The notes beneath the pieces were generated by a model. That model saw only the letters and a list, made by a program, of their open reading frames with translations. It searched no databases and was not told where the DNA came from. The position numbers and the translations under genes are program-made. Below, piece after piece: positions 1-64,000 of a DNA stretch of 64,000 nucleotides (positions are counted from its first letter, which is position 1; each line of letters opens with the position of its first letter). Source of the stretch: the human T2T-CHM13v2.0 reference genome, Homo sapiens; assembly GCA_009914755.4 (NCBI GenBank), contig CP068257.2:42144001-42208000 (forward strand). The letters run 5' to 3'.

Positions 1-199
1 CGCCATTCTCCTGCCTCAGCCTCCTGAGTAGCTGGGACTACAGGCGCCCGCCACCACGCTCAGCTAATTTTTTGTGTTTTTAGTAGAGACGGGGTTTCAC
101 CGTGTTAGCCAGGATGGTCTCGATCTCCTGACCTCATGATCCGCCCGCCTCGGCCTCCCAAAGTGCTGGGATTACAGGCGTGAGCCACCGCGCCCGGCC
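1..199 (-). mobile_element. Alu SINE, cut by left window edge
   Basis: reverse-complement Alu consensus ending ...ggcgtgagccaccgcgcccggcc at ~199. Confidence 0.9.
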
Positions 200-284
200 A
201 ACGCCACAACTGTTAACAGTGTGCCATAGTTGCTTATCTGCATACACATATGTGCGTGTAATGATTTACTTTTTTGCAGAATGA

Positions 285-710
<426 letters not shown>

Positions 711-739
711 ACACCCCTGGTTTTAAAAATAAAGTTTCG

Positions 740-897
740 AGCCGAGAGTGGTGGCGCCCGTGGTCCCAGCTCCTCGGGAGGCTGAGGCTGGGGGATCCCT
801 GGAGCCCGCGAGGCAAAGGCTGCAGTGAGCCGAGATCGCGCCTTGCACTCCAGCGTGGGTAACAGAGCGAGACCCTGTCTCAGGAAAAAAATACAAG
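740..897 (+). mobile_element. Alu right-arm fragment with A-tail
   Basis: gtggtggcgcccgtggtcccagctcctcgggaggctgaggc...gcactccagcgtgggtaacagagcgagaccctgtctc(a)n. Confidence 0.85.
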
Positions 898-1131
898 TGG
901 GGTTATAAATAAAATGAGATTAAAAAACAACAGATCTTTGCCTCAGAATCCCGACCCACCGCAGCCCCAGCGAGGCGCAGGCGCAGGCGCAGGCGCGCGC
1001 TCGCTGGTTCCGCCCATGCGCACAGGCAGGGAGCGCGCGCCCCCTCTGTAGCCTTCGGCCTCCGGGGGCTGCAGTTGCGCGGCTCGGCCACTGCGCGGCG
1101 GTGGCGTGCGCCTGGGCGGTGTCGCGGGCTG

Positions 1132-1139
1132 TGACGTCA
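1132..1139. promoter_or_regulatory. perfect palindromic CRE/ATF site TGACGTCA about 100 bp upstream of RRP1 ATG
   Basis: gctgTGACGTCAcgcc seen directly in sequence. Confidence 0.5.
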
Positions 1140-1240
1140 CGCCACGCGCCGGGGCCAGGAGGAGGCGGGCGCAGGAGGCGCGTGCTCAGTGTGCTGGGTA
1201 CCAGGCGACTCCGGGACAGGGGGTCTCGGCCGTCGGCGTC

Positions 1241-1373
1241 ATGGTTTCGCGCGTGCAGCTCCCGCCTGAGATCCAGCTGGCTCAGCGCCTGGCGGGGAAT
1301 GAGCAGGTGACCCGGGACCGGGCGGTGAGGAAGCTCCGGAAATACATCGTCGCCAGGACTCAGCGGGCCGCAG
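1241..1373 (+). CDS. RRP1: RRP1 exon 1 (coding part), MVSRVQLPPEIQLAQRLAGNEQVTRDRAVRKLRKYIVARTQRAA-
   Basis: ATG in Kozak context gtcATGg; ORF reads the RRP1/NOP52 N-terminus; donor cag|GTtggcg; ends in phase 1. Confidence 0.9.
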
Positions 1374-1893
1374 GTTGGCGGGGGTGTGGGCGGCTGGCGT
1401 CTCGGGGGCCGGCTGGGCTGGTGCGGGTGTGGGCGGCGGCGGCCGGAGCTGGGGGCCCTCCGAGCCCTGTGGAACCTCCACGTGGCCGGGCCGGGCAGGC
1501 GGGGTCCACTGGCCTGTTCCCGCTGTTACCGGCCCACGGCCCCCGCCGCCGCTTTCCCTCGTGGTGCGGTGACTCTGGTCCCTCTGCGAGAACGCTCCTC
1601 CCCAGCCCCGTAACCCCTTTCCTAGCTCAGGCGTCCCCTCCCTCCAGTAGACCATGTACTCCTGCTGCCCTGCTGTTTGGGCACCCAGTATTTTTCCCTC
1701 ATGGCAGCATTTCCCACTGTTTGCAGTTTTCTGTTTTGCGTTAATTATTGGATTGTTTTCCGATTTCCACTCGAGAGTACCTCTCTGAGGGCCGAGAATC
1801 TACTTCTTGTTCATGGTACCAGGTGGTTCTCCGAGCGTGGTCCCCCATCAGCAGTAGCATCCCCTGGACATTTGTTAGAAATACACGTTCTAT

Positions 1894-2030
1894 GCCGGGC
1901 GCAGTGGCCCAAGCCTGTAATCCCAGCTACTTGGCACGTCGATGTGGGAGGATCACAAAGGCCCAGGAGTCCAGCCTGGGCAACATAGCAAGACTCCATT
2001 TCCATCGCAAAAGAAAAGAAAGAAATGCAA
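1894..2030 (+). mobile_element. Alu left-monomer fragment
   Basis: gccgggcgcagtggcccaagcctgtaatcccagctacttgg... then A-rich tail. Confidence 0.8.
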
Positions 2031-2202
2031 GTTCTAGGATCCCAGCCCTACTAAATCAGGACTGGCATCTGCTTTATGAAGCTGTTCAAGTGCTTCTGCT
2101 CCCCACACTCAGCCTGAGAACCACTGCTGCAGGAACAGGTTGCCAGACACATAGGACTTCAGTGAATGTCAACTGAGTAATGTTTTAAATTAAAATTTTT
2201 TG

Positions 2203-2501
<299 letters not shown>

Positions 2502-2960
2502 TCAGTAATTTCTGTTTCTCTCGTAGTCTGAATGCCTGAGTTCACTTTCTTCTTTTAGTATTTGAGATATATTACAGGAGAGTGCAGAAGCCCTCAGTAT
2601 AATGCTGGATGAATTATCACCAACAGATTAACCTTGTGGCCACTGTCCAGCTTAGGAAACCGTCAAGGTTCGCAATTTTGAATTTCCAAAATGGAGTATG
2701 GTGCCTGATACCTTGTAGATCTCAGTCGGTTTTACTGTGTGCGTGAAGTAGCAGTTACCTGGAGTAGCCGCATAGCCACAGGCGCGGCAGGTTCTGGGTT
2801 AGAAGGATTGTTTGAAGGGGAGGGCCAGATTCTGCCCCCCAGTTGCCTTTACCGTAAGTGGGACTTTGGTCTCATTCAGGCAGTCACGTTTCTGTGGCTT
2901 CCTTTCTGGCACTCGAAGGTGTGGGATTCATTTGGTCCAACCGTTGCTGTTTTGATGCAG

Positions 2961-3043
2961 GTGGTTTTACGCACGACGAGCTGCTGAAGGTGTGGAAAGG
3001 ACTGTTTTATTGCATGTGGATGCAGGACAAGCCACTCCTCCAG
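2961..3043 (+). CDS. RRP1: RRP1 exon 2 -GGFTHDELLKVWKGLFYCMWMQDKPLLQ
   Basis: acceptor ttttgatgcag|GT, donor cag|GTGAGTg; completes Gly codon from exon 1 and keeps frame. Confidence 0.9.
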
Positions 3044-3118
3044 GTGAGTGGGGGGAGCAGCAGAGCAGGTACAGAAGCAGCGGGGGAGGATGGATGGGCA
3101 TCTGGTCAACCCAGTTTT

Positions 3119-3460
<342 letters not shown>

Positions 3461-4039
3461 TAGCCTTGACGCTTGGTTCGGCACGGCTGGTGGGCCTGGG
3501 CCTTTGTTAGGTGAGTCTTACACTTGCTGAGGTGTTGATGTGATTGACTGAGCCGTGCACTGCAGCAGCACTGGCATGGGTGAAAACTGGGTTTTGTGTT
3601 TGTCCTGGGTTGCAAACAAGTGCTGAAATAGTGGAAACCACGGGGCGGAATTCAAGTCTCCTGAGACAAGGACGTCTCCTGCTAGCCTTTTCCAAACATT
3701 GTTTCTCAAATTGTGAATTTTGTGCTCTCCTTCAAAATCTCCTGGGTGGTGAGGGTACTTAGTTAAGTTCAGGTTCCTGGGCCATATTCCATGCCCACTG
3801 AATTATCAAGGGGAGGCTGTGAAATGTCCCTTAGCAAGTATTCTGGGCGATGGCTGGCACGGTGATGTAGGCAGATAGCCAGTGATCTATGGGGTCTCGC
3901 AGCCCTCTTCCTCCTGATGGTTAGGGGGCTGTGAGTCCCAAGGCTCCCTTCCGCTCTCCCACGTCCCTCTTTAACCGTGACTCTGTGGCTTAGGGCACAG
4001 CCTCTGTCAAGAGGGCAGTGCCTGCTGTGGTTGTGTGAG

Positions 4040-4120
4040 AGGCTGTTGACCCCAGCTGTCTAGAGGGGCCTCCCGTGGTTGTGTGAGAGCCTGTTGACCC
4101 TGGCTGTAGAGGGGTCTTTT
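4040..4120. repeat. tandem duplication of ~40-bp unit (tggttgtgtgagaggctgttgaccc..gctgt.tagagggg) x2; (GAGT/GGGT)n microsatellite at 4182-4212 close by
   Basis: seen directly in sequence. Confidence 0.7.
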
Positions 4121-4282
4121 GGAGCAGGGGTGAAACCTCCAGTGCACTGAGCTGAGACCCCCTGGAAGCCGACTCTCTGTGATGAGTGAGTGAGTGAGTG
4201 GGTGAGTGGGTGGTTGCGTGTGTGTCATTGTGAGAGCCTGGTGCTTCAGGGGCTGAGGGCGTTTTTGTTGTTTCCTACACAG

Positions 4283-4340
4283 GAAGAATTAGGAAGGACT
4301 ATTTCCCAGCTCGTTCATGCTTTTCAGACCACGGAGGCGC
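4283..4340 (+). CDS. RRP1: RRP1 exon 3 EELGRTISQLVHAFQTTEA-
   Basis: acceptor tttcctacacag|GAAG, donor gcgc|GTGAGTat; ends in phase 1. Confidence 0.9.
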
Positions 4341-4929
4341 GTGAGTATGCTCTGCTGTAGTTGGGTGCATTTGTAGATGTCAGAACCTCTGAGCATCAGA
4401 GCCACCAGACCCAGGAGGTTTGTGTTCTCAAATCCAGAGTAAGGAATGCCTAAGGGCAAGAGAGCGCCAGCTGGTGTCTGTGGGTGCTTAGCATGTGTGC
4501 AGTGCTGGTGTAAGTATTCAACATGGATTAGCTCATTTACCCAAAACCCTCATTTCGAGCCTAATGGGCTAATATCTTACACTTTAAAAATAAAGTGAAA
4601 AGCCAGGATAATGTCACCAAGAGATTGGACTGAATTCCGCCTGATGGTCCTGAGGTTCCTGCAGTTGATTTTTCTGACTCCTCTGTTCTCTGGTGACCGG
4701 AGTTGAGAAGTTCTTACCCTGCCTGTCTGTAGGACTCACTTGAGGAGCCTCTAAAAATCCTCATGTCCAGATCCTGGTCCAGCAAGATCCAGTTCTGGGG
4801 GTAGGGCCTGGGCATCAGCATTTTTTATCTATAGCTATGTAAAGAACGGGTTCCTCCATGTTCTCACCTCCCTCCCCAGAGTGGCTTCGTGCTCCTCAGT
4901 GGTTCTCTTCTGGCTTATTCCTTCTCCAG

Positions 4930-5015
4930 AGCACCTGTTCCTTCAGGCCTTCTGGCAGACCATGAATCGCGAGTGGACGGGCATTGACAGGCTGCGCCTG
5001 GATAAATTCTACATG
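4930..5015 (+). CDS. RRP1: RRP1 exon 4 -QHLFLQAFWQTMNREWTGIDRLRLDKFYM
   Basis: acceptor ttccttctccag|AGCAC, donor acatg|GTGAGg. Confidence 0.9.
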
Positions 5016-6799
5016 GTGAGGCAGCCACCAGGGTGCCGGCGGGCGGGGGCAGCGCGGGTCTCAGTGCCTGGCCAAGCGAGACAGGCGGCACCTGGGCAGG
5101 GAGGCAACCTGAGGCAGTGCGACCCTGAAGCCAGGGGTGGGAGGTGGAGCCGAGACTCTGGGCGGTCCCTGACCAGGGCTCTGCAGCTTTGTCCAGTCTC
5201 TGAGGGTCATTGAATGGGCAAGGAATTCGACCCTTAAAACACCACACAAACTTTTGGTTCAGAGAAGGAAAGTGACGATTGCTCTCCTGGTGAGAGTCGA
5301 TGGTGACACCGTTGTTACCTTGTCAAAGAGGCAGAGTGAGTCTGGAGGCGCAGCAGAGGAGCTGCGGTCACGCCCTAGCATGAGCCCTGGAGTGCTTAGC
5401 CTGCGAGGCTGGGATGGATGGTCACAGTGTGGGACTTCCTTTCCCTCCTCCCTCATTGTATCCCCGTTCAGGGCACTGATTTGCCCTGAGAATACAGGGG
5501 AACACTGGGGTTTAGAGGTGCAGCGTGTTGCTGCCCGGACCTGCTTCTCTCCTTCCCTCCTTCCCTCTTGTTGAACCATGAGGTCTCGTTACTAAGGTGG
5601 TGGTCATTGTAACCTTAGAGCAGGCCTGAGATACAGGGACATTGTCACTGTGTAGGAGTCGGTCACCCAATGGGGACACTGAAAGGGGCCATGTCCGGGT
5701 CTCACTGAGGACAGATGTTGATCTGCCACTCTGGCTTCAGTGTCCAGCTCAGATTCGGGCCAGGATTGTGCAGACAGCATATATACCAGTGATTCTAGAA
5801 GTGGAGACCAGGGCGGGAAAGGCCTGGAGCTCAAGAAGGAAGGAGGCTCCAGGGCAGGCCAGGGGCCCGGCCATGCACTCAGACAGAGTGCAGACTCTTA
5901 GGGACAATGGGGCTCTGCAGGGAGGCCACCCTACTGTTTTGCTGAGATGTGGCTGCTGGGTCCCTGGATGGATGCGTTCTGCTGCTTTCCATGGCTCGTT
6001 TCTGGGTGCCCCTTGTGTGGCTGAGTCCAGCAGCACAGCCTTGCGTCAGGGCTAGCCTCGGTGGCACCGCAGGGTGTTGTGGGGGATAGGCCTCCTGTGT
6101 CTGCAAGAACAGTGTCCGGGCTGCTGGGCTGTGCTCTGTCATCGGGGCTCCTGGGGGTCCGCGTGTCCTCTGCTGCTACTGACTGCAGCTCAGACCCCAC
6201 TCTGGGCGTGTGGGCATGCTGGGTCAGTAGCCTAAAGGGGGGACAACTGCAGAAGGGTGTTGAGCCCCATGGAGGGAAATGGCATTGTTGATTCACGGGT
6301 GAGGCTTGGCGGGAGGGCCTTCGCTGTGTAGTGGACCGCAGAGGAAGTGAGCTACATTCTGCCCGTTGCGGGGGGTTTGGTGAGGACCAGCCGTGTTTCA
6401 GACCTGGTTTTGCGGAGGGCTCCACCGCCCGTGGGGGTAGCCGTGCCTCTTTCCTGGTTCTCCCTTATGAATCGGACTGTTCCGTTTCAGCCCCGGTTTA
6501 TGGACTGGAGTCGTAGGACTGTCCCCTATTACCCCCGACCCCCCATGCACCTGCTTCCTGCCAGCTGGGGCCTTGGAGCCGGGGATAGGGCATGTTCTCA
6601 GCCCAGGGTTCTGAGGGCTTGGTGGTGTGTCCTCCAGCGTCTGTCTGTCAGCAGCTCTGGGGGCCGGCTGTGTGCTGGGGCCGGCAGAGGTCACCACGGC
6701 CATGACTTTATCCTGCAGCGGATGGTGGTACATGGGGATGGGTGGTCTGGCGAAGTAGGGCTGGGCTTCTGCTAACGCCAATCTCCTTCTGTGTCAAAG

Positions 6800-6861
6800 C
6801 TCATGCGGATGGTCCTGAACGAGTCCTTGAAGGTTCTGAAGATGCAAGGCTGGGAAGAAAG
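6800..6861 (+). CDS. RRP1: RRP1 exon 5 LMRMVLNESLKVLKMQGWEE(R)
   Basis: acceptor ctgtgtcaaag|CTC, donor gaaag|GTGGGTg; ends in phase 2. Confidence 0.9.
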
Positions 6862-7166
6862 GTGGGTGCGCGGCGGGCCTGCTCTGGGGGGACGCTGTTC
6901 TCGGGGACCGCAGTCGTGTTTGTCATTTGATTCTTTGCCATAAGGAGATGTCAGCCTTTATATTAACGCATGCCCCCAATCGTGCTTAGAGAGAAGATAG
7001 TTTTTAAAGTAAAAATCAGTTTGTGTGTTTGTGGAAATGATGCCATTTATCCTCAGGCTTGGAGGCCAGTTCTCACTGGGAGTCAGAAGGGAGTTTTTTA
7101 ATGAAAGGGTGTCCAGCCGAGGAGCTTCTTATAAAAACACGGCATGTTCCGCTTCATTAGCAATGC

Positions 7167-7428
7167 TTTTTGTTTTTTTGAAATAGGTGTCACTGTTGCC
7201 TAGGCTGGAGTGCAGTGGCGTGATCTTGGCTCAACTACAGCCTTGACCTCCCGGGCTCAAGTGATCCTCCTGCCTCAGCCGCCCAACTGGCTGGGACTGC
7301 AGATGTGCACCACCAGGCCCACGTAATTTTTGTATCTTTTTTTGGTAGAGACGAGTTCTGTCCTGTTGCCCAGGCTTGTCTCAAACTCTTGGGCTCAAAC
7401 AATCTGCCTGCCTAGGCCTCCCAAGTTG
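7167..7428 (-). mobile_element. Alu SINE (intron 5), truncated at its 5' end
   Basis: poly-T then gaaataggtgtcactgttgcctaggctggagtgcagtggcgtgatc... Confidence 0.85.
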
Positions 7429-7471
7429 TAAGCAATGTTAATTGCTCCTAATTCTAAAAATATGTAAATTG

Positions 7472-7740
7472 GCTGGGCGCGGTGGCTCACATCTGTAATC
7501 CCAGCACTTTGGGAGGCCGAGGCGGGCAGATCACAAGGTCAAGAGATCGAGACCATCCTGGCCACCATGGTGAAACCGTGTCTCTACTAAAAGTACAAAA
7601 ATTAGATAAATGCATAGAAAAGAATTAGCAGGCTGGTTATGGTGGGTTAAGGGGATCTCTTGAGCCCAGGAGTTTGAGGCTGCAGTGATCTGTGACTGAG
7701 CCACTGCACTCTAGCCTAGGTGATAGAGTGAGATTCTGGT
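7472..7740 (+). mobile_element. Alu SINE (intron 5) with a ~45-bp internal insertion; forms an inverted pair with the 7167-7428 Alu
   Basis: ggctgggcgcggtggctcacatctgtaatcccagcactttgggaggccgaggcggg... Confidence 0.85.
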
Positions 7741-9032
7741 TTTTTGTTTTTTTTTTTTAAAGAATCAGCAGGAATTGAACTGTGGCTGCTGAGTTTCTCT
7801 AGGTTTGAGTTGCATGGGTGATTTTGCATTTAGGGCAGCGGTGCCTCTGGTTTGGAGGGATTTTCATTCTTCTATTCCCTGGCAGGACTCTGATGCCAGG
7901 AGTCTCATTCATTCTGGGCCTTAGCATTGTGGATTACCCCATAGGGGTCTCATGGCTTAAGCTGAATTAAATGTTAAAGGGATGATTTTACTTGTGTTAA
8001 CTTTTTTTGGCATATTATTACAAGAGTACTTTTCTCCCTGTAACTGAGAATTCAGCACAGGAATCATGTGGAAGACCTCGGTGCCTTCCCCCAATGCCTG
8101 CTGCGGTCCCAGTGCTGACAGTGGGGTCCGCTCTTCCCGCCCTCTTGGATCTCCTGCAGGCATAACCAGGCTGTCATTAATATCCACGCCATTGCCACTG
8201 GCCTGGGAAGTCGGTCCCTTGCATCTGTGTGTCTTCCTCTTGGTCTCAGCACCTGTTCTTGCCTCTGTCTCGTTTTTCCTGAGCCTTAGAGAGCATCACT
8301 TTTCCTTTCCATCACGAGTGATTCTCCAGCCTTGCTACGGAGCTTCCTAAGGATCACACAGTTTACAGATCTGAGTTAGGCAGCTGCGTTATTAAGCACC
8401 CCAGGAGGTCCAGATGCATGTAGGTGCTACACATTATTCTCTGGGGCTGTCTAGTCTTCAGATCCAGGGCCTGTGATGCCATCAAACCCGCCTGCCAGGG
8501 AGAGCTCTGGTGGACGTCACAGTTGGAATGCGTCGTGCGGCAGGGCCCAGGAAGCCAGCAGGTGGCTCATGGTCCTCGGCCCCTTTCTGGGCCTCCACCT
8601 TCCTTTCTCTGCCTGTGCTGTCCTGACGTGTCTTCCCCAGCGGTACCCAGTGGAGGCAGTGGAGAGGAACACCAGGCAGGGCGTCTCGTCTCAGCCAAGC
8701 CTTTCTCTCTGCTAGCAATCTTGAGGACAGAGGGAAGGCCTGTCTGAATGTTTACACGTGCTGCATTTTGTAGCTGACATGCACACTCAGGCCATACGTT
8801 CTGGTGGTGGTGCTGGTCACATAACTCCCTAACTGCAAGACTGCCTTGCGCTGGAGGAGACCTAGGATCGTTGATATCATCTGCGTGGACTTTAAGGCTG
8901 GCATGTTTGCAGACAGTGGCGCCTGCCCGCACTTAGGTTCCCATCAGAGCGTGTAACCATGGGAGAGTGGGGGGCACGGCTGTCTTGGGGCTCATCGAGG
9001 CTGCCTGTCATGTTTGCTTTTTCTTTCCTCAG

Positions 9033-9162
9033 ACAGATCGAGGAGCTGCTAGAGCTGCTGATGACTGAGATCCTGCACCCCAGCAGCCAGGCCCCCAACG
9101 GTGTGAAGAGCCACTTCATCGAGATCTTCCTGGAGGAGCTGACCAAAGTGGGCGCCGAGGAG
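9033..9162 (+). CDS. RRP1: RRP1 exon 6 (R)QIEELLELLMTEILHPSSQAPNGVKSHFIEIFLEELTKVGAEE
   Basis: acceptor ttctttcctcag|ACAG, donor gaggag|GTGAGGct. Confidence 0.9.
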
Positions 9163-9241
9163 GTGAGGCTGGGCTCCGACGGGGCGGTGGAGCTGGGCGT
9201 TTGTGGAGGAGGAACTGAGCTCCCGCTGGCTTTCCCCGTAG

Positions 9242-9306
9242 CTTACGGCAGACCAGAACCTGAAGTTCATCGACCCCTTCTGCAGAATTGCTGCCCGGAC
9301 CAAGGA
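9242..9306 (+). CDS. RRP1: RRP1 exon 7 LTADQNLKFIDPFCRIAARTK(D)
   Basis: acceptor tttccccgtag|CTT, donor aagga|GTAAGTgg. Confidence 0.9.
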
Positions 9307-9517
9307 GTAAGTGGTGGGTGGCCTGATCGGGCCCGACTCCTTCACTGAGTTCTTCCATGGGGCTGCTGTTGTGGGGGTGCTGCTCCCTCGAGGGATGAAT
9401 CTGTCTCAGAGTGGCCGCTGGCCGTGTGGGTGGGGAGAGGTTGCAGGGGAGTCGGCGGCTTCCGCTTGGGAATCCAGCATAACGGGCCTGCTCACCGGCC
9501 TCTGCTCTGCCCCTCAG

Positions 9518-9711
9518 TTCCTTGGTTTTGAACAACATCACTCGAGGCATCTTTGAGACGATTGTGGAGCAGGCCCCGCTTGCCATTGAAGACCTCCTGA
9601 ATGAACTGGACACACAGGATGAGGAGGTGGCGTCGGACAGTGATGAGTCCTCTGAGGGTGGTGAGCGTGGAGACGCGCTGTCCCAGAAGAGGTCTGAGAA
9701 GCCGCCCGCAG
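9518..9711 (+). CDS. RRP1: RRP1 exon 8 (D)SLVLNNITRGIFETIVEQAPLAIEDLLNELDTQDEEVASDSDESSEGGERGDALSQKRSEKPPA(G); acidic/serine-rich
   Basis: acceptor ctgcccctcag|TTCC, donor cccgcag|GTGGGGgt. Confidence 0.9.
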
Positions 9712-10991
9712 GTGGGGGTCACACTGCGCCTGGCTTCTCCTCGGGGCCTGTCCTGGGCTGAGCCAGTGCGATCTCCTGCTGGGTTGCTCCTGCCACCTCC
9801 TACCTGGTCCCCTTGTCTCTGCCCCTCTCCACAGTCCATCCTCAGCATAGAAGCCAGAGTGACTTCTGTGGGCACCAAGCACACGTCGTTTCCCCTCATC
9901 CCCCAGCCTCTGATGTGCTCCACGCCCTCTCCGGACCCCTGGGCTCCTCGGTCTAACGCATGCCTCTGGCTCAGTTGGCCCCCTAGACTCGTTCCTGCCT
10001 TGGTGCCGAGTCTCTCCGTCCCTCCCACCGTCTCTCCCCCCATCACTCTCTGGGGCTGGACTCTTTCAGCCTCCTGGCCTCTCCCAGCCCCCAACGCAGT
10101 CCTCCCCATAGCGTCACTCTGTGGCACGGGATGTGAATCACTTGCTCCTCGTGTTCCTCGTTCCTGGCCCGTCTCCCCAGAGGACAGCAAGCTCTGTCCA
10201 TATTGACCATGACTGGGTTCAGGCCTGAGACCTCAGGGCACCTGACTGCTCTGTGTGCAGTGTGTGTGAGGGGCAGGTGTACTCACCTGCCCCTCACTGC
10301 CTGCCAGAGGCCTCTGTGGGCAGCCGTGGGGTCCAGCCTGGCCCATTTTTTGTTTTGATGCTGCACTCATTGTCCGAGCCTGCTGGGTGGTCTGAGCTCT
10401 AAGTGTGGCATCCTGGTGCTGTGGAGGGCATGTCTTTGACCACGCTCAGGACCCCAGTATGCCCCAAATCAGTGCTGTGGCCACTGTTCCCCTTGGCTTC
10501 CTAATCAGAAGACCCCCTCCCCACCGCCCCCAGCACTTGGCCCGGCCACCCTGTATGCTTCTCCCTGGTCTCTGCCTTGCCCTTCTCTCTCAGTAGCTGA
10601 GGTGCCTGGCAGGTCCGCTAGTGCCTGCTGCTGGCCCCCTGCTGCCAGCTACAGAGCAGACCCTTGTCACATGCTGCCCCACAGCTGCCTGTTGCCCAAA
10701 AACCTTTCTTCTGCAGACAGTGCCATCAAAGCCCCAAATGCCCAGCCTAGCTCGAGCACCCAGCCGAAACATCAGCTCCCACAGCTTCTGGACCAGGCCA
10801 CCCTGAGGCTCCTCACTTCCAGAACTTTTGACATGGCCTTTGTTGCCCAAGATGCCAGCTTGTAGTCAGCCACTCAGGGCTGTGTAGGCACCTGTGCCCT
10901 GGGACATCTTTTTTTCCTTTGCAGGCCTGAGGTGGCACCTCTCATCCTGTCCATACGAGATTAGAGGTCACATGGCACCTAGTATCTGCCT

Positions 10992-11110
10992 TGAGCTGTG
11001 GGCTTTCCCGCCTGTGCCCATGTTCTGACCAGGGTGCAGGGTGGGCTGTCCGTTCCCGGGTGTTTCCCGCCTGTGCCCGTGCTCCGACCAGGGTGCACGG
11101 AGCGGGCTCT
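10992..11110. repeat. tandem duplication, 2 copies of ~58-bp unit (tttcccgcctgtgcccrtg.tc.gaccagggtgca.gg...) in intron 8, ~70 bp upstream of the exon 9 acceptor
   Basis: seen directly in sequence. Confidence 0.75.
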
Positions 11111-11180
11111 CCATTCCTGGATGTTTGGGGCCAGCACACGTTGGGCACAGGTAGGGTTCACGGGGTCCCTTTTGTTCCAG

Positions 11181-11260
11181 GCTCCATCTGCAGGGCTGAA
11201 CCTGAGGCTGGTGAGGAGCAGGCAGGTGACGACAGGGACAGTGGCGGCCCCGTTCTCCAG
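11181..11260 (+). CDS. RRP1: RRP1 exon 9 (G)SICRAEPEAGEEQAGDDRDSGGPVLQ
   Basis: acceptor ttttgttccag|GCTCC, donor ctccag|GTGGGTtc. Confidence 0.9.
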
Positions 11261-11839
11261 GTGGGTTCCCTGGGCTCATGGCTGTGCCCTCAGCCTTTGC
11301 CCCTCTGTGCTACCGCTTGCTCTGGAAGAGGAGGGGGGCGTTAGGAGGGAGGATGGCAGCTGTTGGCATGGAGAGTTACCCGGACAGGGGTTAGCTTTGA
11401 AGGAGGGATGGGTGCCCCAACCCTGCCCGCCTGTAGACGAGTGGGATCATTGAGAGTGGGGCTGGGGCCTGGGAAAGTGGGGCTGGGGCCTGGGAGGGTG
11501 GGCTCAGGCAGAACTGCATTATCCAGGGCTGGCCTCACCTCACGCTGTCCTCTTGCCTCACACATGGGCAGCCCCCCAGATTTCCTGCGGCCCCCTCGTT
11601 GGGGTGCTGGTGGGGAATGAGATGGCATGTGCCAAGCGGCTGGCCTGTGGGTCCCAGCGAGGAATCCACTCAGCCAGTGGGGTCTGACTTCAGGCAAATT
11701 GGAAACTTAAATGTTTTAAGTTTTAAATATGATTATCTGCAGACTGAATAAAATGTGGCTATCTTGGGTTAAAATTGATCAATTTAACCTATGTTGTTCG
11801 TGCTTGTCTGTGTGGTTCCTAGAGTGGTAAAGCTGCAGG

Positions 11840-11950
11840 CAGGCTACCGGCGGGCGTGTGCCCTGCAGTGTGCCCCGCAGTGTGCATCTTCCAGAGTGTG
11901 CCCCGCAGTGCGTGCCCCGCAGTGCGCCCGCAGCTTGTGTGGTGCCCGCT
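11840..11950. repeat. short minisatellite of ~12-bp unit gtgccccgcagt(g/c) (intron 9)
   Basis: seen directly in sequence, ~7 degenerate copies. Confidence 0.6.
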
Positions 11951-12127
11951 GTGCTGTAGAGTGGGTGGAGCTGCAGGACCCTCAGTGAGGGTGGGCTGTG
12001 TTCCTGTGAGCCGGGTGGAGAACCTGCAAGTGGGACCAAGTGCTATCTGGGTCTCAGGGGTTCCACGTTCTCGGAGCACGCAGAGCGTGGCTGACCTTGC
12101 CTCTGTGACGTCTCTCTTTTGAAACAG

Positions 12128-12225
12128 TTTGACTACGAGGCAGTTGCTAACAGACTGTTTGAAATGGCCAGCCGCCAGAGCACCCCTTCTCAGAACAGAA
12201 AGCGTCTCTACAAAGTGATCCGGAA
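12128..12225 (+). CDS. RRP1: RRP1 exon 10 FDYEAVANRLFEMASRQSTPSQNRKRLYKVIR(K)
   Basis: acceptor ttttgaaacag|TTTG, donor cggaa|GTGAGTgtg. Confidence 0.9.
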
Positions 12226-12472
12226 GTGAGTGTGTGAGGGCGCTGCGTCCTCCCTGCTCCCCTTGGAGTTGCCCTTTCTTGCTCAGATCTGGGTGCCTTT
12301 GCCTTGTCCTGGGCCCTTCCGCAGCCCCCGGGGTGATCCCCGCTAGGACCCTGAGACCGTCCCCAGCCCCTGGGGTTCCCCTGGCTAGGAACCTGCAGCC
12401 GCTCTAGCTGGAGCTTCCTCCTCCTGCGGAAGCCGCAGCTGTGGTAAGTGGGTATCTGTCTTACTCTTTCAG

Positions 12473-12492
12473 GCTGCAGGACCTGGCAGGAG
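12473..12492 (+). CDS. RRP1: RRP1 exon 11, 20-nt micro-exon (K)LQDLAG(G)
   Basis: acceptor ttactctttcag|GCTGCAGG, donor gcaggag|GTGAGGat; needed to keep the frame between exons 10 and 12. Confidence 0.85.
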
Positions 12493-13077
12493 GTGAGGAT
12501 CGGCCGGGCACTGACAGTGGCACCACCTTGGAGGTGGAGCTCCATCCTCGTGGGAGTGGTTTGGTTCTAGGGGTCTCATAGCACGTGGAGTCTCTTTGCA
12601 GAGAGGCCTGGTGGTGTTTCTGAGGGACAGGGAGGCAGGGCGCAGGGTTCCACAGCTCTCGTTTTTGTGGTTTTTGCTGAGTGGTTCTCAGACTTGAGTG
12701 TCCATTGGAGTGCCCCAGAGCCTGAGAGATGGGGTGCTGGCCTCAGGGGCTCCCAAGCACTGACCGCGGTGCTGCTGCTGGTCTGTTGGGCAGCACACGT
12801 CTGTTCTTGGCAGCGCGTGGCGGATGGAACTGGCATAGGTTATCGGAAGGACGGTTTCCTAGTGGGCGTCGATGGTTAGAGACGTAGGCGTTTCCCCTGG
12901 TGTTTCCTTATGAAAAGTTTCAGACCTGCAACTCAGTTGGAAGGATTTTATAGTGGATGTCTGCGTGTCCCTGCCGGCCTCCAGCATCAGCACTTCCTGT
13001 CCTTGCGTGAAGCTCCTCTATCCCAGCATCACACCCCTGCATCCGCCAGCGGGCGCGTCATCAGCTGTAGTCCAGGG

Positions 13078-13300
13078 TTTGGTTTTTTTATTTTTTATTT
13101 TTTGAGGCGGTGTCTCGCTCTGTTGCCCAGGATGGCGTGCAGTGGTGTGATGCAGCTCACTGCAGCCTCGATCTCCTGGTCTCAAGCGATCCTCCCGCCT
13201 CAGCCTCCCAGTCGCTGGGACCACAGGCGCACGCCACCACGCCGGCTAATTGTTGTATTTTTTGTAGAGACAGGGTTTCGCTGTGTTGCCCGGCTGGTCG
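13078..13300 (-). mobile_element. Alu SINE, partial (intron 11)
   Basis: ttttattttttgaggcggtgtctcgctctgttgcccaggatggcgtgcagtgg... Confidence 0.8.
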
Positions 13301-13884
13301 TCTGGGGTTTTCGGGACAGCGCGCGTCAGTGAGGTGCGTGAGGATCGTGTGCATCTGGCAGGTTTTGATGCAGAAAGTTGCCTTGGGCCGCCAGCATGAG
13401 CATTGTAGGCTGTAGACTTTGGTGTACAGGTTGAGCGTCTCTAATCTGAAACCCCAAATCCAAAATGCCACCAAGTCCAAAGCTGAGTGCTGACAGGAAG
13501 CTCCAGGGAAATGCTCGTCGCAGTGTTTTCTGTTTGGGGTTTTCAGGTGAGGGCTGTTGAACTGGTGAATATGATGCAGACGTTCCAAAACAACCTGACA
13601 TTCAAAGCACTGCTGGTCCCAGGCATTTGGGGTCGTGGACGCTCTATGCTGTACCTGTGTCCTGGATGCTCCAGGAACTGGCTTTTCCAGATGGGCTTGG
13701 GTCTCAGCTGGTTCGTTTCAGCTGTGGCGGGTACTGAACACGCTGCTCCTGGGCATTAGAACAGGGCGCTTTCTCACACACATTGTCAGGAGGTGGTGCT
13801 GGCTGGGGCCTGCTGGAAGCAGCGAGCCTCAAACCATAAGTCCCCAGCCCCCGAGAGCCCCCTGACTTCTGCCCTGGTTCTCAG

Positions 13885-13998
13885 GCATTTTCCCTGAAGA
13901 TGAGATCCCAGAGAAGGCCTGCAGGCGCCTGCTTGAAGGGAGGCGGCAGAAGAAGACGAAGAAGCAGAAGCGTCTGCTCAGGTTGCAGCAGGAGAGAG
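13885..13998 (+). CDS. RRP1: RRP1 exon 12 (G)IFPEDEIPEKACRRLLEGRRQKKTKKQKRLLRLQQER(G); basic, NLS-like
   Basis: acceptor ctggttctcag|GCATT, donor gagagag|GTAGGAct. Confidence 0.9.
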
Positions 13999-15122
13999 GT
14001 AGGACTAGGGGGTGTGTTAGTCATGGAGCCGGCGTCCTCACCTGCTTGCTTCTCCCCTGGATGGGGGTCACCTGCAGTGTCTCCCCCTGAAGCATGAGTG
14101 CCGAGTCCCCCATCCTGGGTGCCTGCTATCCACGCATCCCGGAAATGCCCTGTCCTCGGCATCCCTCCTGTAGGCCTCTCCCTGCCTCCCCCACCCACCT
14201 TCCTTGTCTGCAGCTCCCCCGAGCTGTGTGCGCTGCCCTCCCTCCCGGTCTGGAGACATCCTCCTGGCTGGGCTGCCTCCTTCCGTGCCTCCGTCTTAGA
14301 TCCAAGCCCCGTCCGCTCCTCTCCCGCACCCTCCAGAGATTCCTGAGTCTCTCCACGTCTTCCTTCCCCTTCTTCCCTCCACTTCTTCCCTCCACTTCTG
14401 TCCTTGATTTCTGGGGCTGCCTTCCGTGTTGGGCCTCTGGCCACACGAGTGTGGTTGGCATGTGATGCCCTCACCAGGGGCAACCCTGGGTCCGCGGCAG
14501 ACCACTCAGGGCCTGGAGCTGCCTACCTGCAGTGGAGGGGGTTGAGCACAGTGCCGGGCAGGGCAGGGGGCCCATGGCAAGAATGGGGTGCAGAGGAGGC
14601 ACATGGTGGCTTTGCCCCACACTGGGAAGCCTTCCCTGTTACTCTCTCCATGCTAAACTGGCCCCAGGGCCTAGGGATTCACCCCTTCCCTTGCCCAGAG
14701 CTCCGTGCCATTGAAGCCGTCCATCTCATTTCCCATGAGGCAGTGGCCTCCTCTTTGTAGCCGGCCCTTGGCTGTGTGAACCCTGTCGGCCCTGGCGTTC
14801 AGGACCTGGCACTGCCTGGCGTCCTGTTCTTCCACCTCCCCTTCTGCCTTGAGCCCAGTCCTGCCTACTCCTCTGTGCCTTTGCTCCTGGGTCTCATGAC
14901 CCTGTCCTCACGCTGGTCCTTCTGAGGTCAGCCCTTGCTGAGGTCCTGAGCCGTGTGGATGGAGCTTGGCGCCCACACTGGACACGGGATGCGTCTGGCT
15001 GGCTGTTGTGGCCGTGTTGTCCTCCCAGGTCTGTGGTGCTGGCATCCTCAGCCTGAGTTGGAGTAAGTGGAAAGAGCCCGTGTTGGCATTCTCTGGCTCA
15101 TGGGGTCTTGCTGTTTTGTCAG

Positions 15123-15385
15123 GGAAAGGTGAGAAGGAGCCCCCGAGCCCGGGCATGGAGAGGAAGAGGAGCAGGAGGAGGGGTGTAGGGGCCGACCCCG
15201 AGGCGCGGGCAGAGGCTGGTGAGCAGCCAGGCACAGCTGAGCGGGCCCTGCTCCGAGATCAGCCCAGGGGCCGTGGCCAGAGAGGGGCTCGCCAGAGAAG
15301 GAGGACACCTCGGCCCCTGACCAGTGCCCGAGCAAAGGCGGCCAATGTCCAGGAGCCGGAGAAGAAGAAGAAACGCAGGGAGTGA
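15123..15385 (+). CDS. RRP1: RRP1 exon 13 (last coding) (G)KGEKEPPSPGMERKRSRRRGVGADPEARAEAGEQPGTAERALLRDQPRGRGQRGARQRRRTPRPLTSARAKAANVQEPEKKKKRRE*
   Basis: acceptor ctgttttgtcag|GGAAAGG; in-frame TGA at 15383-15385; 13 exons sum to 1386 nt = 461 aa + stop. Confidence 0.9.
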
Positions 15386-15712
15386 TGTGGCCGGGCCAAG
15401 GACAGGCAGGGAGGGAGGCCAGGCCTCGCTTGCACCGCGGGACGAGGCTGACCGGGCTGTTCTGTAGACTCAGGACCGTGGCTCCAGAACTCCTGTGCCA
15501 GGCGGGAGGGAAGGGCGGCACTGGAGAGATGGGCCCATCATTAGGGGCCAGCATCCCAGGAACTGGACCTTTCCCCAGAGCCTCCGCCTGTGGCTGTGAT
15601 GACCTTGGGCCAGAAGGTCAAACTCCGAAGACTGAAACTCTGCCTGCAGCAGGACTGGCCGCCCCTGCTGTGGGGGGTTCAGAAAATAAAATGCCGCGCA
15701 GCCCTTGCCAGG
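15386..15712 (+). other. RRP1: RRP1 3'UTR (approximate end)
   Basis: from the stop codon to ~20 nt past the AATAAA. Confidence 0.55.
15685..15690 (+). terminator. RRP1: polyadenylation signal AATAAA with GU-rich downstream element (gtgtcgcttcaggtgtgtcc)
   Basis: first canonical AATAAA after the stop; no other canonical signal before the Alu at 16607. Confidence 0.55.
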
Positions 15713-16606
15713 GAAGTGTCGCTTCAGGTGTGTCCTACGGACGTGTGGGAGGTGGCAGGCGCCAGCCTCCGAGCAGTGTGGTGGTTTATATTCATGTTTG
15801 TGGAAAAATCTTGCAAGACATTTCTCCTTTCACAGAACTGCCCAGGTGTTAACAGGGCTGTCTGGACGGGGCTCTTTTGCTTCCCCCTCAATCTGGGGTC
15901 TAGAGTTGTGCAAGGAATTCAGCTCCAGTAAGGCCTGGATTGCCCGGGGTGAGCGTGTGTGTGGTGGGAAGACCTGGCTTCCGCGAGAGCCTTGTTCCTG
16001 GAGGCAGGAGCGCCCCGCCATCCTGGGTACCCGCGGGTCCGCAGGCTGCGCACCTCTTTCCCTCAGCCAGGTCACCCTCAGCGTCCTCCCTGCCCCTCTC
16101 CCCTTCACACCTGCTGGAGCCTGTGAGGGAGGTGGCGGGTCCCCACTGTGGCGACGGAGAGCTGACAGTAGCCCAGGGCTTTCCACCTGCATGGAACAAG
16201 GGCCTGTCTGCCGCCAGCGCTGTGGCCACAGCCTGCATAGGTGACAAGGGGCCGCTGCGTTGGGTTTTGCCCGCATCTTCTGTTCCATGGGTGCCCAGCC
16301 AGCCAGGCCGTGTGGGATCCAGCGAGAGGCCAGGGCTTGGAGTGGGCCTGGGACCAGGAAGGACCTCTAGGCTGTGGCTGGCCTTGTGCAGACCCTGGAC
16401 TGCATCCGGTTCCCCAAAGCCCTGCTGCATTCGAGTGTCCCCCAACCCCGGGCAGGTGGCACCTGGTGACACCTCCTTCAGTCCCACTCAGCTGGGCGGC
16501 CGGGGCAGGCTTAGGGCACAGTTAGGGGCCAAGGAGAGGGAAGGCCAGGGCCCCTGTTCTAGGGGTTAGGGTTCTTTCCCCAAAGGAACTTAAAAAGACA
16601 AGCGTG

Positions 16607-16996
<390 letters not shown>

Positions 16997-17467
16997 TTAC
17001 CCCCAGCAGGGCCTGTTGGGACGAGCCCCTGCAGTTGGAGGCCTTTGGAAGGGAACGGGGTGCATTATAACGCTTTCTTGTTTTTGAAGTTTCTTTGGTC
17101 AAAAGCTAAGGAAACAACCATGCTAACAGAAGTTTCTGGAAAAAAGCAAATTAGAGATGCCGAATTGCAGTTGTGAAACTGGAAGCCACAGTGACTTTGC
17201 ATCTTCTTTCACATGTGTGTTCACAGGGAGGGGTTTTTCATGGCTGCGCCGGCACTGTCACGCTCTGGCTGTTTCCAGGCCCTGCTGGGTGCACGTTTCC
17301 CCATATTCAGAATTGTTTTAAATAACCGCATTGTGCTTATGACATGAATGACTGAATTCCTCTCCTATTGGTAGCCTCTTTTACTTTTTTATTTTTTTAT
17401 TTTTGAGACTGAGTTTTGAGTTGAGTTTTTTTTGAGACCGAGTTGTTTTATTTCCGCACATGAATGG

Positions 17468-17535
17468 TAGTTCCAGCTACTCAGGAGGCCAAGGTGGGAG
17501 AAGCGCCTGAGCCCAGGAGAGAACCATCGAGAGGT
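17468..17535 (+). mobile_element. Alu fragment
   Basis: agttccagctactcaggaggccaaggtgggagaagcgcctgagcccaggag. Confidence 0.7.
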
Positions 17536-18424
17536 AATTCACATGGAGTACAGTTCGCCCAACTGAAGTGTGTAATTCGAGTTTTCAGCATATTCAAAGT
17601 TGTACAGCCATCACCACAGTCAACTTTAGACCATTTTCAGCCCAAAAGAAACTGGGCCATCGCCCCTCTGTCTCCCCGCCACCTGCACGCATCCTCCCGG
17701 CCTCAGGTTCCGGGCCGTGTCTGTTCTGGCCATGTGTTACGGGATCACGCAGCACCGTGGTTCCAGGGCTCATCCACACTGGAGTCTTTCCTTCATATGG
17801 CTGAGTGACATCCCACGGTACAGACAGTGCATTGCATCTGCCCGTTTGTCCACTGATGGACGTTTGGGGTGTTTCCGCCTTTGGCCGTCTTGAGTCACGC
17901 TGCTGTGTAAGGATGAGTTTGCAGGGGATGGATGCTTTCATTCCTCTGGGGCAGATGCCTAGGAGTGTCATGGCTGGGTTTTGGGCTCACCATGTCTAGT
18001 CGGTTGAAGAACTACTTTCCAGACTTTTCTACAGTGGCTGCATGCGTTGAGTTGAGCCTCGGGGATGGGCCCCTGTCTGGGTGTTCTGCTATGGCCAGGC
18101 TGATGGGATCCCAGGAGGTGACTCTTCTCAGGACACTTGGCCCAGCCACTCTGACTTTGTGACCAGGACGGGAAGCACCTGTGGTTCCACTCGCCTGCCT
18201 GTGGAGTGGGAGTAACAGCACAGGGCTGGGATGAGGATGATGTTGCTTTTTCCTGGAAAAACAATCTCTCAACCTTACAGAAACATTGCAGACACACAGC
18301 ATTTCTCCCCCGAGCCTTTTGAGAGCATTTCCTGACTTGGTGCCCCAGCACCCTGGATACTTTGTGGCCCATTTCCTCCTACAGAGACATTCCCTTAACC
18401 ACAGCACAGTGGTCACAGAGGGAG

Positions 18425-18548
18425 CTAGAGCCAGGTGTGGTGGCATGTGTGTAGTCCCAGCTACCCTGGAGGCCAAGGCGGGAGGATCGCTTGGGCCCAT
18501 GAATTTGAGTGAGCCTGGGCAACATCAAGACCCCGTCTCAAACCAGGA
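18425..18548 (+). mobile_element. Alu right-arm fragment
   Basis: gccaggtgtggtggcatgtgtgtagtcccagctaccctggaggccaaggcgggaggatcgcttg... Confidence 0.8.
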
Positions 18549-18935
18549 AAAATCAGGGAATTAGCGTGGATACCTCACTGTGTCCAACCCTCGAACCCTC
18601 AGTCCTTGGTTGTCTCAGTGAAGTCGTTTGCAGCCCTAGGGCCCTGTTCAGATTCTCTCATTTCTCTGAAGATCTCTAGCTCCTGTGAGGGGAGGGTGGT
18701 GTTTAGAAGCCGATCTGGCTGGGCCCTTGCTATTCCGATCTCATTGTTCACAGGTGTTCTCAGCTGGCAGAGCTGGGGCAGTGTGTGCACAGCGCATGCC
18801 TGTTCTCTACCTGTCCCGCCAGCCACCCTCCATCTGTCTAGATTAAGGTCTTCAGAAAAAACAGAACCAATGAATGGGTTTTGTGTCTGTCCACTCCAGC
18901 TGCGAGAACAAAATAGTAGGGACTGGGCAGCTTAG

Positions 18936-19351
<416 letters not shown>

Positions 19352-21940
19352 GTCCTGACCTCCCTTACAAGGATGTCAGGAAGGTTGGACTGGGGCCCAG
19401 CCCTGTGATCTCATTTAACCCTGGTCACCTCCTTAGAGGCCCCATCTCCAGTCACACGGGGAGTTAGGGCTTCAACATGTGCTTGTCAGGGGATACAGTC
19501 CTGTCCATAGCAGGCGTGTGTGTGTGGTGGTGGCGGAGGGGAGAGTGCCCTGTTTGTTGTGAGGAGTCGGCTCACAGGACTGGGGCTGGCAGTTGGGAGT
19601 TCTGCAGGGCAGGCGGCCGGCTGGAGACCCCGGAACGTCCTCAGGGGCGGGGACCCCGGTCTTTTAAGTCCTTGACCAGGCAGACTGGATGAGGCCCCCT
19701 CTGCAGAGGCCCACCTGCTTTCCTTAGTCCACCGATTCAAATCAGCCTCATCCTGGAAACACCCTCAGGAACATCGGGGCGCTCCACCCGAAGCTGGGTG
19801 CCGGGGTCTGCTGCAGCGTTGGCCGCTCACTGTCTTATCGGCTGCCTATGCCTGCCCCACTCGTGTTAGGAGTTGACCTCTGGGAGAGGCGGTGCCTCCA
19901 GCTGTGATGGACACCCAGGGTGTATTCTAGGGTTTCCCTTCTGTGTTTGAACCTCCCTTTGCCGAAGGAACTCTGGCTTACATTACCCCCGATACTCACT
20001 TCATGCAGAACCGAGGCCGGGAGTGGGTGCTGCGCCCCTTCCCGCGTGGGTGCCCTCCTCACCTTCGGCTCTGCCACCCCCGCGGGAACCCTCCTGCCTG
20101 GTCACCTGCTTTCACACCCAGCTGCGCCACCTCCTGCAGGGCCCCCGGTTCCTGTGGGGCTCTGACACCAGGACACCCGCTCTTCACCCAGCCTGGGCCG
20201 CCGTGGCCCCCCGCCCCTACGGTGCAGCTCTGCCCTTGTTGGCCCTGTCTGAGGCTCCCGAGGGAGCTTGAGGGAGCTCAGGGGTGCCTGGTGAGCGGGG
20301 GTCTCCTGGATGCTCCTCTTCCAAGCTCAGAGGCTGACCTGGCAAGTGGCAGCACCCCACCTCCCCATTTGAAGCCCACAAGGAGGAAGAAAAGAAACTT
20401 CTTGACTCACCCATCACGGAGACCCACGGCCATCCCGAGAGGTGTGGCCACGTGAGCAACAACGCTCCACGCTGGGTGTGGGCGAGGGTCTTCCAGGGAC
20501 CCTAAGCCTTCTTAAAGAACAACTTGGAGATGTACTTCATGCAGCGTTCAGTTCCCCGTTGCGGGTGCACAGTCGGGCGGCCGTGCACTGCAGCACAGCT
20601 CATTGTAGAGCATCTCAGCGCCCCAGAGAGCAAGTCCCGACGCAGGGCCCCCTTTACCTGGAGGTGACTCCGGGGAGGGGCCTGTGGACTCGCAGGGTGG
20701 TGAGGCGAGTGTGTGCATGTACAGCTTCCTCCCGCAGCCAAACGGTCTAGAACAAACATGCTGTGTCCTCGCTGACTTCAGAGCTTCAGTAGCAACCCAC
20801 GCCACAGCTTCACAGTTGACAGTTGTCACAGGCTCTGCTCGGAGGTGACGTTCTGGGGACTGAGCAGCAGCTCTGGAGTTACAGACTTAGAGGGGCCGTC
20901 TCCGGGCCCCCCTGCTTTTTCCTCCTCGCCTCGGTACCAGTAGATGGAGACGCCAGTTGCAGTCCTGCCAGCCCACAGTGGCTCACGTTCCAAAGGCTCT
21001 TCCCTGCAGGCTCTCAGCCAGCCTGGGTCACTAGAGGTGCCCATTTTCCTGCCTGGCATGGCTGAGCAGAGCCAAGAAACAGCCTTGAACCCCAAGACCT
21101 CTCCCTCAGCCAGAATGTTCTCTGCGTGAGCTTCTCATGCTCAAATATGACCGTGACCTGTAACATCTCCCGGTAGGCCTTGCGGGAAGTAGAGGCATTG
21201 CACGGGCGAGGGAGGTAAGCAGGGAGCAGCCCCCGGCGAGGGTAGGCCCTGCAGCTGCGGCAGGGGTGAGGGGAGGGGCTGAGAGGTGGACGGCAAGTCA
21301 GGCAGCGCCCTGGGTGTTGTGGGGCGGTTCACGCAGGGGTGTGACCTGGCCAGGCAATTTTGGACCCACTTCCTGGCCGTGGGATCGAGGGTGGGTTTGG
21401 GGACAGTTCTGCCAGCAGCCCCGGGGTTGGAACATGTCTCACAGAACTTCCACTGTTGCATATACTGCCTTATAAAGATAGACCGGTAATGGGGACTGTC
21501 CCCCCTCATTAGCCCGGAAGTTCCCCCAGAGGGCACAAGACCCCACGCGGTGATGTTGAGGCCTGGACGGTGGTGGTGGATGAAGAAGAGGCCTGGTTTG
21601 CAGTGTGTGTGGTGCTGTGGCCTACCAGGAAGAGGGCCCAGGAGTGGGCATGCATGTGCCCAGCCCCCAGCCCACGTGGTAGGGAGCCGGCCCCACAGCC
21701 ATAGCCTGGAGTCTGAAAGGGAACATCTCCATCTCTGATGGGGACCTTTTCCCCAAATGGACTCTTCTACCGTGAAGAGAACGGCAATGGCCAGCGCCGC
21801 GGTGAGCTGCTCGGAGATTATCCCCACAAGCATCACTTACCTCTACACAGGGCTGGTTTTACTTCCTGAACCGGATTCGCCGGAAGGAGCTGCAGGAGAC
21901 TGCCTCGGAGTCTTCCCGCAGGGACCATCTCCCCAGCGTG

Positions 21941-22325
21941 CGGCCTCTCCCCTGTGTAGCCTCTCCCCCATGTGACCTCTCCCCCTGCGGCCTCTCCCCC
22001 TTGTGACCTCTCCCCTGCGTGTCCTCCCCCATGTGACCTCTCCCCTGCGTGGCCTCTCCCCCGCGTGGCCTCTGCCCCATGTGACCTCTCCCCCCTGCGG
22101 CCTCTCCCCATTGTGACCTCTCCCCTGCATGGCCTCTCCCTTGTGTGGCCTCTCCCCCATGTGACCTCTCCCCTGCGTGGCCTCCCCCATGTGACCTCTC
22201 CCCTGCGTGGCCTCTCCCCCGCGTGGCCTCTGCCCCATGTGACCTCTCACCCCGCAGCCTCTCCCCCTTGTAACCTCTCCCCTGCATGGCCTCTCCCCCG
22301 CGTGGCTTCTCCCCCGTGTGGCATC
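21941..22325. repeat. C-rich minisatellite, ~24 copies of 15-16-bp unit CCTCTCCCC(C)NYGYGR
   Basis: periodic cctctcccccatgtga / cctctcccctgcgtgg units; the six-frame ORFs across it (GRGHMGERPH.. and PLRGLSPAWPLPHVTS..) are repeat artefacts. Confidence 0.85.
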
Positions 22326-25300
22326 ACCCGTGGGTTCTCATTGCATGGAGCCCTGGCCCCTTACTGTGGGTGAGGAGTAGGGGGAGGATTGGCCGTTGGG
22401 TTCTGGGTTCCGCAGTCCACCGAGGGCAGTCTGGCCCTCTCTGTGCCTCCCCCAGGGATGTTGCCGGCCCTTTGTCCCCTTCTGTCACGTCCCCTGTCAC
22501 CTGCCCTCTAGGACCTGCATGGCTGCAGTCCCACCAGCTGCCTCTGGGGGGTGCCCATGGCCCTGGAATGGGCTTGGGGGAGAACGCGCCGCCCCGGGGC
22601 CTCCAACCCTTTGCTCCAGGCCACTTGCTCCACCCTCTCTTGCTGCCCCGTGTGACCCAGGATCTGTTTGGGCGAGTGCCTCGTTCTCTCCCTGAGTGGA
22701 GCTTCTGCAGGTGCTTCACGAAGGCTGGCACCCACCTCTACCTGTGTACCACGGCCTGGGATGGACCCTGCAGCTGTGGCCCTCCTGGCACTATCCCTAC
22801 CCTGTGCCCTGGTGGGTGTGCAGTGGGAACAGGCACCCTGGGGTCCTTGGAGGCTCAGCCTCCTCAGCCCTCACCCCCGAGACCCCATCGTGGCGCCTGT
22901 GTCCACTCAGGGATTATCCCAAGCCTGGCCAGAGGTCGGGAGGGGACAGAGGGAGCCACATAGGAGCCTCTACCAGCCCCTTTCTTACCACGGGGTGGGG
23001 GCGCTTCCCTCCCACAGGGTCTCAGGCTTGTGGGCTCCCCCCAGCTGCCCAGGCCCCAGAGGGCACTTCTGACCCTTCTCTTTGGGGTCTGCCCTGGGGG
23101 GCTCCAGGCCACTTGCTCCACCCCATCCCTCTTCTGGAGCCTCCCAGCACCTCAGTTCCGACTGTGGGGAAAACAGAACCCTAGGAAGCAACCTCACGGC
23201 TGTGGGCAGGGGAGGGCGGCCGGGAGCCCCAGCTGCCCCACAGGGACATTGAGTGAAGGCAGAGCCTGGGAGGGAAGTCAGATCCGTGCATGGGTCCCTT
23301 CCTGTTGGTGTTGGCGTCCCTGAGTGAGCAGCCATCCGCCGCCCCCTGGAAAGAGACCTGGAGAAGCAGCTTCAAGCTTTGGAGCCCAGCCCAGCTGCTA
23401 GCAGCCCCTGGGTCACAGTGCGAAGGGGGAAGGCAGGGGCTTGAGGAAGAAAGTGAGAGGATTGTGCCTGGGGGCCCCTGGAGGGCCAGTCTGGAGGCGC
23501 GTTGGGGTGAGGCGGTGCTGGCTGTGCCCGTCTGAGATGGGCAGAGGGAAGGCGCCCAGGGCTGAGCCCAGGGTCCCCAGGCCAGTCCCTCACTGCTCTG
23601 GGGTTCAGTTTCCTCACCTGCACAAAGGGCGGGTCCCGTGCTCTCCGGAGGCCACACGGGGTCTCCCTGAGGCACTGAGTCTGGCTTGTTTCTGGAAACT
23701 GAGGCACAGGAGGACGTTGATAACCGGCCTTCCTCTGTTCTCTTTCCCAGGGGTGCAGCTCGTCCGTCCCATGGTTTCAGATTTGCCCGGTGTGTTGCAA
23801 CCACCACCTGGCACTCAGCTTGCCCGGTGCCGCCTGGCCCCGCAGCCTTTCCCAGGCCTTGCAAGGGTGGCACAGATGGGGAAACTCCATCTGCAGGGGC
23901 GTCACCCCCGAGGGATGTGTCCTCCACACTCCCTTGATGGTCACGTGGGTCCCGGGAGGGCGCGTGTGACTCTTCCCAGGATTGCAGCGTTGGGGCGTTG
24001 TGCCAGCCTGGCCCCGTGGGTGCGGAGTGCCGTGGACCCCTCGGCCCTCCTGACCTTGTTTCCCTTTGATGTAGAAGTCTGCATGGCATGAATTCCAGTG
24101 ACAATGGGCCGGGCCAGGCTCCCTGTGCCCCTGGTACCGCTGCCCAGGGCCGGTCTCTGCAGTCACCCTCCTTCCTTCCTGGTGGCTCCTCCCTCCCTCC
24201 TTTGTTCTTCTTTCTTTTCCTGCCTAAATGTTTATCGAGTCCCTCCTGCATTAAGTACCCGTGCTGTGCAACAAATTACCTTGAACTTGGTGACTTCACC
24301 ACCACTGCATGTCAGCGCCCAGCCGTAGACGAGGGTTTGGGAGGCATGGCTGGGCCTGCCCAGGGCTCCCTGGCTGAAGTGGGTGCTGAAGCTGCCAGGC
24401 ACTGGAGGCTGGGCCTCTCGCACACTCCCTGGCTGTTGGGAGGGTGCATTCTTCTTTCTTCCTTGTCTTCTAGAGGATGCACTCTTGGCTGTAGGCCTCC
24501 CGTTTCTCTCACGGGCTATTCCTGGGGTTCCCTCAGATCCTGGAGGTGCCCACAGCCCCCTTCCCCGAGGCTCCCCCCCCCACACACTTTGCTTCTTCAG
24601 TGCCAGCAGGAGAAATTCTCCCTCATCAGCTTCCTCAGAGAAGGGCTCACCTGGTCAGGTCAGGCCCCGCACTCGGGCAGGCACAGCAGGGCGCACCCCA
24701 TGACGCACCCAGAACCCGCCCCCACAGCCCCGGAGTCCTGGCCGCTGTCCCCAGCCCTACGCCCCTCTCAGAGCTTGAGCCAGGGGCAGCGCAATGGGCA
24801 GCTCCTTCCCTCTCCTGTCCCTGGAAAACTGCTCTGGGTGATTTGGCGGAGAGTGAGAGGATTCGAAAACGCTGGTACGTGGCAGGGGCTGGCAGATTCC
24901 AAAAGTGGCCCCAGACTCCCTGGACACCCAGACCATCCACCTGGTGCCACAGTACCTGATTCCCATGGCCAGGGCATTGGGGAGCCAGGCAGGGGCAGGG
25001 GAGGGGCGTTCCAGGTCCTCCCTCCTTGCCTTGACCTACATCCCAGGTGACCCAGCGAGGCCCAGGCCCCCGCCCAGTCTGCCCCGCCTCACAGTCAGGC
25101 TTCATCCTCATCCCCAGCAGCCCCTGGGCCCCCCATGTCACCCTCAGGGCACTTGAGGGCAGGGTCAGGCCAGACCAAGTGTGGGGCCTGGCCAGGAGCA
25201 GGTGGTGCCGGGGAATGAGTATAGGGCTTATGGTGCCGTGGCCTGTCTGCTGCCTGGTCTGTCCTAAGGCCAGTGGCCCTGTCCCTAGGCTGTGGGGCAC

Positions 25301-25428
25301 AGGTCCCATTCCCCGGGGGAGTGAAGGGCTCAGGCAGCAGGCAGCCCCGTCCCCTCCCCTAGGGTGTGCCTGGGTGACTCCTGGGCTGGCCGACTGGGAG
25401 CTAGCCTGAGTGTAGGTTTTGAGTCTGA

Positions 25429-25840
<412 letters not shown>

Positions 25841-26801
25841 CATAATGTCCTACTCTTGCCTGAAGGCTCTGAGCCGTTCGGGTCTCCTGGACACGGAGAA
25901 GCCACAGCCCAGTGCCACCTGTCCTTTTCTCTCCGCTGCTCACAGGGGCCGAGGTCTGCACACCCATGGCTGCCCCAGGCTGCCCGCCAGGAGCTGCCTT
26001 TTCCCTGGCCAGGCTGTTTCTCAGCCCTGCGGTTCCCAAGGAAACGGGCTTCCAGGCAAGCCCGGGTGGAGTTCACTTTTCTCCCAATTGGAATTCGGCT
26101 GAATTGAATCCAGCCTCTGCTCCCCTCACCTCCGCATCCTGAATTTCTGCTCCCAGCTCCCTCGGCCTGGGTCAGGTTGGGTGGGTGGTGACACCGTATT
26201 CTGGCCCTTGGGGTTTAGGTCAGAGGTGCTGGGGCCTGTGTGGGGTGATCATGGCACTCTGCGGAGAGGGAGGGAGCCAGGCCAGGAGGTCGGCTTGGCT
26301 GGAGACAGCCTGGTCCCACTGGGAGCCCTGGAGCACCTGGAGTTGGGCTGGCTGGGGCAGGAAGGTTGTCTTTTGGGCACCCCTCCAACCCGTCAATCAG
26401 CCGTGGGCTGCCCTTCCATTGAGATGTGGGGAAAACCTTGATGAGGTTTGTTCAAGGTGAATGTTCGTGAGGTGTGAGCCACTGCGCCTGGCACATGATG
26501 TCCTACTCCTGCCTCTCGCCTCAGGCAAGGGTCCGCAACAGCCGGGCTCAGCCTCTGTTTTGGAGGGAGGAAGGAAGGAAGCAGGAAGACTACCTGAAGC
26601 CCCCAGTAAGTGCAGTGGAGAAGATAGAGCAAGGTGAAGGGTTGGCCGTGTGGAGGGCGAGTGTGCGGTCAGGGGAGGGCTTCTTTGGGCAAATATTTGA
26701 CAGAGGCAAAGCCGGGAGCCAAGTGGATATTTGGGGCAGAGTGGGGTTGGCGGCAGGAGTAGCCAGTGCCAAGGCCCTGCAGGGGTGCACGGGTGTGTAG
26801 A

Positions 26802-26975
26802 CCGGTGAGAGGGCGTGGCAGCAGGGGAAAGGGGGGTGGGCGGGGGGGAGGGGGGGCGACCGGTGAGAGGGCGTGGCTGCAGGGGAAAGGTGGGTGGGCG
26901 GGGCGGGAGGCGGCCGGTGAGGGGGCGTGGCTGCAGGGGAAAGGGGGGTGGGCGGGGCAGGGGGGCGGCGGGGAG
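26802..26975. repeat. G-rich minisatellite, 3 copies of 56-59-bp unit ccggtgagrgggcgtggctgcaggggaaaggggggtgggcgggg..
   Basis: seen directly in sequence; the proline-rich six-frame ORFs on the minus strand are artefacts of it. Confidence 0.85.
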
Positions 26976-27469
26976 AACAAGTGGCCCCATCCTTTGAGGC
27001 CGCTGTGTGAGTCTGCTCTGGTGGCCGTGACAAAGGACCACAGGCTGGGGCTTCAGCAACCCACATAGATTCTCCCACAGTCCCGGAGGCTGGGGCCCGA
27101 GGCCAGGGTGCAGTGGGGCTGGCTCCTGAGGCCTCTCTCCTGGGCTGGCACCTGGCGCCTCCTCCCCGTGTCCTCACAGGGCCGTTTTCCTGTGTGTCTG
27201 TGTCCTCATTGCCTCTTATAAAAACACAGGTAGGTTGGGTGGGGTCCACCCAAATAGCCTTATTTTAACTTAAAAAACTTTTCATGTTCTGGCTTCTCAA
27301 TTATTTTTTTTTAATTAAGGTATTTGTGACACTTAAAGATCATATATTTAAGATACAATTTGCTGATTTACAATCTAATTTTAATCTAATCTCCTCTCTT
27401 AAGACCCTACCTCCAAATACAGTCACAGCTGGGATCCTGGGGGAGTTAAGACTCCCACGTTCGGATTTT

Positions 27470-27700
27470 TGAGGGACACAGTTTGGCCCGTGACAGTCCC
27501 TTGCTGTCTGAGGGACACAGTTCGGCCCGTGACAGTCTCTGCTGTCTGAGGGACACCGACCCCCTGTGCGTTTCCTGTCTCCAGCTGCCTGTGTCGGTCA
27601 CACATGTTATTCTCACGCGCTGGCCCTGGTCACCTGGTCCCCTCCGCACCCTGGGCACATGCCGGCCTTGGTCACCAGGTCCCTTCCGCACCCTGGGCCG
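27470..27700. repeat. two short ~37-bp-unit tandem repeats (tgagggacacagttyggcccgtgacagtc.. x2.3 and ggtcaccwggtcccytccgcaccctgggc.. x2)
   Basis: seen directly in sequence. Confidence 0.7.
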
Positions 27701-29762
27701 TGCCGCACTTGGGTGGCATTTTGGGTGGAGCAGCCCCGGCCCCTGCCTCCCTCTCCTGCTGAGGGTTAACGGGGCCTGATCTCTGGGTGAGCTGCTGTGC
27801 CCTGTGCACTTCCGCCTCCAGGACCCTCAGCCACCACCAGGGCACAGCCCAGCTCAGCCAGGTGGTGAACGGACACAGGAGCTACTGGGGAGATTTGGCC
27901 CCAGGTCAGGTCCTGGCCTTGGGCGTGTGGCCCTTGTGGGGCCAGAAAACCTGTCCCTACCGCCCAGCAGGTGCTAGGGGATGACATAGCCCCTCCTGGA
28001 CATAGGCCCTCCTGCCACTCTCCCCCTGACCAGGAAGTCACCCCCAACTGCCCCTCTGACACTTTCCCTGTGAGAGGCAACCAGGCACCCCACAAAGCCT
28101 GCTGTGGGTTCTCCCAGACCCAGGCTGGAGGGACTGACCCATCAGCCACCTCCCCTCCACCCCTCCCCAACCCCCCTGGCCCCAGACAGCCTCTGTCCAC
28201 GAGGGGTGTGCCCCCGGAGCTGGCCACAGCCCCAGCAGGGACGGCAGCTCTGTGGGGCTGGTGGGGGGTGCCTCTGCAGGGCACAGGTGGACAAGAGGCC
28301 TCTCCTGCATGGCCTGCAGGAGGCCCAGCCTAGGAGGAGGGCTGAGGGCACCAAACGAGGCAAAGCCTGGGGGACCATGGTTGGGGTGGCCAAGGAAAGA
28401 AGGGGGGCAGCAGAGAGCGCCATCTGCTGCAGGCTGAGCTCAGGACGGAGGTCTGGGCACACTTGGCTTGGGGCAGGTGGCCGCCTTGTGTGGGTCGAGG
28501 AGGTGCAACCTGACCTGTGACCCAGTCCCTGGTTCTGAGGTCACAGCGAGGCCACTGGAGACCTCAACTGGCCGGGCCGTTCGCCGTGCAGGGTGGCTGC
28601 AGAGACCCGCTCAGCAGGTGCCCACTGTCACCCGGCCGGAACCAGCAGGCAGGCGTGGCAGGACAGACCACAGGGAGGATGCTGGAGGGGCCAGGGAAGC
28701 ACATTTAGCACACTTGGGGCTGCCTGTGGTCTGACGCCCCAGAGGGTGACACCTTTCGAGGCTCGAAGGCAGCTCAGGGCAGCTCCTCCCACACAAAGGC
28801 CTCCTCTGGGCTGTGAGGGTCAGTGTTTCTCCTGGGGCCCAGCCCTGGGGCCTCTTTGCATGCCCTCTGGGTGCCGGCTCAGGAGGGCACTGGCCCCAGG
28901 CCTGGCTCCGCCCCAGAAACCGGGTGGCTGTGTGTTAGCTGGGCAGTGGCTTCTGAGGGGCTGTACCAGGAGGCTCAGTGGGCATCCCCAGGGCTTCTCC
29001 TCAGTGCTGTGGTCCCACCCTAGACTGGGTAGCCAGCCTGGCGCCCTCCTCCCACATAGTGTCACAGACAGGCCCACCGACCCTGTGGGCTTGGGGTGGG
29101 ACAGCCAGGATCCCAGTCTCGGCAAGGCCTGGTACGGTGGGCGTCTCAGCTGCAGCCAGCATTGTGTCCGCCCCCTCCGCGAGGCAGTGTGTTTGTGATC
29201 AGAGCAGGAGTGTAGCCTGCTGGTTTCGGTACACGTAGAATGCGTGCCAGTGCACGCTAGCAGCATCTGTTGTGTTCCTTGTGCGGCAGCTCCATGCCAT
29301 GGCCAAGGTCTCAGTCTCTGTCCTGCTGATTGCTGGAGCAGGTGTGGTGGCCCATGTCCGAGGACGGCTGTGTCCTGGAGAGGTGGGCAGGGGCTGGGTT
29401 CATCTGCCTCTGGAGCCTGCTGGCAGCCTCCTCCCGGGTTTCATGGCTGGCAATCATGAAAGCTGCCTCGATGGTGGCGGGGCCCTGTTGATGTCAGATT
29501 GGCGTGGCCTCCTGAGAGTTCCTCCTGTGGGTGTGCGCAGGGCTTGCATGTGCAGGAAATGGACTCACCCTGGAGCTGGGCCCCCAGGGGCTGCCCCGGG
29601 CCTGGGTGGGGGCCGTGCCCTTGTCTGTCCGTCTCTCTGTCAGTCTGGCTTCTTCCTCTCCAACTCTACCTCTTTTGGGGTCTCCTTTCTGCTCTGTGTC
29701 ACCCCGGATAGCTTCTCCAGTGTGGAAGCTTTAACTTTCTGTTGTGTGTGTTTTTTGTTTTT

Positions 29763-30055
<293 letters not shown>

Positions 30056-30185
30056 ACACAAACGCACACAAGCACACATATGCACATAGACACACAAGCA
30101 GATGCAGACACACACAGACACATACATGCATGCAAACACACATACACGTGCACACACTCATACACAAGTCCACACAGGCACTTCC
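30056..30185. repeat. degenerate (CA)n / CA-rich low-complexity tract
   Basis: acacaaacgcacacaagcacacatatgcacatagacacacaagc... Confidence 0.8.
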
Positions 30186-32359
30186 TGTGATCTCCAAGCC
30201 TGAGGCTTTATGCTTGGTGGGTGGGGTCTGCCTCCACCCTCTGTCCAGACCAAGGACCCCCTCAGCCTGCAGAGCAGTGCTGCAGCTTCGGGAATGTGCT
30301 GTGTGAGCTCCCTTCTGTCTTAGACCCCCTCTTCCCTCTGAGCTCTGCGGTTGGAAGGTGGAACTTCTCCTCCTCCTATTTTCCTCCCCAACATTCACTG
30401 CCTTGTCTTTTGTTCTGCTTTCTGGGAGATGTTCTTGAATGTCCGAACTTCCTCCTGCATTTTAAATTTCTGCCCTCCCAGGTTTCATTTCCAAGAGCTC
30501 ATTTCTGCTCTCTGCTTGTTCTTTTTTTACAGCTTCCTGTTCCTGTTTCATGAGTGCAATGTCTTTTTTTCTTCATCTTTCCTGCTGTGGTGGGGTTTTC
30601 CAGCAGGAAAACTCAGAGCTGGGTGGGAGGGCTCTGCCATGGTTCGTGAGTTTGCTCCCCTTTCCCCATGGGCTGTGTTGGTTGAAAAGAACTCTCTCCC
30701 TCCCCCAACTCCTCGTCAAATTCAAATGCTCACAGGGTCTCCAATATTCAGCGACCTTTCATGGATTAAATTCTGAGCCATTCTTTTGCCCCTAGAAGGT
30801 TGTCCTCTATAGAATAGCGTAAAACTGTTAGGAGATTGTTAGAACAAAGTCTTGCAGGCACCTTCACTTGGCAGAAGAATCGATCAAACTCCATTTAGAA
30901 GGGAGCTCATTGAAGGGGCCTTGGTTTCCCGTTTCCTTTGTAACCAAGACAGTTCTTTCCAGAGGGAGTAGATTTGGCTTGACCCTGCATCTCAGCCCAG
31001 GTTCCCAGTGGCCACATGCCAACATTTGATGGGGGTGGGGAGGTGCAGTCCCAGGGGAGAGAGGAGGGGGGGGTGGGGAGAAGGGGAGGGAGGGAGAGCA
31101 GGCTGTGGCTCTGCAGTCCTGAGCTGGCCTCAGCCTTCAGAGAGGACAGTGGACATCCTGGAGAGGCCACGGGGAGCCACTGCATCCTGGAAGAGTTGAG
31201 TGTGGTAGCCTGAGCCCTGGCCTTGATTCTGCGACCTCGGGTGTGAACTCACCAGGTAGAAGACGGGGACGCTGGCAGGGACGCAGACCGTGCCTGAGCC
31301 GGCCTTCCTGTGTGGGCCCAGATACCGGCTCAGGTCCCACCTCCCCTGGTGCTGTCCACACCAGGACAGCAGAAGCCTCATGCCTGGTCCCCAGGGATAC
31401 GGTTCTGAATCAAAACCTCTCACGGCACATCGAATTGAGCCTGACCAACGCCTGGGTCCTGGCAGTGGAGGCTGGGAGGAGAGTGTCTGGGATTCTGTCC
31501 GGGGAGGCAGGGCTGTCACTGTGGGGAGCTATGAACATGGATGGGGCTTGCTGAAGAGACTCAAGCAGCTCGGGGGTCAGAACAGCTCCGAGAACCACGT
31601 CCTCCTCCCACTTTGGGATCTGGGCCAAGTCTCCCTGCCTGTCTGGGCCTTGGTTCCCTCCTCTGTAAGTGTGTGGAGGACAAGGTGACCTCTAAGACCT
31701 GTCCAGTTCTGGGGTCCCACCCCTGAGGACTTTGCAGCCTGGGCTGGCAGCCCTGAATGATACGGGGGACACCTGCAGGGGCCGCACCCCTGCATAGACT
31801 GCAGTTAATTCTGGGTTAAGCAAAGCCTGTGTTTCCCACACGGGCCCAGCTTCTGATGTCTGGAAAGATGAGGACCCGCACTTGCTTCCATCAGCAGCAT
31901 GTCCTGTGCACACGAAGGTTGCACCGTCCTAAAAACACCACTGCGATGACGATCTGAGCTTTTAAGTGTCTCCTGCTGTCTGCAGCACGTTGAGCAGAAC
32001 ACCCTCCAAATTCCACCTTATTTGGAATAAGGGTCTTTGCAGGTGTAATTAATTGAGAGTCTGTGATCATCCTGGTTTTAGGGTGGGCCCTAAATCCAAT
32101 GACTGGTGTCCTTATGAGAAGAGGAGAGGCCACAGAGGGACACATGGAGAAGGCCATGGACGGCAGAGGCAGGGGTCAAGGTGACACAGCCACAGCCGAG
32201 GGACGCCTAGAGTCACCCGAAGCGGGGAGGGGCAGGAAGGATCCTCCTTGGAGCCTTCGGAAGGAGCGGGGCCCTGCCCACACCTTGGTTTCAGCCTTCT
32301 GGACATCAGAACTTCGAGGGAATCCTTTTCTGTTACTTCGAGCCACCAGGTTTGTGTAA

Positions 32360-32692
<333 letters not shown>

Positions 32693-32699
32693 CCTCTCT

Positions 32700-33060
32700 T
32701 TTTGAAAAGAAGTGACCAACACATTTTATGAGATAATGTAATCTCAACATCAAAAAAATGAGGACATTACAAGAAAGGATAATTACTGGCCAATCTTAAT
32801 TATTAGAAAAATACTTTTCAAAACAGCAAAGAAAATATTAGCAAAATTAATCAAGTAATGGATTTTGTCCCAGGAACTCAGGTTTAGTAAAACATTACAA
32901 AAGGTACCCAGATAATGCACCAGTCTCACCAGTTAAAGGAGAAAAGACATGTGCCTGTATCCGCTGGTTCATAGCTGATATTCAATAAAATTCAACAAAG
33001 CAATGACCTCAACAGGAGAAAGATTTTCTTCCAAAAATCTACAGAAAATGCTTGATGAAA
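32700..33060 (+). mobile_element. old L1 (L1M-like) ORF2 reverse-transcriptase fragment
   Basis: degenerate translation ..GF.PG.Q..FNIRK....HINR.KEK.H...S.DAEKAFDKIQ.. matches L1 ORF2 RT motifs; stops and frameshifts present. Confidence 0.55.
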
Positions 33061-33096
33061 AAAAAAAAAAAAAGAATTTTTTTTTTAAGTGATGGG

Positions 33097-34617
33097 GTCC
33101 TCTCCCTCTCCCTCTCCCTCTCCCTCTCCCTCTCCCTCTCCCTCTCCCTCTCCACGGTCTCCCTCTCTCTCCACGGTCTCCGTCTGATGCTGAGCCCAGG
33201 CTGGACTGTACTGCCGCCATCTCGGCTCACTGCAACCTCCCTGCCTGATTCTCCTGCCTCAGCCTGCCGAGTGCCTGGGATTGCAGGCGCGCGCCGCCAC
33301 GCCTGACTGGTTTTCGTATTTTTTGGTGGAGACAGGGTTTCGCCGTGTTGGCCGGGCTGGTCTCCAGCTCCTGACCGCAAGTGATCTGCCTGCCTCGGCC
33401 TCCGGAGGTGCCGGGATTGCAGACGGAGTCTCGCTCACTCAGTGCTCAATGTTGCCCAGGCTGGAGTGCAGTGGCGTGATCTCGGCTCGCTACAACCTCC
33501 ACCTCCCAGCCACCTGCCTTGGCCTTCCAAAGTGCTGAGATTGTAGCCTCTGCCTGGCCGCCACCCTGTCTGGGAAGTGAGGAGCGTCTCTGCCTGGCCG
33601 TCCATCGTCTGGGATGTGAGGAGCCCCTCTGCCCGGCCGCCCAGTCTGGGAAGTGAGGAGCGCCTCTTCCCGGCCGCCATCCCGTCTAGGAAGTGAGAAG
33701 TGTCTCTGCCCGGCCGCCCATCGTCTGGGATGTGGGGAGCGCCTCTGCCCCACCGCCCTGTCTGGGATGTGGGGAGCGCCTCTGCCCGGCTGCGACCCCG
33801 TCTGGGAACTGAAGAGTGTCTCTGCCCGACTGCCACCCCGTCTGGGAGGTGAGGAGTGTCTATGCCCGGCCGCCCCGTCTGAGAAGTGAGGAGCCCCTCC
33901 GCCTGGCAGCTGCCCCGTCTGGGAAGTGAGGAGCCCCTCCGCCCGGCAGCCGCCCCGTCCAGGAGGTGGGGGGCAGCCCCCGCCCGGCCAGCCGCCCCAT
34001 ACGGGAGGTGGGGGGTGCCTCTGCCTGGCCGCCCCGTCTGGGAAGTGAGGAGCCCCTCTGCCCGACCACCACCCCGTCTGGGAGGTGTACCCAACAGCTC
34101 ATTGAGAAGGGGCCATGATGACGATGGCGGTTTTGTCGAAAAGAAAAGGGGGAAATATGGGGAAAAGAAAGAGAAATCAGATTGTTACTGTGTCTGTGTA
34201 GAAAGAAGTAGACATAGGAGACTCCATTTTGTTCTGTACTAAGAAAAATTATTCTGCCTTGGGATGCTGTTAATCTATGACCTTACCCCCAACCCCGTGC
34301 TCTCTGAAACATGTGCTGTGTCCACTCAGGGTTAAATGGATTAAGGGCGGTGCAAGATGTGCTTTGTTAAACAGATGCTTGAAGGCAGCATGCTCCTTAA
34401 GAGTCATCACCACTCCCTAATCTCAAGTACCCAGGGACACAAACACTGCGGAAGGCCGCAGGGTCCTCTGCCTAGGAAAACCAGAGACCTCTGTTCACAT
34501 GTTTATCTGCTGACCTTCCCTCCACTATTGTCCTATGACCCTGCCAAATCCCCGTCTCCGAGAAACACCCAAGAATGATCAATAAATACTAAAAAAAAAT
34601 AAAAAAATAAAAAAAAG
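33097..34617 (+). mobile_element. SVA retrotransposon, full structure: (CCCTCT)n 33100-33175; antisense Alu-like 33180-33540; VNTR of 37-49-bp units 33545-34085; SINE-R (HERV-K-derived) 34085-34590; poly(A) 34591-34617
   Basis: all four canonical SVA modules in canonical order; SINE-R closely matches the consensus I recall (..ggggaaaagaaagagaaatcagattgttactgtgtctgtgtagaaagaagtagacataggagactccattttgttctgtactaag..); possible 9-bp TSD aagTgatgg / aagGatgg. Confidence 0.9.
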
Positions 34618-34702
34618 AAAATGAAGGATGGAGCCATGAGCTGAGGAATGTAGGCAGCCTCTAGAATATAGAAAAAGCAATGAAACTGATTCTGTCCTAT
34701 AG

Positions 34703-34846
34703 CCTCCAGAAGGAACATAACCCTATTGACACCCTGATTTCAGCCCAGTAGTTGTGATTTTGGATTTCTCACCTCCAGAAGGAACATAACCCTATTGACA
34801 CCCTGATTTCAGCCCAGTAGTTGTGATTTTGGATTTCTCACCTCCA
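34703..34846. repeat. tandem duplication, 2 x 72 bp (cctccagaaggaacataaccctattgacaccctgatttcagcccagtagttgtgattttggatttctca) inside an unclassified interspersed-repeat-like segment that ends in ..ccagaactataagataataaattcatgttgttttaagc + A-run
   Basis: two identical copies seen directly in sequence. Confidence 0.75.
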
Positions 34847-34884
34847 GAACTATAAGATAATAAATTCATGTTGTTTTAAGCTAA

Positions 34885-35325
<441 letters not shown>

Positions 35326-35344
35326 GGGGCTTCTTGTAAGTTAG

Positions 35345-35686
<342 letters not shown>

Positions 35687-38099
35687 TGACACCTGCCCAA
35701 GTCCTCGTAGGTCTCCTCAGGTCCTGTTGGGTCGTCAGGGCTGAGGTCGGCTGAGGGTTGGGTGTTCACAGGCTGATTTTAGGCTGGGCCTGCTGACCAC
35801 AGGGCCTGGGAGTGAACCCCATGTCCCCGAGGCCTCTTCCCTGGTCTCCATCCTATCCTCAGGTAACCTTGGCCTCTGCTTCATCTTGGATAAACTGTGG
35901 CCCCACAGAGGCCTCAGAAAGCAAAACCCTGCCCCTGGGAGGTTCTCGTCCCATTTCAGCTCCTTTTCTAATTCGGTGGTGAGACAGCAAAGCTGAGCCT
36001 AGAGTGGCTGTGCAGACAGGCCCCCAGCCAAAGGCCCTGGGTCTTCCAGCAGCTTTCGTTGTCACCGGGACCTGGCCTGCTCCCAAGGTTCCCGAGAGCA
36101 GTGGGGCTGTCCCCCACACCCAGGTCCCATCAGCGAGGCTGGGGGCTCCTCTCCCCTCGCTGATGGACGGGGAAGCCAGGCTCGCTTTCCTTCCGGGTCC
36201 TCGATTCTCGCTGGATCAACAGTGTCACAAGTCAGACTCCTTAAAACTGCTTTCCAAGGGAACCCAAAATATCTGTTTCTAGAAGTGTTGGCATTGAAGA
36301 GCTGGAGATGACTCACAGCCCAGCCAGTGTCTCCTCTTCCACACCCACACTGCTGGGTCTATTTCTAGACAGCTTGGTTGTGTGTGGAGTTCAGGGAACC
36401 TGGATCTTCCAGCATCTTGTCTTAACTGGAACGTTCCATCAGTGGTTCTGTCCAGAGTATCTAGCGAGCTGTTTACAGCCACTCCCCTGAAGCTCAGAGG
36501 CAATGATGAGCCCTCCCAGTGATCAAAGACAAAGTCACTTATGTTCCACATCATTGCCCCTTGCATTGATAGGTGTTTAAGTGCATCCTGGAGGTTTTCT
36601 GAGGCAGGCAGTTGGCGTATGGAAGTGGTCATCATGGAAGTCACACTCGTGTTTGTGCTGCTTTCAGGAGGCCTTCGTCCCAAGCCCTGCACCCCACCCT
36701 GGCCATAATGCTTAGTGTCACCCCCATCCCTGGGGCAGGAAGCCAAGGGCCAGAGTAGCCCCTGCCTGTGAGCAGTGAGGGGCTGTCCAGTGCTTTCATT
36801 CAATCCATCCCAGTTTTCTCGTCAACAAAGTGAGGATGAGAATGCCTCAGAATCACAATGCTTACCTTTCAGGGTTGTTTTGAGGAGTAAGAGATGACAC
36901 ACGAGCAGGGTGCACACAGCAGGCACTCCATGTGTGCAGGGATCAGCGTGCACACAGCAGGCACTCCATGTGTGCAGGTCCCTCCTCCTCCTGGATGTTT
37001 ATCAAGCGCCTCCCTGACAGTGCCCCGTGTTCGCTGCAGGCGCCGTGCCCAATGGGGAGAGGCCCCTGGATCGAGTCCGGGTGGGTGCGGCTCCACCTCT
37101 TCCAGCTCCAGACCAGGAAGAGCCTCTCAAGCTGCTTTTCAGGGCCATGTGGAACGGAGGCTGGTGCCACTGTCTGATGGCTCAATGGCTGCAGACCATC
37201 GGCTATGTCTAAATCCATAAAAGTCCTAAATGAGCTAACAAACCATTCATGAGATCTTTTCCATCCTCCTACTGGACACGCGTATTTCCACGAAGACCCG
37301 GAAGGCCCGTTAGAACTCGGAAACGGGCTGCTCTAGGTTGGGTTCTGGAAGATGGCGTCAGGAGCTCCGGCCTCAGCCCCAGCCTGCAGCCTCCTCTTCC
37401 TAGCCAGGACCCTCCGGCACCACCACAGCCCTCAGCAAATAGCTGTCCTTGGCTGCCCCTCGGGCCTGGGGTGGTCCCCTTGGAGGAAGGACCTGGGAGA
37501 GGCTCATGCAGACCCCAGAGGCCGGCTGGGGTCTTTGGGCAGAGAAATCTCTGTCTGGGGCCCTGGAATGTGGTCTAGAAGGTGAGGGTGGGGGCCTCTG
37601 GGCGGAAGTTCCCTGGGCCCTGCGACCGCCCTGCCCTCCGGGATGGGGGTCCCTCTCACGTGTCCTCTCACAGCCTGGGTCTCCAGGCCCCGCCATGGGG
37701 AGATCAGCTTGGCAAAGGCACACCCAGCGCTGCACCTCCTGGCCCCCGGAGCTTCACCTGGAGGTTAGGGCAGAACTTTGTCCATCAGGAACTGGGGGTT
37801 CAGCCGTCTCCACCCCTCCCCATCCTGCCCTGGGAGCAGCTGTCCCCAGGCTCAGGGGCTCCTTTGGCCTCTTGGCAGGGTTCTCAGGGGCACCAGCAGT
37901 GAGCTGCCCGCAGTACCCAGTGGTGCCCAGCAGGGAGGTGGCCCCTGCCACCCACTGGCTTACTTGGCCACAGTGAGATGTCCCCATGCAGGATCCCGCA
38001 CTAGCTCGGCTTGCTGAGAACCCGGCCAAGGCAGGTATCAAATACGGTAACCCGAGAAGAGAGGAATTTCGACAGCCCCGTACACAAGGAGAGCATGAT

Positions 38100-38245
38100 C
38101 CAGCACCCGGCGCCAGGTCTGCTCTGACGGCACGGCCAGAACAGCGGGTCCCGCACGTTCCCGCTCATGGAAATCCAGCGCCCAGCGCCACATCTCTGAC
38201 TGCAGGGCCAGGACGGTGGGTCCCGCACGTTCCCGCTCATGTGGA
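38100..38245. repeat. tandem duplication, 2 x ~72 bp (cagc.cccggcgccag.tctg.tctgac.gca.ggccag.ac.g.gggtcccgcacgttcccgctcatgg)
   Basis: seen directly in sequence. Confidence 0.75.
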
Positions 38246-38864
38246 AAGGCTACACCACTTAGTAGAAGAGGGTTTTATCACAGAAGCTAGTGCTAAGGGG
38301 ACTGCAGCGTGACCGCCATCCCTCATCTTGTTTGCTCACTGTGTGCGCCAGCACAGACCCTGCCGACCCGCTGTGGACACACTGAGGAAGGGGCGTGGGG
38401 AGGCCGGAGGAGACAGGAGCCCTCCCACCACGCCCCTCCCCTGGCACAGGGCTGCATTTGCCCTCAGCCTCCAACTTAGGGCTGCACAGAGGGGCAGAAC
38501 TGGGGGTGCTGAGGTCCAGGATTGGGAGGGGCTTAAAGCCTGAGAGGAGAAGAGAAGGAGAAGCAGCAAATTAGCACAAGGTGGCCCAGGAAGGGGACCA
38601 GGAAGTGACCGTGTGAGGTGGCCGTGTCCACCCACTGCTAGGGTCAGATCCCTGGGCCGGATCCTGAGCTGCCCTCTGGAGAAGGCAGCCCTCCAGGCCT
38701 AGGCATCCCTGGGCTTCCCCAGGGCGAGCAGAAGCAGCTGGGAAGCCTGTCCCACGGGAGGGACATCACAGGGCCCTTAAGCCGAGAGAGATGCATCTGG
38801 GTGTGGGGGGTATGGGGTGGGGTCTCGGTTGAGCAGCAGTTCAGGGAGGGCCGCAGCAAGCTCA

Positions 38865-39009
38865 GCCGGCACCAGCTACGCGGGAGGCTGAGACAGAAAG
38901 AATGAGTCGCTGGAACCTGGGAGGCAGAGGCTGCAGTGAGCCAAGATCGCGTCATTGCACTCCAGCCTGGGCGACAGAACAGTTCTCCGTCTCAAAAAAA
39001 AAAAAAAAA
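38865..39009 (+). mobile_element. Alu right-arm fragment with A-tail
   Basis: ggcaccagctacgcgggaggctgagacagaaagaatgagtcgctggaacctgggaggcagaggctgcagtgagccaagatcgcgtcattgcactccagcctgggcgacag. Confidence 0.85.
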
Positions 39010-39022
39010 TTTTACAGTGATT

Positions 39023-39930
<908 letters not shown>

Positions 39931-39934
39931 AAAG

Positions 39935-40428
39935 AAAGGACACAGCAAGAACCATAAAAGAAAATTGGATATATTGGACTTCATCAAAATTGAAAAGTTC
40001 TGCTTATTAAGAGACATCATTACAAAATAAATAGACAAGCCATAGACTGAGAGAAAAATATTTGTAAACTACACATTTGTCAATAAAAAGAAAAACAAGG
40101 CAACTAAAAATGGGCAAACAATCTGAACAGGCACGTCACGAAAGATGGCACACAGATGGCCAATAAGCACGCGAAACAGTGCTTGACATCATCAGACACT
40201 GAGGAAATAAAAGTTAAAACCACATGAGATATGTCATCAGAAAGGCTAAAGCTAAAATGATGGGGTGTTTAGCTGTGGTGGAGGCCCCTGGAATCCCTGC
40301 TGCACACTGCAGGTGGGTGTGTAAATGGTACAATCCCTTTGATACAAGATCTGGCAATTTCTTATAAAGCTAAATATACAACTACCCTATAACCTAGCAA
40401 CTGCTCTACTGAATTTTTATGGAGAGAT
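39935..40428 (+). mobile_element. old L1 fragment (ORF2 C-terminal region)
   Basis: ..ggaaataaaagttaaaaccacatgagatatgtcatcagaaaggctaaag.. resembles the L1 ORF2 stretch ..EMQIKTTMRYHLTPVRMA.. with decay. Confidence 0.6.
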
Positions 40429-40562
40429 GGGGCATGGTGGCGTGTGCCTGTAATCCCAGGCTTGAGGCAGGAGAATCACTTGAACCCAGGAGGTGGAGGT
40501 TGCAGTGAGCCGAGATCACACCAGCCTGGGTGAAAGAGCAAGACCTTGTCTCAAAAAACAAA
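40429..40562 (+). mobile_element. Alu right-arm fragment
   Basis: ggggcatggtggcgtgtgcctgtaatcccaggcttgaggcaggagaatcacttgaacccaggaggtggaggttgcagtgagccgagatcacacc. Confidence 0.85.
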
Positions 40563-41763
40563 GAAACCACAAACAACGCCCCCCCCCACCCCCAAAACAC
40601 CTGTACTCAAGTGTCAAGATTTGATAAAACTGATACTTCCAGGCCATCAAGCACGTCAGGTGTTTGGTGATGAAGGATCCGATGTCCATTAGTAGAGCTT
40701 GGGGCCATGGCCTTGATTTGTGCTAAGACACCAGCAGTTTAAAAGCACACTGTGGTAAAATACACATTTACCATCCTGCCCATGTTTAGGGGTCCCATTC
40801 GGTGGCACTAAGAGCACCCACATTGCTGTGCAACTTCACCACCCCGGAGCTGCTTCAGCTTTCCAAACTGGAACTCCGTCCCCATGAAACACTCCCTCCC
40901 CACCCCCCGCCAGCACCTACGCTTCACCTGCTGTCTGTGTGGGTCAGACTCCTCTAGGGACCTAAGTGGGGTCACACAGCATTTGGCTCTCGTGCCTGGC
41001 TTCTTTGAGCGTAATGTCCCCACATGTCAGAATTGCCGGCACCCCCGGCTTTACCTGCCATTGCTTCTGTACCATCGACAGTGCAAATGTGAGTCCCATA
41101 ACAAAACATCTCGAGGAACATCTCAGTCTTGCCATGAAAATAGTTCGGATCTCCCAGACCCCCCAGGGCATCAGATGAGTCCACACAGGAGAACCCCACA
41201 CCCCGTGGCCTCTACCCGCAGACACAACTGAGGTTATCACCACACTTCTACTCAAACGGGAACATTCTCCACAAAGCCACAGTGCTGGCGCCACACTGAG
41301 GAAATTCACAGCAGTGTCTTTCTGTTGGAGCCCAATATCCAGTCCACACTCAGGCTCCCAGCTGAGCCAGCGTGTCACACGCGGTGTTCTTCCAAACCAG
41401 CGCCAAGACTCACGCTCTCCTTGGCCGCGGGTTTCTTGTCCCTGTTGTGGCAGAAGCCCCCAGCCCTCCCCACTTTTCCTCCTCCGTGACAGTTTGAGGA
41501 CACTGACTCGGAAGAGAAGGCACACCCAGGGCACAGCCCTCCCCAGTGCTCCTGAAACAGGCAGTGCTGTCTACAGCAGGCGTCTCGGCAGCGTGGAGAC
41601 AGAAGTCACCTGGCTGCCGGCTTCCATCTCGGATTTGGTGCTGCTTTGGGTGATGGACGTGGAGAGGGAACCCCAGTGTCAGCGGTGCCTGTGACCCTCA
41701 GGCAACGTGAAACGCAGCTGCTTCCACATGCCAGGAAGGCTGTTAGAAAATCCTGCATGTCTG

Positions 41764-42080
<317 letters not shown>

Positions 42081-42660
42081 TCACTGCCGTCGCCGCCAGG
42101 AGTCACTCAGTGGTCATTGGACTGTGCCCCAGCGGTGGGATCAGCTTCCCATGGGTGGCCGCCGGCACCAGGCTGGTTGGTCACCGCAAACCCACACTGC
42201 CTTCCCACGCCAGCTCAGGAGCCGACGTTGCTTCTCGGTGTCCTCAGCCACAGCCCTTGTTCATCAGACACGAAGGGAGCTCACCAAGGACCACCCAATG
42301 GTGCAGAGTTCTTATCCAGCCACATAACGGCCTTCACACAGCTGCCCTTCAGGAAACAATATTTAACTCTAACCTGCCTATGTGTGCATGCACTGTCTTG
42401 TTATTAAATGCGCCAACATATTACTTTAATATTTCGATAACTTTTTCACTTTAATTGGTTTTCTTTGCAATCAGATGTGTTTTATCTTACGGATTTGTCA
42501 ACATCATTTGAGAAGAAGTCCATAGGCTCAGCAGATTTTTATGCCAGGTGGGCCATGGCATAAAAATGTGAAGAATGTGCTCACTTAGACAATACGTGTG
42601 CTAAAATTGGAACAATACAGAGAAGATTAGCAAATTAAAACAATGTTAGGAAGTCAGTGT

Positions 42661-42960
42661 GGTGAGGTACGGTGCCTCATGCCTGTAATCCCAGCACTTT
42701 GGGAGGCCGAGATGGAAGGACTGCTTGAGACCAAGAGGTTGTGACCAGCCTGGACAACAGAGGAGACCCTGTCTCTGCTAAAAATAAAAAATTAGCTGGG
42801 TGTGGTGGTGCATGCCTGCAGTTCCAGCTACTTAGGAGGCTGAGGTGGGAGGATCGCTTGAGCCCAGGAATTTGAGGCTGCAGTGAGTTATGACCGCACC
42901 ACTGCACTCCAGCCTGGGCGACAGAGCGAGACCCTGTCTCAAAAAACAAACACAAAACAA
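42661..42960 (+). mobile_element. Alu SINE
   Basis: ggtgaggtacggtgcctcatgcctgtaatcccagcactttgggaggccgagatggaaggactgcttgag... Confidence 0.9.
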
Positions 42961-43438
42961 ACCCCAACAACCTTGGTCTGGAGGATCCATCCAGGTCAAA
43001 ACGTGTGCAGGGTCCTGTGGAGGATCTGGGGGTTCACGCTGCCCTCATGTGAGGCCACGGTGTGGATCATCCCATGGGTGGGGACACCAAATGGACCGCT
43101 TGGTGGGGGTGGTGACCTTGAGAGCTCTCTTTTGTGAGGGTCCTTGGCAGTGAGCAAGTCGCCGGCTCAGCAGCACCACAGACGCGGCTTTCCCACACAC
43201 CCCCAGGGTTTCGGCAGCCAGTGTTCACCCCTGCCTGAATCAGCCGTTCCCCGAGGGGGCTGGTGTCTGGAGACGTTCTCAGTCGGCTGTTCCTGCCACA
43301 CTTCTTAGCTGACATTTTCTGTAAGGAGAAGCTGTTCCTCATTAACTAGAAAAGGCCGGTGACTGGTGATCACTTTCCTTTCAAAGCCAATCTTCAGAGG
43401 GAGGGATTCGCAGGATGTCATCTCTGGGTGACAAATGA

Positions 43439-43789
<351 letters not shown>

Positions 43790-44890
43790 TAGTACTAGTT
43801 TACGATCAAAATAATCGATTGCTCTTTTTAATGTTCCAAATGACCCACACTTGGCCAGTGGGAGCCCCTGGCGGCCCAGCTGTCCACCCTGCCGGACGTG
43901 GGTAAGTGTCCTCACCTCTGGCATGACCAGGTGCCAGGCACACTAGGACCTCAACTGCCCCACCCTGGAGCTAGCCCCTTCTCCGAAGAGAGTGTCCCAC
44001 CAACCTGAGTGGCAGGGCGTGAAAGCATGGCCCTCCTGCAGGCACAGAACGCAGCCTCCCTCTGCCTCAAGCTGTCCTGTGTGGCCGTTTCCCTCTCTCT
44101 CATCGACCCTTCCAGGCCCAGGATTTTCGGGGGGCCTAGAGCGTACGCGCTTTCCATTTTTAAGGCTTCTTTTCCCATATGCTGCATGAGGTGCCCTCCT
44201 CGGACATCCAAGGCCCTGCCAAGGGTTTCCAACACGTGTCCATGACAAAACACCAGGTCCTTCTCCTCCCCTCACCCTGTGCCCCCACAAGTCCATCAGT
44301 AAGTCATGCTAGCCCCACCTGGACGATGTTTCCAGCATCTGACCTGCCCTCCAGGCTGCCCTCACCCAGGCCTGCATGCTCCCTGCGCCCCCATCCCCAG
44401 TGCACATGGCTCCCTGTAGCCCTGTGACTTTGCAGATAAGGCTATGTCTCTGAGTCCCTCGTCACCAATGAGGCAGCTGTGGGCAACGGGGAAGGCAGGC
44501 AACTTGGCCTCCCGAGCAGGTGACATGTGAGGTTGGCAGCAGCTCCCAGGGAGTCACCGCGGCAGGGACTCCCAAGGTTCCTGAGAGTGCTTGAGAGCTG
44601 TCACCTCGCTCCTGGCCTTCCTTAGGGTCCTGTCCAGCAGCTGCGAGAGGCTTTGAGCACCTGCGTCTGAACCCTTCTCCTCGGAACACCTGGAGTGGCT
44701 TCCACTCTCTGGGCCAGATCTGACTGATAGCCCCAGACAGCCCTTCCCTGCACAGGGTCAGGGGCAGTGGAGATGACCCCTTCCCGGGGCCTCCCTGTGA
44801 CTGGCAGGAAATGTCAGCGACCACCGGCCACCTTCCCACTTGACTCATACCTTAGTTTTCCATCATGACTGTTTCAATGGTGATTTATAA

Positions 44891-45202
<312 letters not shown>

Positions 45203-45509
45203 AGATGCCAGATTGTTTTTTTAAAAAAGCGTGTGACAGTTCCTCAAAAGCTTAAACATATGAAACATGGAGTTGTCATGTGACACAGCAATTCCGCTCC
45301 TAGGACAGACCCAGAATACTGAAATCAGGGACTCAAAGAGATGCTTGCCCCAAGAGGCTTAGAGTGGCACTCACAATGCCAAAAGCTGGAATCAATCCAG
45401 GGTTCCTTGACAAACAAATGGGCAAACTTAGAGTGGCACCCGGCCTGCTGAACATATTTTGGCTCCTGTGCGGGCTGCATCTTTTGTCAGTGGGTGTCTA
45501 TCACCCATA

Positions 45510-45590
45510 TAATCTCTGGCACTGCACTCCAGCCTGGGCGATAGAGCAAGGCTCCATCTCAAAACAAACAAACAAACAAACAAACTAGAA
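45510..45590 (+). mobile_element. Alu 3' fragment with (CAAA)n tail
   Basis: ctggcactgcactccagcctgggcgatagagcaaggctccatctcaaaacaaacaaacaaac. Confidence 0.8.
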
Positions 45591-48039
45591 AAGGTGCCAA
45601 AAAAGAAACAGTGCCAAGAAGAGGAAGGAGCGATGGAATTGCTGTGGTAGGCCCTTAGACACAAGTGATGGGCAGTGATCTTGTTTCAGGGTGGAACATG
45701 CTGCGTTGAAGATGTGCATTGTATCACTTGGCAGACAGGGAGAGGAGGGAAAGCAATTTGAGCTCAGCAAGCTCGTCCCCACCGTGGACACTGGCTGGGC
45801 TAGAGGAGAGGAGCCTGCAGAGGGCCCATTGGGTCTGGGGTTGGGGAGGTGTCTCTACTGGGTGCACCCCCCATTTCACTTCCTTCCTTCTGCCAGGCTG
45901 GGGGTCCACATACTGTGCTGATTTTCGAGGCCACCCTCAGCATTCCGTTCGGCGATAGGCCGAGATGTCTAAGCGGGCCAGCGCCTCCCCGCCCTGCAGA
46001 GGAGCCTGCGTACACCCAGGAACGCCCGTCACCTCCCCGCCCTGCAGGGGAGCCTGTGTACACCCAGGAGCACCCATCGCCTCGCAGCCTGCTTGGGGGC
46101 TGTCTGGTGCCATCGTCTACGGTGGCATTGGGTTCTTGGGGCACAGCAGGAGGGTCTCAGAGCTCAGAGCCTGTGTCTGCTGGGGCTGCGTCTCTCAAGG
46201 CGCCCATAGCGGTCAGCCCTTCCTGTTGCGGCTTCCATGTGGCCAGGCCGAGTCTCCAACGTCTCATTCAGAGGAGGGATTGGTGCAGCCGCCGCGCTCA
46301 CAATCTTGCCCCTCAATGAGCAGCTTTGGTGAATCATCTCTGAAAAGACTGAATTTTGCTGAATTATTTAAAGCAAGCGCATCCATGAGAAGGAACTGCT
46401 TGCTGGGGCCTCAGGCCTCGCTGTGAGCTGTTCACCAGGAGGGAGCTGGCTGGGCAGGGGGTATGAAGGCCGCAGGTGTGAAGGTAGAGTCATTACCAGG
46501 CAGGGGCAGTGTGACCCAGCTGGGCAGAGAGCGCTGGCCTGTCTCAGAGGTGAGCTCACAGGTCTGGAAATGGTCTGAATAGAAAGGATTGGTCTCCGGA
46601 GGAAAGCATACTCTTCCTATTACCAGAACCCTGTGGGGTTTTTATTGATATTTCACTGGATTACAAATGTTGAAAATGTTGCAAAATGAACATCCTGGTA
46701 ACTCAAGTATTTCATGGACCCTCACAAACCTCTGCGGACGCTGTTGGACTGGACCCCAAACCACAACGGGGCCCTGGTAGAGGAACTGCAGGAAAAGCAG
46801 GTTTCCTATAAGGAAAGACAAGAGGAAGCTCATTCTCCACACCCAGACCACTGGGCGTGGTGTTTGGGGAGCCCTTTGGGGAGCTGTAACGGGGCGTGGA
46901 GACCTTCTCCATTGCGCCCCCGACCAGGGCCGGGCCTGGCTGTGACTCCGGGGCGGGCAGTGATGCCATCTGTCTTCTGCAGAGGAGAACGCTGGGACCC
47001 CCTGGAGCACCTTTCAAGAACGACTCCAAAGCCGGATATTTGCAGTGGGAGGAGAGGAAGGGAGTGCCCGGCTGTGTCTTCTTCATCCCCCTGAACACAG
47101 GAGGGGGCAGCCTGGCTGAAGGCCTGACCCCTGGGGGGAAAGCGCACCTGGTGAAAAACTGTTCTCTGACTGATGTGATGATGAAAACGAATGGCAGGTC
47201 CTTCTCATACCGCAACGTGGAAAGAAGGCCCTGGAAGCGCCACTGCTTGGCTCCAGCGCCCCAGCTCATTCGGAGCAAGCTGTGGCCCACAGGGAGCCCC
47301 TGGAGGATCTGCTGGCTTCCTTAACGAAGCAATGCTCTGAGCGCCAGGGTGGGGACGGGGTCTCCCTCAGCATCTTCAGGAAGGAAACAAGCAGTGCCTT
47401 TCCCTGTGGGCCAAGTTCCAGGCCCTACCCCTCCCTGAAGGGCAAGGGGCATTGGGGGACAAGAGATGGACCTCCTGGGGACACATCCTTTCCCAGGCCA
47501 GCCTGAGCTCCAGAGTTTGATTTTATTAAGGGAGTCAGAAGGGGGCCCGTACAGACAGACCTTCGTGGGACCACTATGGCCCAGACACCATGGCCACAGT
47601 CCACCACCAAGAAGAGGGCAGGATCAGGAGGCACAGGGACTCAAGCCCTCCAGACGCAGCAGTCCCGGCCATCTCCTCACCCTGGTCCCTCACCCCAGCC
47701 CCACAGGATGACCATCACTGGCCACACACAGCTGAGGAGCTAGGACCCCACCTGGGCCAAACCCTGACGGGGGTGGCGGTCACCAGACATCAACATGAGA
47801 GGGAGATGGGGAGAGAGAGAAAGAGGCAGTGGGGAGGAGAGAGAGGATATCTTGGAATTTAATACTATTCAATGTTCAAAAACCAAGCATCAGGGATAGA
47901 CACTTTCAGAATGTCAGAGTAGGGCCCCTCCAAATCTGTTTCTCCATAAAAGCAATGAGAATACTGGCAAAAATTATAAAAGTGAACTCTTTCAGAACTC
48001 TGGAAATTCACCAAAGGGTTGCAACCCTCTGAGGAGCAT

Positions 48040-48238
48040 CTCTACTAAAAAATACAACAAATTAGCCAGGCGTGGTGGCGGGCACCTGTAGTCCCAGCTA
48101 CTCCGGAGGCTGAGGCAGGAGAATGGTGTGAACCCGGGAGGCAGAGCTTAAGCCAAGATTGTGCCGCTGCACTCCAGCCTGGGCAACAGAGCGAGACTCC
48201 ATCTCAAAACAAACAAACAAACAAACAAACAAAAAAAC
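48040..48238 (+). mobile_element. Alu right-arm fragment with (CAAA)n tail
   Basis: aaaaaatacaacaaattagccaggcgtggtggcgggcacctgtagtcccagctactccggaggctgaggcagg... Confidence 0.85.
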
Positions 48239-49180
48239 CGCTGAATCTCATTGGAACAATGAGTGTTGGGTCATTTTAGCTGTCACTGTTTCTATTCCCA
48301 CTACCCCTGCAGTAGCCTTGAAAACCAGCATCCTCGTACCCACTGGCCGACTAGGGTGGGTTTGGAGCTCCCAGAAGCCCCATCCCCTGATAATTGTCAC
48401 TATTTGACCCATCTGGCAGCGTCCTAGAAACACTCCCCCGCACCCCGCCCCACCACCACCCTTTGCAGGGCTTGTCTTTATTGACCTGACTCAGACCTTA
48501 CTTACTAGGAACAGCTTTTTCCCTGGGATGATTGTTGAGAACCATCCGTGGAAACTGCTTAACATCATACCTGCCTAGCTGGTGTTACCAGTAGGGGCAA
48601 ACAAGAAGACCAAAACCTTAAAAGGAAAAGCTGGGGAATGGGATGTCCACAGGGGGTCTGAAAGGCTGACATGTTCCTGGGAATCTAGAAATTAGAAATC
48701 ACTAATAGAAGAAAATTTGGGAAATTCACAAATATGTGGAAGTAACATACTCCTGAATCACCAATGAATCAAAGAGGAAATCACAAAATAAATTAGAAAA
48801 CACTTTGAGATGAATGAAAATAAAACCACAACATATCAAAATTTATGCAATACAGAAATGAAGTGGTTGGAGGAAAATTTATAGCTGTAAACACCTGCAT
48901 TAATAAAGAAAAAGGAAAAACAGTGAGATACCACTACATGTCCATTAGAATGGGGAAAAGCCAAAGCACTGACAACACCAAATGCTGGTGAGGACGTGGG
49001 GCCACAGGAACGCCCATTCATTGCTGGTGGGAATGCAAAATGGTGCAGCCACTTGGGAAGACAGTTTGGCAGCTTCTTACAAAAGTAAACACGCTCTTTC
49101 CGTAGGACCCGGCAATCACACTCTTCAGTATTTACCCAAATGAGCTGAAAACTTATATCCACACAAAAACCTGCACACAG

Positions 49181-49504
49181 GACTGGATGTAGTGGCTCAC
49201 ACCTGTAATCTCAGCACATTGGGAGGCCAAGGTGGGAGGATCGCTTGAGCCCAGGAGTTCAAGACCAGTCTGGGCAACAAAATGAGATCCCATCTCTACA
49301 AAAATTTTTAAAAATTATCCAAGTGTGGTGACACACACCTGTAGTCCCAGCTACTCAGGAGGTTGAGGTGGGAGAATGGCTTGAGTCCAGGAGTTCAAGG
49401 CTACAGTGAGCTATGATCACACCACTGCATGCCAGCCTGGGTGACAGAGAAAGACCCTGTCTCAAAAAAAACAAAACCAAACCAAAAAACCAACCAACCA
49501 AAAA
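49181..49504 (+). mobile_element. Alu SINE inserted in L1
   Basis: ggactggatgtagtggctcacacctgtaatctcagcacattgggaggccaaggtgggaggatcgcttgagcccaggag... Confidence 0.9.
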
Positions 49505-49808
49505 CCTACACCTGGATATTTATAGCAGCTTTACTCATAATTTCCAAAATTTGGAAGCAACCAAGATGTCCTTCTGTATGTGAATGGATAAATAAACAGC
49601 GATGCATCCAGACAGTGGGCTATTATTCAGCACTAAGAAGAAATGAGTTGTCAACTGTGAAGAGATACGGAGGAACTTCAGATGTGTATTGCCAGGTGGA
49701 AGAAGCCAGCCTGAAAATCCTACCTACTGGGCGATTCTGTATGGGAGGAAAAACCTTATCTCTACCCTCTTGGGGTCTTCGGCTGAGTCTAAGAATCAAA
49801 TTGACCTA

Positions 49809-50219
<411 letters not shown>

Positions 50220-50752
50220 CTAAATGTCTGTAGATTAGGCTGAGCAAAGAGAGGAAATTGTGGAAAAGTCACTAAAATATGTGAGGCGACCAAAGGAAGA
50301 CAAGAATTATTGTAACAAGATCTGTTTGTACAGATTTCTCTCTGCCTGGAATCCCCATCTCTGGTGATAAAAATGTTTCTTTCCTCCTGGTATAGGGAAC
50401 TGGGCTCTCGTATGGGAATTTAATCTCCTACTTTCAGGAAGAAAAGCGGGGGGTCTAAGCGTACTTCTTGCAGCTACTTTTATTTTTAGTGCCTTTAGCT
50501 AAAATAATTCTTATGCCATAGTGGCAGGTTTTTGGCTGGTATATTCCCTTCAATTCTGACTATATGATGTCTGGAAAAGACAAAACTATGAAGACAGTAA
50601 AAAGATCAGTGTTTGCCGGGGTAGGGGGAAGGAGGGATGAGTAAGCAGAGCACAGGGGACTTTTAGGGCCATGAAACACTCTGCGTGACACTGTAATGAT
50701 GGATCCACGCCAGGTGCATGTGTGAAAACCCACAGAATGTACACCACCAATA

Positions 50753-51416
<664 letters not shown>

Positions 51417-51841
51417 CACACGTTTTCATTCTTTGGGGGCCTTACCGAGGAGTGGAACTGTTGGTCATACAGCACCTCTATGTTGAACTTTTGAAGAGGC
51501 TGCTGCCCTGCTTACGGACGTGGTTGTACCATGGTGCATTCCTATCAGCGTCCCCTTCAAGGCTCTCTGTTGCCTGCCTGTTTTACTATAACCGTCTGAG
51601 TGGGTGTGAAGTGATAATTCATGGTAGTTTTCATTTGCGTTTCCTTAAGGTTACTGGTGTTGAACGTTTTTTCATGTGCTAATCGGCCACTCGTAGATCT
51701 TCTTTGGAGAGATGTGTCTTCAACCTCTTTGCTCGTTTTTTATTCAGAATATTTGTCTTTTTATTTATTGTTAAGATAATATTCTGGATATCAGTCCCTT
51801 ACTAGACGTATGATTTGCAAATATTTTCTTCATTACTATAG

Positions 51842-52791
<950 letters not shown>

Positions 52792-53062
52792 TTAACTTTG
52801 ATGGAGTCCAATCTGTCTATTTTTTTTCTTTGGTTGCGTGTGCTTTTGGTGTCATATCTAAGAAGCCATTGCCTAATCCAGCGTCACCGAGATTTATGCC
52901 TGTGTTTTCTTCTAAAAGTCTCATAGTTTTAGTCTTATACTTAGGTCTTTGATTTAAGCTAAATATTGTACATGGTGTGAGATAAGGGTCTAACTTTATT
53001 ATTTTGGATGTGGCTATTAAGCTGTCCCAGCACCATCTGTTGAAAAGACTATTCTTTCCTGA

Positions 53063-53386
<324 letters not shown>

Positions 53387-53781
53387 AATTGAGTGTTTTT
53401 GGAATGCTGTTTTGAAAATCGATTGACCATGTATGTAAGGGTTTATTCTTGAACTCTTCATTCTACCTCATTGATCTCTATGTCCATCCTTATGCCCAGT
53501 CCCCCAACTTTCTTCTTTTTCAAGACTGGTTATTCTGGATCTTTTGTATTTTCATATAAAATTTAAGGCAAGCTTTTCAATTTTTTTTTTTTTTTTTTTT
53601 AAAAGCAGCTGGGATTTTGATAGGAATTGAGTTGAATCTGCAGATCAACCTGGAAAGTATTGCCATCTTAGTAAGTATTCCCATCAATACTTAGAAAGTA
53701 TTGCCATCAATAGTAAGTCTTCTGATCTATAAACATGGGATATGTTTCCATTGACTTAGGTCTTTAAAAATGTTCTTTCAG

Positions 53782-54104
<323 letters not shown>

Positions 54105-54304
54105 TCAGTGTGCAGATCTTGCACATCTTTTGTTAAATTTATTCCTAAGTATTTTAATCTTTGTGATGCTATTGTGAACGGTTTCCTTAATTTGACTTTC
54201 TGATTGTTCATTACTATTTGTAGAAATGCAACATATTTTTGTATATTGATTGTGTTTCCTGCAGCCTTGCTAAATTCATTTATTCATCCTAATATTTGTT
54301 GATT

Positions 54305-54308
<4 letters not shown>

Positions 54309-54344
<36 letters not shown>
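54309..54344. repeat. (TG)n microsatellite, ~18 repeats, inside L1
   Basis: tgtgtgtg... run seen directly. Confidence 0.95.
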
Positions 54345-54345
<1 letters not shown>

Positions 54346-54687
54346 TCCTTATGATTTTCCATATATAAGACCATGTCATCTGTGAATAAAGATAGTGTTA
54401 CTTCCTTTTTAATCCAGATGCCTTTTATTTCTTTTCCTTGCTTGGTTGTTCTGGTTTGTCTCTAGTAGAATGTTGAACAGAAGTGGTAACAACAGAGATC
54501 CTTGTCTTATTCCTAATCTTGAGGGGAAAGCATTTAGTCTTTCATTATTAAGTATGATGTTAGCTGGATTTCATAAGTACCCGTTTTCACTTCAGGTTCA
54601 CTTTCAGTTTCAGGTTGAAGAAGCTTCCTTCTATTTCTAGTTTTTTTTTGTTTTACCATGAAAGGATGTTAAATTTTGTCAAATGCT

Positions 54688-55322
<635 letters not shown>

Positions 55323-55456
55323 AATTTTTAAATTTTTGGGTAGAGACAGGGTCTCACTATGTTGCCAGGCTGTTCTTGAACTCCTGGGCTCAAGCGATCC
55401 TCCAGCATCAGCCTCCCAAAGCACCGGGATTACGCTGTGAACTGCCATGCCCAGCC
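55323..55456 (-). mobile_element. Alu half (left-monomer) fragment, third of three
   Basis: tttttgggtagagacagggtctcactatgttgccaggctgttcttgaactcctgggctcaagcgatcctcc... Confidence 0.8.
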
Positions 55457-55984
55457 CTGGATTTTCATATCTTGAGTCAACTTGGCATTCTTGGAATAAA
55501 TCCCACTTAGTTGTGGTGTATAATTCTTTCTGTACTTTACTGGATCTGATTTGCTAGTGTTTTGTGGAGAATTTTTGTATCTATATTCATGACAGATGCT
55601 GGTTTGTATGTTTTTTTTTTTTTCTTTTTTCTTGTGATGTCTTTGCTTGGATTTAGCTTCGGGATAGAACTAGCCTCCTATAATGAGTTGGGAGTGTTCT
55701 CTAATTTTCTATTTTTTGGAAAAATTTGTGGAGGATTGGTATTAATTCTTTCTTAAGTGTTTGGTAGAAATTACCAATATAGTTATCTTGGCCTTGGTTT
55801 TTTTTTTTTTTGTATGTAGTTTTTAAAAAATATTACTAATTCAATTCCTTTACTTGTTACAAATCGATTAAGATTTTCTATTATTTCTTGAGTCAATGTG
55901 GTAGTTTGTATCTTTTTAGGAATTTGTCTATTTCATCTAAGTTATATAATTTGTTGGCATACAATTATTTATCTTATTTTCTTA

Positions 55985-56338
<354 letters not shown>

Positions 56339-56595
56339 TTATTTTAGTAACATGAATCTTCTTTCTTTTATTCTTGGTTAGTCTTACTAAAGGTTTATCA
56401 ATTTTGTTGATCTTTTCAAAGGACCAACTTTCAGTTTTGTTGATTTTCTCTTGTTTTTCTATTCTTTATTTCATTCATTTCCACACTAAATTTTAATATT
56501 TCCTTCCTTCCACTTTGGGTCTAGTTCGCTCTTTTATTCCCTTGTTTCTTAAGATGAAAGTTTATGGTTTTGCTTTGAGATCTTTCTTCTTTCAC

Positions 56596-56980
<385 letters not shown>

Positions 56981-57745
56981 CCTTCCCGAAGGATGCTAAA
57001 GAAAGACCCATCCTGCAGCTCTGTCCTTACAGAAGGACATCGAGGAATTACCCACTGGGGAGCTCTGTCCTTCCCGAAGGACGCTGAAGAATTAACCTCA
57101 GGTCTTCAAGAGGGAACCCGTCTAACAACCGTCGAGGAACCAAGGCCTCCCAGCAACCACGTGCGTGAGCTTGGCATGCGTCCTCCCTGTTGGGGCCTTC
57201 AGGGGACAGCAGCCCTAGCCCAGCCAACAGCCTGATGCAGCCTCACAAGAGACCCTGAGCCAGGATCTCCCACCACGCAGCTCCCCCGCTCTTGACTCAC
57301 AGAGACTGCGCTGACGACGTTTGCTGGTTTCAGCTTCTCAGTTTTGGAGTAATTTGTAACACAGCAATGGGTAATAAATACAGAGGGAGGAGAGAACACA
57401 GACCTGTGGAATTACCGTACACACTTTCTGAGGGTCCCTAAGCATCAGAGATATAAATCAAAGGCCTACCGTCCACTTTCACCCAATATGAAATTGCAGT
57501 AAAAAGTGGTATAAAGAGATAAAATGCACACATCTGCCACAGGGGTTCCGAGGACAAGCTGGTGGCCAGGGGAACCGGGGAGGGAGCCTGTGTTCCTAGC
57601 TCAGGAGTGTTTTTCGAGCACACATCTCTGAACTGGATTCTGAAACATGGTGGGATGTTGAGATGCAGATGGAAAGTCTTTCCAAATGCCAAGGTCACCA
57701 CAAGCCAAGGCCAACCAAGGATCAGATTGGGTATATTCTTAAGAA
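56981..57745. repeat. unclassified segment, possibly a solo-LTR-like element; contains a 2x ~30-bp motif (tgtccttcccgaaggaYgctRaagaa) and gggtAATAAAtac
   Basis: internal imperfect direct repeat and a polyA-signal-like motif seen directly; family not recognised. Confidence 0.25.
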
Positions 57746-57747
57746 TG

Positions 57748-58046
57748 GGCTGGGCGCAGTGGCTCACGCCTGTAATCCCAATGCTTTGGGGGGCCAAGGC
57801 GGGTGGATCACTTGAGTCCAGGAGTTTGAGACCAGCCTGGACAATATGGTGAAATCCCATCTCCACTAAAAATACAAAAAAATTAGTTGGATGTGGTGGC
57901 ATGGCTGTAATCCCAGCTACCCAAGAGGCTGAGGTGGGAGGATCACCTAAGCTAGGGAAATAGAGGCTATAGTGAGCCGTGATTGTGCCACCGTACTCCA
58001 ACCTGGGCGACAGGAGTAAAACCCTGTCTCAAAAAAAAAAAAAAAA
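57748..58046 (+). mobile_element. Alu SINE
   Basis: ggctgggcgcagtggctcacgcctgtaatcccaatgctttggggggccaaggcgggtggatcacttgag... Confidence 0.9.
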
Positions 58047-58094
58047 TGGCTGGTAATTTAACAAAGACATGTGCCCACTCTCTTTAAGCATTGT

Positions 58095-58318
58095 TTCAGC
58101 AGCCTCAACCTCCCTCGCTTAAGAGATCTTCCCAGCTCAGCCTCCTGAGAGTAGTTGGAACTATAGGCCCGGACCACCATGTCCAGCTAATTTTTTAAGT
58201 TTTTTATAGAGATGGGGTCTCGCTATGTTGCCCAGGCTGATCTTGAACTCCTGGCCTCACGTGATTCTCCTGTCTTGGCCACATCGTCGGGATTACAGGT
58301 GTGAGTCACTGCATATGG
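58095..58318 (-). mobile_element. Alu SINE, partial (poly-T end missing)
   Basis: ..ctcagcctcctgagagtagttggaactataggcccggaccaccatgtccagctaattttttaagttttttatagagatggggtctcgc... Confidence 0.8.
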
Positions 58319-58516
58319 TTGGGCTAAGCCATGTTTCTTAAACTTAATTGTTTCTTTGCCACCTTTATTAATATTTTTTCTTTTGCTAGGCCCATTTTAA
58401 AGTTAAGGAATGCTTTTTAATACAAGTATCCTATATATCTTAATTTGTTTAATTTTTAAGTTGATGGGCTAGCTTTTTAAAATGTTAGTTTTGCCCTAAA
58501 GAATAATATCCATCTA

Positions 58517-58940
<424 letters not shown>

Positions 58941-59827
58941 TTATGTTCTCTCACATTGCACGGCTTGGGCTTCCATCTGGTTCGGTTGTGTGGTCAGGAA
59001 CGTACAAGTCAGTCTCTGCCGCTGTTTTCTTTCCCACCTGCAAGTTGAGAGTGCTGAGACTGCCCTCTTAGCCTTGGGGTATTAAAGAGACCAGACAGGG
59101 AAGGGGCCCAGCGCAGCGCCCAGGACAGAACATGTGCTCGGCACTTAACCGCTGCTGCTACCAGCGGGATCGTCCTTGAGAGCGGTAGAATCCAATTTAG
59201 GGACAGGATTAGACAGAGTGTGGGCTTTGACTTGCACCCTCTACAAGAGTGTGGGGAGGGGACAGAGGCCAGATGGCCCCAGGCAGGGACGATGTGGCAG
59301 CATTGCTGTGTCCCCGTGGCCTGGTCCTGCATTTGCCGCCCGCGTCCTCTCTGCCTGAATCCTGTTCCTAGTGCCTGGTCGTCCCTCAGAGCTCTGCTGC
59401 GTTCCACCTGTTCACCAGACATCCTGGGCTCCAGTTTCCATCTGCCCTTGTGCTGCTCTGTCATGGCATTTTGTATCCTTTTATGATAGTCTTGACGACT
59501 GTGCACGTACCCGACAGGGCTCGGCCCTCTGGGGGGGTAGACGGACGCCACACTGAATCCATCTCTTGCCCGAGATGGTAGGATCCTGTCTAAAGCTGAT
59601 GAGGAGGTTGGGGGTGGGAAGAACATGGCTGGAAGAGCGTCCGGAGCCCACCCCTGTTATGGAGCGATAGAAGCCCCCCCTTTCTGTGGCCCCCACCCCA
59701 CCTTTATCCTCTCTAATGCAAAACTGTAAAGCAGTTAGGGTAATTTAGTCCAGCAGGTTCTGAAGTCTCACCCAGTTAGATGCTCCCTACAGTGTATTCC
59801 GTAAAATCACAATTCTCAGGGCCATGA

Positions 59828-60226
<399 letters not shown>

Positions 60227-60756
60227 TGAAATACATCCATTCATCTCAGCTGTAAAATAGCGGAATATTTCTTTATTCCTGGGAACATAAGGTATTAGTT
60301 GTATCTTCATCAGCAATTTTGGAAGGAGGGCATGTTGAGGCCTCTGTCAGTGTGAGCTGGCAGAGACAGGGCAATTAGTTGATGTAGCAGTTACCTATGG
60401 CTGTGTAACAAACCACCCCAAAACCGAATGGCTTAGAGGAACCATTATTTAGCTCATGATTCTATGGGCTACAGGTGTGAGGCACGGCACCTCGCCCTGC
60501 ATTCTAGCGGGATCAGCTGGGCTCCGCTAGGCAGTTCTTCCTCTGGTTTTGTCTGAAGTCAGCTGGAGGCCGGTGGCCTCACTCTCGTGCCCGGTGGCTG
60601 GCTGGCAGTCACCTGGTCACAGGGTAGGCTGTGCCTCTCGTCACCCAGCAGGTTAGCCTAGGCTTGTTCACAGGGCGGGATAACAGGGTTTCCAGGACTA
60701 GCAAGAAAACAAGCCCCAATATGCAAGTGCTTTTAAAGCTACTTCTTTCTTTTTAA

Positions 60757-60953
<197 letters not shown>

Positions 60954-62038
60954 TAAACAAGGAGTGGATTATTCACACGTTTTCCAGGGAAAAGGGCAGG
61001 CAACGCTGGAACTGAGGGTTCCTCTTCCTTTCAGACCATGTAGGGTAACCTCTGGACCTTGCTGTGGCATTTGTAAACTGTCATGGTGCTGGTGGGAGTG
61101 TCTTTCATTATAATATATTAGTGTCTAATGTATTATAATTAGTGTATAATGAGCAATGGGGATGACTGGAGGTGACTTTCATTGCCATCTTGGTTTTGAT
61201 GGGTTTTGGCGGGTGTCTTTAGTGTATCCTGTTTTATCAGCAGGGTCTTTGTGACCTGTGTCTTGTGATACCAGTCCTGTTGACCTCCTATCTCGTCCTG
61301 TGGCTAAGAATGCCTGGCCTCCTGGGAATGCAGCAGCCCAGCAGGTCTCAGCCTCGTTTTACCCAGCCCCGATTCAAGATGGAGTTGCTCTGGTTCAAAT
61401 GCCTCTGACAGTAGGAGGAGCTGAAGATTATTGGGGCTATTAGTGCAATGGACCATAGCTGGGAAATGGCAGGGCCGGGGGGCTGTGGAGCTGACATCTG
61501 AGTGTGGGGTGCAGTTATCTGGAAGGCTGCTTTTGAGGAAAGGTGTTAGGAGTGCCCCCACTAGGACACCTGATGGGGACGAGACCACAGGAGGATGGCA
61601 GGAACACGGCTGCAGGAGCTTCAGCCAAGGAGGGAACAGGAACTCCAGCAGGCGCTGGAGCCCTGTGCCCTGTCCAGCATCCTGGAACAGGCGTAGCAAG
61701 GAAGGAAGGGTGTGGCAGGGGTTGAGGTGCCGCCCAGCGCACCAGGGTTTGGAAGGGCACGCCCGCCTGTTTGGGAGCAGACACTTCAGAGGCACTCAAT
61801 AAACACTAGTCCCTGTTTTATTGACTAATGATAGTCAATGTGAAAGGAAAATAAGCCTTGGGACCCCAAAATTACTAAGTTATTTATACTGAAGGGAAAA
61901 ATCAAGCAGGGAACTGCTTAGGGCCAACCTGCCTCCCATTCTATTCAAAGTCATCCCTCCGCTCACTGAGATAAATGCATATCTGATTGCTTCCTTTGGA
62001 AGGCTGATCAGAAACTCAAAAGAATGCAACCATTGGCT

Positions 62039-62335
62039 GGCGCGGTGGCTCACGCCTGTAATCCCAGCACTTTGGGAGGCCGAGGCAGGCGGATCACTTG
62101 AGGTCAGGAGTTCGAGACCAGCCTGGCCAACATGGTGAAACCCCATCTCTACTAAAAATACAAAAATTAGTCGGGTGTGATGGCTCACACCTGTAATCCC
62201 AGCTACTCAGGAGGCTGAGGCAGGAGAATCACTTGAACCCAGGAGGCAGAAGTTGCAGTAAGCTGAGACCACACCACTGTACTCCACCCTGGGTAACAGA
62301 GGGAGACTGCCTCAAAAAATAAATAAATAAATAAC
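62039..62335 (+). mobile_element. Alu SINE with perfect 16-bp TSD agaatgcaaccattgg (62023-62038 and 62336-62351)
   Basis: perfect direct repeats flank the element. Confidence 0.9.
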
Positions 62336-63562
62336 CAGAATGCAACCATTGGTCTCTTATCTACTATGACCTGGAAGACTCTTCCCCACTTCAAGTTGCC
62401 CTCTTTCCAGACCAAACCAATGTCCTCTGTATTAGTCCATTTTCACATTGCTATGAAGACATCATACCCAAGACTGGGTCATTTAGAAAGAAAAGAGATT
62501 TAATTGACTCATAGTTTTGCAGCGCTGGGGAGCTCTCAGGAAACTTACAAATTGTGGTAGAAGGGGAAGTGGCATGTCTTACATGGTGGCAGGCGAGAGA
62601 GTGGTGAGTGAAGGGGGAAAAGCCCTTGATAAAACTATCAGATCTCATGAGAACCCCCCTCACTATCACAAGGACAGCAGGGTGGAACCCCGGGACCCAG
62701 TCACCTCCCACCAGGTCTCGACCTAAACGTGTGGGGATGTGGGGATTGCCATTCAAGATGAGATTTGGGTGGGGACACAAAGCCAAACCATTCGAGATGA
62801 GATTTGGGTGGGGACACAAAGCTCAACCCTATCAACATCTTACATATATTGATCGATGTCTCGTGCCTCCCTAAAATGTATAAAACCAAGCTGTGTGCTG
62901 AGCACCTTGGGCAGAGGTCGCCAGGCCCTCCTGAGGCTGTGTCACAGATGTGCACCTTTAACTTTGGAAAAAATAAACTTCCTAAATTGAGACTTGTCTC
63001 AGATATTTGGGGTTCATATCATAGACCAGGGCAAATGCCTAGTCATGAGCCTGGGTACATGGAAAGAGATGGGGACAGGCCACTCATGAGCAAAGCCAGC
63101 TGGGGCCCCACAAGCATGGGAAGGGAGTGAGGCCCCACCTCATGAGCAGACTCTGCACTCACCCATCCAGGGGGGCTGTTGGAGGTGCAGGCAGTTGGTA
63201 TTGGCAGCCGGGCCACAGGGGAATCGTGCACATCTGAACTGAACCCTCCTCCTCAGGACAGACATTTTTAAATTTCACTTAAACCACGACCTCTTCATTA
63301 TATAGGTTATAAAATAAACTGTTGCCGGGTTTGCTGTGAAATGGCTTGCCTCTCAGCAGGCTGCCTGCTGTGTGTATTAATCAGAGTTCAATTACAGACC
63401 GTCTGGTGTTTGTGCGTGTCCCAGCTGGGCTGGTGCATGCTGTGACAATTGTCCACGCCTGGGGATCTGTCTACTGAATCCCCAAGGAGAAAGCTTCCTT
63501 CGTGGATGGCAGGACCGTTTCCACGCACACAGCCCTGGTCGGGGGAGCTGGAGTTTGCCTAG

Positions 63563-64000
63563 GTCCCTCCGTAGTCACAGTGATAGGTGCCCAGGCCCCT
63601 CCGCAGTCACAGTGATAGGTGCCAGGTCCCTCCGCAGTCACAGTGATAGGTGCCCAGTTCCCTCCGCAGTCACAGTGATAGGTGCCAGGTCCCTCAGTCA
63701 CAGTGATAGGTGCCAGGTCCCTCTGCAGTCACAGTGATGGGTGCCAGGCCCCTCCGCAGTCACCGTGATAGGTGCCCAGTTCCCACCTCAGTCACAGTGA
63801 TAGGTGCCCAGGCCCCTCCGTGGTCAGAGTGACAGGTGCTAGGTCCCTCTGCAGTCACAGTGATAGGTGCTAGGTCCCTCCGCAGTCACAGTGATAGGTG
63901 CTAGGTCCCTCCGCAGTCACAGTGATAGGTGCCCAGGCCCTTCCGCAGTCACAGTGATAGGTGCTAGGTCCCTCCGCAGTCACAGTGATAGGTGCTAGGT
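63563..64000. repeat. minisatellite / VNTR, >=11 copies of a 37-39-bp unit (gtccctccgcagtcacagtgataggtgcYMRGK.), array truncated by the window end
   Basis: highly regular periodicity with point variants; the six-frame ORFs over it (TEGPGTYHCDCGG..) are artefacts. Confidence 0.9.

What the first reader, a model, noticed from the sequence alone, without database searches (positions are those of the whole stretch)
33097..34617. Full-length hominid-specific SVA retrotransposon ~18 kb downstream of RRP1
All four canonical modules are present in order: (CCCTCT)n, antisense Alu-like, a ~540-bp VNTR, and SINE-R with poly(A). SVAs are the youngest retrotransposon class in hominids. They are often polymorphic in VNTR length, carry CpG-rich sequence that is a methylation target, and can act as enhancers or promoters for nearby genes. 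The element is inserted in an old L1M ORF2 fragment. A 9-bp TSD-like repeat aagTgatgg/aagGatgg flanks it.
Basis: partly seen in the sequence, partly recalled or inferred. Interest (0 to 1): 0.5.

Follow-up and report, generated by a model that had tools for sequence, protein, structure and literature searches.

The report
Ordinary old SVA_B retrotransposon near RRP1
This is a complete but old copy (subfamily SVA_B, roughly 10-15 million years) of the ape-specific SVA jumping element, sitting 17.7 kb past the end of the human RRP1 gene; it is one of about 1,900 full-length copies in the reference genome and shows nothing unusual.

Summary
Window 33097-34617 (+) holds a full-length SVA retrotransposon. 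All modules are present in order: hexamer repeat, two antisense Alu fragments, a 542-bp VNTR of 14 units, SINE-R with its own AATAAA, and an A-tail.

- **Family evidence.** 44 independent copies, recovered from human contamination in public assemblies, match it only between these termini.
- **Target-site duplication (TSD).** The 9-bp repeat is AAGTGATGG versus AAG-GATGG. Its chance frequency is about 0.006.
- **Neighbouring gene.** RRP1 coding exons lie at 1241-15385 (+), so the "~18 kb downstream" statement holds.
The VNTR unit array A-B-C-A-B'-C-A-A-C-A-E-(G/H)-C-T equals the published SVA_B scheme. SINE-R is derived relative to SVA_A and ancestral relative to SVA_C-F.
- **Consequences of the subfamily.** The element is old and presumably fixed, and is expected in human, chimpanzee and gorilla. 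It belongs to none of the young, polymorphic, VNTR-variable subfamilies, and it lacks the long F/K units in which allelic VNTR variation was reported.
- **The L1 claim is only half right.** L1 ORF2-like sequence lies on the 5' side only.

Verdict: an already known kind of feature, a routine repeat annotation, of low interest. No function can be inferred from the sequence.

The parts
33087..33095 (+). 5' copy of the target-site duplication, AAGTGATGG. It is preceded by T10, giving the target TT|AAG, which is an L1-endonuclease-like but non-consensus site.
   Evidence: null frequency 0.0056
33096..33097 (+). Two extra G residues between the TSD and the hexamer. They are probably untemplated, cap-derived Gs typical of full-length L1-mediated insertions (inference).
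   Evidence: no counterpart in the 3' TSD copy, which continues with AGCC
33098..33171 (+). (CCCTCT)n hexamer module, about 12 units
   Evidence: 33099-33171, period 6, 11.7 copies, score 112
33172..33545 (+). Alu-like module: two antisense Alu fragments (33194-33425 and 33450-33509) plus linker
   Evidence: blastn to more than 40 Alus in the window, antisense to sense Alus; alignment to 9 other SVA copies, 88-95% identity
33546..34087 (+). VNTR of 14 repeat units. Lengths are 40, 39, 37, 40, 39, 37, 40, 40, 37, 40, 41, 41, 37 plus the terminal unit. In the published code this reads A B C A B' C A A C A E (G/H) C T.
   Evidence: scheme compared with PMC4432496 Additional file 2
34088..34590 (+). 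SINE-R module (HERV-K LTR-derived) with the SVA-specific internal-deletion junction CTGCCTAGGAAAACCAGAGACCT at about 34470-34492
   Evidence: 90-98% identity to 44 independent copies; colinear with an undeleted LTR-like sequence in L014
34581..34586 (+). Polyadenylation signal AATAAA of the SINE-R. Its use means there is no 3' transduction.
34591..34623 (+). A-rich tail. It is clean to 34616, followed by the degenerate GAAAATG.
34624..34631 (+). 3' copy of the target-site duplication, AAGGATGG (one T deleted)
32864..32998 (+). Context: degenerate L1 ORF2 reverse-transcriptase fragment (aa ~555-611 of human ORF2p) on the 5' side only
   Evidence: PDB 9hdo/8sxt/8c8j, E 2e-4 to 8e-4
1241..15385 (+). 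Context: RRP1 coding exons, from start codon to stop codon

Best explanation
Window 33097-34617 is a full-length SVA_B element. SVA is a non-autonomous composite retrotransposon.

**How it got here (inferred from family knowledge and the hallmarks present).** An SVA_B source copy was transcribed. The RNA was polyadenylated at the SINE-R's own AATAAA. The L1 machinery acting in trans then reverse-transcribed it into a nick at TT|AAGTGATGG (target-primed reverse transcription). This duplicated 9 bp of target and left a poly(A) tail and two extra 5' Gs.

**When (inferred).** The insertion took place in the RRP1-distal intergenic region, in the common ancestor of the African great apes and humans, roughly 10-15 Myr ago. 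The copy has since decayed by about 2% and has lost several CpGs.

**What it is now.** It is most likely a fixed, immobile genomic fossil. Its GC- and CpG-rich Alu-like and VNTR part is the kind of sequence that KRAB zinc-finger proteins and KAP1 and DNA methylation target in this family. No copy-specific function is shown.
For: - **Modules.** All are present in canonical order, and the repeat statistics are far above chance.
- **Discrete mobile unit.** 44 independent copies share the SVA-specific SINE-R junction. Their similarity to the window begins at 33099-33125 and ends at 34600-34625, never in the flanks.
- **Retrotransposition hallmarks.** The element's own AATAAA is followed by an A-tail. 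A 9-bp TSD abuts both ends, with chance frequency 0.0056.
- **SVA_B by the VNTR.**
  - The unit array A B C A B' C A A C A E (G/H) C T equals the SVA_B rows of PMC4432496 Additional file 2, for example chr6:122,050,219 and chr6:42,653,816. It differs from the SVA_A rows (no B', E, G or H) and from the SVA_D-F rows (F, K, G, C').
  - The same parsing reproduced the published D-F array in L012, L013, L022 and L023.
- **SVA_B by SINE-R.**
  - It lacks the SVA_A-specific CCGAAGAGACAGCGAC. It carries derived GGGTCC, CTTCCCTCC, TATTGTCC and GCCAAATCC relative to the SVA_A consensus.
  - It keeps the ancestral state at about 20 positions that are changed in C-F-type copies.
- **SVA_B by the Alu-like region.** It groups with the old-type copies L031 and L041.
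- **Age.** 11 of 497 substitutions (2.2%) separate it from a small old-type consensus, similar to the other old copies at 0.7-3.3%. About 13 private changes lie in the 400-bp Alu-like part, about half of them CpG transitions.
- **Literature.** SVA_B is dated to ~11.56 Myr and is reported absent from orangutan. No polymorphic A-C insertions were found.
Against: - RepeatMasker/Dfam could not be run, so the subfamily label rests on published schemes. One of these was read from an OCR-noisy supplement, and the sample of copies is small.
- A few SINE-R states are SVA_A-like: GAAAAG, CACATG derived from CACGTG, and the AATAAATACT end. An A/B-intermediate call is therefore possible.
- The TSD is imperfect (one deletion) and short.
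- An extra similarity between the flanks leaves the exact TSD extent uncertain. It pairs A16GAA (33058-33076) with A8GAA (34601-34619).
- The orthologous sites in other primates were not examined.
- Nothing here tests regulatory activity.
Confidence: 0.93

Rival explanations
1. It is an SVA_A, or an A/B intermediate, rather than SVA_B. In that case it would be older and possibly shared with orangutan.
For: Several SINE-R states match the SVA_A consensus: GAAAAG, a CACGTG-derived CACATG, TCTCCGAG and the AATAAATACT end. PMC10681720 notes that the RepeatMasker SVA_A consensus may not equal the original definition and that the A/B order is disputed.
Against: - The VNTR contains B', E and G/H units in the exact SVA_B array. 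The 10 published SVA_A arrays have none of these.
- The SVA_A-specific 16-nt SINE-R segment is absent.
- At least 5 derived states shared with B-F copies are present.
Confidence: 0.1
2. It is a young SVA of subfamily D, E or F. It could then be human-specific, polymorphic in presence or VNTR length, and still retrotransposition-competent.
For: The only support is that it is full length with intact termini.
Against: - About 20 diagnostic SINE-R positions and 7 or more Alu-like positions differ from the D-F-type copies L012, L013, L022, L023, L032 and others.
- The VNTR lacks F, K and C' units.
- It has about 2% private divergence and CpG decay.
Confidence: 0.02
3. The copy has been co-opted as a cis-regulatory element for RRP1 or neighbouring genes, for example as an enhancer, an alternative promoter, or a boundary nucleated by KZFP/KAP1.
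For: - It is GC- and CpG-rich. Alu-like plus VNTR have GC 67.8% and o/e 0.58, and 200-bp windows from 33120 meet CpG-island criteria.
- It is in the same orientation as RRP1 and 17.7 kb from its stop codon.
- Family-level literature on ZNF91/KAP1 silencing exists.
Against: - There is no copy-specific evidence of any kind.
- No paper in the library links RRP1 with an SVA.
- This is one of 5,107 reference copies, most of which have no demonstrated function.
Confidence: 0.08
4. The insertion was accompanied by a deletion of target DNA (SVA insertion-mediated deletion). This would explain why L1 ORF2 sequence is present only on the 5' side.
For: ORF2-like sequence (aa ~555-611) stops before the element, and none follows it within 5 kb. 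The TSD is imperfect.
Against: A TSD-like repeat abuts both ends at p~0.006, which is the signature of ordinary target-primed insertion without deletion. The ORF2 similarity ends more than 60 bp before the insertion point, at an A16/T10 tract, which suggests an older junction.
Confidence: 0.03

Closest known systems
SVA_B subfamily of SVA (SINE-R/VNTR/Alu) composite non-LTR retrotransposons
   Same: - The module order and termini match.
- The VNTR repeat-unit array A B C A B' C A A C A E (G/H) C T matches the published SVA_B scheme.
- The SINE-R and Alu-like states are of the old type.
- The length of 1,521 bp falls within the published SVA_B range of about 1.37-1.68 kb.
   Different: There are only private substitutions, at about 2%. 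A few states are shared with SVA_A: GAAAAG, the CACGTG-derived site, and the AATAAATACT 3' end.
SVA_D/E/F (young, partly human-specific, active SVAs)
   Same: The four-module architecture is the same. They share the 5' VNTR units A B C A ... B' C and the same SINE-R deletion junction.
   Different: The young copies carry F, K, G and C' long units in the VNTR. They also have about 20 diagnostic SINE-R changes (for example GACAATGG, GATCCTGTTGATCTGTGACC and a TT insertion) and Alu-like changes. This copy has none of them.
HERV-K (HML-2) LTR5, the source of SINE-R
   Same: The SINE-R of the window is colinear with the LTR-like sequence in L014. Window 33932-34484 matches at 92.5% and 34482-34592 at 83.8%.
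   Different: SINE-R lacks about 365 bp that are present between these two blocks in L014. It also ends at the LTR's AATAAA. Calling the L014 segment LTR5_Hs rests on my own recollection of that consensus.
LAVA, PVA and FVA (gibbon VNTR composites) and SVA2
   Same: They share the hexamer, Alu-like and VNTR 5' parts.
   Different: Their 3' modules are L1ME/AluSz, PTGR2 or FRAM, not SINE-R (PMC4432496). This element has a SINE-R.

Membership tests
SVA retrotransposon | 5' (CCCTCT)n hexamer repeat | tested here: met
   TRF finds 33099-33171, 11.7 copies, 90% matches
SVA retrotransposon | Alu-like region made of antisense Alu fragments | tested here: met
   Element positions 98-329 and 354-413 hit more than 40 window Alus. 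They are antisense to the sense Alu at 34907-35200.
SVA retrotransposon | GC-rich VNTR of ~35-50-bp units | tested here: met
   542 bp in 14 units of 37-41 bp, GC 72%
SVA retrotransposon | 3' SINE-R (HERV-K-derived, with the characteristic internal deletion), ending in AATAAA and poly(A) | tested here: met
   The deletion-junction 23-mer retrieved 44 copies that are 90-98% identical over SINE-R. The region is colinear with undeleted LTR-like sequence in L014. AATAAA is at 34581 and the tail starts at 34591.
SVA retrotransposon | Interspersed multi-copy element with fixed termini and unrelated flanks | tested here: met
   Matches to all 44 loci are confined to 33099-34625. No flank similarity exists apart from unrelated Alus.
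SVA retrotransposon | L1-type insertion hallmarks (TSD, A/T-rich endonuclease target) | tested here: met
   The 9-bp TSD has one indel and a null frequency of 0.0056. The target is TT|AAG after a T10 run, which is a non-consensus site.
SVA retrotransposon | Restricted to hominoids or hominids (orthologous site empty in Old World monkeys) | not testable with these tools
SVA_B subfamily | VNTR array A B C A B' C A A C A followed by E/I/G/H units and C-T at the 3' end | tested here: met
   The unit lengths and sequences match the SVA_B sheet of PMC4432496 Additional file 2 and its E- and H-type unit consensus.
SVA_B subfamily | SINE-R derived relative to SVA_A but ancestral relative to SVA_C-F | tested here: met
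   It lacks the SVA_A 16-nt segment and has at least 5 derived states. It shares the old haplotype GCAATAA.ATATAA--CGAA.C with L014, L030, L031, L039 and L041. Caveats: the consensus text is OCR-noisy, and no SVA_B consensus file was available.
SVA_B subfamily | Best RepeatMasker/Dfam match is SVA_B | not testable with these tools
SVA_E/F (human-specific, active) | Young SINE-R haplotype and F/K/G/C' VNTR arrays | tested here: not met
LAVA/PVA/FVA | Non-SINE-R 3' module | tested here: not met
   The 3' module is a SINE-R.

The most novel reading that the evidence does not exclude
This fixed SVA_B copy might have been co-opted as a hominine-specific regulatory element for RRP1 or its neighbours on chromosome 21q22.3, either as a KZFP/KAP1-bound silencer or boundary or as an enhancer. 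Alternatively, its VNTR might vary among people with an effect on nearby gene expression.
Probability: 0.05. Interest if true: 0.3.

Novelty: already known. Interest (0 to 1): 0.07.

Why it matters
It matters little. SVA elements are a well-described family. The human reference holds 5,107 copies, of which 1,927 are full length (PMC10681720), and this copy would be annotated by any RepeatMasker run.

The useful outcome is a correction of emphasis. This is an old SVA_B, presumably fixed and shared with African apes. It is therefore a poor candidate for insertion polymorphism, ongoing mobility or VNTR instability. If anything, it is of interest only as a possible lineage-specific regulatory sequence near RRP1, and sequence alone cannot show that.

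Tried and rejected
- **Viral-contig scan.** A scan for the SINE-R junction found nothing.
- **Rfam.** At gathering thresholds it finds nothing in the element. The only hit is an SRP/Alu-like match at 42795-42942.
- **Literature text searches.** A search for an SVA_A/B-type SINE-R 18-mer gave 0 papers. A search for RRP1 plus 'SVA retrotransposon' also gave 0 papers.
- **Identity of the 3' flank (34617-34905).** Blastn against the window and the 44 loci gave only self-hits and two weak hits. A tblastn with a recalled L1 ORF2p gave nothing there. Its repeat class stays unassigned. From memory it resembles 3' ends of old L1M elements, but this is unverified.
- **A longer TSD.** I considered A-run+GAA...AAGTGATGG because A16GAA and A8GAA align. 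I rejected it as the primary reading. The middle differs (T10 versus AATG), and the implied nick site would not be endonuclease-like.
- **Insertion-mediated deletion.** I considered this and judged it unlikely because of the TSD.
- **Young subfamily (D-F).** Rejected on SINE-R, Alu-like and VNTR evidence.
- **Recalled sequences.** The recalled RRP1 and L1 ORF2p protein sequences served only as probes. The RRP1 hits are 100% identical over the matched exon cores. RRP1 and the 5'-flank L1 ORF2 fragment were then named independently through the PDB.

Full report
**Observation.** Window 33097-34617 reads as the first-stage reader described it.
- Tandem Repeats Finder reports a (CCTCTC)n array at 33099-33171: 11.7 copies, score 112.
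- It also reports a 542-bp array of ~40-bp units at 33546-34087, with score 492-549.
- GC content rises from about 0.3 in the flanks to 0.62-0.75 over the 5' two-thirds of the element. It falls to about 0.45 in the last 500 bp.
- Blastn of the element against the whole window gives only self-hits for the VNTR and the 3' module.
- Element positions 98-329 and 354-413 hit more than 40 Alus. For the sense Alu at 34907-35200 both hits are on the minus strand (35169->34929 and 35173->35116). The Alu-like module is therefore two antisense Alu fragments.
- The 3' module ends with AATAAA (34581-34586) followed by an A-rich tail from 34591.

**Is it a member of a mobile family?** No repeat library is available here, so I used the SVA-specific SINE-R deletion junction present in the window (CTGCCTAGGAAAACCAGAGACCT) as an exact probe.
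- It found nothing in viral contigs.
- It found 41 contigs in metagenome assemblies and 3 short contigs in bacterial genome assemblies. All of these are evidently human contamination.
- Blastn of the window element plus 400-bp flanks against these 44 loci gives 90-98% identity over SINE-R.
- Nine loci carry the 5' modules as well (L011, L012, L013, L020, L022, L031, L032, L039, L041). In several of them a single alignment runs from the hexamer to the SINE-R.
- In every case the similarity begins at window 33099-33125 and ends at 34600-34625. The flanks never match, apart from unrelated Alus.
- This is direct evidence for a discrete, interspersed, multi-copy element with exactly the proposed termini.

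**Insertion hallmarks.**
- The 9-mer AAGTGATGG (33087-33095) lies just 5' of the element.
- It recurs as AAGGATGG (34624-34631) seven bases after the clean part of the tail.
- In 20,000 composition-matched shuffles, a 9-mer with at most one edit in that position occurred in 0.56%.
- The 5' copy is preceded by T10. The inferred bottom-strand nick is therefore 5'-...ACTT|AAAA-3', which is L1-endonuclease-like but not consensus (inference).
- Two Gs (33096-33097) lie between the TSD and the hexamer and have no counterpart at the 3' copy. They are probably cap-derived untemplated Gs, consistent with a full-length copy (inference).
- The element uses its own poly(A) signal, so there is no 3' transduction, and there is no 5' transduction.
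- A second similarity between the flanks (A16GAA at 33058-33076 versus A8GAA at 34601-34619) leaves the exact TSD extent slightly uncertain.

**Subfamily from the VNTR.**
- Splitting the VNTR gives 14 units of 40, 39, 37, 40, 39, 37, 40, 40, 37, 40, 41, 41, 37 bp plus the terminal unit.
- In the repeat-unit code of Lupan et al. 2015 (PMC4432496) this reads A B C A B' C A A C A E (G/H) C T.
- The paper states three relevant points:
  - E, G, H and I units first appear in SVA_B.
  - B and C copies end in C-T.
- Its Additional file 2 lists SVA_B elements as A B C A B' C A A C A E ... (G/H/A) C T, which is the same array.
- SVA_A rows lack B', E, G and H. SVA_D-F rows carry F, K, G and C'.
- The unit sequences at 33936-34017 match the E- and H/G-type consensus units.
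- As a control, the same parsing reproduced the published D-F array in L012, L013, L022 and L023.

**Subfamily from SINE-R and the Alu-like region.**
- In the alignment of SINE-R from 42 sequences, 32 informative columns define an 'old' and a 'young' haplotype, with intermediates.
- The window carries the old one, together with L014, L030, L031, L039 and L041.
- I compared it with the SVA_A SINE-R consensus printed in Figure S3 of the same paper, which is OCR-noisy.
  - The window lacks the 16-nt CCGAAGAGACAGCGAC segment.
  - It has the derived states GGGTCC, CTTCCCTCC, TATTGTCC, GCCAAATCC and GTCCACTC that all B-F-type copies share.
  - It retains a few SVA_A-like states: GAAAAG, CACATG from CACGTG, and the AATAAATACT end.
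- The Alu-like module groups with the old copies L031 and L041 at 7 or more positions.
- All three modules therefore place the element after SVA_A and before SVA_C, which is SVA_B.

**Age.**
- The SINE-R differs from a small old-type consensus at 11 of 497 sites (2.2%). This is within the 0.7-3.3% range of the other old copies.
- The Alu-like module has about 13 private changes in about 400 bp, roughly half of them CpG transitions.
- This fits the published SVA_B age of ~11.6 Myr. It also fits the statement that SVA_B is absent from orangutan.
- It does not fit a recent insertion.
- Chu et al. 2023 found no polymorphic insertions for subfamilies A-C, and count 5,107 reference SVAs, of which 1,927 are full length (PMC10681720).
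- Allelic VNTR variation was reported only in the part composed of long F/K units, which this copy lacks.

**Context.**
- A recalled human RRP1 sequence, used as a tblastn probe, hits 12 exon segments at 1241-15382 (+). The exon cores match at 100% identity.
- The concatenated window translations match PDB chain 8fkp_NO, 'Ribosomal RNA processing protein 1 homolog A', at E=1.5e-173.
- The SVA starts 17,712 bp after the stop codon and lies on the same strand.
- The 5' flank translates, with frameshifts and stops, to a fragment matching human L1 ORF2p residues ~555-611 in the reverse-transcriptase domain (E=2e-4 to 8e-4).
- No ORF2 similarity follows the element for 5 kb, and the 3' flank remained unclassified.
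- 'Inserted in an L1M ORF2 fragment' is therefore only half supported. The element sits just beyond the recognisable ORF2 remnant, next to an A16/T10 tract.

**Mechanism and function.**
- Shown: the structure, the family membership, the termini, a TSD-like repeat and the old subfamily.
- Inferred from established knowledge of the family: mobilisation in trans by L1 through target-primed reverse transcription, and insertion in the human-African ape ancestor.
- Also inferred: present immobility and fixation, and susceptibility of the GC/CpG-rich part to KZFP/KAP1 and DNA methylation. That part has GC 67.8% and CpG o/e 0.58, and 200-bp windows starting at 33120-33320 and 33580-33680 meet CpG-island criteria.
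- Nothing in the sequence shows a copy-specific regulatory role. No paper in the library connects RRP1 with an SVA.

**Verdict.** The finding is correct and is an ordinary, already known kind of feature. The refinement is the SVA_B assignment, which lowers rather than raises the interest.

Noticed in passing
window 34703-34849: A perfect 69-bp tandem duplication (2.1 copies, 100% identity, TRF score 294) lies about 90 bp 3' of the SVA. Zero divergence suggests a recent event or an assembly or allele-specific feature.
   Followed up: no
window 33058-33086: An A16-GAA-T10 tract lies just 5' of the TSD. It sits at the end of the recognisable L1 ORF2 remnant and is probably an old junction between two repeats. 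Its A16GAA part also resembles the end of the SVA tail (A8GAA).
   Followed up: partly
L042 (NRRR01000079.1, Chromatium weissei DSM 5161), L043 (BMTN01000097.1, Streptomyces kurssanovii JCM 4388), L044 (BNBB01000110.1, Streptosporangium violaceochromogenes JCM 3281): Three 525-578-bp contigs of bacterial species-representative assemblies consist mostly or entirely of human SVA SINE-R at 92-95% identity to the window. This is human contamination in public bacterial genomes. 41 metagenome contigs show the same.
   Followed up: partly
L014:1-1250: In this contig a young-type SVA VNTR and SINE-R 5' half run, without the SINE-R deletion, into what I recognise from memory as a complete HERV-K LTR5_Hs. 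It is either an assembler chimera through shared sequence or an SVA/LTR5 recombinant. It usefully displays the ~365 bp that SINE-R lacks.
   Followed up: partly
L039: A mosaic copy: the Alu-like region is of the young (D-F) type but the SINE-R is of the old type. This indicates an assembly chimera or gene conversion.
   Followed up: no
window 42795-42942 (+): The only Rfam gathering-level hit in the window is Metazoa_SRP (77.5 bits). Model positions 1-299 are matched within 148 bases, so it is probably a 7SL/Alu-monomer-type repeat rather than an SRP RNA gene.
   Followed up: no
window, whole: Alu density is very high, with more than 40 Alu-like hits in 64 kb. Several degenerate L1 ORF2 fragments lie at 39.9-40.3 kb, 45.2-49.7 kb (+) and 51.5-56.5 kb (-).
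   Followed up: no
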